Positions 1 to 4,236 of a DNA stretch of 4,236 nt are shown piece after piece. The stretch lies in assembly GCF_024298765.1 (NCBI RefSeq), contig NZ_CP101215.1. The stretch is one strand, 5' to 3'. The notes beneath the pieces were generated by a model. The model saw nothing but the letters and a program-made list of their open reading frames with translations. It was not told the origin of the DNA and made no database searches. Both the position numbers and the translations under genes were made by a program. The stretch's first letter is position 1. Every line of letters begins with the position of its first letter. This DNA comes from Escherichia coli. Lineage in GTDB: Bacteria; Pseudomonadota; Gammaproteobacteria; Enterobacterales; Enterobacteriaceae.

Positions 1-29
1 CGAACGGGTCAAAACGGCAAACTTTCTCA

Positions 30-76
30 TCCAGAAAACGCCTCACGGGACGCGGAATTTTTTCGTGTCCCGTGAG
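30..76 (-). terminator. Putative rho-independent terminator downstream of mobA
   Basis: Seen in sequence: imperfect inverted repeat 42-54 (ctcacgggacgcg) and 64-76 (cgtgtcccgtgag), 12 of 13 pairing, with a 9-nt loop. On the minus strand it is followed by GCGTTTTCTGG (about 30-41). It lies about 35 nt past the mobA stop codon (110-112). A second small hairpin, cgggg-tgcag-ccccg at 91-105, sits directly after the stop. The U-tract is short and interrupted, so the call is tentative. Confidence 0.35.
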
Positions 77-109
77 ACGTTGGCGGGGTTCGGGGTGCAG
101 CCCCGGATA

Positions 110-2329
110 TCACATACTCATGCCCCGGTAATGTCCGGGGCGTCGTTGTTGTTGCCTGTGCTGTTCGTCCCGCTTCCATTCATGCCAGGTCTGATTAAAT
201 CCGAGTTGACGGAAGAGATAATCCGGCATCTCTTCCGGTTTGTTGATGGCAGCAAAAAGCGTGTCCTGACAGCCCTTAAGCCTGAACTGCATCAGCTTCG
301 GTTCCGGTGGGTACGGAGTATCAGCATCACGGTTTATGGCCTCACCGTAACCTGCCAGGTGTATCCCGTTCTCTGTGATGATGCTTACCATCAGATGACT
401 GTAATCCGGCGACGGAAGCGCAAGAACGGGACGCAGCTCGTCCTCCAGGCGCACAAAACCGACAAGCATTTCCTCCGGCCCTTCGCACAACAGCAGATTC
501 AGCGTCCTGCTGTTTCGCTCTGTCGAAAAGACAACGGGCATGAGTTGCTCCGGTGCCGCATAAGCGGTGACGTCCACCCGGTGCGCTGACGGCAGCGGAG
601 AGGCTGCGGGCCTGCGGTCGTCGCTGAAATAAAAATTATCCGGCCAGTGATGCGGCAGCGCCGGAAAACCGTAAGAGGGCCACCCCTGGCGCATCTGTTC
701 CAGTACATGCCGGACCGTCGCACCGGAATACATTCTCACACGCTCAGGCCGCGCCATCGTCTCATGAGATTCTGGCATTCCCTCACGTATATCCGAGACC
801 ATCACAGCCCCGCCTGGCGACAGGTAAACATTCACCGGGTCATGAACACTCTGGGGGTAATGCGCCAGCTCATCACCCCATACCGTGAATTCTCCGGCTC
901 TGTTACTCAGCATCATGTAGCGGGTTATCCTGCCCGTTCCCGGCTCTCTGGCACGCCCCAGCTCCGTAATAACCCCGGCTAATGCCGTTTCTCGGCTCAG
1001 GCGATGGTTATCATGGTGTTTCAGCCGTGCGTCATATTCCTGTTCCTTCCGGCGCGCTTCCGCTTCGGCTTCCTCCCTGCGCCGCTCCGCTTCCCGTGCT
1101 GACAGTTTTTCTTTCAGCTCTGCCATTCCCGGCGAAATCCACGTATTCCACTGCGTTTCAAAGGCCTGACGACGGACGGGAATGTCCCGTTCTTTCACGG
1201 CCCTGTAGGTGCGGAGAAGAGATTCAATCTGTTTCTCGAGTTTCCAGAAGCGGAGTTGTCTTTTGCGGTATTCCGGTTCAGCCCATGTCATCAGGGGAAG
1301 CTCTGACAGGATGGACGCTACCGGACGGGCTTTTCTGAGTCCGGTCATCTCTTTTTCGAGAATATCCCGCTCTTTCACCAGCGCATTCCCCTCACGTTTG
1401 ATGTCGTTTGCCTTCCCGTTCATCGCCACGAACTCCGGTGTCATCTCCCATGCGTTCCCGCATTCCTGCGGCAGTGTGGCAATGAATTCCCGCAGGGTAT
1501 CCGCTGAGGCATTCGCGGCGGGAATGGTCAGATTAAGGGCTTCCGCTGCACGACGTGCGGCATCGCTGAGTTCCCGTTTCCGCACGTTCTCCTGTACCTG
1601 GATGACTGCCAGCCTTGTGCGGGAAACCTGTATTTCCAGGTTAAGGCTGTTAATCAGGCGGTTCTGCTCACCGCGTTCTGTTTCCATGCCCCGTTTTTCC
1701 ATCGCACAGGCAGCCTTTCCGAGGTGAAGGCCCGGCGCTTTCTCCAGTCCCTGACGCTCGTATGAACGATGGTCTATCTCTTCCTGGTAGCCGGCGTTCG
1801 CAAGCGCTCTGTTCGCATGGTCAGCCCATGATGCGCGCCACGTCTCGGCGAGTGCCCGGTCGTTCCAGTCCCTGACCTTTCCTGCGAATCCCGTTTCCCC
1901 GACAGCTCTCGTGGTCAGCATGATGTGTGCATGGGGGTTGGTCCGGTCCATATGATGGAACGCCACATCGGCAATCATGCCCCGACTGACAAAGTTTTCC
2001 CGGACAAAAGCGAGAACGGCCTCCCGTGCGGCCTCGCGGGAAATCTCACGGGGAATGGCGAGTTCAATCTCCCTTGCCAGCTGGGAGTTCCGGCGCTGTT
2101 CGGCTTTCTCGACCGCATTCCAGAGAACGGAACGGTCACCACACCAGGACGGTGCATTCGCAGGGGTGAGAATGACCGCATCATCAACGCCGCGTTTACG
2201 GGTGTAATCGTGGATTAATCCGGTACGGTCATCGGGTATGACAGAGCCGGAACGGTAGGCAGCAGAAGCAACGGCACTGTAGCCGTTTTTTCGCGAAATG
2301 ATTTTCATGCTGAGATGATAAATCGCCAT
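110..2329 (-). CDS. mobA: MobA/MobL-family (MOBQ-type) conjugative relaxase with a long C-terminal extension of unknown function, about 739 aa
   Basis: A continuous 768-codon minus-strand ORF (110..2416) in the supplied track. I place the start at the internal Met (ATG at 2329-2327) because the protein then begins MAIYHLSMKIISRKNGYSAVASAAYRSGS, the conserved N-terminus of MobA/MobL relaxases (compare RSF1010 MobA, MAIYHL...), with the catalytic Tyr region near the N-terminus and a 3-His metal motif HHMDRTNPHAHIML. A WADHANRAL motif and a charged, coiled-coil-like middle section (REAERRREEAEAEARRKEQEYD) follow. The C-terminal roughly 260 residues (about 110..890) have no motif I can assign. 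Stop TGA at 110-112. Established knowledge: the MobA_MobL family signature. Inference: start codon choice. Confidence 0.9.
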   Translation of the reverse strand: MAIYHLSMKIISRKNGYSAVASAAYRSGSVIPDDRTGLIHDYTRKRGVDDAVILTPANAPSWCGDRSVLWNAVEKAEQRRNSQLAREIELAIPREISREAAREAVLAFVRENFVSRGMIADVAFHHMDRTNPHAHIMLTTRAVGETGFAGKVRDWNDRALAETWRASWADHANRALANAGYQEEIDHRSYERQGLEKAPGLHLGKAACAMEKRGMETERGEQNRLINSLNLEIQVSRTRLAVIQVQENVRKRELSDAARRAAEALNLTIPAANASADTLREFIATLPQECGNAWEMTPEFVAMNGKANDIKREGNALVKERDILEKEMTGLRKARPVASILSELPLMTWAEPEYRKRQLRFWKLEKQIESLLRTYRAVKERDIPVRRQAFETQWNTWISPGMAELKEKLSAREAERRREEAEAEARRKEQEYDARLKHHDNHRLSRETALAGVITELGRAREPGTGRITRYMMLSNRAGEFTVWGDELAHYPQSVHDPVNVYLSPGGAVMVSDIREGMPESHETMARPERVRMYSGATVRHVLEQMRQGWPSYGFPALPHHWPDNFYFSDDRRPAASPLPSAHRVDVTAYAAPEQLMPVVFSTERNSRTLNLLLCEGPEEMLVGFVRLEDELRPVLALPSPDYSHLMVSIITENGIHLAGYGEAINRDADTPYPPEPKLMQFRLKGCQDTLFAAINKPEEMPDYLFRQLGFNQTWHEWKRDEQHRQQQRRPGHYRGMSM

Positions 2330-2377
2330 TTCTGCCGTAATGCCTTTTTGCCGTTTTCTTTCAGCCCCGCAGGGCGC

Positions 2378-2425
2378 ACACAATCGAAACGAAGTGAAGA
2401 TTGTATAAGTGCGCACTTCGTGATA
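2378..2425. other. Candidate origin of transfer (oriT) with MOBQ-type nick motif, overlapping the divergent mobA/mobC promoter region
   Basis: Seen in sequence: inverted repeat ACAATC (2380-2385) and GATTGT (2399-2404) with a 13-bp spacer, followed one base later by TAAGTGCG|CAC (2406-2416). This matches the RSF1010/R1162 oriT nick core GTAAGTGCG|CCCT, which I recall from memory. A second inverted repeat, acgaagtg (2389-2396) and cacttcgt (2414-2421), brackets the putative nick. The position between divergent mobA and mobC is the canonical MOBQ arrangement. The strand and exact nick position (predicted between 2413 and 2414) are inferred. Confidence 0.55.
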
Positions 2426-2449
2426 TGCCGTGCATTATGCCAGCTCAGT

Positions 2450-2477
2450 TTTTAAACTACCAGTGACGAGCTAAAAT
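2450..2477 (+). promoter_or_regulatory. Putative mobC promoter (-35 TTTAAA, -10 TAAAAT)
   Basis: Seen in sequence: TAAAAT at 2472-2477 with TTTAAA at 2450-2455 (16-bp spacer), about 30 nt upstream of the mobC ATG at 2508; AGGAG Shine-Dalgarno at 2495-2499. By-eye hexamer match only. Confidence 0.25.
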
Positions 2478-2507
2478 GCGATTTTTCACCGCGCAAGGAG
2501 TCACGAA

Positions 2508-2783
2508 ATGAGCAGAACACTCGAACAGAAGATTGCTGAAGCTGAGGCCAGATTGCAGCGCCTGAAGGCGAAGAGCCGGAGCCTGGACACTGCGCAAAAA
2601 GTCATTGTGGGAGCAGCCATGCTGGCGAGGGTACGGAGGCCGGAAGAGGCGCAACTGCGTGCGTTCCTGCTCCAGTTCCTGCGAAAGGAAGTCACAAGAC
2701 AGGCCGATGTGAACCGGCTACAACCACTGATTAACGAGCTGGAGAAGCTACCAAGACCACCTGCGAAACCGCAGAACGGATAA
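2508..2783 (+). CDS. mobC: MobC-family relaxosome accessory protein (91 aa)
   Basis: ORF 2508..2783 with a good RBS (AGGAG 2495-2499). The protein is small and basic, and it contains QKVIVGAAMLARV, which resembles the conserved RKVLVGAMILAKV segment of RSF1010-type MobC (recalled from memory). It is divergent from mobA with the oriT-like sequence in between, as in MOBQ systems. Confidence 0.8.
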   Translation: MSRTLEQKIAEAEARLQRLKAKSRSLDTAQKVIVGAAMLARVRRPEEAQLRAFLLQFLRKEVTRQADVNRLQPLINELEKLPRPPAKPQNG

Positions 2784-2952
2784 GCCCCGGCGCGTAAGTG
2801 CCACATGCACCACCGGACGCCTTTGCGCTTCCTCGCACATTCGCTCGCTACGCTCGGTCATGAGGCTGCGGCGAGCGCTACCACCGCAATCACGAGGAAA
2901 CCAGCGCCATTGCTGGGCGGAACCGGAAAAACCGCAGGAACGCCAACAGCTC

Positions 2953-2974
2953 AAAAAAGCGCCGAAAAGGCGCT
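2953..2974 (-). terminator. Putative rep terminator hairpin (short stem plus T6 on the minus strand)
   Basis: Seen in sequence: plus 2958-2974 forms a-gcgcc-gaaaa-ggcgc-t, a 5 to 6 bp GC stem with a 5-nt loop. On the minus strand it is followed by TTTTTTGAG (plus 2951-2958). It lies 15-35 nt downstream of the rep stop codon (2989-2991). The stem is short, and the element overlaps the presumed origin. Confidence 0.35.
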
Positions 2975-2995
2975 GTTATCTGATAAGGCTATTTG
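2953..2995 (-). other. ColE2-type origin of replication (Rep-primed ori) immediately 3' of rep
   Basis: The minus strand reads CAAATAGCCTTATCAGATAACAGCGCCTTTTCGGCGCTTTTTTGAGC, starting in the last codons of rep. From memory, the ColE2-P9 minimal origin contains AGATAAGCCTTATCAGATAACAGCGCC just downstream of rep; the exact base-by-base match is not verified here. Placement directly after the rep stop fits the known ColE2 architecture. Confidence 0.6.
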
Positions 2996-3897
2996 TGCAT
3001 TGCCCAATTACGGATCGTATTTCGATGTACATCCAGCATCGCCGCAATAGCTTTCTGAGAATATCCATTCTCCAGCATACATAGCGCCATGAAACGCTTG
3101 TCCTCGTAGGCTTCGCCTTTAGCAAGGCCACCTTTCCGGCCTCGAGCGGCCTGTACAGCGGAAAAGCCTTCCGGTGAGAATTTTCTGTGCGTGTATTTCG
3201 CAATGCTCTTGCCAATAGCCCGGCATTCAGCCAGTGAAAGAGGAACGGGAAGCGATGCGTTGTACATTTCGACACGCTGGATCACGGCATCAAGCCACTG
3301 TGAGAATGCTGGCCATCCCTGACGAATCGCTCTGTAAGCCCATTTGCGCGTCATTTCGAACAGGTGGCAGTTTCGCCCCATCCCGTAATGTTTATCGATG
3401 CTACGACGCTCTGAGGCGCTCAAATCGAGATAATCTGCCAGTTCATCGAGGGTATAGGCTTCCTCGCGCCACTCCATCACCTGCCATTCCAGGTGGAACG
3501 GATTTTTGCAAATCAGTCCGCTGTAGTTCACATCAGCACAAAGTTTCTCACACAGCGAACGTTCAATCGCGGCAGCATATTTCAGCGCCTTAACCGACGC
3601 ATCAGGCGCGGTTCTCACGGCGATATTGAGTGCATAGAGCAGGTGAGCGTGTCCGTTCACAGGATTTTTAACGGTGATGTTCGGCGCGGGGGCGTTCCGG
3701 TCGCTCCAGTCAATCGCTGCCCCCTCGCGGTCAACGTCAAAAACCAGCCAGAACTGCGCATGAGGCTGGTTCTGCTGGATGTACCGCGCAAGAAGCGCAC
3801 GCCCTTTGCCGGAGATGCGAAGGCCGAAAGCGAGATCATCCGTGTGATAGGGACGGTGGGGTAAATTTTCTTCGAAGTATTGAAGCGCGGCGCTCAT
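2989..3897 (-). CDS. rep: ColE2-family plasmid replication initiator / plasmid-specific primase Rep (302 aa)
   Basis: ORF 2989..3897 (-). RBS GGAAGGAA about 10 nt upstream of the ATG at 3897-3895; stop TAG at 2989-2991. The protein has long stretches I recognise from ColE2-P9/ColE3 Rep: YIQQNQPHA, DWSDRNAPAPNITVKNPVNGHAHLLYAL, VRTAPDAS, YAAAIERSLCEKLCADVNYSGLICKNP, YTLDELADYLDLSA, LFEMTRKWAYRAIRQGWPAFSQWLDAVIQRVEMYNASLPVPLS, ECRAIGKSIAKYTHRKFSPEGFSAVQAARGRKGG. The C-terminal tail (…ENGYSQKAIAAMLDVHRNTIRNWAMHK) looks like a helix-turn-helix, consistent with origin binding. Confidence 0.92.
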   Translation of the reverse strand: MSAALQYFEENLPHRPYHTDDLAFGLRISGKGRALLARYIQQNQPHAQFWLVFDVDREGAAIDWSDRNAPAPNITVKNPVNGHAHLLYALNIAVRTAPDASVKALKYAAAIERSLCEKLCADVNYSGLICKNPFHLEWQVMEWREEAYTLDELADYLDLSASERRSIDKHYGMGRNCHLFEMTRKWAYRAIRQGWPAFSQWLDAVIQRVEMYNASLPVPLSLAECRAIGKSIAKYTHRKFSPEGFSAVQAARGRKGGLAKGEAYEDKRFMALCMLENGYSQKAIAAMLDVHRNTIRNWAMHK

Positions 3898-3996
3898 GTG
3901 TTACGATTCCTTCCAGGTTATCGACCGACATCGCCCCTGTATTTTCGTGACAGTCTTGCCGGATAGGCACGAATTTCAGGGGCGTTTGTTTTTTCT
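3880..3996 (+). ncRNA. Putative antisense RNA (ColE2 RNA I-like) complementary to the rep mRNA leader and start region
   Basis: Established knowledge: ColE2-type replicons control Rep translation with an antisense RNA of about 115 nt (RNA I) complementary to the rep 5' leader. Seen in sequence: a strong plus-strand terminator (stem 3932-3939 with 3977-3984, then TTTGTTTTTTCT) ends at 3996 inside the rep leader. The 5' end is inferred from the expected length; no convincing promoter was identified by eye. Confidence 0.35.
3932..3996 (+). terminator. Rho-independent terminator (hairpin plus T-run) on the plus strand within the rep leader region
   Basis: Seen in sequence: CGCCCCTG (3932-3939) pairs with CAGGGGCG (3977-3984), a perfect 8-bp GC-rich stem around a 37-nt loop that may fold further. 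It is followed immediately by TTTGTTTTTTCT (3985-3996). Confidence 0.5.
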
Positions 3997-4054
3997 GGCG
4001 CTTACCCTACACCCAAACGCCAAACCCTGTCGATCCTTCCCCAAAACCCGATCC

Positions 4055-4082
4055 ATTTACCATAACTCCCGTTGTACGTACC
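4055..4082 (-). other. Xer (XerC/XerD) site-specific recombination core site, cer/psi-like with 6-bp spacer
   Basis: The minus strand reads GGTACGTACAA-CGGGAG-TTATGGTAAAT. Compared with the ColE1 cer core as I recall it (GGTGCGTACAA-TTAAGGGA-TTATGGTAAAT), the XerD arm is identical and the XerC arm differs at one position. The central region is 6 bp, as in dif and psi, rather than the 8 bp of cer. Confidence 0.6.
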
Positions 4083-4236
4083 CTCTAAAACGCTCTCAGA
4101 CGCGTTCTGACGCAAAAAACGCAAAAAGACAAGGAAACACCAGGCTGAACCAGAAAAATGCGTCAGAATCGTTTTTAGGGCGCTGCATAACTATGCACGA
4201 AAGCGATGCGCGATCGGTTTCGACCGTTCAGAAGCG
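4083..4236 (-). promoter_or_regulatory. Putative Xer accessory sequences (cer-like), including an ARG-box-like palindrome; truncated by the window edge
   Basis: Established knowledge: cer-type sites need about 180 bp of accessory sequence on the XerC-arm side, with an ArgR box about 100 bp from the core. Seen in sequence: palindrome TGCATAACTATGCA at 4184-4197, about 105 bp from the XerC arm, matching TGnAT-N4-ATnCA of the ARG-box consensus at 8 of 10 core positions. Also a 10-bp inverted repeat, TTCTGACGCA (4105-4114) and TGCGTCAGAA (4159-4168), flanking an A-rich stretch. Confidence 0.4.

Follow-up and report, generated by a model that had tools for sequence, protein, structure and literature searches.

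A long reading frame antisense to the 3' end of a plasmid mobA gene is almost certainly a by-product of mobA codon usage

Long antisense ORFs that are in register with the codons of the real gene facing them, the so-called shadow ORFs, are a well-known artefact of gene finding. The closest described relatives of the plasmid studied here are the MOBQ42 plasmids of the ColE2-like, ColE9-J type (Garcillan-Barcia et al. 2019, PMC6856555), and both the C-terminal similarity of MOBQ4 relaxases to the SogL primase and the finding that the best helpers are MPF_I plasmids have already been stated in the same work (PMC6856555). It is known that SogL is itself transferred in conjugation (PMC8406263).

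The stretch of DNA that was analysed (the window, 4,236 nucleotides) is a whole circular plasmid of ~4.24 kb, which matches NZ_CP063498.1 with 3 differences. The following features are referred to below:

110..2329, minus strand: mobA, the true coding sequence, encoding a relaxase of the MOBQ family (739 aa; ATG 2327-2329, stop codon 110-112)
1691..2278, minus strand: the MobA_MobL relaxase (nuclease) domain, MobA aa 18-213 (Pfam PF03389, 237 bits)
113..1000, minus strand: the domain resembling the SogL C-terminus, the last ~296 aa of MobA and the region opposite the antisense ORF
65..589, plus strand: the antisense ORF of 174 codons (GTG start, TGA at 587-589), judged to be a non-coding shadow ORF
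3884..4236, plus strand: the stop-free upstream continuation of the same frame in circular reading, judged to be a lineage-specific accident and no part of a gene
31..81, minus strand: a hairpin (37..81) with a U-run after it (31..36), just 3' of the mobA stop codon and containing the GTG at 65-67
2508..2783, plus strand: a mobC-like ORF of 91 aa, divergent from mobA, with no Pfam match above the cut-off

The plasmid shares with the MOBQ42 group the N-terminal MobA_MobL/MobQ domain of its MobA, the SogL-similar C-terminal part of the same protein, a ColE2-type Rep, the Col156 typing and, putatively, the small divergent mobC-like gene (PMC6856555). The Rep has matches to PF03090 (6e-44) and PF08708 (1.8e-5), and in PLSDB the nearest record carries the type Col156. 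The counterpart of the mobC-like ORF is called a 'mobilization protein' in related records, and the gene in the same position of a MOBQ41 plasmid (L008) is annotated as 'relaxase accessory protein MobC'. The difference is that our plasmid lacks the colicin operon, which in the colicin relatives sits at the window junction, with matches covering only 60..4233. From the near-identity to ColE2/E9-type plasmids we infer membership in MOBQ4/MOBQ42.

The earlier note on this DNA had described the 174-codon, GTG-initiated ORF at 65..589 of the plus strand as lying entirely opposite mobA and as most likely spurious. The ORF is present in the sequence as described, and 480 of its 525 nt do face mobA; the first 15 codons (65..109), however, lie outside the gene, the stop codon of which occupies 110-112, and fall within the hairpin 37..81. 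The codons of the ORF coincide with the mobA triplets (65 mod 3 = 110 mod 3), and it thus resembles other shadow ORFs in being in the register of the sense gene, in having a length within shuffle expectation and in lacking selection, conservation and homologues. It differs from them in nothing essential: its 5' end reaches 45 nt beyond mobA into the hairpin, and in the present lineage the frame is open across the whole intergenic region. Our data leave little doubt that ORF 65..589 is a chance by-product of mobA codon usage and no gene, and that selection acts on the minus strand only.

The length of the ORF is explained by the codons that mobA avoids. In the same-register antisense frame stops are possible only opposite TTA, CTA or TCA, which are almost unused by mobA (8 of 740 codons), and therefore long stop-free stretches arise opposite the gene, while the other two plus-strand frames contain 28 stops each. 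When mobA was shuffled synonymously, so that both the MobA protein and the mobA codon usage were preserved, the longest antisense stop-free run had a mean of 235 codons, and 93% of the shuffles reached or exceeded the observed 158 codons. The ORF is no more than the stretch from the TCA codon at 587-589 to the end of mobA, with the antisense frame continuing for a few codons past the gene into the downstream hairpin, where a GTG is present by chance. The earlier note had appealed to the frequency of antisense ORFs in GC-rich DNA; the artefact reading holds, but the cause does not, the window being only ~55% GC. The cause of the ORF length is the same-register frame together with the rarity of TTA, CTA and TCA in mobA, and not GC-richness as such.

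The same register defeats the periodicity of GC3, which had been proposed in the earlier note as a means of confirming the coding strand. This analysis was carried out and did not separate the two frames (GC1/GC2/GC3 of 0.65/0.40/0.62 versus 0.63/0.41/0.67), because GC1 and GC3 swap between a gene and its same-register antisense. Codon usage favoured mobA only slightly, with log-odds per codon of +0.06 in the mobA frame and -0.07 in the antisense frame. Substitution patterns, in contrast to GC3 periodicity, are able to tell a gene from such a frame.

These patterns, the second means that had been proposed, support the mobA frame alone. Across 20 homologous loci, many of which are close relatives and hence not independent, the dN/dS ratio was 0.14-0.32 in the mobA frame versus 0.32-2.1 in the antisense frame, where it was ~0.9-1.0 in most of the comparisons that were not near-identical and had enough substitutions. 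Substitutions fall mostly at the third position of mobA codons (for example 14/13/30 and 66/46/93 over positions 1, 2 and 3), and at 88% nucleotide identity the antisense product retains 74% amino-acid identity versus 84% for MobA. Premature stops interrupt the antisense frame in relatives at the window-equivalent position 488 (the colicin-E2-type plasmids), at 116/308/362/410 and at others; there are 4 such stops in MOBQ41 plasmids and 5 in sogL, and one locus (L013) has lost the stop codon of the antisense ORF itself. The frame is intact in the closest relatives and over the 142 codons that could be aligned to the sog genes of IncK2/Z, both as predicted by the shuffle null. The result is a clean negative, and it decides which strand is coding in the part of mobA with the least annotation.

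Among the alternatives, the one that survives best is that a non-coding antisense RNA regulating mobA is transcribed from 65..589 on the plus strand, the ORF being incidental. The ColE2-type plasmids do use an antisense RNA elsewhere, for the control of rep (PMC6856555), and the plus strand carries two terminator-like hairpins at 120-143 and 210-237, both of which are consensus matches only. However, a consensus scan found no sigma-70-like promoter anywhere in the window, and an Rfam search gave no match of note, the sole one in the region being to a snoRNA model with an E of 0.51. Nor do the synonymous sites of mobA show an extra constraint: in the three informative ColE2-type comparisons (L004, L005, L013) the dS of the overlapped segment (codons 580-739) is 0.109-0.306, which is equal to or above that of most other mobA segments and shows no dip. 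Thus we regard such an RNA as very unlikely.

It could also be argued that ORF 65..589 is a genuine young gene, dual coding and antisense to mobA, perhaps in a longer circular form. The window contains no in-frame stop upstream of 65, and around the circle (3884..4236 followed by 1..589) 313 codons are open; counted from the ATG at 3896, the frame crosses the region between rep and mobA, ends at 589 and encodes 309 aa. The 448-nt intergenic part is free of stops in the frame of the ORF beyond shuffle expectation, only 0.34% of mononucleotide shuffles doing the same. The intactness of the ORF in its nearest relatives would fit this idea as well, and so would the few annotation pipelines that have called homologous ORFs of 115-145 aa. 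Against it stand the antisense dN/dS of about 1 and the premature stops given above, the mobA dS that is not lowered in the overlap, and the fate of the extension in related plasmids. Among the relatives compared, the 313-codon frame is open only in the window and in NZ_CP063498.1. In plasmids that are 98.6% identical the extension is lost through two 1-bp indels (as in the comparison with L002) and the disappearance of the ATG at 4193, and the substitutions there are spread evenly over the codon positions (8/9/8, hand count); three loci (L002, L014, L015) lack any start codon 5' of the GTG, and the colicin plasmids interrupt the circular frame at window 60/4233. The 309-aa circular ORF was therefore rejected as a gene, since close relatives lack the frame and its starts and no codon-position bias is seen.

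The expected signals of expression and the expected relatives of a protein are missing too. Consensus scans detected no Shine-Dalgarno motif before the starts at 65, 80, 95, 131 and 182 and, as noted, no promoter-like site in the window, and the GTG at 65-67 is buried in a strong hairpin. The 174-aa product matches no Pfam and no NCBIfam family, has no distant homologue and gave nothing in a PDB sequence search. Only 3 matches to it were found among 5.8 billion proteins, all of them short gene calls with 73-79% identity, all from its own plasmid family and all homologous ORFs of the 115-145 aa already mentioned, so the product has no true homologues; together with the substitutions, this upholds the view that the ORF is spurious. 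The exact product has never been called among 15e9 proteins, although the DNA is public and the exact MobA is found on at least 14 contigs. AlphaFold2 predicted the ORF product with a pLDDT of 34.3 versus 86.6 for the MobA tail, the former from a shallower alignment (8 versus 15 sequences, with X at stop positions). Taken as a new, lineage-restricted gene antisense to the mobA tail, the frame from ATG 3896 to 589 is to our mind extremely improbable, and the same holds for a young gene in the shorter form. One of the 3 matches is a 'hypothetical protein' called on a contig that cuts mobA, which should serve as a warning to annotators.

Finally, the notion that mobA is over-extended, the true MobA being shorter and the 3' part of the gene no part of it, is next to impossible: it has on its side that the last 362 aa lie outside every Pfam and NCBIfam model and that NZ_CP063498.1 annotates the tail separately, but the tail is under purifying selection, shows protein-level homology with SogL (E 4e-53) and with MOBQ41 relaxases (E 2e-82), is predicted to fold confidently and belongs to a 739-aa product that is the standard annotation. 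The split in NZ_CP063498.1 arises because the origin of the record, with an extra A, falls inside mobA, and annotators should be aware that only the last 362 aa of the gene are listed there, as a 'hypothetical protein'.

With ORF 65..589 read as a shadow of mobA, the protein that faces it deserves attention. MobA matches Pfam MobA_MobL at 2.3e-70 and the NCBIfam MobQ equivalog with 260.9 bits against a cut-off of 200, and the gene is annotated as mobQ in near-identical plasmids; the exact 739-aa protein is present on at least 14 public contigs and belongs to a cluster of 3771 members. The earlier note had held that the part of mobA under the ORF has no recognisable function. It is correct that the last 362 aa have no Pfam or NCBIfam model, and a PDB sequence search with the tail was also empty, but the region is homologous to the C-terminus of the SogL primase: the tail aligns with residues 946-1246 of the 1255 of SogL with 34% identity over 305 columns (BLASTP, E 4e-53). 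A word-indexed protein search with the tail returned at least 7 close matches, and SogL and MOBQ41 were reached through exhaustive HMMER and tblastn. The latter found the tail in 2472 plasmid records, including MOBQ41 relaxases with ~41% identity and SogL or 'LPD7 domain-containing' primases with ~34% (E 4e-47), and HMMER matched 60 cluster representatives, those of full length close to their C-terminus.

Sequence comparison thus indicates that the MobA tail is a real, conserved protein domain, common to the SogL primases of IncI1-type (MPF_I) plasmids. In the SogL/SogS primase (IncI1: ColIb-P9, R64) and the 'LPD7 domain-containing' or TraC-type primases the last ~300 aa are homologous to those of MobA, the shared domain sits close to the C-terminus of the full-length proteins, and its carriers are conjugation proteins of plasmids that have, or are mobilised by, I-type transfer systems. 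The difference is found upstream, where the primases have a DUF5710-Toprim-LPD7 primase part and MobA has its relaxase. The tail would accordingly be a domain, predicted to fold, for which Pfam holds no model; the finding is modest and has been published in outline.

The domain may bind single-stranded DNA and/or recruit MobA to the secretion system of the helper plasmid. It could be that the SogL-like tail is a portable module by which relaxase and primase alike are brought to I-type conjugation systems, an idea that is half-known already and would account for MPF_I plasmids being the best helpers; we rank it as more likely than a lineage-restricted antisense gene. The tail can in this respect reasonably be put forward as a candidate determinant of helper specificity towards I-type conjugation systems. 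Fold searches with the model of the tail gave only weak matches, to OB-folds and generic small beta-barrels, and we do not claim an OB fold. By analogy with SogS and RepB', we looked inside mobA for an in-frame start preceded by a Shine-Dalgarno motif, from which a separate C-terminal polypeptide could be made, and saw nothing convincing.

The hairpin into which the 5' end of the ORF reaches has a more ordinary role to offer. The minus-strand RNA of positions 20-112 folds with an MFE of -41.4 kcal/mol (z = -4.85), a stability that none of 200 shuffles reached. The position of the hairpin 37..81 and its U-run suggests that it is probably the intrinsic terminator of mobA. A hairpin module of ~60-110 bp is kept in ~400 plasmid records, including plasmids without the present mobA tail.

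The 174-codon antisense ORF (65..589, plus strand, GTG start), judged most likely spurious in the earlier note, is not a genuine feature. The DNA there codes on the minus strand, for a C-terminal domain that resembles SogL and belongs to a MOBQ42 relaxase; this domain is known in outline already. The judgement is borne out by the substitution patterns and homology searches that the earlier note had itself named as grounds for refuting a real gene. The window (4236 bp) is an entire small plasmid of E. coli. It matches NZ_CP063498.1 (4237 bp; replicon type Col156, relaxase type MOBQ) over its full length, with three differences: A/G at 350, C/T at 484 and an extra A in the record at 1226. The window contains three genes:

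110..2329, minus strand: mobA, 739 aa, Pfam MobA_MobL at aa 18-213, NCBIfam MobQ equivalog (260.9 bits, cut-off 200)
2508..2783, divergent from mobA: mobC-like ORF, 91 aa
2989..3897, minus strand: rep, ColE2-type, PF03090 and PF08708

With this gene content the plasmid probably belongs to the MOBQ42 subgroup defined within MOBQ4 plasmids by Garcillan-Barcia et al. 2019 (PMC6856555). The extra A of NZ_CP063498.1 (L001 among our loci) falls exactly at that record's own start/end, within mobA, and of MobA its gene table has just the final 362 aa, entered as a 'hypothetical protein'; both look like an artefact of how the record was circularised or annotated. A weak, sub-threshold Rfam PK-repBA match at 3862..3985 on the minus strand (28.8 bits against a gathering score of 45, E 0.0018) covers the first rep codons and the leader upstream of them, a region reportedly under antisense RNAI control in ColE2-type plasmids (PMC6856555).

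The ORF is indeed present, with a 174-aa product, but three details depart from the earlier note. There is no in-frame stop upstream of 65 within the window. Nor does the ORF lie wholly opposite mobA as had been claimed: mobA ends at 110-112, therefore the first 45 nt of the ORF are outside the gene, in a strong hairpin beyond it. Third, the ORF and mobA share a common triplet register, and a stop in the same-register antisense frame is possible only opposite TTA, CTA or TCA. Since these codons are scarce in mobA (2/0/6 among 740), the plus frame of the ORF meets just 8 stops across the gene, whereas the two remaining plus frames meet 28 each. When the synonymous codons of mobA were shuffled with the MobA protein and codon usage kept, the antisense frame stayed open in its longest run for 235 codons on average (sd 66), and in 93% of shuffles this run equalled or exceeded the observed 158 codons. 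The length of the ORF is no more than chance; it is simply the interval from the last TCA codon (587-589) to the mobA end.

Which strand is under selection was examined over the 159 codons opposite the ORF in 20 homologous loci: near-identical plasmids of 4.2-4.7 kb, colicin E2/E9-type plasmids (88-95% nucleotide identity), MOBQ41 plasmids (about 55%) and sog-type primase genes of IncI1, IncK2/Z and related plasmids. The data support only the mobA frame. Substitutions fall mostly at mobA codon position 3 (e.g. 14/13/30, 66/46/93 and 65/42/105), and Nei-Gojobori dN/dS is 0.14-0.32 in the mobA frame in all comparisons with computable dS. In the antisense frame it is 0.32-2.1 overall, 0.9-1.0 in most comparisons other than the near-identical ones, and 0.68-0.76 in three comparisons among the most distant, whose synonymous sites approach saturation. 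Where nucleotide identity is 88%, amino-acid identity is 84% for MobA and 74% for the antisense product. The colicin-E2 group has a premature antisense-frame stop at window-equivalent 488; 4 such stops occur in MOBQ41 plasmids, 5 in sogL and 2 in Mixta/Enterobacter primases, and one locus (L013) has lost the ORF's own stop. The synonymous divergence of mobA in the overlapped segment is at least that in most other segments, therefore there is no hint of a second constraint. The proposed GC3 check was run and is uninformative for these two frames (GC1/2/3 0.65/0.40/0.62 for mobA, 0.63/0.41/0.67 for the ORF). Along mobA (110..2329), dS is strongly mosaic against L004, L005, L013 and L014 (e.g. 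0.00, then 0.31 in the next segment with the same relative), which suggests within-gene recombination among MOBQ42 plasmids.

The homology searches agree with the note's suspicion. The 174-aa product has no match in Pfam or NCBIfam and only three among 5.8 billion proteins (115-145 aa, 73-79% identical), all from the same plasmid family. The one that was traced had been called on a contig that cuts mobA, and thus the gene-caller was left with the antisense frame alone. Neither the exact 174-aa sequence nor the 309-aa circular form described below was found among 15 billion proteins, and Pfam has no match for the latter; at least 14 contigs carry the exact 739-aa MobA, whose cluster has 3771 members. 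No Shine-Dalgarno motif was found at any ORF start candidate, nor any promoter-like site. AlphaFold2 gave the ORF product a pLDDT of 34.3 with all residues below 50, from a shallower alignment (8 sequences, X at stops).

On the circular window the frame of the ORF is open from 3884 across the junction to 589 (313 codons), giving 309 aa from an ATG at 3896 that overlaps the rep start codon on the opposite strand. Within the 448-nt rep-mobA intergenic region the frame has no stops, compared with 4-6 in the other five frames, and only 0.34% of mononucleotide shuffles match such an open run. However, in a 98.6% identical relative (L002) two 1-bp deletions fall at window positions 3989 and 4015 and the ATG at 4193 is gone; the 25 substitutions listed for the extension are spread 8/9/8 over codon positions, thus showing no coding bias. 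No start codon upstream of the GTG is found in L002, L014 or L015. Colicin-encoding relatives match only window 60..4233, which puts their colicin operon exactly at the junction of the window, inserted within the extension. The open extension is thus not conserved, and we regard it as having arisen by accident in this lineage.

The MobA tail opposite the ORF is predicted to be folded (last 303 aa, mean pLDDT 86.6). By tblastn its last ~296 aa match 2472 plasmid records, including MOBQ41 relaxases (~41% identity) and the C-termini of proteins annotated 'LPD7 domain-containing protein', 'DNA primase' and 'SogL DNA primase' (~34%, E 4e-47); by BLASTP it aligns with residues 946-1246 of the 1255-residue annotated SogL of p15A44 (E 4e-53). 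When 1.84 billion cluster representatives were searched exhaustively with HMMER, 60 relatives emerged, the full-length ones matching near their C-terminal end; in the primases the domain comes after DUF5710, Toprim and LPD7. Earlier work has reported both that the C-termini of MOBQ4 relaxases resemble SogL and that MPF_I plasmids are the most efficient helpers (PMC6856555); SogL itself is known to be transferred during conjugation (PMC8406263). We infer a putative role of the tail in ssDNA binding and/or in recruitment of MobA to I-type transfer systems. Pfam has no model over the SogL-like domain (113..1000, minus strand). Its first beta-rich sub-domain carries the motif ...L.NR.G..T.WG..L... 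and is doubled in some relatives, e.g. P0013, an 824-aa relaxase; the domain was also noted in P0012, P0020, P0041, P0064 and P0066.

Directly after the mobA stop lies a conserved non-coding module (window 1..110, core 45..103; L022 158-217; L023 920-1027). Its very stable hairpin (37..81, minus-strand RNA, z = -4.85) is followed by a U-run. The module (60-110 bp, 80-94% identity) occurs in about 400 plasmid records, among them ColpVC plasmids of 2.1 kb and a Col156 plasmid that encodes a different MobA/MobL, of 516 aa, and has the stop of that gene 10 bp from the module. Its probable role is that of a terminator, although the wide spread suggests that it could be another kind of element, for instance a single-strand initiation site. 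The 36-kb IncFIA/FIC plasmid NZ_CP075668.1 contains a 232-bp remnant (L007 2501-2732) of the 3' end of mobA (window 102..333, 93.5% identity), with MFS-transporter and aminotransferase genes nearby; a 5.6-kb MOBQ plasmid (L006) has an MFS-transporter gene close to its mobA 3' end. These observations may point to past exchange of cargo between large and small plasmids.

Follow-up and report, generated by a model that had tools for sequence, protein, structure and literature searches.

Type IV transport signals usually lie at the C-terminus, and MOBQ relaxases of the RSF1010 type are fused to a primase, which in RSF1010/R1162 reportedly carries signals of this kind (Parker and Meyer 2007 and Meyer 2015, both in the reference list of PMC8406263). 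A limited segment of sog, the gene for the conjugative primase of I-complex plasmids, is said to be needed for conjugation. Sog reaches recipient cells in hundreds of copies and independently of DNA (Wilkins and Thomas 2000, through its citation in PMC8406263), and an older proposal is that it coats the transferred strand (PMC6112013). Tn-seq of pESBL scored the part coding for the short product, SogS, at 1.00, 'required for transfer', while 26% of SogL was non-essential (PMC4288162). The relaxase analysed here belongs to the MOBQ4 family, named by Garcillán-Barcia et al. 2019 (PMC6856555), whose plasmids carry divergent mobC and mobA genes and find their best helpers among MPF_I plasmids. In that study R64drd11 mobilised a MOBQ42 plasmid at 1.2 per donor and RP4 (MPF_T) at 0.12, ten-fold less, whereas pCTX-M3, although MPF_I, mobilised far less well in absolute terms (1e-3). 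The same paper reports that identity falls to 35% in the C-terminal portion of MOBQ4 relaxases, and it remarks in one sentence on a 'low homology to SogL' primases. The MOBQ4 oriT was delimited experimentally to 178 bp in that same 2019 study (stated in the bioRxiv version, 10.1101/726927).

The window, that is, the whole stretch of 4,236 nucleotides analysed here, contains a minus-strand frame open over 768 codons (110..2416), within which the ATG at 2329, the start used in RefSeq and in the homologues, gives a protein of 739 aa, MobA (Table 1). Plasmids that are 98.6% identical carry this gene under the annotation 'MobQ family relaxase', and the same 2220-nt gene is annotated in the ColE2 and ColE9 plasmids and in cryptic relatives; MobA is 98-100% identical to the products of annotated MOBQ42 genes. 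The backbone is common: 1596 PLSDB records match the window, which is 96.7% identical to the 6.7-kb colicin E9 plasmid pGZM7g. Upstream of mobA, the intergenic region agrees in length and position with the published oriT. The divergent gene beyond it is 'hypothetical' in RefSeq, and the gene in the equivalent position of the MOBQ41 plasmid pIGWZ12 is annotated MobC. As the preliminary description had stated, the plasmid has a Rep of its own, of the ColE2 type (PF03090, E=8.9e-44; PriCT_1, PF08708, E=6.6e-4), and this pair of families is given for Q42 plasmids in the supplementary table of PMC6856555. Divergent mobC and mobA, a 178-bp intergenic region and a ColE2-type Rep together make up the MOBQ4/MOBQ42 backbone. 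No tra genes are present on the 4.2-kb plasmid.

Table 1. Features of the mobA region, with positions and strand in the window and the basis of each assignment
Feature	Position	Strand	Basis
mobA, MOBQ4 (MOBQ42) relaxase, 739 aa + stop	110..2329	-	ORF and translation
N-terminal HUH relaxase domain, aa 1-213 (Y25, E87/E89, H125/H133/H135)	1691..2329	-	PF03389, NF041496, PDB 4ht4
Middle region, aa 214-448, predicted long helices (coiled-coil-like)	986..1690	-	full-length AlphaFold2 model
Sub-domain A, aa 449-513, predicted small five-strand beta-barrel, OB-fold-like	791..985	-	
Low-confidence linker, aa 514-529	743..790	-	pLDDT <50 in both models
Sub-domain B, aa 530-729, predicted ~200-aa beta-rich domain, homologous to SogL aa 1041-1244	143..742	-	
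C-terminal tail, aa 730-739 (RRPGHYRGMSM end), basic, predicted disordered	113..142	-	pLDDT <60
mobA-mobC intergenic region, 178 bp, predicted oriT of MOBQ4 plasmids	2330..2507	.	length and position
mobC-like relaxase accessory gene, 91 aa, divergent from mobA	2508..2783	+	ORF

The N-terminal part of MobA identifies it as a predicted MOBQ relaxase, both by family models and by catalytic motif. PF03389 (MobA/MobL) matches aa 18-213 (E=7.7e-69), the NF041496 MobQ model scores 260.9 bits against a cut-off of 200, and the solved structures matched are those of NES (4ht4, E=8.5e-30) and MobA (2ns6, E=1.6e-9). The residues listed in Table 1 are invariant in a 15-sequence alignment (A2) and are predicted to be catalytic; the same residues are named in PMC6856555. 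The middle region has no Pfam or NCBIfam match, and the full-length AlphaFold2 model places helices in it at 220-265, 298-333 and 347-436, with pLDDT mostly 50-85. With an overall pLDDT of 63, that model served for nothing beyond secondary structure and domain order.

The C-terminal region had earlier been taken as an extension of about 260 residues that matched nothing. The extension is real, and both peptide strings quoted from it are present in the translation of mobA. Its length, however, is better put at about 291 aa: a structure model and HMM matches (OB part, aa 446-512; barrel, aa 528-731) place a predicted module at aa 449-739 (window 113-985), encoded by the 3' 40% of mobA, so that the start first chosen (aa 480, position 892) cuts sub-domain A. 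The AlphaFold2 model of the module has a pLDDT of 86.8 and shows sub-domain B as a helix and about 11 strands followed by two short helices at the end; the linker between the sub-domains is the least conserved stretch. Nearly all family members, including hundreds of full-length homologues, are 715-739 aa long, every long member ends its module within ~25 residues of the C-terminus, and homologues reach as far as Pseudomonas. Conservation of the extension among full-length MobA proteins of ColE2-like plasmids, raised as a check in the preliminary description, was borne out by the annotation of the same gene in ColE2, ColE9 and cryptic relatives. A dN/dS of ~0.3 against homologues from ColE2 plasmids and MOBQ41 indicates purifying selection, and the extension is regarded as a genuine folded domain.

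Family databases contain no model of this domain. Searches with the C-terminal 299 aa gave no match in Pfam, NCBIfam, PADLOC or PHROGs, and a Pfam scan of all 21 aligned homologues left the C-terminal part without a match. The absence of PADLOC and PHROGs families at E up to 1 points to no known defence or phage family; nothing supports the entry exclusion or anti-host activity that had been suggested. Sequence and profile searches of the PDB matched the relaxase domain only, apart from one C-terminal match at E=0.95 that is noise, and they yielded no solved-structure relative of the module.

By contrast, the module is clearly homologous to MOBQ41 relaxases and to the last 300 aa of SogL and SogS of IncI plasmids. 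In phmmer and tblastn comparisons, identity to the latter is 34-45% over ~95% of the module, and phmmer gives E values of 1e-47 to 1e-60 with a match covering positions 4-290 of the 299-residue query. Structure comparison gives the same picture: Foldseek against AFDB retrieves only MOBQ4 relaxases and conjugative primases named Sog or TraC, with E values of 1e-27 to 1e-29 for the AFDB models of SogS and Sog. HMMs built from alignment A1 locate the OB part of SogL at 943-1028 and the barrel at 1041-1244. MobA carries a Sog C-terminal module, an OB-like part followed by a barrel, in the same order and at the extreme C-terminus. The likeness stops there: MobA has no Toprim, DUF5710 or LPD7 domain (Pfam, E up to 10), and the terminal module is all that the two proteins share. 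SogS, which starts past the primase domain (PMC6112013), contains the module as well. A SogS-like short product of mobA would need an internal start, but none of the in-frame starts between codons 330 and 480 has a convincing Shine-Dalgarno sequence.

Sog-like proteins of Dot/Icm-like (MPF_I) transfer operons carry the module. OB part and barrel stand at the C-terminus of six of six Sog/Pri-like proteins examined, from E. coli IncI-gamma/K1, E. coli IncI1/B/O, Pseudomonas lurida, Klebsiella, Enterobacter and IncL/M, the IncL/M barrel being divergent and only partly matched by its HMM. Five of the six genes are annotated directly after a DotB-like traJ and an IcmT-like traK and before a DotI-like gene; for IncL/M, whose neighbours are unnamed, the order was inferred from position. 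A seventh protein, P0042, occupies the same operon position and was left out of the OB/barrel HMM scan. P0046 had been considered as the IncL/M Pri and was rejected (best plasmid match 39%), so the IncL/M Pri itself was tested; P0045, a 2461-aa repeat protein from the representative search, was dropped as a spurious low-complexity match. Searches of NikB and the remaining ORFs in 45 kb of IncI plasmid sequence turned up no copy of the module, and neither did those of TraC and TraI of the IncP-1 plasmid R751, which served as a stand-in for RP4. Among the proteins tested, MOBQ relaxases and the Sog-like proteins encoded in MPF_I operons are thus the only ones in which the module, as recognised by sequence, occurs.

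Four MOBQ relaxases share 67-76% identity in their relaxase domains, but they have barrels of two types, with only ~26% identity between the types. In the relaxase P0036, the barrel is 85% identical to that of the Sog-like P0042 and 78-79% identical to its counterpart in the IncI1/B/O Sog-like protein; the MOBQ41 barrel is 52-56% identical to that of IncI Sog and 46% to the MOBQ42 barrel; and P0023 has a type-I OB part followed by a type-II OB part and barrel. On these comparisons, MOBQ relaxases gained the module at least twice.

What might a relaxase gain from the tail of a helper's primase? I consider it an even bet that the module serves for recruitment and translocation by I-type secretion systems and matches the relaxase to its helper. 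MobA would nick oriT and stay covalently bound to the transferred strand; its Sog-like tail would let the I-type coupling complex (TrbC/DotL-like and TrbA/DotM-like proteins) accept it as it accepts Sog, and the small plasmid would then be drawn through the helper's channel, the OB-like part perhaps also holding single-stranded DNA. The docking role and the partners are what I infer from the C-terminal position of the module, its restriction to MPF_I Sog-like proteins, the helper preference of MOBQ4 plasmids and the DNA-independent export of Sog. Coupling is also, among the functions first listed for the extension, the one that these comparisons favour. A bolder version, to which I give somewhat less than even credence, is that the tail works as a passport, portable and helper-specific, for Dot/Icm-like machines: it would have been copied repeatedly from the Sog of the I-type plasmid being ridden and exchanged by recombination in the linker, the relaxase mimicking the protein that its helper exports most. 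Against recruitment by the module stand the low frequency with pCTX-M3 and the divergent, only partly matched IncL/M barrel. Since mobilisation by RP4 is only ten-fold below that by R64, and R751 TraC and TraI lack the module, MobA must carry other recognition determinants; and since NikB, the cognate IncI relaxase, lacks it too, the module is not what relaxases of the IncI system in general dock with.

The most serious competitor to a docking signal is a module that holds the transferred single strand and shields it, or that aids establishment in the recipient through recircularisation or complementary-strand synthesis. The OB-like fold and the strand-coating proposal for Sog fit such DNA handling equally well, the homology agrees with it, and it could coexist with a role in recruitment; as a replacement for that role I nevertheless regard it as rather unlikely. 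Still less probable is that the module acts by self-association, MobA forming heteromers with the helper's abundant Sog and being exported alongside it with no direct recognition by the coupling protein. If like binds like, relaxase barrels should follow particular Sog variants, as the 85% identity between P0036 and P0042 would have it, and a protein exported in the copy numbers cited for Sog would be a suitable carrier; however, identity between MOBQ42 and IncI Sog is only 42-45%, and MOBQ42 is nonetheless mobilised at about 1 per donor.

A diverged primase remnant comparable to the RepB' part of RSF1010 MobA, an option raised in the preliminary description, is highly improbable. It draws on the fused primase of RSF1010-type MOBQ relaxases and on database homologues named 'DNA primase'. 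In SogL, however, Toprim (aa 266-365) and LPD7 (aa 776-861) precede the module: the match (aa 943-1244) begins ~580 residues downstream of Toprim and is present in primase-less SogS. Since the homologous stretch of Sog lies outside the Toprim domain, the module is not a primase remnant. No Pfam primase family matched it, no solved primase, RepB' included, was matched at E up to 10, and the predicted fold, an OB-like barrel plus a beta-rich domain, is not a primase fold. A frame open merely by chance, or a relic in decay, with homologues ending near residue 480, can be dismissed: mobA is indeed split in the closest PLSDB record, NZ_CP063498.1, which annotates only a 362-aa 'hypothetical protein', but the split is a single extra A at the position of window base 1225, and it stands against hundreds of homologues of 715-739 aa, a dN/dS of ~0.3, a pLDDT of 86.8 and matches out to Pseudomonas.

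Small Col-type plasmids of the MOBQ4 family are among the commonest in E. coli, Salmonella and Shigella, where they disseminate colicins and accompany IncI resistance plasmids, and both the fit of mobilizable plasmids to their helpers and substrate recognition by conjugative Dot/Icm-like systems are still poorly understood. Were the tail a recognition module, the sequence would reveal helper range and a domain swap could alter it, and the long-unexplained C-terminal part of Sog would gain a function. Were it in addition a portable passport, helper specificity would be determined by the type of barrel and predictable from it, and conjugative type IVB systems would have their first defined folded domain for substrate recognition. 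Should it handle DNA instead, it would still represent an unmodelled domain family common to relaxases and conjugative primases.

Compared with described systems, this MobA is a MOBQ42 member of the MOBQ4 relaxases, which include MOBQ41 (pIGWZ12, pE2022_4) and MOBQ42 (ColE9-J). The gene family and a hint of its similarity to SogL were already published, and PMC6856555 does not identify the SogL region, link it to helper preference or describe the domain structure; new here are the boundaries and fold of the module, its restriction to MPF_I and the presence of a second type of barrel among sister relaxases. The C-terminus of Sog (IncI1 R64, ColIb-P9 and other I-complex plasmids) resembles that of MobA in sub-domain order, extreme C-terminal place and predicted fold, and Sog is exported through the I-type conjugation channel, its SogS part being needed for transfer. 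Sog differs in being a protein of 1255 aa with DUF5710, Toprim primase and LPD7 domains, encoded inside the helper's tra operon, whereas in MobA it is a MOBQ relaxase that bears the module, and the gene sits on a 4.2-kb mobilizable plasmid. The role proposed for the module resembles the function of TSA and TSB of F/R1 TraI, folded internal or C-terminal relaxase domains that direct the protein to the coupling protein and have been validated experimentally (PMC3912908), but fold and family differ, and the PDB matches include nothing of the TSA/TSB kind. A further parallel is MobA-RepB' of RSF1010/R1162, likewise a MOBQ relaxase with a C-terminal partner related to a conjugatively transferred protein and aiding helper recognition, an aid that by analogy is proposed for the MobA described here. 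The two C-terminal parts are unrelated in sequence and fold, a primase domain being present only in RSF1010, and the preferred helper class is IncP for RSF1010 and MPF_I for MOBQ4.

At 4236 bp, the window spans an entire small plasmid, whose replicon is of the Col156/ColE2 type. A PLSDB search returned 1596 plasmid records that match it, the majority from E. coli, Salmonella and Shigella; cryptic plasmids of 4.2 kb are 98–100% identical to it, and the backbone of colicin E9 plasmids about 97%. The plasmid contains three genes. The rep product combines a ColE2-type Replicase domain (PF03090) with PriCT_1 and a C-terminal helix-turn-helix, an architecture that fits a predicted primase-initiator of the ColE2 type, agrees with the Pfam pair given for MOBQ42 plasmids, and bears out the dedicated ColE2 Rep of the preliminary description. 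The 91-aa mobC-like gene is only 'hypothetical' in RefSeq copies of the plasmid, yet it occupies the mobC position. The putative oriT has the length of the MOBQ4 oriT delimited experimentally, 178 bp (2019 study, bioRxiv version 10.1101/726927).

Residues 1–213 of MobA form the MobA/MobL relaxase domain recognized earlier (PF03389, E=7.7e-69; 260.9 bits against NF041496 'MobQ family relaxase', cut-off 200), which is related to the solved structures of NES (4ht4) and MobA (2ns6). Beyond this domain, no match was found in Pfam, NCBIfam, PADLOC or PHROGs. The last 299 residues were aligned with 20 homologous C-termini, and an AlphaFold2 model of the C-terminal module was built on this alignment (mean pLDDT 86.8). 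The model comprises an OB-like barrel, a linker, a beta-rich domain of about eleven strands with one helix and, at its end, two further helices, and a tail. The C-terminal domain first proposed is real, of uncharacterised function as had been stated, and not RepB'-like, but its boundaries had to be moved to residues 449–739, about a fifth of the 4.2-kb genome.

Features of the plasmid, of the MobA module and of SogL
Feature	Position	Strand	Basis or remark
mobA	110-2329	minus	ORF; homologue/RefSeq start
Putative oriT (mobA-mobC intergenic gap)	2330-2507		178 bp; length and position as MOBQ4 oriT
mobC-like gene, 91 aa	2508-2783	plus	ORF; position of mobC; divergent from mobA
rep	2989-3897	minus	ORF; PF03090, PriCT_1, C-terminal HTH
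MobA small beta-barrel (OB-like)	aa 449-513		AlphaFold2 model
MobA disordered linker	aa 514-529		AlphaFold2 model
MobA beta-rich domain, ~200 aa	aa 530-729		pLDDT 92-97
MobA short basic tail	after aa 729		AlphaFold2 model
SogL DUF5710	aa 8-59
SogL Toprim primase	aa 266-365
SogL LPD7	aa 776-861
SogL OB part	aa 943-1028		HMM made here
SogL barrel	aa 1041-1244		HMM made here

The preliminary description held that the module matches nothing known. In fact, a word-indexed search retrieved proteins named 'DNA primase' (39% identity, 96% of the query covered), and tblastn matched 2472 plasmid records: MOBQ42 relaxases (90–100% identity), MOBQ41 relaxases (about 41%) and, on 1829 conjugative plasmids, a gene whose annotation reads SogL, LPD7-domain or DUF5710-domain protein (34–36%). 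On an IncI-gamma/K1 plasmid the similarity spans approximately residues 946–1246 of the 1255 of SogL. Given the positions of the SogL domains and of the HMM hits, the shared part is the extreme C-terminus. Judging from sequence, the module is the counterpart of this Sog terminus, which the primase-less SogS (844 aa; PMC6112013) shares with SogL, and is neither a primase nor what remains of one. HMMER, run exhaustively over 1.84 billion representatives, gave only 60 sequences at E<=1e-3, and the module of all long ones ends at most about 25 residues from the C-terminus. Foldseek hits in AFDB50 were confined to MOBQ4 relaxases and to conjugative proteins that bear the names Sog, TraC or LPD7; they come from enterobacteria, Serratia and Pseudomonas. 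By itself, the OB-like sub-domain recurs widely at the C-termini of other relaxase classes (Ti-type TraA, IncX TaxC, MobP1) and of toprim proteins encoded on large plasmids; P0059, P0061, P0068 and P0070 are among the proteins concerned. Pfam has no family for it, yet the final 90 positions of the NCBIfam MobP1 model correspond to it.

Sog-like genes were examined in E. coli IncI-gamma/K1, E. coli IncI1/B/O, Pseudomonas lurida, Klebsiella, Enterobacter, an E. coli draft contig and an IncL/M plasmid. Six of these carriers have named neighbours, and in each a DotB-like traJ and an IcmT-like traK precede the Sog-like gene and DotI/IcmL-like and DotH/IcmK-like genes follow it, an operon of the Dot/Icm-like (MPF_I) type; the IncL/M gene order was inferred from position, its neighbours being mostly unnamed. 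OB and barrel were C-terminal in all six Sog-like proteins scanned with the HMMs, and the barrel match to IncL/M Pri was partial (E=4.7e-13). The module was not found in the IncI relaxase NikB or any other ORF of 45 kb of that IncI plasmid, nor in TraC or TraI of the IncP-1 plasmid R751. This distribution marks the barrel as a hallmark of the I-type Sog-like protein and of MOBQ relaxases.

The relaxase domains of the window MobA, the MOBQ41 relaxase P0011 and the sister relaxases P0023 and P0036 are 67–76% identical, and their barrels fall into two types with only about 26% identity between them. The P0036 barrel is 85% identical to that of P0042, a Sog-like protein encoded in an MPF_I operon, and 78–79% to that of the Sog-like protein on IncI1/B/O plasmids such as p1108-emrB. 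The barrel of MOBQ41 resembles IncI Sog (52–56%) more than it does the MOBQ42 barrel (46%). Two barrel types on such similar relaxase domains, together with these Sog-like matches, imply that, on at least two occasions, relaxases of small plasmids acquired the module from Sog-like genes or exchanged theirs for it. P0023, an 824-aa MOBQ relaxase with two tandem OB-like sub-domains (L012:838-3312, Logan SRR23994534), tracks MobA through the type-I OB to about residue 530 and continues with a second, type-II OB and barrel; it resembles a recombination intermediate in which the module is being replaced. Its 7.4-kb contig also carries Rep_3 and genes for a glycosyl hydrolase 28 and an MFS transporter. 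The type-II architecture is no assembly chimera, since several independent sequences show it; their contigs measure 3.9–7.4 kb, and one has a Rep_3 replicon. Between MOBQ41 (pIGWZ12 mobA, locus L006) and MOBQ42, dS is 0.77 in the relaxase domain and 1.6–1.9 in the middle and C-terminal parts, which points to a mosaic mobA and suggests that exchange at the relaxase/oriT end is more recent than in the remainder.

HUH relaxases in general become covalently attached to the transferred strand after nicking. The favoured hypothesis, to which I give even chances, is that the module is a docking tail for I-type systems: MobA would nick oriT and remain joined to the transferred strand, the Sog-like tail would show the complex to the I-type coupling apparatus as Sog is presented, and the helper would then export MobA with the plasmid strand attached. 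Docking would account for the confinement of the module to I-type Sog and to relaxases of plasmids riding along, for its constant C-terminal position, for its upkeep on so small a plasmid, and for module exchange matching different Sog variants. The best helpers are indeed MPF_I plasmids (PMC6856555): MOBQ42 mobilisation per donor was 1.2 with R64drd11, 0.12 with RP4, 1e-3 with pCTX-M3, 1e-4 with R6Kdrd1 and 8e-5 with R751, and <1e-7 with F, R100-1, R27, R388, pKM101 and pOLA52 (PMC6856555). Tn-seq of pESBL, an IncI1 plasmid, gave the portion encoding SogS a score of 1.00 'required for transfer', whereas 26% of SogL was non-essential (PMC4288162), presumably the primase-only N-terminus. Against docking, however, RP4 is also a good helper while the related R751 lacks the module, so other signals must exist; pCTX-M3 (MPF_I) is only a modest helper, and NikB functions without the module.

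A DNA-handling role common to the module and Sog, compatible with docking, is possible but rather unlikely; the predicted OB-like fold would suit it equally well. Sog was once proposed as a coat of the transferred strand (PMC6112013). Self-association, whereby MobA would piggy-back on Sog, is more doubtful still; hundreds of copies of both SogL and SogS enter the recipient, with no dependence on DNA transfer (Wilkins and Thomas 2000, cited by PMC8406263 and PMC6112013). The diverged primase remnant proposed initially is very improbable, since the Sog match lies outside the Toprim domain and is present in SogS.

Least credible of all is a frame open by chance with homologues ending near residue 480: relatives have the same gene annotated, 2220 nt long, hundreds of homologues measure 715–739 aa, and a comparison of the C-terminal 299 codons gives a dN/dS of 0.29 with a ColE2 plasmid and 0.31 with a MOBQ41 plasmid. 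Both peptides quoted in the preliminary description occur in the translation. The mechanical ORF has 768 codons from a GTG at 2416, but its 29 codons upstream of the accepted ATG (2330–2416), which enter oriT, are most likely untranslated because homologues, like RefSeq, start at the ATG at 2329 (MAIYHLS...), giving 739 aa. The closest PLSDB record, NZ_CP063498.1 (L001), differs by substitutions at 350 and 484 and by an additional A at window position 1225; the latter shifts the mobA frame, so that RefSeq annotates only a 362-aa 'hypothetical protein', and is probably a sequencing or homopolymer error. Several ORFs of 48–174 codons, in different frames or on the opposite strand, overlap the 3' part of mobA (65–589, plus; 499–723 and 342–488, minus) and show no sign of being genes, because the mobA frame is under purifying selection and annotation support is absent.

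The gene, its family and the Sog match were already in print. Garcillán-Barcia et al. (Front Microbiol 2019, PMC6856555) defined MOBQ4 with sub-groups Q41 (Rep_3) and Q42 (ColE2), whose C-terminal identity falls to 35%, mapped oriT, and found mobC non-essential, yet raising mobilisation frequency. That study (PMC6856555; bioRxiv 10.1101/726927) did not specify the similar part of SogL or link it to helper preference, and among the later papers searched none pursued the MOBQ4-SogL similarity. The present analysis contributes four points: how the domain is built, that its origin is not a primase, that it is restricted to Sog-like proteins of MPF_I systems, and evidence of repeated capture by relaxases. 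Together they make a testable hypothesis for helper specificity.

Follow-up and report, generated by a model that had tools for sequence, protein, structure and literature searches.

A probable nick region within the oriT of a small ColE2-type MOBQ4 plasmid

The window, that is, the whole stretch of 4236 bases analysed here, is a complete small ColE2-type plasmid of the MOBQ4 group (MOBQ42), and we consider it highly probable (roughly 0.85) that its positions 2374–2418 are the nick region of the oriT of this mobilisable plasmid. The element is of an ordinary and already known kind, the oriT of the family having been delimited experimentally in 2019 (PMC6856555). An earlier note on this DNA had proposed a MOBQ oriT resembling that of RSF1010 between the divergent mobA and mobC genes. 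This proposal was borne out by the layout, strand and spacing of the element, by a survey of related loci, by the covariation of a hairpin (IR1) in orphan copies and by the 178-bp oriT described in PMC6856555.

In E. coli and Salmonella of clinical and food-chain origin, MOBQ4 plasmids rank among the commonest small ones, and an assignment of nick and hairpin at base level is useful for annotation and for oriT databases. Additionally, such an assignment helps predict which small plasmids devoid of a relaxase, such as ColpVC, can be carried along. The understanding of conjugation is left unchanged, the layout being textbook MOBQ and the family oriT already delimited. Two by-products are modestly interesting, namely a covarying pairing between a 5' box and the nick core, and the abundance of orphan oriT copies despite a cis-preferring relaxase.

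The plasmid and the published oriT of its group

Three genes were found on the plasmid: a relaxase gene, a 91-codon gene and rep. The features to which we refer are the following (here and below, a slash marks the nick or candidate nick).

110–2329, minus strand: mobA, MOBQ4 relaxase of 739 aa (Pfam MobA_MobL, 2e-70; NCBIfam MobQ, 7e-78)
2330–2507, unstranded: mobA–mobC intergenic region of 178 bp, between the mobA ATG (2329, minus strand) and the mobC ATG (2508); the functionally delimited MOBQ4 oriT
2374–2379, plus strand: 5' box GCGCAC, complementary to GTGCGC at 2409–2414; outer stem with a 4-nt ATAA bulge
2380–2404, plus strand: hairpin IR1, an exact inverted repeat of ACAATC (2380–2385), a 13-nt loop and GATTGT (2399–2404)
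2389–2421, plus strand: second repeat IR2, ACGAAGTG (2389–2396), 17 nt and CACTTCGT (2414–2421); an exact 8-bp repeat spanning the nick
2406–2417, plus strand: nick core TAAGTGCG/CACT, matching the MOBQ consensus TAAGTGCGCCCT at 11 of 12 positions; putative nick between G2413 and C2414
2508–2783, plus strand: mobC, relaxase accessory protein of 91 aa; 35% identity to RSF1010 MobC over 66 aa (pairwise E = 6e-7)
2989–3897, minus strand: rep, ColE2-type (Replicase PF03090 and PriCT_1)

The E. coli plasmid NZ_CP063498.1 is 100% identical to the window, and many 4234-bp plasmids of E. coli and Salmonella are 98–99% identical to it. Among poultry and human isolates of E. coli and Salmonella, cryptic plasmids of this near-identical 4234-bp type are common. 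Colicin, immunity and lysis genes were not found on the plasmid of the window. All MOBQ42 plasmids were described as colicinogenic (PMC6856555), so that the window differs from them in the lack of a colicin operon.

The start of mobA was placed at the ATG at 2329, where the conserved N-terminus MAIYHLS begins, and not at the GTG (2416) with which the listed open reading frame opens. The product is a single-tyrosine HUH relaxase with motifs I–III, cognate to the origin, in which all of the residues named in PMC6856555 (Y25, E87, E89, H125, H133 and H135) are present. The nearest solved relatives of its relaxase domain are NES of pLW1043 (PDB 4HT4, 9e-31), solved in complex with oriT DNA, and MobA of R1162 (2NS6, 3e-11), and the domain also scored highly against TraA models. 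For MobC, Pfam and NCBIfam searches returned no matching family model, and a comparison with a Sphingomonas TraD gave nothing. MobC of MOBQ4 was reported to have no homology to other accessory proteins (PMC6856555). A KVxVGA motif (...RK..T..KVxVGA..L) is common to the MobC of the window and the accessory proteins of six other MOBQ loci, and MOBQ4 MobC is detectably related to that of RSF1010, as a distant homologue.

Garcillan-Barcia et al. (2019; PMC6856555) defined MOBQ4 as comprising MOBQ41 on Rep_3 replicons, such as pIGWZ12 and pE2022_4, and MOBQ42 on ColE2 replicons, such as ColE9-J. The window agrees with their description in its mobA with the six residues above, its divergent mobC, its 178-bp gap and its ColE2-type Rep (PF03090 and PriCT_1). 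In that study, a cloned 178-bp mobC–mobA fragment was mobilised when MobA and an IncI1 helper were supplied, IncI1 plasmids such as R64 being the most efficient helpers. Mobilisation of the fragment in trans was 500–1000-fold below that in cis, the relaxase acting preferentially in cis, and deletion of mobC lowered mobilisation by 0.6–1.5 log. These results were obtained with derivatives of pE2022_4 and ColE9-J, not with the exact plasmid of the window. The gap of the window (2330–2507) has the same length of 178 bp as the published fragment, and MOBQ4 gaps more than 90% identical to it occur in hundreds of records. In a sensitive search with the gap as query, 672 plasmid records were matched, 501 of which cover at least 80% of it, mostly at 90–99% identity, and 171 only part of it. 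The MOBQ41 copy (L001) differs from the gap of the window at few positions only.

The published work delimits the oriT to 178 bp and does not give the nick position, but splitting the fragment into nt 1–70 and 71–178 abolished transfer (PMC6856555). Counted from mobA, this cut falls between 2399 and 2400, inside the right arm of IR1; counted from mobC, it falls between 2437 and 2438 and leaves the nick element intact. If the numbering runs from mobC, the inactive 71–178 fragment (2330–2437) holds the whole element, what would speak against our nick assignment. The split was tested in an in-trans assay that already lies about 1000-fold under the in-cis level.

The nick core and its hairpin

The 9-mer TAAGTGCGC was found at 2406–2414 on the plus strand, exactly where the earlier note had placed the nick core. 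By chance it is expected about 0.03 times, both strands included, in a 4.2-kb plasmid of like composition, and about 0.0006 times in the 178-bp gap on the mobC-sense strand. No other core-like match was found in the rest of the gap. From the mobA ATG it is 77 bp to the start of the core and 84 bp to the putative nick, which lies 94 bp before mobC. According to PMC3832669, Francia (2004) gave the MOBQ consensus as NWACCNNTAAGTGCGCCCTYNN, and ColE2-P9 has since that work been counted among the plasmids whose mobilisation modules are of MOBQ type. The sole mismatch of the window is a change from C to A at +2 (CACT versus CCCT). It counts among the points against the nick assignment. This variant is no oddity, since it recurs in other loci: TraA loci of sphingomonads (Sphingomonas) and of Kozakia regularly have CACT (TAAGCGCG/CACT), and the exact string TAAGTGCG/CACTT is found in L087 and L095, both from Clostridia. 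No change of the core was seen in MOBQ41 or in five of seven orphan copies, the exceptions being L019, which reads TGAGTGCG, and L023, with three bases missing.

By homology with other MOBQ origins, the nick would be located on the plus strand between G2413 and C2414; we did not find this base-level assignment stated in the papers accessible to us. The core also includes a 12-bp palindrome, AAGTGC-GCACTT (2407–2418), which is absent from the earlier note. As a consequence, the minus strand reads GAAGTGCGC, nearly the same as the plus strand, and it counts against the plus-strand assignment that the minus strand of this palindromic core also reads GAAGTGCG/CACT.

Strand and spacing were compared in a survey of 16 plasmid loci (24–85% relaxase identity) and 80 genomic loci (44–54% identity, 77 usable), the latter from sphingomonads, Caulobacter, Clostridia and others. 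For every locus, both strands of the 300 bp preceding the relaxase gene were scanned for the site closest to TAAGTGCGCCCT. This best core match was antisense to the relaxase gene, 47–111 bp from its ATG, in 15 of the 16 plasmid loci, and in 14 of these a hairpin of 6–10 bp lay 0–2 nt 5' of the core. Among the genomic loci the best match (at most two mismatches) was antisense to the relaxase gene in 70/77, mostly 42–205 bp from the ATG, with the core typically directly after a hairpin whose sequence differs between families. RSF1010, an Agrobacterium TraA locus and staphylococcal NES types (GCGAACG-gaa-CGTTCGC-a-TAAGTGCG/CCCT) are among the loci arranged in this manner. The window conforms to the same layout, in which an inverted repeat ends 0–2 nt before the core (8–9 nt before the nick) and the element lies antisense to and upstream of the relaxase gene, facing a divergent accessory gene.

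This hairpin is IR1, whose exact arms were found as the earlier note had described them (ACAATC-N13-GATTGT). It ends 1 nt before the core, which starts at 2406, and 9 nt before the nick, and a hairpin of variable sequence stands at the same position in nearly all relatives. Taken alone, the inverted repeats of the gap (IR1 and IR2) lack significance, about 11% of simulated 178-mers containing three or more 6-bp repeats. The arms of IR1, however, vary together in related copies. Five of the seven orphan copies have ACAAAC/GTTTGT (here the slash separates the arms), a compensatory double change, and at the pair 26–43 of our alignment A4 four sequences have A-T and four others T-A. The covariation of IR1 exceeds that of all but 2 of 500 shuffles.

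The 13-nt loop of IR1, GAAACGAAGTGAA (2386–2398), is nearly identical to the oriT hairpin loop GAACGAAGTGA of L005, a plasmid with a ColE10-type MobA of 28% relaxase identity, in which the hairpin arms differ from those of the window. The left arm of IR2 lies in this loop. IR2 pairing does not explain the conservation of the loop, since L005 keeps it without the right arm of IR2, and the loop itself may serve as a binding site for a protein.

The 5' box and alternative readings of the gap

The box GCGCAC, absent from the earlier note, adjoins IR1 on its 5' side. In the minimum-free-energy fold of the single strand 2366–2430 (-12.4 kcal/mol, z = -2.7), both the outer stem with its ATAA bulge and the inner hairpin are formed. 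An exact complement of core positions 4–8 is present in the 10 nt adjoining the hairpin on its 5' side in 27 of 61 unique MOBQ origins, versus 1.5% of control windows. The box also tracks variants of the core: GTGCG is accompanied by CGCAC in 21/27 cases, GCGTG by CACGC in both of two, TTGCG by CGCAA in one of two and GTGGG by CCCAC in one of two, the other being paired through a G-T pair. Pairing of box and core is likewise seen in loci L002, L016, L024, L025, L097 and others. The box is not universal, for RSF1010 does not have it.

It is possible, though we hold it with reserve, that in many MOBQ origins of enteric plasmids, sphingomonads and Clostridia the core positions 4–8 (GTGCG) pair with a 5' box, so that a longer stem, with an N-TAA bulge, reaches across the nick. 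In that case the core would not be a free single-stranded tail, and the stem could drive the extrusion of a cruciform or keep the cleaved 3'-OH in place until a one-tyrosine relaxase rejoins it. We found no description of such pairing in the papers accessible to us.

If the box is read on the opposite strand, another nick site comes into view: GATTGT-GTGCG/CCCTGCGG, the reverse complement of 2368–2385, cut between 2375 and 2374 and reached from the other side of the same hairpin. In this site GTGCGCCCT equals the RSF1010 core around the nick at 9/9 positions, with CCCT after the cut, and L002, with a relaxase of only 43% identity, also has CCCTGCGGGGCT conserved beside its mobA. Nevertheless, in 85 of 93 surveyed loci, RSF1010- and NES-type ones included, the best core match is on the other strand, the site has only 5 nt from hairpin to cut compared with 8–9 nt elsewhere, and TAA is missing. 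Moreover, the orphan ColpVC copies read GTGCGGTCT, with CCCT lost while the plus-strand core is intact in five of seven, and the GCGCAC box is already accounted for as the conserved complement of the core. GTGCG/CCCT (2371–2379) was therefore rejected on strand, spacing and the loss of CCCT in orphans, and a nick on the minus strand seems very unlikely to us. An equally slight chance attaches to a nick at the loop edge of an IR2 hairpin (2389–2421), as in rolling-circle or MOBV-type origins and unlike RSF1010. The earlier note had pointed out that this second repeat brackets the nick, and the repeat is indeed an exact one of 8 bp with its 3' arm starting precisely at the nick. In MOBQ41 both arm changes result in G-T wobbles, on the plus strand only, and the repeat persists solely by virtue of these two. 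Still, we found no compensatory changes in IR2, paired cells being no more frequent than in shuffles, and the repeat is broken in several functional or orphan copies (L005, L020 and L022). A perfect 8-bp repeat with a loop of 3–30 nt arises in about 7% of simulated 178-mers, and IR2 excludes the covarying IR1, is not the minimum-free-energy fold, and would put the nick at a loop–stem junction, not in a hairpin loop as in rolling-circle (dso) or MOBV-type origins. For want of covariation, IR2 was rejected as a functional hairpin.

The repeats might instead be operator or promoter elements of mobA and mobC, the likeness to a nick core being incidental and the true nick lying elsewhere in the 178 bp. 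The promoters of both genes must lie in the gap, the mob promoters of RSF1010 overlap its oriT, and a TACAAT overlapping IR1 had been read in the earlier note as the -10 element of mobA. This hexamer does overlap IR1, although as the reverse complement of 2400–2405 and not of 2399–2404. As a mobA -10 element it was discarded, for it has no usable -35 partner and a scan of 2200–2620 for sigma-70-like promoters found nothing; for the same reasons, autoregulation by the relaxosome, also suggested there, remains conjecture. By eye, two weak candidates can be picked out, both with 8/12 matches: CTGGTA-18-CATAAT towards mobA (reverse complement of about 2434–2463) and TTTTTA-17-TAAAAT towards mobC (2449–2477). 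Against an operator function stand, in addition, the conservation of the element on plasmids with no mob genes to regulate and the lack of any other core-like match in the gap that could be the true nick. We give this explanation hardly any weight, and prefer the reading of 2374–2418 as the nick region with its cut on the plus strand.

Recognition, related systems and orphan copies

Under this reading as a plus-strand nick region, and judging from NES and R1162, MobA would bind the IR1 hairpin or its nick-proximal arm (2380–2404) together with the 9-nt single-stranded tail ATAAGTGCG. Such recognition of the nick-proximal hairpin arm plus a single-stranded tail follows the general model of HUH relaxases (PMC4176350). 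The box would pair with the GTGCGC core and extend the hairpin around the ATAA bulge, and by this it might aid extrusion, present TAA, or hold the free 3' end after cleavage. MobA would then cut the plus strand at G2413/C2414, a position taken from homologous systems, and stay joined through Tyr25 to the 5' end at C2414. By analogy with its relatives, the type IV secretion system of a helper plasmid would carry MobA and the plus strand in the 5'-to-3' direction, so that mobC enters first and mobA and the hairpin last; the trailing hairpin and core would presumably let the relaxase rejoin the strand. MobC assists in mobilisation without being essential (PMC6856555).

The closest parallel in arrangement is found in RSF1010/R1162 (MOBQ1). 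With a 38-nt query for the RSF1010 oriT, 121 IncQ-type records were retrieved at 99% identity or more. In an RSF1010-type locus (L006), CCAGTTTCTC-GAA-GAGAAACCGG-TAAGTGCG/CCCT lies on the mobC-sense strand, antisense to mobA, and there mobC begins 85 bp after the nick, the mobA ATG being 113 bp away from it. The plus strand of the window, ACAATC-N13-GATTGT-A-TAAGTGCG/CACT, is arranged in the same way, and the two systems share gene order, strand, a hairpin, TAAGTGCG before the nick and a homologous MobC. They differ in the hairpin (6-bp arms and a 13-nt loop in the window, 10-bp arms and a 3-nt loop in RSF1010), in the tail before the nick (9 versus 8 nt) and in the bases after it (CACT versus CCCT). 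Furthermore, the relaxase of the window is only about 31% identical to that of RSF1010 and belongs to a type reported as cis-preferring (PMC6856555).

The NES oriT of pSK41, pGO1 and pLW1043 has a 7-bp hairpin, an 'a' and TAAGTGCG/CCCT, with the same 9-nt spacing as in the window, whereas its host is Gram-positive, its plasmids are conjugative instead of mobilisable, and the hairpin sequence is another one. Outside the enteric plasmids, the nearest core is that of Ti-plasmid-type TraA origins (MOBQ2), in sphingomonad and Kozakia loci (GTATAAGCGCG/CACT). Unlike MobA of the window, TraA relaxases are large, fused to a helicase and encoded by conjugative plasmids, with traC and traD as accessory genes.

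From the 171 records matching only part of the gap, we fetched seven (L017–L023). All of them are ColpVC or Col(MP18) plasmids of 2.0–2.7 kb, with no relaxase in their annotation and a rep gene at most. Their similarity to the window is confined to about 2364–2426, a segment that comprises the GCGCAC box, the hairpin and the core with some 12 nt after it. MOB-suite, as reported by PLSDB, types these relaxase-less orphan plasmids as mobilisable, what seems to rest on a database match to an oriT. Relaxase-less staphylococcal plasmids are known to carry mimics of the pSK41 oriT, with an identical core and an altered hairpin (PMC4993578), and the ColpVC copies may be seen as a parallel case. The abundance of orphan oriT copies is odd in view of the 500–1000-fold cis preference reported for MOBQ4 relaxases. 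In one orphan strain, RHB34-C04, the neighbouring plasmid records included no MOBQ4 plasmid, although a single strain is not informative.

Two further sequences were noticed on the minus strand of the plasmid. Just 3' of the rep stop codon, the reverse complement of about 2957–2990 reads AGCCTTATCAGATAACAGCGCC beside a GC hairpin (GCGCCGAAAAGGCGC), and this stretch looks like a ColE2-type replication origin, which the literature places downstream of rep. The reverse complement of about 4055–4082 reads GGTACGTACAA-CGGGAG-TTATGGTAAAT, which resembles the XerC/XerD core of a cer-type multimer resolution site. This fits with the description of MOBQ42 plasmids as carriers of a cer-like site (PMC6856555).

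Follow-up and report, generated by a model that had tools for sequence, protein, structure and literature searches.

A probable primosome assembly site of the ColE1 ssiA family beside the ColE2-type origin of a small Col156/MOBQ4 plasmid

Introduction

The ssiA element of ColE1 lies downstream of the replication origin. Extension by DNA polymerase I (Pol I) unwinds the DNA there and exposes this n'-pas (PMC3167613, PMC3640518). Once exposed, it recruits PriA, and then DnaB and DnaG for the synthesis of the lagging strand (PMC3167613, PMC3640518). The element is kept in constructs that share the pBR322 origin together with 419 nt downstream of it (PMC3167613). In primosome assembly of the phiX174 type, PriA recognizes a hairpin in single-stranded DNA coated with SSB (PMC5778457).

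In plasmids of the ColE2 type, Rep is a primase. Pol I extends its short primer, and replication is described or cited as unidirectional (PMC4538821). The ColE2 origin has 32 bp and is located downstream of rep (PMC6856555). The primer sequence of this type is AGA (PMC5304414).

We analysed a stretch of 4,236 nt (the window), and more precisely the spacer that separates its mobC-like gene from a ColE2-type origin. This spacer probably holds a primosome assembly site of the phiX174 type (n'-pas) that belongs to the ColE1 ssiA family. It occupies positions 2789-2884 and would be active as single-stranded DNA of the minus strand. The grounds are homology, the geometry of strand and distance, and structural covariation.

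Results

Plasmid context

The spacer is 100% identical to E. coli plasmid p6_020022 (NZ_CP032885.1, 4,234 bp; Col156, MOBQ typing). The window is essentially an entire small plasmid, a Col156/MOBQ4-type relative distinct from ColE2-P9 itself. Its main genes are the following:

About 110-2326, minus strand: MobA_MobL relaxase (Pfam)
2508-2783, plus strand: gene of 91 amino acids at the mobC position of MOBQ4 plasmids, without a Pfam match
2989-3897, minus strand: Rep, with the Pfam domains Replicase and PriCT_1 and a C-terminal helix-turn-helix (Pfam)

MOBQ4 plasmids carry mobC at the position that corresponds to the gene at 2508-2783 (PMC6856555). The spacer under study comprises the 169 nt from the mobC stop codon to the terminator (2784-2952). 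The earlier note had placed it between mobC and the origin, and this gene context was right, with a Pfam-supported Rep, a MobA_MobL relaxase and an origin of the ColE2 type. It had also seen no credible open reading frame here, which holds. Three mechanical reading frames of 68-81 amino acids overlap the spacer, a Pfam search of the three matched no family, and the flanks diverge in related plasmids.

Other parts of the plasmid deserve mention. Many Col156 Rep proteins align with this one over residues 1-246 only, at about 97%. The C-terminal 55 residues or so (the helix-turn-helix; window 2989-3150) are swapped among Col156 lineages, along with small differences in the origin. At 3862-3985 on the minus strand there is a sub-threshold Rfam match to PK-repBA (28.8 bits against a gathering score of 45 bits, E 0.0018). 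It spans the start of rep and its leader, the site of antisense RNA control in ColE2 plasmids. Finally, a cer-like Xer recombination site, GGTACGTACAA-CGGGAG-TTATGGTAAAT, is present at 4055-4082 (minus strand). Against the arms of ColE1 cer, the left arm agrees at 10 of 11 positions and the right arm at 11 of 11. We looked for such a multimer resolution site (cer type), defined by XerC and XerD arms around a centre of 6-8 nt, in the spacer as well and rejected it: the arms GGTGCGTACAA ... TTATGGTAAAT stand outside, at 4055-4082 (minus strand). These MOBQ4 plasmids are described as carrying a cer-like site (PMC6856555).

The spacer belongs to a plasmid-borne family

The features that define the family are all on the minus strand:

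2789-2884, minus strand: whole assembly site (limits of the nhmmer alignment to the family profile)
2866-2876, minus strand: 5' block GCTCGCCGCAG, invariant in 12 sequences
2827-2836, minus strand: 3' block GCGAGGAAGC, invariant in 12 sequences
2792-2798, minus strand: CTTACGC motif, about 30 nt after the core

Positions 2792-2881 of the window align with positions 1395-1306 of ColE1 (NC_001371) with 78% identity over 90 nt (E 2e-16). A sensitive BLAST search of the 169 nt against 72,556 plasmids showed that at least 5,000 plasmid records match the core. Among the plasmid matches listed, the common core corresponds to window 2820-2879 with about 85% identity. The matching records include small plasmids of the ColE1 type and large IncF plasmids of Klebsiella, Salmonella and Enterobacter, and 703 of the best 5,000 matches are non-mobilizable plasmids.

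We aligned 12 copies from ColE2-type, ColE1-type and IncFIA/FIB plasmids. GCTCGCCGCAG, ACCGA and GCGAGGAAGC are invariant among them, and CTTACGC is near-invariant; this motif or a close variant (CTGACGC, GTACGC) is present in most real homologues. The homology to other plasmids stops at CTTACGC, and the ColE2-type relatives diverge just past it. The two bases that follow GCGAGGAAGC vary by lineage (GG, GC, AC and others), being GC here and GG in ColE1. The hexamer AAGCGG is typical of n'-pas sites. The window has AAGCGC, its Col156 relatives AAGCAC and the ColE1-type plasmids AAGCGG; AAGC is invariant and the last two bases vary.

A pattern scan with the two flanking blocks through 100,044 species genomes returned 120 stretches. 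We then discarded duplicates and chance matches rich in GC, which left 87 distinct sequences and, among them, 48 different inner segments; the invariance of the flanking blocks in this set is imposed by the search pattern. The copies of pUC and pBR322 type found by the scan carry the same core. A profile of the 87 members matches the window from 2884 to 2789 on the minus strand (E 3.4e-22). The same profile gave no second copy, equivalent to ssiB, anywhere in the window.

The element is not in every plasmid of this replicon type. A family search found no member within 1.2 kb of rep in four distant ColE2-type plasmids (L007-L010), which are an Edwardsiella plasmid (pEI2-like) and Col(Ye4449) plasmids of Klebsiella, Kluyvera and E. 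coli with more distant Reps. Therefore, the element is not universally required for ColE2-type replication. In one further plasmid (L004), the sequence downstream of rep is truncated. We regard the assembly site as an accessory module that is widespread without being a constant component of the replicon.

Some database matches call for care. Twelve matches came from a phage collection, mostly to very short or unannotated records, and seemed to carry little information. One of them is a record labelled phiX174 (Z35638.1, 3,164 bp), which may be partial or a construct with plasmid sequence; the phiX174 genome is about 5.4 kb, far longer than this record. Likewise, small contigs in assemblies of Streptomyces, Cutibacterium, Mycolicibacter, Streptococcus, Paracoccus and several metagenome-assembled genomes (L018, L022, L023, L027, L028, L043, L047 and others) carry cores identical to enterobacterial copies of ColE1/pUC, p15A or F type. 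These identical cores in non-enterobacterial assemblies look like contamination by cloning vectors or plasmids.

The site would lie on the displaced strand, at a fixed distance from the origin

The elements from which the geometry is read are these:

About 2969-3000, minus strand: ColE2-type origin ccttatcagataacagcgcc, directly after rep and invariant in relatives
2983 to 2981, minus strand: primer triplet AGA, within the ColE2-type origin
2952-2974, minus strand: intrinsic-terminator-like hairpin AGCGCC-TTTTC-GGCGCT followed by TTTTTT (terminator scan 2974 to 2958, with T tail)

The terminator-like hairpin and its T run, just 3' of rep and the origin, are largely kept in the ColE2-type relatives. 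Within the window origin, AGA is present on the minus strand alone. Consequently, the leading strand should have minus-strand polarity and grow to lower coordinates, into the spacer. The displaced strand would then be the parental minus strand. We infer this direction of ColE2 replication from the primer sequence.

By eye, GGTTTTTCCGGTTCC of the window resembles CCTTTTTACGGTTCC of the pMB1 origin at 12 of 15 positions. BLAST against ColE1 did not recover this likeness, and we treated it as chance or shared composition.

In the window, GCTCGCCGCAG starts 105 nt from the AGA of the primer start. The distance from AGA to the assembly site is 104-105 nt in all five ColE2-type plasmids compared (the window, L003, L005, L006 and L011), and it is kept in L006 despite a strongly diverged intervening sequence. 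In ColE1, the 5' motif of RNA II occupies 654-672 of the plus strand, and the origin region is at about 1196-1205. The ColE1 element starts at 1311, on the same strand as RNA II and about 115 nt past the origin, a figure that assumes about 555 nt from the start of RNA II to the origin. The strand of the window that aligns with the displaced (plus) strand of ColE1 is the minus strand. With the direction inferred from the primer, the assembly site is, as in ColE1, on the strand that the new leading strand displaces. Thus, the element keeps its strand relative to the fork, and nearly its distance, in two origin types that are unrelated.

This geometry bears on a reading in which the site serves mainly conjugation, where it would prime, in the recipient, the strand complementary to the transferred one, instead of initiating the lagging strand in vegetative replication. 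The plasmid is mobilizable, with a MobA_MobL relaxase and MOBQ typing, and single-strand initiation sites are reportedly also discussed for incoming conjugative DNA (PMC7690428, PMC11541004). However, the plus strand carries an RSF1010-like nick-region core, TAAGTGCGC, at 2406-2414, in the gap between the relaxase and mobC genes, which are divergent, and the site is on the minus strand. An origin of transfer is expected between these two genes (PMC6856555). The spacing of 104-105 nt and the orientation are fixed relative to the vegetative origin, with an orientation identical to that in ColE1, and the element is also present in the 703 non-mobilizable plasmids among the best 5,000 matches. In RSF1010, the strand bearing the nick core is the one nicked and transferred. 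If the plus strand, with TAAGTGCGC, is the one transferred here, the minus-strand site is absent from the transferred DNA. We consider a mainly conjugative role improbable.

The interval between origin and site

The interval contains the repeats to which the earlier note had drawn attention:

2885-2951: interval of 67 nt between the origin/terminator and the assembly site, with four GGAAnCC units at 2896-2944

The units are where they had been placed: GGAAACC at 2896-2902, GGAACC at 2919-2924, GGAAAAACC at 2925-2933 and GGAACGCC at 2937-2944. Written as GGAA-N0-3-CC, the pattern occurs four times in 49 nt. Four occurrences per 50 nt were reached in none of 2,000 dinucleotide-preserving shuffles of the whole window, and shuffling the segment locally gave 0.18 on average. 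The cluster is thus unusual, although the pattern itself was chosen post hoc, after inspection of the sequence.

Could these units be iteron-like auxiliary sites, bound by Rep or a host protein and modulating the firing of the origin? The four units within 49 nt adjoin the origin, with a density seen in 0 of 2,000 shuffles. Nevertheless, the motif was defined post hoc. The units are 6-9 bp long, heterogeneous and irregularly spaced (23, 6 and 12 nt). Four ColE2-type relatives have 1, 1, 1 and 0 units against the 4 here, at non-equivalent positions, although they share the same origin core. As iterons we would accept three or more similar direct repeats that are constant in length and spacing and shared by plasmids with the same Rep and origin. 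The spacer does not show this, and no family of direct repeats was found in 2885-2951. Moreover, the literature gives the ColE2 origin as 32 bp (PMC6856555). Such auxiliary sites are quite unlikely, and we conclude that the GGAAnCC units are neither iterons nor Rep sites. The suggestion that they serve Rep or a host factor is not borne out by conservation (0-1 units in four relatives against 4). That ColE2 origins are not known to need iterons, as the earlier note remarked, agrees with the lack of a repeat family in 2885-2951.

Other properties of the interval are shared. The displaced strand is poor in A: it has 4-7 in 54-55 nt in each of the five ColE2-type plasmids and 9 in 86 nt in ColE1. 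GCAATGG (2908-2914 on the minus strand; CCATTGC on the plus strand) is invariant in the five ColE2-type plasmids amid a variable spacer, and so is GGTGGT (2879-2884). Conservation among ColE2-like plasmids, which the earlier note had set as a check of the spacer, is divided: in the five plasmids compared, the assembly site, the length of the interval, the A-poor strand and GCAATGG/GGTGGT are conserved, and the GGAAnCC units are not. Most likely, these units are a lineage-specific product of a purine-rich, T-poor spacer that Pol I copies first.

The interval of 105 nt from primer start to assembly site may itself be a functional 'run-up' for Pol I, with selection perhaps acting on its exact length and on the A-poor displaced strand. 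This idea is speculative and we hold it to be doubtful. If true, the run-up could keep the displaced strand unstructured, or could set the point of handover from the Pol I D-loop to the PriA primosome. The GGAAnCC pattern would then be one sequence solution to this constraint.

Compensatory changes in an imperfect hairpin

Between the invariant blocks, the minus strand can form the following structure:

2837-2865, minus strand: 29-nt imperfect hairpin (covariation in 30 distinct 29-nt variants)
2860-2864 and 2836-2840, minus strand: outer stem, positions 2-6 with 26-30
2852-2856 and 2844-2848, minus strand: inner stem with tandem G·A pairs, positions 10-14 with 18-22
2849-2851, minus strand: GTA triloop, inside the mini-hairpin GCGTAGC
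2847-2853, minus strand: mini-hairpin GCGTAGC (GC-GNA-GC cap), within the hairpin

We counted base pairs in the 30 distinct 29-nt variants. Pair 5-27 is A-T 19 times, G-C 9 times and G-T twice. At pair 6-26, 13 variants have T-A and 15 have C-G, and at pair 13-19, 26 have G-C and 4 have A-T. With permuted partners, the pairing observed at these three pairs was reached in 0 of 5,000 cases. Pairs 3-29 and 4-28 switch between tandem G·A/A·G, as in the ColE1 type, and Watson-Crick pairs. The inner stem consists of C-G, tandem G·A/A·G, G-C or A-T, and C-G; its tandem pair is replaced by G-C/G-C in 3 of the 30 variants. The triloop is GNA in 22 of 30. Shorter variants have a hairpin of wholly unrelated sequence that is nonetheless paired, for example CTTTGAC/GTCAAAG or CTGCG/CGCAG.

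The independent alignment of 12 sequences agrees with these counts. Nine of its cells are changed on both sides, a number that none of 500 shuffles reached, and pairing amounts to 70.8%, against 11-58% with slid partners. Taken from sequence comparison, these compensatory changes support an imperfect hairpin with a GC-GNA-GC mini-hairpin cap and tandem G·A pairs. On the other hand, folding energy does not distinguish the site. Folded as DNA, the spacer is no better than its shuffles (z -0.45 for the minus strand and -0.79 for the other), and the hairpin alone has a mean z of +0.5 over 48 variants. Non-significant values are expected because the nearest-neighbour parameters give no credit to GNA triloops or to sheared or tandem G·A pairs. 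For the 87 sequences, RNAalifold proposed a pairing of the invariant flanks. We set it aside, as a pairing that covariation cannot test.

The earlier note had also described a 7-bp inverted repeat, CGCTCGC at 2842-2848 and GCGAGCG at 2871-2877, and its coordinates are correct. Since 36% of shuffled segments also contain a perfect inverted repeat of 7 bp, it is not significant alone. On the minus strand, C plus GCTCGC of the 5' block pairs with hairpin positions 18-24 (GCGAGCG), and there are three copies of CGAG(C/G)G, each able to pair with the 5' block. The inverted repeat (2842-2877) is a piece of the assembly site and one of several alternative pairings. Covariation has no hold on it because the 5' block never varies.

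Covariation alone cannot separate a DNA structure from an RNA structure. The hairpin could therefore act as RNA, either as a small RNA or within the mobC or rep transcripts, as their 3' end or terminator. Read-through from rep would transcribe the minus strand, and in ColE1 there is read-through of RNA II. Several results speak against this. A scan of 2300-4236 gave no promoter-like site, and no Rfam family reached its threshold in the spacer, where the best was sX9 (21.8 bits against a gathering score of 44 bits, E 0.77); the small RNA that had been offered as an option has no support on these two points. On the minus strand, the strong terminator-like hairpin 2974-2952 stands upstream of the element. 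The transcriptional contexts of the element are unrelated: next to rop in ColE1-type plasmids, between repE and parA in those of IncF type, and after mobC or traD here. Furthermore, the homologous ColE1 DNA is described as a signal in single-stranded DNA (PMC3167613). We judge an RNA role very unlikely.

Least probable of all, and scarcely credible, is that the spacer is neutral filler whose similarity comes from recent recombination between plasmids and not from selection: recombination of plasmid modules is common, the homology breaks off abruptly just past CTTACGC and distant ColE2-type plasmids lack the element, but the invariant blocks are kept across three replicon families while their flanks diverge, the stems are preserved by compensatory substitutions, and strand and distance to the origin are kept in two unrelated origin types.

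Discussion

Proposed mechanism

We favour a primosome assembly site that would work as follows. The Rep primase would lay a short AGA primer at the origin, with minus-strand polarity (2983 to 2981). Pol I would extend it to lower coordinates and displace the parental minus strand. Some 105-195 nt later, the site would be exposed on the displaced strand and would fold into the imperfect hairpin between GCTCGCCGCAG and GCGAGGAAGC. PriA would recognize the folded site, and PriB, DnaT and DnaC-DnaB would be recruited, followed by DnaG. Finally, DnaB would travel 5' to 3' with the fork, and DnaG would prime the lagging strand. The dependence on PriA and the order of events are carried over by analogy from the ColE1 and ColE2 literature.

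Among the functions first offered for the spacer, the host-factor site was essentially right, as an ssiA-type site at 2789-2884 on the minus strand, although not for its GGAAnCC part. That the spacer might do nothing is excluded by its conservation across three replicon families.

Significance

The feature is ordinary: a known kind of element, in the place expected downstream of a Pol I-dependent origin. It leaves the current understanding of plasmid replication unchanged. Its value is mainly one of annotation. An element of about 95 nt, present in at least 5,000 plasmid records, accounts for a conserved spacer that looks 'empty'. In the plasmid records inspected, no feature of such a kind is annotated under the match, and the feature tables hold almost only protein-coding genes. 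For Col156/MOBQ4 plasmids, the site would also tell in which direction replication runs and which strand is the lagging-strand template. In addition, it suggests that origins primed by Rep (ColE2 type) and by RNA (ColE1 type) share one downstream module, placed at the same distance. Finally, the covariation makes it possible to describe the site independently of sequence, as a variable stem between invariant flanks, with tandem G·A pairs and a mini-hairpin capped by GNA, and this description could seed a search model.

Comparison with known systems

The GGAAnCC units call to mind the iterons of Rep_3-type plasmids such as pIGWZ12, a sister MOBQ4 replicon, which are likewise short repeats next to an origin. 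Iterons measure about 17-22 bp and are regularly spaced and conserved in relatives. In contrast, the units of the window have 6-9 bp, are irregular and are not conserved. The iterons of pIGWZ12 and pIGRK have been described (PMC6856555, PMC6854812).

With the primosome assembly site of phiX174, the window site would share its mode of action; we found and claim no sequence homology between them. Closer in sequence are the F-type plasmids. A primosome assembly site near ori2 of mini-F was reportedly found by Imber, Low and Ray in 1983. Similarly, IncFIA and IncFIB plasmids carry members of the family beside repE, with the same invariant blocks. A Klebsiella IncFIA/FII plasmid (L015, NZ_CP103501.1) has two of them, inverted and flanking repE, at 2347-2443 (plus strand) and 4066-3971 (minus strand). 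The polarity of these copies suits outward priming of leading strands, unlike the lagging-strand geometry of the window.

For ColE2 itself, ssi elements have reportedly been described, together with those of F, R6K and R100, by Nomura et al. 1991 (Gene 108:15-22; cited in PMC6856555 and PMC6854812). Like the proposed window site, the ColE2 element is reportedly a single-strand initiation sequence, so a priming signal in this replicon type is established. In pIGRK, deletion of ssi is reported to reduce fitness or change copy number (PMC6854812).

The closest relative is the ssiA (n'-pas) of ColE1 and pBR322, for which rriA and L-strand factor Y effector site are older names. In pBR322, a DnaA box lies between the origin and ssiA; reading the spacer by eye, we saw none between the window origin and the site. 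The two systems differ in the origin, which is a Rep-primase origin of the ColE2 type in the window and an RNA II/RNase H origin in ColE1. They also differ in the outer stem, CTCAT/ATGTG with one T·T mismatch in the window and CGAAC/GTGAG with tandem G·A pairs in ColE1, and in the bases after the core, GC and GG, respectively. Both have the same invariant blocks and the same hairpin architecture, with 78% identity over 90 nt. In both, the site is on the displaced strand, the template of the lagging strand, about 105-115 nt downstream of a unidirectional origin that depends on Pol I.

What the first reader, a model, noticed from the sequence alone, without database searches (positions are those of the whole stretch)
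2953..2995. ColE2-type origin overlaps a terminator-like hairpin at the rep 3' end
The ColE2-like origin sequence begins within the last codons of rep, so rep read-through transcription runs into the origin. A short GC hairpin plus T6 between them may terminate rep mRNA, or may be part of the origin structure itself. This is the expected architecture for the family, but it is compact enough that origin function and rep termination may be coupled.
Basis: partly seen in the sequence, partly recalled or inferred. Interest (0 to 1): 0.3.

Follow-up and report, generated by a model that had tools for sequence, protein, structure and literature searches.

The report
ColE2-type origin sharing bases with terminator hairpin
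The small plasmid's replication start site sits right at the end of its replication gene and shares four bases with a short terminator-like hairpin; this is the normal layout for ColE2-type plasmids, and relatives show the hairpin travels with the start site.

Summary
All features lie on the minus strand.

- **rep:** runs 3897..2989 and ends in TAG at 2991..2989.
- **Origin match:** the next 20 bases (2988..2969, CCTTATCAGATAACAGCGCC) match the ColE2-P9 origin 20/20, including the AGA primer site at 2981..2979. The diverged left half of the origin lies inside the last rep codons (about 3001..2989).
- **Hairpin:** AGCGCC-TTTTC-GGCGCT at 2974..2958, RNA folding energy -9.8 kcal/mol, followed by T6 at 2958..2953. 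Its first four bases are the last four of the 32-bp minimal origin.

ColE2-P9 has the same hairpin in a weaker form. In 80 loci encoding Rep relatives, 33 of 54 distinct origin cores are followed at once by a GC-rich stem, against about 3.5% of random positions. The stems show G-C/C-G/A-T swaps, and most have a T-rich tail.

The best reading is a ColE2-type origin whose 3' edge also forms the 5' arm of an intrinsic terminator for transcription leaving rep. The hairpin lies beyond the origin, so it cannot keep RNA polymerase out of it. Published work shows the origin fires without the 3' arm and without transcription, so coupling is at most accessory.

This is an ordinary, known architecture. 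The conserved hairpin is a modest new detail.

The parts
2989..3897 (-). rep gene (302 aa plus TAG stop at 2991..2989). It encodes a ColE2-type initiator-primase.
   Evidence: ORF list. Pfam Replicase PF03090 E 6e-44, PriCT_1, HTH_23. 81% identity to ColE2-P9 Rep over aa 1-263. Residues 170-260 match PDB 3VW4, the ColE2 Rep DNA-binding domain.
2971..3001 (-). Predicted replication origin, the counterpart of the 32-bp ColE2-P9 minimal origin (AATGCACAAATAG + CCTTATCAGATAACAGCG). The left 13 bases lie in the last rep codons and stop codon.
   Evidence: Alignment with ColE2-P9 and with the 'ColE2 minimal origin' sequence in the supplement of PMC3163176. The right 18 bases are identical. The left half is diverged with a 1-base gap. 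The outer limits are inferred by homology only.
2969..2988 (-). Conserved origin core CCTTATCAGATAACAGCGCC, a 20/20 match to ColE2-P9.
   Evidence: one match in the window, none in 200 shuffles. The core TCAGATRRYAG recurs in 54 of the Rep-homologue loci.
2979..2981 (-). AGA, the predicted site and sequence of the 3-nt RNA primer. The template TCT is on the plus strand. Leading-strand synthesis would run towards lower coordinates, the same direction as rep transcription.
   Evidence: AGA occurs once in the predicted origin, only on the minus strand. The primer sequence AGA is stated for ColE2-type origins in PMC5304414 and PMC3632715. The direction is my inference from these two facts.
2958..2974 (-). 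GC-rich hairpin: 5' arm AGCGCC (2974..2969), loop TTTTC (2968..2964), 3' arm GGCGCT (2963..2958). The first 4 bases (2974..2971) are also the last 4 of the minimal origin.
   Evidence: Terminator scan. RNA folding energy -9.8 kcal/mol, DNA -6.8 to -7.2 kcal/mol. Homologous hairpin in ColE2-P9. Conserved at this position with compensatory changes in relatives.
2953..2958 (-). T6 tract directly after the stem; the first T pairs with A2974. This is the predicted 3' end of rep mRNA, giving a 3' UTR of about 33-36 nt.
   Evidence: T-rich tails follow the stem in 10 of 19 relatives (at least 6 T in 9 nt) against 2.7% of background windows.

Best explanation
The region is the 3' end of a ColE2-type (class C theta) replicon.

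**Origin and priming.** The Rep primase binds the roughly 31-bp origin, whose left half overlaps the last rep codons. Rep melts the origin and makes the primer ppApGpA on the TCT template at 2979-2981. DNA polymerase I then extends the primer in the same direction as rep transcription. This is inferred by homology to ColE2-P9.

**Hairpin.** The 6-bp GC hairpin plus T6 that starts 5 bases after the primer site is most likely an intrinsic (Rho-independent) terminator. It would end rep mRNA, and any other transcription crossing the origin, about 35 nt after the stop codon. Its 5' arm reuses the last bases of the origin.

**Consequences.** RNA polymerase therefore always traverses the Rep-binding site before it stops. 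The terminator protects what lies downstream: the start of the leading strand, a primosome-site-like stretch, and the convergent mobC-like gene. It does not protect the origin. It also gives rep mRNA a stable 3' end.

**What is shown and what is inferred.** Shown: the sequence identity, the hairpin geometry, and its conservation in relatives. Inferred: actual termination, the priming site and the direction of replication.
For: **Replicon identity.** Pfam domains. 81% Rep identity to ColE2-P9. 20/20 core match. Homologous leader with an antisense stem-loop and U run. Identical 4234-bp plasmids typed as Col156/MOBQ, a group described as ColE2-like in PMC6856555.

**Terminator features.**
- Stem of 6 pairs, 5 of them G-C, with a 5-base loop and T6; folding energy -9.8 kcal/mol.
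- It is on the rep sense strand, 14 nt after the stop codon.
- ColE2-P9 has GCGCC-CTTTT-GGCGT followed by CTTTTT at the same place.

**Conservation in relatives.**
- 33 of 54 distinct origin cores in Rep-homologue loci are followed within 0-2 nt by a stem of at least 5 bp with at least 3 G-C pairs. The rate is 3.5% at random positions and 5.4% at other AGC starts.
- Stem positions 3-5 show G-C, C-G, A-T and T-A alternatives. Re-pairing 5' arms with other loci's 3' regions never reached the observed stem score (0 of 1000).
- T-rich tails: 10 of 19 have at least 6 T in 9 nt, against 2.7% of background windows.
- G-U pairs favour the sense strand (17 against 7).
- Hairpins are somewhat stronger where a co-directional ORF ends just upstream (mean -8.7 against -6.6 kcal/mol, p 0.054).
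- 57 of 58 origin cores are co-oriented with rep.
Against: - No transcript data exist, so termination is untested.
- The stem is at the short end for E. coli terminators.
- Terminator-like patterns are not over-represented in this window (9 found against 5.0 +/- 2.6).
- The covariance-model count of pairs was inconclusive. 65.9% of cells paired against 63.7% in shuffles, and sliding the register by +2 scored the same, because the arms are C runs and G runs.
- The tests do not correct for shared ancestry.
- T tracts are missing in the GC-rich Halomonas-type loci (L029, L035, L040, L074).
- The hairpin keeps a fixed position next to the core even where no co-directional gene ends upstream (L025, L040), and in the one locus with an inverted origin (L041). 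That fits a role tied to the origin better than a plain gene terminator.
- A very common close relative (L002) and L007 have little or no hairpin, so it is dispensable in some lineages.
Confidence: 0.6

Rival explanations
1. The hairpin acts at the DNA level as an accessory part of the origin. Leading-strand synthesis starts at AGA and displaces the rep-sense strand. The inverted repeat 5 bases downstream folds in that displaced strand. This would stabilise the young D-loop against re-annealing, or mark the 3' limit of Rep-driven melting. Its resemblance to a terminator would then be secondary.
For: - The stem keeps a fixed position directly after the core's AG in diverse taxa, whatever the distance from the rep stop (-5 to about +1100 nt).
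- It stays with the origin's polarity in the single inverted case, L041.
- It persists where the upstream gene is on the other strand (L021, L025, L040).
- Several GC-rich loci have the stem without any T tract.
- The hairpin also folds with DNA parameters (-6.8 kcal/mol).
- The 38-nt minimal ColE2 origin, which lacks the 3' arm, gave small colonies. A 470-bp fragment behaved normally (PMC3163176).
Against: - The minimal origin without the 3' arm still replicates, so the hairpin is not essential.
- T-rich tails are strongly enriched, which a DNA hairpin does not predict.
- G-T pairs are common in the stems, and these weaken DNA hairpins more than RNA hairpins.
- L002 and L007 lack the hairpin.
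- A 6-bp stem is too short for cruciform extrusion (my own knowledge).
- The better performance of the 470-bp fragment could come from any flanking sequence.
Confidence: 0.2
2. The element works as a cis-coupling device like the CIS region of IncFII/IncB plasmids. RNA polymerase pausing or terminating at the hairpin holds the nascent rep mRNA, and the Rep being translated from it, next to the origin. New Rep would then load preferentially on the plasmid that made it.
For: - The origin lies at the very end of the rep transcription unit and is co-oriented with it in 57 of 58 cases.
- In this window the T tract is only about 35 nt past the stop codon.
- Precedent from my own knowledge: terminators in the CIS regions of R1 and pMU720 are needed for cis action of RepA.
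Against: - ColE2 Rep works efficiently in trans from the chromosome or from another plasmid (PMC3163176).
- In vitro initiation needs no RNA polymerase (PMC4980987).
- The hairpin lies after the origin, not between rep and the origin as in CIS.
- Some loci have the origin hundreds of bases from rep, with an oppositely oriented gene in between (L015, L017, L021, L025).
Confidence: 0.07
3. The hairpin is a bidirectional terminator that mainly stops the convergent mobC-like transcript (ORF 2508-2783, plus strand) before it enters the origin and runs antisense into rep.
For: - An A6 run precedes the hairpin on the plus strand, giving the A-tract/hairpin/T-tract symmetry typical of bidirectional terminators.
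- The same convergent 91-aa gene is present in ColE2-P9.
Against: - On the plus strand the stem is followed by GTTATCTG, with only 4 T in 8, and the scan did not call it.
- That tail is fixed by the origin core, not by terminator needs.
- G-U asymmetry favours the rep-sense strand.
- The hairpin is conserved in relatives that have quite different downstream genes.
Confidence: 0.08

Closest known systems
ColE2-P9 / ColE3-CA38 origin and Rep primase (class C theta replicons)
   Same: - Rep N-terminal primase and PriCT modules are 81% identical.
- The origin abuts or overlaps the rep stop codon.
- The right half of the origin, including the AGA primer site, is identical.
- A GC hairpin and T run sit at the same position.
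- The leader and antisense-RNA region is homologous.
   Different: - The last ~40 residues of Rep form a different helix-turn-helix (HTH_23-type...NTIRNWAMHK) and do not align with the ColE2-P9 C-terminus.
- Matching this, the left half of the origin is diverged: CACAAATAG against ACCAGATAAG, one base shorter, with the left CAGATAA repeat degenerate.
- The hairpin here is stronger: 6 bp all Watson-Crick at -9.8 kcal/mol, against 5 bp including a G-U pair at -6.9 kcal/mol.
Col156 / MOBQ4-2 small mobilisable plasmids of Enterobacteriaceae (PMC6856555)
   Same: Plasmids of 4234 bp that match the 221-bp rep-3'/origin query (2880-3100) at 100% occur in E. coli and Salmonella and are typed Col156, MOBQ. 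They share the mobA / oriT / mobC-like layout and a cer-like site.
   Different: None for the sequence itself. The public records do not annotate the origin or the hairpin.
Canonical intrinsic (Rho-independent) terminators
   Same: A GC-rich stem, a short loop and an immediately following U tract, placed just after a stop codon.
   Different: The stem is short at 6 bp. Its 5' arm is fixed by an overlapping DNA function, the 3' edge of the origin. Activity is untested.
CIS regions of IncFII (R1) and IncB (pMU720) replicons (recalled from my own knowledge)
   Same: A transcription stop signal close to both the 3' end of rep and the origin, which raises the idea that rep expression and origin use are coupled.
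   Different: In those plasmids the terminator lies between repA and the origin, and RepA is cis-acting. Here the hairpin is distal to the origin, and ColE2 Rep acts in trans.
RepA-PFP replicons of Pseudomonas (PMC5304414)
   Same: A ColE2-like origin with the AGA primer sequence, inside or just after the 3' end of rep. The Pseudomonas loci fetched here carry the same core followed by AGCACCC-N5-GGGTGTT and a T/C-rich tail.
   Different: Larger Rep proteins, different control modules and different stem sequences.

Membership tests
ColE2-type (class C theta) replicon / origin | Initiator is an AEP-type primase (Pfam Replicase PF03090) with a PriCT module and a C-terminal DNA-binding helix-turn-helix | tested here: met
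   PF03090 E 6e-44, PriCT_1 E 2e-5, HTH_23 E 3e-7; 81% identity to ColE2-P9 Rep; match to PDB 3VW4.
ColE2-type (class C theta) replicon / origin | Short origin placed at or overlapping the 3' end of rep, in the same orientation | tested here: met
   The core starts 1 base after the TAG stop, and the left half lies in the last codons. The same arrangement holds in most relatives.
ColE2-type (class C theta) replicon / origin | Conserved core containing the primer sequence AGA (TCAGATAAC) | tested here: met
   20/20 identity to ColE2-P9 over CCTTATCAGATAACAGCGCC. The feature is described in PMC5304414 and PMC3632715.
ColE2-type (class C theta) replicon / origin | Two direct repeats 5'-CAGATAA-3' (L and R) | tested here: inconclusive
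   The R repeat is intact (2982..2976). The L position reads CAAATAG (5 of 7) with spacing one base shorter. The same variant is seen in relatives whose Rep has the same C-terminal type (L005, L002, L029).
ColE2-type (class C theta) replicon / origin | Antisense RNA (RNAI) control region in the rep leader | tested here: met
   The leader aligns with ColE2-P9. The plus strand at 3900-4000 folds into a long stem-loop followed by GUUUGUUUUUU, with z-score -3.1. This rests on homology and structure only; no expression was tested.
ColE2-type (class C theta) replicon / origin | Rep-dependent synthesis of ppApGpA at the origin and Pol I-dependent unidirectional replication | not testable with these tools
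   Requires an in vitro priming or replication assay.
Intrinsic (Rho-independent) terminator | GC-rich stem-loop immediately followed by a U tract on the transcribed strand | tested here: met
   (6 pairs, 5 G-C, loop of 5, T6). (-9.8 kcal/mol).
Intrinsic (Rho-independent) terminator | Located downstream of a gene on the same strand | tested here: met
   The stem starts 14 nt after the rep stop codon.
Intrinsic (Rho-independent) terminator | Produces RNA 3' ends and reduces read-through | not testable with these tools
   No transcript data are available. Needs 3' RACE, Term-seq or a reporter assay.
Intrinsic (Rho-independent) terminator | Stem pairing and T tract conserved in homologous positions | tested here: inconclusive
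   The anchored analysis is positive: 33 of 54 against 3.5%, permutation 0 of 1000, and T tracts in 10 of 19 against 2.7%. The covariance-model pair count is not distinguishable from a slid register. T tracts are absent in GC-rich lineages. None of these tests corrects for phylogeny.
CIS-type rep-origin coupling element (IncFII / IncB) | Terminator lies between rep and the origin | tested here: not met
   The order on the rep strand is stop codon, then origin core, then hairpin.
CIS-type rep-origin coupling element (IncFII / IncB) | Initiator acts preferentially in cis | not testable with these tools
   Published use of ColE2 Rep in trans argues against strict cis action (PMC3163176).

The most novel reading that the evidence does not exclude
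The GC hairpin directly after the primer site is a conserved accessory element of ColE2-type origins in general, not a leftover gene terminator. In effect it would be a fourth subregion. It keeps a fixed register with the core across Enterobacterales, Pseudomonas, Aeromonas, Vibrionaceae and MAG-borne plasmids. It could act either on the displaced DNA strand as a D-loop lock, or as a built-in terminator that clears RNA polymerase from the first bases of the leading strand. It may explain why 32-38-bp minimal origins replicate poorly compared with longer fragments.
Probability: 0.25. Interest if true: 0.45.

Novelty: new member of a known kind. Interest (0 to 1): 0.22.

Why it matters
**Annotation.** Identical 4.2-kb Col156/MOBQ4 plasmids are common in E. 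coli and Salmonella, and public records leave their origin unannotated. This work places the origin, the primer site and the likely end of rep mRNA to the base.

**Comparative result.** The hairpin co-travels with the origin core and changes by compensatory substitutions. This gives a cheap, testable idea about why very short ColE2 origins used in synthetic biology are less robust than longer fragments.

**Specificity.** The different Rep C-terminus paired with a different left half of the origin is a natural example of initiator and origin specificity being swapped together.

None of this changes how the family is understood.

Tried and rejected
1. **Primary ColE2 papers.** I tried to read Yagura 2006, Hiraga 1994 and Itou 2015. 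None is held. The exact published limits of subregions I-III, and any earlier mention of the hairpin, could not be checked. The minimal-origin sequence came from the supplement of PMC3163176.
2. **The 470-bp ColE2 origin fragment.** Its sequence in that supplement is truncated, so I could not tell whether it includes the hairpin.
3. **A broad literature search** for ColE2 with terminator or hairpin terms was badly designed and returned nothing relevant. The Psychrobacter and Aeromonas plasmid papers do not mention a hairpin.
4. **MAFFT alignment of origin flanks** came out ungapped and left the 3' arms out of register. A covariance model built on it gave a pair count that a +2 slide matches. 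I treat this as inconclusive, not as support.
5. **A longer RNA structure** pairing the origin core with the sequence after the T run appears in the minimum-energy fold but has a z-score of only -1.5. Rejected as incidental.
6. **Rfam** has no family for this region.
7. **Bidirectional terminator for the convergent gene.** The plus-strand tail has only 4 T in 8 and was not called.
8. **Dinucleotide shuffles of 28-nt segments** were a weak control. Only 26 of 58 reached p <= 0.05, because G/C runs survive shuffling. I replaced this with positional background and cross-pairing tests.

Full report
**What the window is**

The 4236-bp window is a whole small mobilisable plasmid, or nearly so.
- The 221-bp rep-3'/origin stretch (2880-3100) is 100% identical to 4234-bp plasmids of E. 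coli and Salmonella. One of these is typed Col156 / MOBQ.
- The minus strand carries a MobA/MobL relaxase (110..2416, Pfam E 3e-70) and a 302-aa Rep (3897..2989). Rep has a Replicase PF03090 domain (E 6e-44), PriCT_1 and a C-terminal HTH_23.
- PMC6856555 describes this plasmid group (MOBQ4-2, Col156) as ColE2-like. It states that the ColE2 origin is 32 bp long and lies just downstream of rep.

**Checking the observation**

Read on the minus strand, the end of rep is:

...AAT TGG GCA ATG CAC AAA TAG CCTTATCAGATAACAGCGCCTTTTCGGCGCTTTTTTGAGCTG.

- The stop codon is at 2991..2989.
- The scan finds a stem at 2974..2958 (AGCGCC TTTTC GGCGCT; 6 pairs, 5 of them G-C) followed by T6. Its RNA folding energy is -9.8 kcal/mol.
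- The finding's coordinates (2953-2995) run exactly from the last T of the tract to the last two rep codons.
- Taken alone the pattern is not remarkable. The window has 9 terminator-like sites against 5.0 +/- 2.6 in shuffles, and the local fold has a z-score of -1.5.

**Is it a ColE2-type origin?**

I fetched pColE2-P9 (NZ_KY348421.1). Its rep ends ...GCAAAATGA, followed by GACCAGATAAGCCTTATCAGATAACAGCGCCCTTTTGGCGTCTTTTTGAGCAG. The fragment used as the 'ColE2 minimal origin' by Kittleson et al. is aaaatgagaccagataagccttatcagataacagcgcc (PMC3163176 supplement).

- The window matches the right part, CCTTATCAGATAACAGCGCC, at 20 of 20 bases. This sequence occurs once in the window and never in 200 shuffles, even with three mismatches allowed.
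- The left part is diverged: AATGCACAAATAG against TGAGACCAGATAAG, one base shorter. It lies in the last rep codons.
- That divergence tracks the protein. Rep is 81% identical to ColE2-P9 Rep over residues 1-263, but the last ~40 residues do not align. They belong to a different helix-turn-helix type that several relatives share.
- The solved ColE2 Rep DNA-binding domain (3VW4) matches only residues 170-260.
- The rep leader is homologous to that of ColE2-P9. Its antisense strand folds into a long stem-loop with a U run, as expected for the RNAI-type regulator.

The family assignment is therefore sound. The one soft point is the degenerate left CAGATAA repeat.

**Geometry**

The primer of ColE2-type origins is AGA (PMC5304414; PMC3632715).
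- In the predicted origin AGA occurs once, on the rep-sense strand at 2981..2979, and not on the other strand. The template is therefore the plus strand. By inference, the leading strand grows in the direction of rep transcription, straight into the hairpin, which starts 5 bases later.
- The hairpin's first four bases (2974..2971) are the last four of the 32-bp minimal origin.
- The hairpin is beyond the origin, not between rep and the origin. RNA polymerase reading out of rep crosses the whole Rep-binding site before it reaches the T tract.

**Comparative evidence**

I aligned diverse Rep proteins and fetched 80 loci from one-genome-per-species contigs.
- The core TCAGATRRYAG was found in 54 loci, 59 instances with complete flanks and 58 of them unique. 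All but one (L041) are co-oriented with rep. They lie from -5 nt (the stop codon sits inside the core in L072) to about +1100 nt from the rep stop.
- In most, the bases right after the core form a short GC-rich hairpin whose sequence differs between lineages. Examples are AGCGCC/GGCGCT (window), GCGCC/GGCGT (ColE2-P9), AGCCCC/GGGGCT (Xenorhabdus and others), AGCACCC/GGGTGTT (many Pseudomonas), AGCCT/AGGCT (P. syringae), AGCCCT/AGGGCT and CGCCCGC/GCGGGTG.
- 33 of 54 distinct regions have a stem of at least 5 bp with at least 3 G-C pairs starting within 0-2 nt of the core's AG. The rate is 3.5% at random positions in the same loci and 5.4% at other AGC starts.
- With the 5' arm anchored by the core, stem position 3 shows G-C, C-G and A-T, and positions 4-5 show C-G, T-A and A-T. 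Re-pairing 5' arms with other loci's 3' regions never reached the observed mean stem score (5.36 against 3.84 +/- 0.38; 0 of 1000).
- T-rich tails follow the stem far more often than background: 10 of 19 have at least 6 T in 9 nt, against 2.7%.

These tests ignore shared ancestry. The more formal route, a covariance-model alignment followed by pair counting, was inconclusive. The arms are runs of C and G, so a register slid by +2 scores as well as the true one.

**Terminator or origin part?**

For a terminator:
- T tracts are enriched after the stems.
- G-U pairs favour the rep-sense strand (17 loci against 7, p 0.06).
- Hairpins are slightly stronger where a co-directional ORF ends just upstream (-8.7 against -6.6 kcal/mol, p 0.054).

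For a role tied to the origin:
- The stem's register relative to the core is invariant.
- It persists where the gene upstream is on the other strand (L021, L025, L040).
- It follows the origin's polarity in the one inverted case (L041).
- Several GC-rich loci have the stem without a T tract.

Against any essential role:
- The minimal origin lacks the 3' arm yet replicates with Rep in trans.
- Rep, Pol I and SSB suffice in vitro (PMC4980987).
- A very common close relative (L002) and L007 have little or no hairpin.

One hint of an accessory role is that the 38-nt origin gave small colonies whereas a 470-bp fragment behaved normally. The truncated supplement does not show whether that fragment includes the hairpin.

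**Conclusion**

The most likely account (about 0.6) is a ColE2-type origin whose 3' edge doubles as the 5' arm of an intrinsic terminator for the rep transcription unit. The main rival (about 0.2) is a DNA-level accessory role for the hairpin in the displaced strand. CIS-like cis-coupling and a bidirectional terminator for the convergent gene are less likely.

The architecture is the known one for the family and the plasmid is already in public databases. The new details are modest: the family-wide conserved hairpin and the swapped Rep C-terminus with its matching origin left half.

Noticed in passing
window 2992-3120 (-) and 2989-3001 (-): The last ~40 residues of Rep (AYEDKRFMALCMLENGYSQKAIAAMLDVHRNTIRNWAMHK, HTH_23-type) are unrelated to the ColE2-P9 C-terminus (…SARSLKPWEALGISRATYYRKLK…). 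The left half of the origin differs in step with this. Relatives fall into at least these two C-terminal types on an otherwise about 97% identical N-terminal body. This suggests that the DNA-binding tail and the origin's left half are exchanged as one module.
   Followed up: partly
window 2823-2880 (-): About 75 nt downstream of the T tract, on the strand that leading-strand synthesis would displace, lies a stretch that is 48/58 identical to the pBR322/pUC sequence ...CCGCTCGCCGCAGCCGAACGACCGAGCGCAGCGAGTCAGTGAGCGAGGAAGCGGAA. The region matches more than 5000 plasmid records and is unannotated in them. It may be the lagging-strand priming signal of this replicon.
   Followed up: partly
window 3900-4000 (+), 3862-3985 (-): The strand antisense to the rep leader folds into a long stem-loop (-34.2 kcal/mol, z-score -3.1) ending in GUUUGUUUUUU. 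This fits a ColE2 RNAI-type antisense regulator, and the leader aligns with that of ColE2-P9 apart from a 29-nt indel. Rfam gives only a sub-threshold hit to PK-repBA (28.8 bits against a gathering score of 45).
   Followed up: partly
window 4055-4082 (-): A cer-like Xer recombination site, GGTACGTACAA-CGGGAG-TTATGGTAAAT, lies upstream of the rep control region. I recognised it by eye against the ColE1 cer core as I recall it. PMC6856555 says MOBQ4-2 plasmids carry a cer-like site.
   Followed up: no
window 110-2416 (-), 2417-2507, 2508-2783 (+): This is the MobA/MobL relaxase. The listed GTG start at 2416 is probably too early; MAIYHLSMK... begins near 2329. A divergent 91-aa ORF with no Pfam hit is probably the mobC-like accessory gene. 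According to PMC6856555, oriT should lie between the two. The same 91-aa gene is convergent with rep in pColE2-P9.
   Followed up: no
L021 2880-3130; L007, L008, L053, L056, L064, L073: Several loci carry two origin cores, and L021 has three in tandem at 94-bp spacing, each with its own hairpin. Many distal copies are preceded by a short ORF whose stop codon sits where a rep stop would be. They look like remnants of rep 3' ends that moved together with their origin.
   Followed up: partly
L077 1774-1823, L079 2059-2125, L080 1445-1494: The Psychrobacter origins lack the tight hairpin. Instead they have a longer inverted repeat that brackets the whole core, AGCCTAA...TTAGGCT. In L077 it is CTAAATCAGAT...ATCTGATTTAG.
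   Followed up: no
L041 1272-1317 (-); L072 2163-2212: L041 (Pseudomonas fragi) is the only locus where the origin is inverted relative to rep, and its hairpin stays on the origin's own 3' side. In L072 the rep stop codon TAA lies inside the origin core itself, TCAGA-TAA-CAG.
   Followed up: no
P0001; L003, L004, L010, L038, L054: Near-identical copies of this rep (92-99%) occur in assemblies labelled Epichloe bromicola (a fungus), a Bacteroidetes MAG, Acinetobacter idrijaensis, Moraxella, Rhizobium lusitanum and Clostridium. Most sit on tiny or low-coverage contigs. These look like contamination of those assemblies by enterobacterial plasmid DNA rather than true hosts.
   Followed up: no

Follow-up and report, generated by a model that had tools for sequence, protein, structure and literature searches.

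What function does a GC-rich hairpin followed by a T-run serve when it sits inside the 5′ leader of a plasmid replication gene, on the strand opposite to that gene? The hairpin in question lies in the window, the whole stretch of 4,236 nt that was analyzed, which is an entire 4.2-kb Col156/ColE2-type mobilizable plasmid of Escherichia coli; Col156 is the replicon type assigned by PLSDB. An initial annotation of this DNA had proposed the RNA I copy-number regulator of ColE2 for positions 3880–4000, and had named folding of both strands and comparison with the ColE2 control region as ways to check it. We now consider it very probable that positions 3880–3996 form an incA cassette of the ColE2 type, which controls copy number and incompatibility. 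This is a familiar and ordinary element, and the window carries a short (~80-nt) version of it.

The gene that would be regulated and its origin were identified as follows.

Positions 2989 to 3897, minus strand: rep, the ColE2-type initiator-primase gene and regulated target, 302 aa (ORF list and domains).
Positions about 2949 to 2990, minus strand: ColE2-type origin (AGCCTTATCAGATAACAGCGCC...), directly downstream of rep (aligned with the colicin-E2 plasmid L014).

The Rep protein carries the Pfam domains Replicase (PF03090) and PriCT_1 (PF08708) and matches PDB entry 3VW4, which is the solved DNA-binding domain of ColE2 Rep. Judged from sequence, the replicon is of the ColE2 type, as the Rep domains, the PDB match, the origin and the PLSDB typing all point there. 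In ColE2-like plasmids, control of rep is post-transcriptional and is exerted by RNA I, which binds the 5′ untranslated region of the rep mRNA (PMC6856555, PMC5304414). For the ColE2 RNA I system, PMC6856555 cites Yasueda et al. 1994 and Hiraga et al. 1994.

The hairpin and the T-run have the following parts.

Positions 3932 to 3939, plus strand: 5′ arm of the lower stem, CGCCCCTG (sequence reading and fold).
Positions 3944 to 3949, plus strand: 5′ arm of the upper stem, TTCGTG (fold and covariation).
Positions 3950 to 3967, plus strand: apical loop ACAGTCTTGCCGGATAGG, with UUGCCG at 3956–3961 (alignments).
Positions 3968 to 3973, plus strand: 3′ arm of the upper stem, CACGAA (fold and covariation).
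Positions 3977 to 3984, plus strand: 3′ arm of the lower stem, CAGGGGCG (sequence reading and fold).
Positions 3985 to 3994, plus strand: U-run TTTGTTTTTT of the predicted RNA I intrinsic terminator, immediately 3′ of the lower stem (sequence reading).

The lower-stem arms pair perfectly over 8 bp (seven G-C and one T-A) and are separated by 37 nt (3940–3976). The initial annotation had read this stem, this spacing and the T-run on the strand opposite to rep and within its leader, and both the sequence and the position of rep bear it out. It had also described the 37 nt as an unusually large loop that could fold further. The second part of that description holds, since the fold of the interval gives an internal loop, a 6-bp upper stem and an apical loop; the first does not, as the true apical loop is only 18 nt long. 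We presume this loop (3950–3967) to be the kissing loop and the specificity determinant. Folding of 3880–4000 produced the hairpin on both strands, with z scores against shuffles of −1.98 on the plus strand and −1.55 on the minus strand. For the predicted transcript 3914–3996 the folding energy is −32.2 kcal/mol (z = −4.3; none of 200 shuffles was equally stable), and the minus strand of 3890–4003 gave z = −3.0. A generic terminator scan of the window did not list the hairpin at 3932–3984 because the scan demands a loop of 3–8 nt.

Upstream of the hairpin, a pattern scan and the alignments indicated a possible promoter for an antisense transcript.

Positions 3880 to 3885, plus strand: −35 hexamer TTGAAG of the predicted RNA I promoter, within rep codons 5–6 of the other strand (pattern scan and alignment).
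Positions 3899 to 3907, plus strand: extended −10 element TGtTACGAT of the same promoter, between the rep start codon and a Shine-Dalgarno-like tract (pattern scan and alignment).
Positions about 3914 to 3994, plus strand: predicted RNA I countertranscript of ~80 nt (fold and covariance model; both ends are predictions).

The promoter has a 16-bp spacer (3880–3907 overall) and is directed away from rep. A generic promoter scan of the window missed it because its hexamers agree with the consensus at only 8 of 12 positions; the case for it rests on the TG extension, and a targeted search for the extended −10 pattern replaced the generic scan. The pattern TTGA-N15-17-TGNTANNNT has a single match on both strands of the window, with 0.06 expected, and the same extended −10 pattern occurs at the homologous site in all 14 Col156/ColE2-type loci fetched. 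The −35 column is invariant in alignment A1, and distant relatives have TTGtct-16-TGcTAATAT at the aligned position. By these motifs RNA I has a predicted promoter of its own. The initial annotation had counted all of 3880–4000 as one element. Its span does contain the hairpin and terminator, but 3880–3913 is better read as promoter, overlapping the rep start codon and ribosome binding site of the other strand, than as transcript. We predict the 5′ end of RNA I 7–8 nt past the −10 element and its 3′ end in the U-run. On the plus strand, 3929–3993 reaches 96 bits against a covariance model derived from the relatives. RNA I is unannotated in the RefSeq and PLSDB records of the window plasmid, pEF5-18-41_6, and an Rfam search of the window returned no family matching it, there being no curated model to score against.

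The structure just described is shaped like an intrinsic terminator, and a cer-like site lies shortly downstream of the hairpin and U-run on the plus strand (~4048–4078). A plain terminator, a single-strand initiation site or another DNA-level hairpin unrelated to rep control, for example one that insulates the cer-like site from antisense read-through of rep, might thus be considered. However, the ORF list of the window contains no plus-strand gene upstream of the hairpin that could need terminating, whereas the predicted promoter is only ~30 nt upstream. The element also accompanies ColE2-type rep genes in plasmids of unrelated backbones, and the loop-focused variation and stem compensation described below are unexpected of a generic terminator. 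We assign hardly any probability to such a hairpin here.

The target of the predicted RNA I would be the leader of rep, which was delimited by a second predicted promoter.

Positions 3898 to 3996, minus strand: rep mRNA 5′ leader of ~99 nt, the RNA I target (fold; 5′ end taken from the predicted promoter).
Positions 4004 to 4033, minus strand: predicted rep promoter with −35 TCGACA (4033–4028), an 18-bp spacer and −10 TAGGGT (4009–4004) (sequence reading and inference).

This promoter was not found by a consensus promoter scan (8 of 12 matches); in alignment A1 its TGTCGA is invariant and its −10 block is conserved. The predicted transcription start of rep (~3996) falls just past the U-run of RNA I. 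Within the leader are the complementary stem-loop at 3932–3984 and a Shine-Dalgarno-like GGAAGGA at 3908–3914. Of the ~100 nt of the leader, the first ~80 have a perfect complement in the predicted RNA I.

Control regions that align with that of the window are present in a colicin-E2 plasmid of 6757 bp and in hundreds of Col156 plasmids. The similarity to the ColE2 control region that had been anticipated was found: identity with the colicin-E2 plasmids NZ_CP129256.1 (L014) and L012 is 81.5%, in two pieces between which the ColE2 version has 33 additional nt. Three features of L014, namely the colicin-E2 genes, the size of 6757 bp and the match of the Rep C-terminal domain to 3VW4 (268 bits), lead us to infer that it is effectively ColE2-P9. 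In the window and in ColE2, the cassette occupies the same position on the strand opposite to rep, in the leader of a primase-initiator gene with a ColE2 origin downstream. The promoter and the terminator hairpin of the window are homologous to those of the colicin-E2 plasmid, and the logic would be the same, with a countertranscript that can pair with the 5′ untranslated part of the rep mRNA. The two versions differ in length. The cassette of the colicin-E2 plasmid measures 113 nt from promoter to terminator and contains two hairpins; the window lacks the extra 33-nt 5′ hairpin, and therefore its RNA is predicted to be ~80 nt instead of ~113 nt. The transcript of 100–120 nt foreseen in the initial annotation is accordingly too long for this plasmid. 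Takechi et al., in 1994, reportedly described an RNA I of ~115 nt for ColE2-P9, and the predicted 113 nt of the colicin-E2 plasmid version fits this value. The two versions also differ in the apical loop, which reads UUGCCG in the window and UUGGCG in the ColE2 type; this change probably gives a different incompatibility specificity. ColE9-J shares the MOBQ4/Col156 plasmid family backbone of the window (PMC6856555).

Comparison of the relatives indicated which parts of the cassette are free to vary. The positions of the hairpin, the U-run and the upstream extended −10 promoter are conserved among them. An alignment of 13 control regions shows an invariant promoter, lower stem and U-run, with variation concentrated in the upper stem and loop, and the U-run is kept in all relatives, distant ones included. 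The same two-tier hairpin forms in each of 18 distinct sequences, taken from relatives with Rep proteins 43–100% identical to that of the window. Across these sequences, three of the five upper-stem pairs have both-sided compensatory changes and no non-canonical pair occurs; at position 5, two of the 18 simply have a shorter stem. To count the pairs, a script took the conserved U-A/C-G base of the upper stem as its reference point; its lower-stem counts, being out of register between groups, were not relied on. RNAalifold gave no structure for a MAFFT alignment of the 18 hairpins, in which the paired positions were not in register, and a covariance-model alignment was excluded from the pair counts because the near-palindromic hairpin gave hits from both strands. 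The sibling plasmid L023 differs from the window at six positions of the 37-nt interval, five of them in the apical loop (3951, 3959 and 3965–3967) and the sixth, 3943, in the internal loop. Most relatives have UUGGCG where the apical loop of the window has UUGCCG. Stems kept by compensation together with loop-focused variation are the pattern that would be expected of an incompatibility determinant.

As the hairpin forms equally on the rep mRNA strand, an antisense terminator and a cis-acting leader structure are inseparable by structure conservation. The hairpin might accordingly act in cis only, as a structure in the rep mRNA leader that enhances translation or affects stability, with no functional antisense RNA made from the plasmid. 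It is in keeping with this that the minus-strand leader folds into the same hairpin and weakly matches PK-repBA, a cis-regulatory Rfam family, and that stem covariation is strand-neutral. However, the U-run is on the plus side only and invariant in relatives, while on the mRNA it would be merely an A-run at the 5′ end, and the extended −10 promoter faces outward at a conserved position. A loop in which variation is concentrated fits a determinant of specificity that acts in trans, and an antisense RNA is documented for ColE2 (PMC6856555, PMC5304414). A purely cis-acting hairpin is thus very unlikely, and we expect the hairpin to serve both as the terminator of the antisense RNA and as a cis-acting leader structure. 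The identity with ColE2 RNA I put forward in the initial annotation gains support from the replicon type, the colicin-E2 homology, the conserved promoter, hairpin and U-run, the covariation and the literature.

A mechanism for the cassette can be proposed, in which expression, RNA ends, kissing, translational repression and incompatibility are modeled on the ColE2 and I-complex literature. The sigma-70 extended −10 promoter at 3880–3907 would drive an untranslated countertranscript of ~80 nt that ends at the intrinsic terminator formed by the two-tier hairpin (3932–3984) and the U-run (3985–3994). The rep leader would fold as the mirror-image hairpin. The two RNAs would then meet through their 18-nt apical loops in a kissing interaction, with UUGCCG on the antisense side, and extend to a duplex. 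The end of this duplex would adjoin the Shine-Dalgarno-like tract at 3908–3914, ~18 nt upstream of the rep AUG, and Rep translation would be blocked. A rise in copy number would raise RNA I and lower Rep and replication initiation, and the loop sequence would decide which related plasmids are cross-inhibited.

A more elaborate form of such control is found in the I-complex plasmids (IncI/B/K/Z, PK-repBA), where translation of rep needs a leader peptide and a pseudoknot formed by the loop of stem-loop I with a distal CGCCAA. The antisense RNA blocks both the leader peptide and the pseudoknot. Examples from the I-complex and IncL/M are the Inc RNA of ColIb-P9 with repY/repZ and RNAI of pMU720 with repB/repA (Rfam RF01089). 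PK-repBA (RF01089) is the sole Rfam match in the control region (28.8 bits, E = 0.0018, 3862–3985, minus strand). Distant replicons with a ColE2-type Rep score 35.8–50.4 bits against this model, four of seven reaching at least 45 (46.5–50.4); a leader ORF of 16–17 codons is present in eight distant loci, and CCGCCA stands 21–22 nt ahead of the rep start. A control region of this kind, with both leader peptide and pseudoknot blocked by antisense RNA, would explain the match in the window. Against it, the score of the window is under the gathering threshold of 45 bits. There is no leader-peptide ORF coupled to rep in the window because the rep ATG occupies the position of the relatives' leader-peptide ATG, and the sole short ORF in the leader (GTG at 3970) depends on sequence unconserved in relatives. 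On the minus strand of 3800–3931, a search for the distal pseudoknot partner TTGCCGG with up to one mismatch found none, so the mRNA strand from hairpin to rep has no sequence complementary to the mRNA loop. The UUGGCG-type motif (UUGCCG here, UUGGCG in siblings) is absent from the mRNA target loop and is on the antisense strand instead, the apical loop of the window being the reverse complement of the loop in PK-repBA-type relatives. The pseudoknot reading was rejected for the window, as it has neither leader ORF nor distal partner, and we regard an I-complex-type region here as extremely unlikely.

The ColE2-type cassette nevertheless shares several features with the I-complex and IncL/M systems. 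In each, the target is a two-tier stem-loop with an interior loop, the outward-facing antisense promoter adjoins the first start codon, and a UUGGCG-type loop motif is present; the top-loop nucleotides of RNA I determine incompatibility in I-complex systems (PMC10724649). Sequence similarity is weak but detectable, and the AAGGA...AUG of the window aligns with the leader-peptide ribosome binding site and start codon of the model. Beyond the missing leader peptide and pseudoknot partner, the below-threshold score and the reverse-complemented loop, the window differs in having no translational coupling and in its Rep, which is of the primase type and not of the I-complex RepA/RepZ family. We see about an even chance that the ColE2-P9/Col156 cassette is a derived, stripped-down form of an I-complex-type (PK-repBA) module that other ColE2-type replicons have kept. 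The leader-peptide body and the distal arm of the pseudoknot would have been lost in a deletion of ~43 nt, which would have fused the leader ATG with rep codon 2. The apical loop would have flipped between the two upper-stem arms, which form an inverted repeat, and this would have moved the UUGGCG U-turn motif from the mRNA to the antisense RNA; the window would hold the UUGCCG allele of the derived form. If true, this link would be a modestly interesting case of the remodeling of an antisense control module.

RNA I of ColE1 (RF00106) has only the name and the principle in common with the ColE2-type cassette, namely a small antisense RNA, kissing loops and copy number. Its target is a primer precursor, RNA II, where the ColE2-type RNA would act on an mRNA, and ColE1 does without a Rep protein. 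An RNA I of the ColE1 type was ruled out for the window, as Rfam gave no match to RF00106 at E values up to 1 and the replicon encodes Rep and has a ColE2 origin.

A further comparison is with the REx-C control modules of the Pseudomonas PFP/RepJ plasmids, which are ColE2-related replicons (Bardaji et al. 2017, PMC5304414). The resemblance to the window is that a rep gene related to that of ColE2 is preceded by a portable module of stem-loops and antisense RNA; in the REx-C modules, incompatibility maps to a few nucleotides of a stem-loop (PMC5304414). Some REx-C modules include a leader-peptide gene; in others it is missing, and rep begins directly after the stem-loops (PMC5304414). Unlike the window, they have a different host range and three described stem-loops, and no sequence relationship between the two is detectable.

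The cassette in the window is a textbook copy-number element of a common small E. coli/Salmonella plasmid family, and its recognition here matters little. Of 5426 complete E. coli genomes, 389 (~7%) carry the element, in every case on a plasmid, and some genomes hold two to four Col156-type plasmids. Roughly 3000 PLSDB records encode a Rep of the ColE2 type. At this frequency, and with no Rfam family matching the RNA, a curated covariance model would fill an annotation gap. Two copies of the cassette, with identical rep genes, are present in the plasmid pF11-5 (8013 bp), which looks like a partial dimer and is uninformative on the coexistence of different loop alleles. Loop alleles such as UUGCCG and UUGGCG probably predict which Col156-type plasmids can coexist, and if so they would be useful for sequence-based prediction of incompatibility. 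The exact allele of the window is rare: in PLSDB only its own record is at least 99% identical, and among the RefSeq complete E. coli genomes four records are 100% identical to it.

The 4236 bases of the window are all but one base of the E. coli plasmid pEF5-18-41_6 (NZ_CP063498.1, 4237 bp), for which PLSDB gives the replicon type Col156 and the relaxase type MOBQ. This is exactly the plasmid family MOBQ4(2), Col156, with the prototype ColE9-J, described by Garcillán-Barcia et al. (PMC6856555). The Rep protein contains the domains Replicase (PF03090) and PriCT_1 (PF08708) and matches the solved structure 3VW4, the DNA-binding domain of ColE2 Rep. In ColE2-like plasmids, RNA I binds the 5' untranslated rep mRNA and controls rep post-transcriptionally (Garcillán-Barcia et al., PMC6856555; Bardaji et al., PMC5304414). 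The features of the window are listed below.

110–2416, − strand: MobA/MobL relaxase, an uninterrupted ORF of 768 aa (domain match)
2508–2783: small divergent ORF
About 2949–2990: ColE2 origin sequence directly downstream of the rep stop codon, aligned with the colicin-E2 plasmid
2989–3897, − strand: rep, 302 aa
3932–3939 and 3977–3984, + strand, opposite rep: lower stem, CGCCCCTG and CAGGGGCG, perfectly paired
3944–3949 and 3968–3973, + strand: upper stem, TTCGTG and CACGAA, paired within the 37 nt between the lower-stem arms
3950–3967, + strand: apical loop of 18 nt, ACAGUCUUGCCGGAUAGG; small internal loops also remain between the stems
3985–3994, + strand: U-run TTTGTTTTTT, directly 3' of the lower stem
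4033–4028 and 4009–4004, − strand: conserved candidate rep promoter, TCGACA, 18 bp, TAGGGT (sequence reading and alignment)
About 4048–4078, flanks to 4233, just upstream of the rep promoter: what we take, from the ColE1 cer core, to be a cer-like XerCD multimer-resolution site (− strand GGTACGTACAACGGGAGTTATGGTAAAT)

XerCD multimer-resolution sites are mentioned for the Col156/MOBQ4 family (PMC6856555). The stretch 3973–4233 is about 89% identical to many large F-type plasmids. The mobQ relaxase, an uninterrupted ORF in the window, is flagged as frameshifted in the RefSeq record, and PLSDB gives only a 363-aa hypothetical protein. A terminator-like hairpin at 2974–2958 on the − strand overlaps the ColE2-type origin sequence.

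The initial annotation had described a perfect stem with arms 37 nt apart, followed by a T-run, on the strand opposite rep, and reading the sequence confirmed each of these points. Its suggestion that the 37-nt loop might fold further is borne out by the upper stem and its 18-nt apical loop. A promoter pattern combining the start of a −35 element with an extended −10 element (TTGA-N15-17-TGNTANNNT) has a single match on both strands of the window, at 3880–3907 (+), with a chance expectation of 0.06. The extended −10 promoter pattern is found at the homologous position in 14 of 14 Col156/ColE2-type loci fetched, and distant relatives have TTGtct, 16 bp and TGcTAATAT at the same position. From a start 7–8 nt past the −10 element, the predicted RNA I would extend from about 3914/3915 to 3994, about 80 nt. 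The rep mRNA would start near 3996 with a leader of about 99 nt, and RNA I would be complementary to nearly all of it, the complementarity ending beside the Shine-Dalgarno-like GGAAGGA (3908–3914), about 18 nt before the rep AUG.

Folding of the originally proposed interval 3880–4000 gave a structure barely more stable than shuffled sequences (z = −1.98 on the + strand and −1.55 on the − strand); the predicted transcript 3914–3996 folds at −32.2 kcal/mol (z = −4.3), with 0 of 200 shuffles as stable. A generic terminator scan did not list the control hairpin because it allows loops up to 8 nt only. The loop heptamer TTGCCGG (3956–3962) has one other exact match in the window, at 3806–3812 on the + strand inside rep, 150 nt away; this second copy is probably due to chance.

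The 6757-bp plasmid NZ_CP129256.1 carries the genes for colicin E2, immunity and lysis, and the C-terminal domain of its Rep matches 3VW4 with 268 bits over 121 residues. Comparison with the ColE2 region had been proposed in the initial annotation, and it revealed the same promoter, two-tier terminator hairpin and U-run in this plasmid. Both colicin-E2 plasmids (NZ_CP129256.1 and L012) have a 33-nt insertion (CCGCGCTTTCCCATCGGGAAACGCGG...) between antisense promoter and terminator hairpin, which creates an extra 5' hairpin absent in the window. The promoter-to-terminator distance in NZ_CP129256.1 is 113 nt, and the predicted RNA folds as two hairpins. The RNA I of ColE2-P9 is said to have been about 115 nt long in work by Takechi et al. 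in 1994. That the two lengths agree lends support to the promoter and terminator as assigned, and it implies for the window an RNA I of about 80 nt instead of the 100–120 nt expected earlier.

Across 13 aligned control regions, there is little or no change in promoter, lower stem, U-run and rep promoter block, and substitutions gather in the hairpin's upper stem and its apical loop. Six differences from the 98.5%-identical sibling pR17.1451_p4.2k fall within the 37-nt interval (3943, 3951, 3959, 3965–3967), one of them turning the loop UUGGCG into UUGCCG, and none in the lower stem. We also compared 8 distant loci (7 distinct hairpin sequences; Rep 43–69% identical to that of the window) from Col(Ye4449) types, Edwardsiella, Klebsiella and Aeromonas, and all 8 have a homologous hairpin and U-run on the antisense strand. 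The same two-tier fold is adopted by 18 of 18 distinct sequences. With the upper stem anchored at the invariant U-A/C-G base, position 3 is G-C in 12, A-U in 4 and U-A in 2; position 4 is U-A in 15 and C-G in 3; position 5 is G-C in 13, A-U in 2 and U-A in 1, the stem being shorter in two. No non-canonical pair occurs in the upper stem of these 18 sequences. This is how an antisense RNA and its target would be expected to vary if the stems are structural and the loop bears specificity; for the related I-complex RNAI the specificity role of the loop was shown by experiment (PMC10724649).

Most differences from the 4234-bp sibling pR17.1451_p4.2k (59 of 63) fall in an 850-bp patch at 3346–4195 with about 7% divergence, and the other 3.4 kb holds 4. 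It extends over the cer-like and control regions into rep, of which it takes in the N-terminal two thirds, and this points to a putative recombinational swap of a control and rep-5' module.

Near the element, Rfam gives a single match, to PK-repBA (RF01089), at 3862–3985 on the mRNA strand; its 28.8 bits fall short of the gathering score of 45. Distant ColE2-type replicons score 35.8–50.4 bits, 4 of 7 over the threshold. Like ColIb-P9 and pMU720, these distant replicons have a leader peptide and pseudoknot arrangement, some 50 nt ahead of their annotated rep starts: a 16–17-codon ORF starts at a conserved CACATG and stops 3–7 nt past the annotated rep start, and CCGCCA, complementary to UGGCGG of the mRNA loop, lies 21–22 nt before the rep start. 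In contrast, neither the ORF nor the distal CCGCCA is present in the window or in the colicin-E2 plasmid, and a complement of the mRNA loop was not found on the mRNA strand near the start of rep in the window. Their rep ATG occupies the position of the leader-peptide ATG of the distant replicons, and the Rep N-terminus (MSAALQYFEENLPHRPY) aligns with that of the distant Reps (LTSPALSLFCEHLPRKPY).

A 13-nt loop block, CAATCTTGGCGGA, is common to both groups only after flipping one loop (mean best ungapped match 11.2 flipped versus 7.0 unflipped); stem arms and flanks are collinear. It lies on the antisense strand in Col156/ColE2 plasmids and on the mRNA strand in the distant replicons and the PK-repBA consensus; thus the former group has the UUGGCG-type motif on its antisense RNA, and PK-repBA-type modules have it on the mRNA. 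The flip looks as if the segment between the inverted-repeat arms of the upper stem had been inverted. The absent leader ORF, absent loop complement and flipped loop rule out membership of the window in the pseudoknot family. The comparison suggests that the two kinds of control module share descent, and ColE2-related replicons are known to exchange control modules, in versions with and without a leader-peptide gene (Bardaji et al., PMC5304414).

The ColE2 RNA I mechanism, as originally proposed, is the best-supported reading, given the element's own predicted promoter, strand-specific U-run, loop-focused variation and homology to the colicin-E2 plasmid. The first three of these, with the failed pseudoknot and leader tests, speak against three rivals: a leader structure that acts only in cis, a pseudoknot system of the I-complex type, and a generic terminator or DNA hairpin. 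RNA I would be made constitutively and be unstable, its level following copy number. It would kiss the leader hairpin via the apical loops and form a duplex that stops Rep translation, presumably because it abuts the Shine-Dalgarno-like tract or because the leader loses its structure.

Of 5426 complete E. coli genomes, 389 carry the control element, in every case on a plasmid. It is not annotated in the plasmid's RefSeq record, and no Rfam family reaches threshold on it. It is of an already known kind, characterised in its plasmid family; anything mildly new is limited to the apparent loop inversion and leaderless derivation. The window allele (UUGCCG loop, GG at 3966–3967, extra T) is rare, with at least 99% identity only to its own record in PLSDB and 100% identity in 4 RefSeq records of complete E. 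coli genomes. The 8013-bp NZ_CP184148.1 has two mobQ genes and carries the cassette of rep and its control region in two identical copies; its layout resembles that of a roughly 4-kb plasmid that was dimerised head to tail or doubled by an assembly artefact.

Follow-up and report, generated by a model that had tools for sequence, protein, structure and literature searches.

This ColE2-type plasmid carries, just upstream of its rep gene, what is in all likelihood a standard cer-family ArgR/PepA-dependent XerCD multimer-resolution site of the type that belongs to ColE2-related (Col156/MOBQ42) plasmids. The site is about 210 bp in extent and, read on the minus strand, covers positions 4055-4236 and 1-28 of the window, i.e. 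the whole 4,236-bp stretch of DNA analysed here. The identification relies on core arms that agree with those of cer at 21 of 22 positions and are identical to those of ColE9-J, on the alignment of the accessory region, on the spacing of the ARG box, on the presence of a single copy and on wide conservation. Judged from these sequence features, the site is very probably functional. The first-pass annotation had proposed a cer-like Xer multimer-resolution site, and the arms, the spacer, the cer/mwr-homologous accessory region and the distance of the ARG box from the core all fit that proposal. In practical terms, this cryptic 4.2-kb plasmid would rely on the host proteins XerCD, ArgR and PepA to stay monomeric, and small enterobacterial plasmids normally have such a 28-bp Xer site together with accessory sequences.

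The window is a complete circular plasmid (Col156, MOBQ4) that was opened at an arbitrary point. It differs from pEF5-18-41_6 (NZ_CP063498.1, 4,237 bp, E. coli; Col156 replicon, MOBQ relaxase) at two substituted bases and by an additional A in that record, and from NZ_JBYMBY010000008.1 (a 4236-bp plasmid of strain E423) by 2 mismatches. In both circular records, window base 4236 joins base 1. In the circle, the accessory region extends past 4236 into 1..28; the earlier statement that this region runs off the edge thus holds for the linear window but not for the plasmid. In minus-strand order, the plasmid consists of mobA (2329..110; Pfam MobA_MobL), a hairpin (about 75..41), the Xer site, the rep leader, a ColE2-type rep gene (3897..2989, with its ATG at 3897; Pfam Replicase PF03090 and PriCT_1 PF08708) and an origin-like segment that is common to the window and ColE9-J. 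The Rep domains together with MobA_MobL confirm the plasmid family, which corresponds to the MOBQ42/ColE2-like plasmids described previously (PMC6856555). The location of the cer-like site just upstream of rep matches that in ColE9-J (NC_011977, core 5413-5440), which we used as the prototype of the ColE2 family and in which the site has the same position and orientation relative to a ColE2-type rep; this arrangement is kept in 5 ColE2-type plasmids. ColE9-J is reportedly present at about 10 copies per chromosome.

When the cer arms separated by a 6-nt gap were used as a query, the window gave a single match, at 4055-4082 on the minus strand with 1 mismatch, and 0 of 200 dinucleotide shuffles gave any. 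The core (28 bp, 4082..4055) reads GGTACGTACAA CGGGAG TTATGGTAAAT and is composed of the XerC-binding arm GGTACGTACAA (4072..4082, minus), the central strand-exchange region CGGGAG (6 bp, 4066..4071, minus) and the XerD-binding arm TTATGGTAAAT (4055..4065, minus). In the circularised window, no second XerD-arm-like or core-like sequence was found, and the site is therefore present once per plasmid unit. To compare this core with known ones, the reference sites were taken from sequence records: cer (ColE1 NC_001371, 3909-3938) has GGTGCGTACAA as XerC arm, TTAAGGGA as central region and TTATGGTAAAT as XerD arm; parB (CloDF13) has GGTACCGATAA, GGGATG and TTATGGTAAAT; mwr (pJHCMW1) has GGTGCACGCAA, CAGATG and TTATGGTAAAT; psi (pSC101) has GGTGCGCGCAA, GATCCA and TTATGTTAAAC; and dif (MG1655, NC_000913.3 1590750-1590777) has GGTGCGCATAA, TGTATA and TTATGTTAAAT. 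The comparison of the arms with cer in the first-pass annotation agrees with the actual sequences in the alignment to cer, psi, dif and the ColE2-family sites. Specifically, the XerD arm is identical to that of cer (11/11) and the XerC arm matches at 10 of 11 positions, the one change being G4 to A; the spacer was also correctly given as 6 bp as compared with 8 bp in cer.

This 6-bp spacer, which had been contrasted with the 8 bp of cer, does not set the site apart from its family: ColE2-type sites normally have it, and it also occurs in mwr, parB, psi and dif. Among the ColE2-type relatives, the core of ColE9-J (GGTACGTACAA CAGGAG TTATGGTAAAT) differs from that of the window by one base in the central region, pACN001-D has CAGGAA between the same arms GGTACGTACAA and TTATGGTAAAT, and CGGGAG is found in pJJ1886_2 (XerC arm GGGGCGTACAA, XerD arm TTATGGTAAAT), in pBS512_5 (GGGGCGCACAA and TTATGGTAAAT) and in an IncF plasmid, the core of which is exactly that of the window. 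Moreover, plasmid Xer sites are defined with central regions of 6-8 bp (PMC2699498, PMC11724359), and sites of 28, 29 and 30 bp are all able to recombine in the accessory-dependent mode (PMC11724359). The XerD arm TTATGGTAAAT is unchanged in 12 of the 14 sites compared, the exceptions being pSO21 and psi with TTATGTTAAA(T/C), while the XerC arm varies.

The sequences next to the XerC arm align over their full length to cer, mwr and cer-like ColE1-type sites. They comprise a proximal part of 154 bp (4083..4236, minus), which we take as the inferred ArgR/PepA-binding region, and a distal part of 28 bp (1..28, minus) that is contiguous with it across the circular junction. Most of the sampled blastn matches start at query base 14, i.e. 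at window position 28, giving a total accessory length of ~182 bp on the XerC side. All Xer sites of small plasmids are accompanied by accessory sequences (PMC11724359), which are roughly 180-200 bp long (PMC2699498, PMC11724359). In the accessory region alone, identity to the window is 0.63 for mwr, 0.57 for cer, 0.55 for parB and 0.52 for psi, to be read against a shuffle baseline of about 0.50 (sd 0.017, maximum about 0.54-0.555). Identity to cer and mwr is 4-8 sd above the shuffles and psi lies within their range; this order groups the window site with the ArgR-type sites cer and mwr rather than with psi. In a multiple alignment, the window, cer, mwr and the ColE1-type cer-like sites have in common the blocks GAAAAC, AAACCGATCGC, the ARG box, CTGAAAACG, CTGACGCATTTTT, CTTTTTGCG and GCGTTTTA, followed by the core, and CTTTTTGCG and GCGTTTTA are conserved throughout the family.

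The ARG-box-like palindrome TGCATAACTATGCA/TGCATAGTTATGCA (TGCATA-NN-TATGCA) at 4184-4197 is a putative ArgR site. It is unique in the window, was found in 0 of 200 shuffles and agrees at 12 of 14 positions with the ARG-box region of cer, TGCATAGGTATTCA. The distance to the core, previously estimated at about 105 bp, proved to be 101 bp from the edge of the box to the XerC arm and 108.5 bp from its centre, the latter distance being 106.5 bp for cer and 107.5 bp for each of two ColE1-like sites; from the box centre to the XerD arm, the distance is 125.5 bp in both ColE1 cer and the window. Six ColE2-type sites have the box and the 108.5-bp spacing without any change. Direct reading of the interval from the ARG box to the core reveals a run of T/A tracts, CATTTTTC, GTGTTTCC, CTTTTTGCGTTTTTTGCG and GCGTTTTAG (4086..4160, minus), and a role in DNA bending has been ascribed to T/A tracts in cer (PMC2831885). 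PepA has no recognisable motif (PMC11724359).

Thus, the window site has the arms and a spacer within the 6-8-bp range with a better-kept XerD arm, ~182 bp of accessory sequence and an ARG box ~100 bp from the core that characterize cer-type sites. Its closest known counterpart is ColE9-J, in which accessory region and core are 88% identical to those of the window with the same ARG box and spacing, and the backbones are 94-99% identical; ColE9-J differs in that a colicin operon, missing from the window plasmid, separates mobA from the accessory sequences. The likeness to ColE1 cer extends over both arms and ~180 bp of accessory sequence with an ARG box on the XerC side. However, ColE1 cer has an accessory identity to the window of only ~57% as well as an Rcd hairpin, the sequence GGGTGGTTTGTTGCC and a TAAAAT -10 hexamer, and it is the 8-bp central region, the stable Rcd stem-loop and the 15-nt Rcd motif that set the window site apart from ColE1 cer sensu stricto. 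Like the window site, mwr has a 6-bp central region and a cer-type XerD arm, and its accessory identity is the highest among the classic sites; it differs by keeping an Rcd-type hairpin and motif and by an ARG box that begins with CGCAT, while both halves of the window box have TGCAT. mwr is ArgR/PepA-dependent, and its ARG box has been described as “less than ideal” (PMC2699498). With parB, the window site has the 6-bp central region and the XerD arm in common, whereas the two XerC arms differ, the accessory sequences are weakly similar and parB keeps an Rcd-type hairpin. psi and dif resemble the window site in the length of the core (28 bp) and of its central region (6 bp) but have an XerD arm of the form TTATGTTAAA(C/T). 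We considered and rejected both as the type to which the window site belongs: psi uses ArcA/PepA, its accessory sequence is not detectably similar to that of the window and its core differs, while dif has no accessory sequences, is FtsK-dependent and is located on a chromosome or very large replicon (PMC11724359), and the window site, which belongs to a plasmid of 4.2 kb, has its complete accessory region.

The pattern of conservation also bears on the idea of a relic, i.e. a former cer-like site that has become inactive and is carried along with the replicon. In agreement with such decay, the XerC arm varies among the relatives (GGTACGTACAA, GGGGCGTACAA and GGGGCGCACAA) and the Rcd features described below have degenerated. 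However, the XerC arm is normally the less conserved half of a Xer site (PMC11724359), no change is seen in the XerD arm, in the ARG box and its distance from the core or in several accessory blocks while overall identity drops to 70-80%, and the site is maintained in close to two thousand plasmids. We therefore regard a relic as extremely unlikely.

In our preferred reading of the site as a cer-type resolution site, the features of the sequence were observed here, while the steps of protein binding and recombination are drawn from the cer/mwr paradigm (PMC5357621, PMC2699498, PMC11724359 and a 2026 psi preprint). By this analogy, host ArgR would bind at the ARG box 4184-4197 and PepA on both sides of it. 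The two accessory regions of 182 bp, which are direct repeats in a plasmid dimer, would wrap around ArgR and PepA and, in doing so, trap a fixed topology. The 28-bp cores would be aligned, and XerC at 4082..4072 would carry out the first strand exchange to generate a Holliday junction. As an end result, recombination would convert the dimer into two monomers and preserve the number of segregating plasmid units. In this scheme, XerC would bind the arm with the G4-to-A change, ArgR would bind a box with two TGCAT-type halves and PepA would bind as well. The 6-bp spacer does not predict how the second exchange occurs because XerD completes the exchange at psi (6 bp), while at mwr, likewise with 6 bp, the reaction goes no further than the Holliday junction, as it does at cer. 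The second step may, therefore, be performed by XerD or by other cell functions that act on the junction, and the sequence does not decide between these.

Recombination between rather than within plasmids could also be what the site is for, i.e. it could mainly be a junction at which modules are swapped and plasmids fused by intermolecular Xer exchange with dimer resolution being secondary. Several observations point in this direction. Similarity between ColE2-type and ColE1-type plasmids spans the accessory region and halts at the XerD arm; the site lies between a cargo slot, which holds the colicin operon in ColE9-J but not in the window, and the replicon; the same module is present on about 400 conjugative plasmids and, in the one examined (IncF), is adjacent to a truncated rep leader; and hybrid cer sites and XerCD-made co-integrates have been discussed (PMC7315355). 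However, accessory-dependent sites by design favour intramolecular resolution (PMC11724359, PMC2699498), and a simple exchange would need neither a conserved ARG box nor a conserved spacing. Occasional exchange between plasmids through Xer is expected to leave behind similarity that ends at the XerD arm. Rare intermolecular events at a resolution site should also give mosaic boundaries at the core as a by-product, and such boundaries do not argue for another primary function. Altogether, we consider it very improbable that exchange between plasmids is the main function, and multimer resolution remains our preferred interpretation.

In ColE1, cer is accompanied by the checkpoint RNA Rcd, a 70-nt RNA transcribed from Pcer, the hexamers of which are 15 bp apart, and containing a stem-loop and a conserved 15-nt motif (PMC5935869); its transcription runs from the ArgR side toward the XerCD side (PMC2831885). 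In the ColE1 record, the DNA that separates the ARG box from the XerC arm folds into a long hairpin (-37 kcal/mol, z -4.6), contains the candidate Rcd motif GGGTGGTTTGTTGCC and is preceded by the hexamer pair TTGCAT-15-TAAAAT. The equivalent stretches of parB (-44.7 kcal/mol, z -4.5) and mwr (-41.9 kcal/mol, z -4.5) fold alike, and the motif is found at 15/15 in cer and mwr and at 13/15 in parB, the latter corresponding to the published 86.7% (PMC5935869). From these features, we infer that Rcd in ColE1 is encoded in this interval and, therefore, outside the core. In the window, this stretch (4165..4083) has no stable fold beyond that of shuffles (-18.3 kcal/mol, z -0.23), and the same is true for ColE9-J and pJJ1886_2. 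The Rcd motif in the window matches at best at 10/15, and this only out of alignment register, while 7/15 positions agree by eye in the aligned register. At the position of Pcer, the window has GTGCAT-15-TAAAAA, and the -10 hexamer in the relatives is TGAAAA.

At the base position of the cer Rcd hairpin, the window retains a perfect 10-bp inverted repeat (TTCTGACGCA/TGCGTCAGAA; proximal arm 4105..4114, distal arm 4159..4168) with one compensatory stem column in which A-U is changed to G-C in 3 relatives; this stem alone does not give significant folding. Consensus folding of ten sites returned just a short conserved stem with a covariation term of -0.13, which is too weak for a claim of a structured RNA. 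In a search of the window against Rfam, nothing matched in the Xer site, and a PK-repBA match on the rep leader hairpin was below threshold (28.8 bits as compared with a gathering score of 45). Because Rfam gave no match for ColE1 cer either, it has no Rcd model and its silence on the window is uninformative. The ColE2-type sites form a branch of cer-like sites without the Rcd hairpin and motif that are common to cer, parB and mwr. Given that the elements of the Rcd checkpoint are degenerate, some functions of ColE1 cer may be missing from the window site, and one may ask whether a dimer checkpoint exists at all in plasmids of this branch.

The site adjoins the rep promoter region, as the first-pass annotation had pointed out: the -35 hexamer of the putative rep promoter begins 21 bp beyond the XerD arm. 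This putative promoter, TCGACA-N18-TAGGGT (4004..4033, minus; TCGACA 4033..4028, TAGGGT 4009..4004), lies outside the site itself, is the best hexamer pair downstream of the core and is kept in ColE2-type relatives as TCGACA-N17-TAGTGT; it is below the threshold of the consensus scan. Scans for promoters and terminators over 3850-4236 (both strands for promoters) and 1-200 revealed no promoter-like site in or near the Xer site. Another pair of hexamers, CTGAGA-17-TACAAC, lies partly over the XerC arm, and TACAAC lacks the final T of a -10 hexamer. It had also been speculated that an Rcd-like promoter in the core could read toward rep. This speculation is not supported, although some transcription remains conceivable: the Rcd elements are outside the core in ColE1, the Rcd-equivalent region in the window has a z-score of only -0.2, the candidate -10 lacks its key T and the scan was negative.

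A related but broader idea is that the site is primarily a regulator of replication, either because XerCD/ArgR/PepA would assemble 21 bp upstream of the rep -35 or because a Pcer-like promoter over the XerC arm would read into the rep leader. The XerD arm is at a fixed position beside the conserved TCGACA in all five ColE2-type replicons compared, the pair CTGAGA-17-TACAAC overlaps the XerC arm, and there is a precedent in the EcoRI promoter PR of pMB1, the -35 of which is inside the central region of cer (PMC7315355). However, in addition to the incomplete -10, the unstable fold and the negative consensus promoter scan of both strands of 3850-4236, mutations in Xer or cer of pMB1 had little effect on the output of PR (PMC7315355), and the ColE2-like plasmids pHW66 and pUB6060 have no XerCD site at all (PMC2831885), i.e. 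such a site is unnecessary for the control of rep. Consequently, we find a primary role in replication control very improbable. We speculate, with little expectation that this will turn out to be the case, that Rcd was lost in the ColE2-type plasmids and that their cer-like site became wired to replication instead. Its XerD arm is a constant 21 bp away from the putative rep -35 on the upstream side, and the XerCD/ArgR/PepA complex of dimers could therefore, on assembling or isomerising, alter rep transcription or free a weak promoter that overlaps the XerC arm. If so, the multimer state would be coupled to initiation frequency, and protein/DNA architecture would substitute for the Rcd checkpoint.

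Sites of this type are widespread. Using the 223-bp site as a blastn query against PLSDB, we found it in 1,916 plasmids, including 1,529 from Escherichia, 199 from Salmonella, 83 from Klebsiella and 81 from Shigella. Among complete E. coli genomes, about one in seven (741/5,426) has the site; 855 of the locations are plasmid-borne and 2 are chromosomal. The primary description of cer-like sites in the ColE2 family is said to be that of Hiraga et al. 1994; that study aside, we found no report in the accessible literature of a direct test of Xer-dependence at a ColE2-type site, and a search of papers for the sequence strings returned only unrelated primer matches. The presence of a cer-like site in ColE2-like/MOBQ42 plasmids has been described (PMC6856555), and ColE2-like plasmids frequently have a resolution system of the XerCD type (PMC2831885). 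Moreover, the exact 28-bp core GGTACGTACAACGGGAGTTATGGTAAAT is included in the supplementary list of xrs sites of a 2025 survey, where it is tagged ‘ArgR’ for pRS218 and stands beside variants found here (PMC11724359). The site is, thus, already known, is neither new nor surprising and adds nothing new biologically. In the public records of the window plasmid and its relatives, the site is unannotated under the match, and flagging it therefore improves their annotation.

The window (1-4236, joined at 4236/1) represents an entire circular plasmid, and its backbone shares 94-99% identity with that of the colicin plasmid ColE9-J (NC_011977), the prototype of the ColE2 family. By contrast, the colicin E9 operon of ~3.4 kb is present in ColE9-J and absent from the window; in ColE9-J, this operon is flanked by the end of mobA on one side and by the accessory region of the cer-like site on the other. 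The two plasmids also differ in the C-terminal part of rep, where window positions 2963-3177 (minus strand) gave no megablast match to ColE9-J, while the flanks on both sides are 94-95% identical. This segment may be the region that determines Rep/origin specificity in ColE2-related plasmids.

The cer-like site is also present on large conjugative plasmids, and about 420 conjugative plasmids in PLSDB carry it. For instance, the 181-kb conjugative IncF plasmid NZ_CP024856.1 contains, at positions 4001-4400, the same Xer core and accessory region as the window. The rep promoter and leader are also retained beside the Xer site and, beyond these elements, the similarity ends. That the similarity stops after the rep leader identifies this segment as a ColE2-type remnant. 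In pF11-5 (NZ_CP184148.1; 8,013 bp), rep, mobQ and the Xer site are each present twice, in tandem and in the same orientation. Thus, pF11-5 is a near head-to-tail dimer of the window plasmid, and this arrangement either reflects a genuine multimer or arose as an artefact of long-read assembly.

Among other cer-type sites, the accessory regions closest to that of the ColE2-type site are those of the ColE1-type plasmids pDEC4E-2, pSO21 and pRHB39-C22_5, with 65-69% identity and with spacers of 6 or 8 bp. Folding of the Rcd region, i.e. the stretch between the ARG box and the XerC arm that probably encodes the RNA hairpin in ColE1 cer, is intermediate in these three plasmids (z -2.2 to -3.2), suggesting that the Rcd hairpin was lost by degrees across cer-like lineages. 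pJHCMW1 contains, separate from its Xer site mwr at 3315-3342, a second 28-bp sequence at 458-485 (CCGGCGGACAA CGGATG TTATGGTAAAT), whose XerD arm is a perfect match to the cer type.

In the window, mobA is an intact ORF of 739 aa. The near-identical public record of pEF5-18-41_6 (NZ_CP063498.1) has one A more than the window at ~1225 inside mobA (AA to AAA), which would cause a frameshift in mobA. This extra base is probably the reason that the annotation of this record shows no more than a "hypothetical protein" of 1,089 bp. The interval that separates the mobA stop codon from the outer end of the accessory region contains a stem-loop (41-75, minus strand), with a perfect stem of 10 bp (CTCACGGGAC / GTCCCGTGAG), a loop of 15 nt and the sequence GCGTTTT directly after it. 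This stem-loop may be the mobA terminator; it was not called in the terminator scan because its loop is long. Opposite mobA, within the region 2330-2783, a divergent ORF of 91 aa (2508-2783, plus strand) has no Pfam match and, by position, corresponds to mobC of MOBQ4 plasmids (PMC6856555), with oriT expected in the gap at 2330-2507 (PMC6856555).

Finally, the rep leader contains a 13-bp imperfect inverted repeat (3932-3984) that matches the Rfam family PK-repBA below threshold (28.8 bits vs a gathering score of 45). The repeat is followed by a T-run on the plus strand (3986-3995), and together these two elements resemble the antisense RNAI of ColE2-type plasmids, with its stem-loop and terminator.

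Follow-up and report, generated by a model that had tools for sequence, protein, structure and literature searches.

A probable Rcd-type hairpin RNA gene in the cer-like resolution site of a small ColE2-type plasmid of Escherichia coli

The closest described system to the locus studied here is cer of plasmid ColE1, from which the Summers laboratory described the Rcd RNA and its promoter Pcer (reviewed in PMC4393325). Rcd is a single stem-loop RNA, given as 70 nt and elsewhere as 90 nt, that is transcribed from Pcer within cer; it is induced in dimers and acts on tryptophanase, raising indole and delaying division. The -35 and -10 elements of Pcer are separated by 15 bp (PMC5935869), and a conserved 15-nt loop sequence of Rcd was reported by Sharpe et al. 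1999, as cited in the same paper. The genes rcd and RNAII are always co-directional, read-through from RNAII encounters ArgR/PepA ahead of XerCD, and phased A-T tracts curve the cer DNA between the ArgR site and XerCD (PMC2831885). In the ColE1 record, Rfam places RNAI on the minus strand, and therefore RNAII lies on the plus strand, which is also the strand on which cer reads from the ARG box through XerC to XerD. At the centre of cer, TTGCAT and TAAAAT lie 15 bp apart and overlap the ARG box, and a long inverted repeat follows directly. We assigned Pcer to this pair from secondary descriptions, the sequence and the central position in cer that Chatwin and Summers (2001) reportedly gave for Pcer. 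Another pair, TGAACG-15-TACAAT overlapping the XerC site, was rejected on account of this central position, and also since ArgR was tested as a repressor of Pcer, since XerCD is said to repress Pcer 'by proximity', and since the covarying sense-strand hairpin reported below lies upstream of XerC, not downstream.

Two further kinds of Xer site bear on the comparison with the window, by which we mean the whole stretch of 4,236 nucleotides that was analysed. The sites psi (of pSC101) and dif have 11-bp XerC and XerD half-sites around a 6-bp central region, like the window, but they have no ARG box and no Pcer/rcd module; the accessory region of the window is cer-like, not psi-like. Multimer resolution sites related to that of ColE2 are attributed to Hiraga et al. 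1994, as cited in PMC6856555 and PMC2831885, and a cer-like site has been reported for the ColE2-type subgroup of MOBQ4 plasmids (PMC6856555). These ColE2-related sites belong to the same plasmid type as the window, with a ColE2-type Rep and a MOBQ4 relaxase, and as in the window they lie directly upstream of rep and co-directional with it.

The window is a whole 4.2-kb ColE2-type plasmid (Col156, MOBQ4), and the stretch tested matches pEF5-18-41_6, an E. coli plasmid of 4237 bp typed as Col156/MOBQ, with 100% identity. On its minus strand it encodes a MobA_MobL relaxase (Pfam) of 739 aa in an intact reading frame at 110-2329 and a ColE2-type Rep at 2989-3897, in which Pfam recognizes Replicase, PriCT_1 and a C-terminal helix-turn-helix. 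The Xer core, given as read on the minus strand, occupies 4055-4082 as GGTACGTACAA-CGGGAG-TTATGGTAAAT. Its XerC-binding half-site GGTACGTACAA (4072-4082) has one mismatch to the ColE1 half-site GGTGCGTACAA, and its XerD-binding half-site TTATGGTAAAT (4055-4065) is identical to that of ColE1 cer. The central, or crossover, region CGGGAG (4066-4071) has 6 bp and that of ColE1 cer, TTAAGGGA, has 8 bp. Xer central-region length influences which recombinase exchanges strands. Among 144 collected cer-like sites the central region was 8 bp long in 71, 7 bp in 26 and 6 bp in 47, and CGGGAG was the most frequent 6-bp form (34 of the 144), so the 6-bp central region separates the window site from cer proper, not from the wider cer-like group. 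The palindrome TGCATA-AC-TATGCA (TGCATAGTTATGCA) at 4184-4197, aligned with ColE1 TGCATAGGTATTCA, is a candidate ArgR site, which we take to be an ARG box by the consensus of such boxes. It agrees with the layout of cer-type sites, whose ARG box is found about 100 bp upstream of the core in some 180 bp of accessory sequence. The accessory region extends over 4083-4236 on the minus strand and, the plasmid being circular, runs on past the junction for about 30 bases from position 1. By these parts the site is a cer-like Xer dimer-resolution site, and a dependence on XerCD, ArgR and PepA may be expected by analogy with ColE1.

Within this region, TTCTGACGCA at 4105-4114 and TGCGTCAGAA at 4159-4168 are exact reverse complements of 10 nt each, as the earlier note on this DNA had claimed from inspection of the letters. 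Its placement of the repeat in an accessory region was likewise borne out, because the Xer core and the ARG box flank the repeat. The arms cannot be extended into their flanks, CTCAGACGCG and TCGTTTTTAG. The spacer at 4115-4158 has 44 nt and is A-rich (A26 C9 G8 T1), in agreement with the description given, although the spacer string then quoted was wrong: it has 45 letters and includes the final A of the left arm. By its own statistics the repeat is not significant, because dinucleotide shuffles of the 4236-nt window contained on average 0.40 perfect 10-bp inverted repeats with spacers of at most 60 nt and at least one in 26% of cases; the actual window has three. The repeat is thus statistically unremarkable, and its reality as a feature must therefore rest on its context and on its conservation.

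As for the context, when the minus strand is read towards the core, the order is GTGCAT, 15 bp, TAAAAA, three bases, the two arms with their loop, the motif GCGTTTTAG and XerC. The -35-like hexamer GTGCAT (4193-4198) aligns with TTGCAT of ColE1 and the -10-like hexamer TAAAAA (4172-4177) with TAAAAT of Pcer, lacking the final T of the consensus. Both hexamers are weaker than their ColE1 counterparts, and GTGCAT is a poor -35, but the 15-bp spacing was retained in almost all of 89 sites. On the sense strand there follow the 5' arm UUCUGACGCA (4159-4168), a U-rich loop of 44 nt (4115-4158) whose bases are also the phased A/T tracts, and the 3' arm UGCGUCAGAA (4105-4114). A weak second hairpin, ACGC-GUCUGAGA-GCGU, is predicted after the main stem (4090-4105) and is not a canonical terminator. 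A UUUU run (4087-4090) in the GCGTTTTAG motif marks the probable 3' end region of the RNA, and this motif directly upstream of XerC is kept in all three families of sites considered below. The loop block CTTTTTG is invariant in 46 relatives of the window. The ARG box has a different sequence from the arms, at a distance of 16-30 bp from them. We place the putative transcription start by the -10-like element. If it lies about 7 nt past this element, six or seven of the ten bases of the 5' arm would be included in the RNA, and the outer one to four bases may precede the start.

In terms of folding, the minimum-energy structure has a 9-10-bp stem closing the 44-nt loop, 64 nt in total. The hairpin is weak (-20.8 kcal/mol; z of the full RNA about -0.5 to -1.4), and folding energy does not discriminate, the plus strand of the bare repeat folding equally well. 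A scan of 3800-4236 on both strands gave no promoter or terminator; its promoter spacers were limited to 16-18 bp, and the negative result for promoters is uninformative because such a range cannot detect the Pcer class with its 15-bp spacer. Rfam gave no match for the repeat region of the window and none for the rcd of ColE1 itself, and because Rfam has no Rcd model, an RNA of the Rcd type is overlooked by standard annotation. Two other uses of the repeat were considered and rejected. A terminator on the plus strand does not fit, since the loop, with its 44 nt, is unlike that of a terminator and the run of T is merely the complement of the -10-like TAAAAA. Cruciforms are disfavoured for 10-bp arms with a 44-bp spacer, and extrusion was rejected as unfavourable.

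On the one hand, the arrangement resembles that of ColE1 in position and form. Both the Rcd hairpin and the putative hairpin of the window lie between the ARG box and XerC and are read towards the core, both are preceded by a -35/-10-like pair with a 15-bp spacer that overlaps the ARG box, both are single stem-loops of about 64-80 nt with a U-rich loop, and both are followed by the GCGTTTTAG motif before XerC. On the other hand, the two also differ. The stem of the window has 10 bp and an open 44-nt loop, whereas that of ColE1 has about 14-18 bp and an inner helix; the ColE1 hairpin is far more stable (-38 kcal/mol, z -4.8, against -20.8 kcal/mol); the -10-like element is TAAAAA instead of TAAAAT; and the arms have nothing in common in sequence. 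In the loop, GGGTGGTTTGTTGCC, the most conserved block among ColE1-type sites, shows partial identity to the corresponding CTGGTGTTTCCTTGTC of the window and is thus loosely kept. The earlier note had tied the element to its presence in functional homologous resolution sites; in ColE1 cer the repeat sequence is absent, but an analogous stem occupies the same place.

For the comparative analysis, 144 cer-like sites (109 of them unique) were collected from plasmid records, genome contigs and metagenome contigs with the XerD half-site as the anchor. A loose scan of genome contigs with GTACAA-N6-8-TTATGGTAAAT gave mostly chance matches in unrelated phyla, and 11 loci were true cer-like sites. The 109 unique sites fall into three sequence families, each with a stem at the position of the repeat and each with different bases in it. 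When 35 sites of the ColE1 type and of a second type were analysed with RNAalifold, they gave a 14-bp stem in which six pairs were retained through two-sided changes. The cells of this alignment that depart from Watson-Crick pairing comprised 72 wobbles and 5 mismatches when the sense strand was read, against 2 and 75 for the antisense strand. Wobble on the sense strand only is the signature of an RNA helix, here a putative one on the strand that runs from the ARG box to XerC. A covariance model (R1) built solely from these 35 sequences found a single significant match in the window, at 4084-4177 on the minus strand (19.7 bits, E about 4e-4, full-length), and aligned the two arms of the window to opposite sides of the model stem.

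In the family to which the window belongs, conservation of the repeat in related plasmids, proposed earlier as a check, was found: over 46 distinct sequences 93.5% of the stem cells pair, compared with 25-49% when partners are slid. The variation within this family is less telling. Its sole two-sided change concerns one pair, from A-U to G-C in four sequences; mismatches at two positions are uncompensated; and in the pooled 46 sequences there is no strand bias (25 wobbles and 30 mismatches on the sense strand, 27 and 28 on the antisense strand). These sites vary in their -10-like element, about 40% having TAAAAA and about 60% either TGAAAA or TGAAAG, and the two subgroups differ. The TAAAAA subgroup (n=20, including the window) has 13 wobbles and 2 mismatches on the sense strand against 1 and 14 on the antisense strand, keeps on average 9.9 of the 10 pairs, has all 10 in 18 of the 20 sites, and contains all four of the A-U to G-C double changes. 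The TGAAAA/TGAAAG subgroup (n=26) keeps 8.9 of 10 pairs and has 28 sense mismatches. Where the 3' arm has a C at the variable position, a G that restores the pair occurs in 4 of the 5 sites with TAAAAA and in none of the 10 with TGAAAA. This contrast fits a promoter-plus-hairpin unit that would be maintained in one lineage and be decaying in another; the pattern may rest on few independent events, the sequences being related. The sites of the second type also have TAAAAA, together with the strongly covarying 14-bp stem. From its conservation and from its positional match to the covarying stem in other cer-like sites, the repeat is confirmed as a real feature.

We consider that the repeat probably forms the stem of a small RNA encoded by an Rcd-type gene, which is read on the minus strand within the cer-like site of this plasmid, and we give this reading a probability of roughly 70%. 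Three computed observations carry it: the correspondence in position and structure to the ColE1 hairpin, the exchange of stem bases between families with pairing preserved by compensatory changes, and the dependence of the wobble pattern on the strand. The window element is most likely a diverged copy of a known element and nothing new in kind. Transcription, the transcript ends and an Rcd-like activity in the window plasmid are what the analogy with ColE1 would predict. The earlier note had named a regulatory hairpin as one option after protein binding and DNA bending, and this option comes close to the explanation preferred here, an Rcd-like stem in an RNA that we infer from the sequence.

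By this reading, a Pcer-like promoter (GTGCAT, 15 bp, TAAAAA) overlapping the ARG box would drive an RNA on the minus strand that contains, in order, the 5' arm (4168-4159), the 44-nt U-rich loop, the 3' arm (4114-4105), the weak second hairpin and the UUUU run, with the XerC, 6-bp central and XerD sites (4082-4055) following downstream. [quoted passage not shown] The stretch would also double as accessory sequence, in which the phased A/T tracts may aid curvature in the recombination complex.

An alternative that we consider rather unlikely is that the repeat is a vestige of an Rcd hairpin that has lost its expression or function in ColE2-type plasmids and is still there because little time has passed since the divergence or because the accessory DNA is under constraint. 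Such decay would account for a -10-like element that is degenerate in every window-type site, for the 28 sense mismatches of the TGAAAA subgroup, for the thermodynamic weakness of the hairpin and for the poor retention of the conserved loop block. However, the window belongs to the TAAAAA subgroup, in which 18 of 20 sites keep all 10 pairs and the wobble and compensatory changes have a sense-strand bias, and the second-type sites combine the same TAAAAA with their strongly covarying 14-bp stem.

It is unlikely that the arms and A-tracts act purely as DNA architecture, only shaping or binding the PepA/ArgR accessory complex with no RNA involved. The location of the repeat in the accessory region would agree with such a role, as would the distance between the arm centres (54 bp, about five helical turns), the high conservation of arm sequence inside the window-type family and the missing strand bias in its pooled data. 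The spacer has A-tracts at 4114-4119, 4123-4127, 4135-4137 and 4154-4158, and the periodicity of its A/T tracts has a power peak at 9.5-10 bp (1.42 and 0.91, compared with 0.04-0.39 at other periods). Because this phasing matches that of the tracts described for cer, the earlier suggestion of a bending element holds for the spacer. For the arms, a role as PepA/ArgR-binding elements is unlikely: the ArgR box stands apart from them at 4184-4197, and arms that are quite different in sequence remain complementary in families that share the same host proteins, which suggests base pairing more than recognition by a protein. The sense-only wobble (72/5 against 2/75 in the other families and 13/2 against 1/14 in the TAAAAA subgroup) is, moreover, a property of RNA and not of duplex DNA. 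The spacer thus probably has two roles at once, as architecture for recombination and as part of the Rcd-type RNA.

That the repeat is a functionless product of chance is very improbable: shuffled sequence does yield such a repeat in a quarter of cases (26%), but this one is retained across 46 distinct relatives, coincides with the covarying stem of other families and was singled out by an independent covariance model, and with these conservation data the chance origin is effectively refuted. A small protein gene is the least credible reading of all, since the 30-codon frame across the repeat (4096-4188, minus strand; MQRPKNDSDAFFWFSLVFPCLFAFFASERV), despite being open over 30 codons in 48 sites and 27 codons in 14, varies least at codon position 3 (0.118, compared with 0.176 and 0.159), stays open in 36% of shuffles of the U-rich stretch, has no Shine-Dalgarno sequence, begins at an ATG, lacking in ColE1, that lies within the ARG box upstream of the -10-like element, and gives peptides that are not conserved between families. 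We also rejected as probably spurious a 137-aa hypothetical protein (WP_023143259.1 in RefSeq; locus L255 of pLAO25, 149-562) that some records annotate across the cer-like site, on the strand opposite to rcd. Its frame is open in pLAO25 only because of an A-to-G variant in the arm, and in the window it is closed by a TGA at 4108-4110 within the repeat arm. The view that no coding feature explains the repeat stands for proteins, but its position corresponds to that of an RNA gene, the rcd of ColE1.

Returning to the Rcd-type RNA gene as the preferred reading, its weight for basic biology is small: a module already known for plasmid stability, a cer-type site that would contain an Rcd-like RNA, is assigned to a family of small plasmids that is very common in E. 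coli and Salmonella and in whose records the region is unannotated. Of practical value, the association of stem integrity with the state of the -10-like element would be a cheap, testable handle on whether the dimer checkpoint is retained or lost in each plasmid lineage. A more specific idea, which we regard as speculative and quite unlikely, is that the ColE2-type rcd is a reduced and distinct variant, with a 10-bp stem, a U-rich loop of 44 nt that is open, and no strong terminator. Lying directly upstream of the rep control region and co-directional with it, this variant might pass the sensing of dimers on to the expression of Rep, in place of the tryptophanase/indole checkpoint or besides it. 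The TGAAAA lineages, in which the stem is being lost, would then be natural instances of checkpoint loss in widespread small plasmids and in IncF plasmids that bear the module.

The cer-like region of the window is matched by about 1,890 plasmids in PLSDB, about 420 of which are conjugative. These roughly 420 large conjugative plasmids, mostly IncF, have the same cer-like site at about 89% identity, and for one of them, pPA45B, typing also gave a small-plasmid rep cluster, from which it seems that a Col156-type module has been integrated in F-type plasmids. Four loci (L127, L215, L226 and L238) are hybrid sites that combine a window-type accessory region, with the arms TTCTGACGCA or TCCTGACGCA ... 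TGCGTCAGAA, with a ColE1-type core, GGTGCGTACAA-T(T)AAGGGA. Such hybrids would be expected to arise if Xer acts between different plasmids in one cell and exchanges the sequences flanking the crossover.

Several minor features of the plasmid were also seen. The sequence TAAGTGCGC at 2407-2415 resembles a MOBQ nick-site motif. It lies in the mobA-mobC intergenic region (2330-2507), which is exactly 178 bp long if mobA starts at the ATG giving MAIYHLS; 178 bp is the length reported for the oriT-containing mobA-mobC region of MOBQ4 plasmids (PMC6856555). The putative MobC of 91 aa had no match in Pfam. The sequence GGCGCTGTTATCTGATAAGGCT at about 2960-2995 has the look of a ColE2-type replication origin. 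On the minus strand it comes immediately after rep, whose stop codon it overlaps, and the origin of ColE2-type plasmids is positioned downstream of rep (PMC6856555). At 3862-3985 on the minus strand, a sub-threshold match to the Rfam family PK-repBA (28.8 bits, with a gathering score of 45; E 0.0018) spans a long hairpin in the rep leader, and this segment is probably the control region of the ColE2-type Rep mRNA and its antisense RNAI, not a true member of PK-repBA. The public record NZ_CP063498.1 has 4237 bp compared with 4236 in the window, and its PLSDB gene table, from which pseudogenes are omitted, contains three CDSs only, with a 1089-nt 'hypothetical protein' where the window has the intact 739-aa MobA_MobL frame; the discrepancy may be due to a one-base difference or to an incomplete gene table. 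Just past the end of mobA on the minus strand, a 21-nt inverted repeat at 37-81 (arms 86% complementary and 3 nt apart) precedes a T-run and is likely the transcription terminator of mobA, immediately upstream of the cer-like accessory region.
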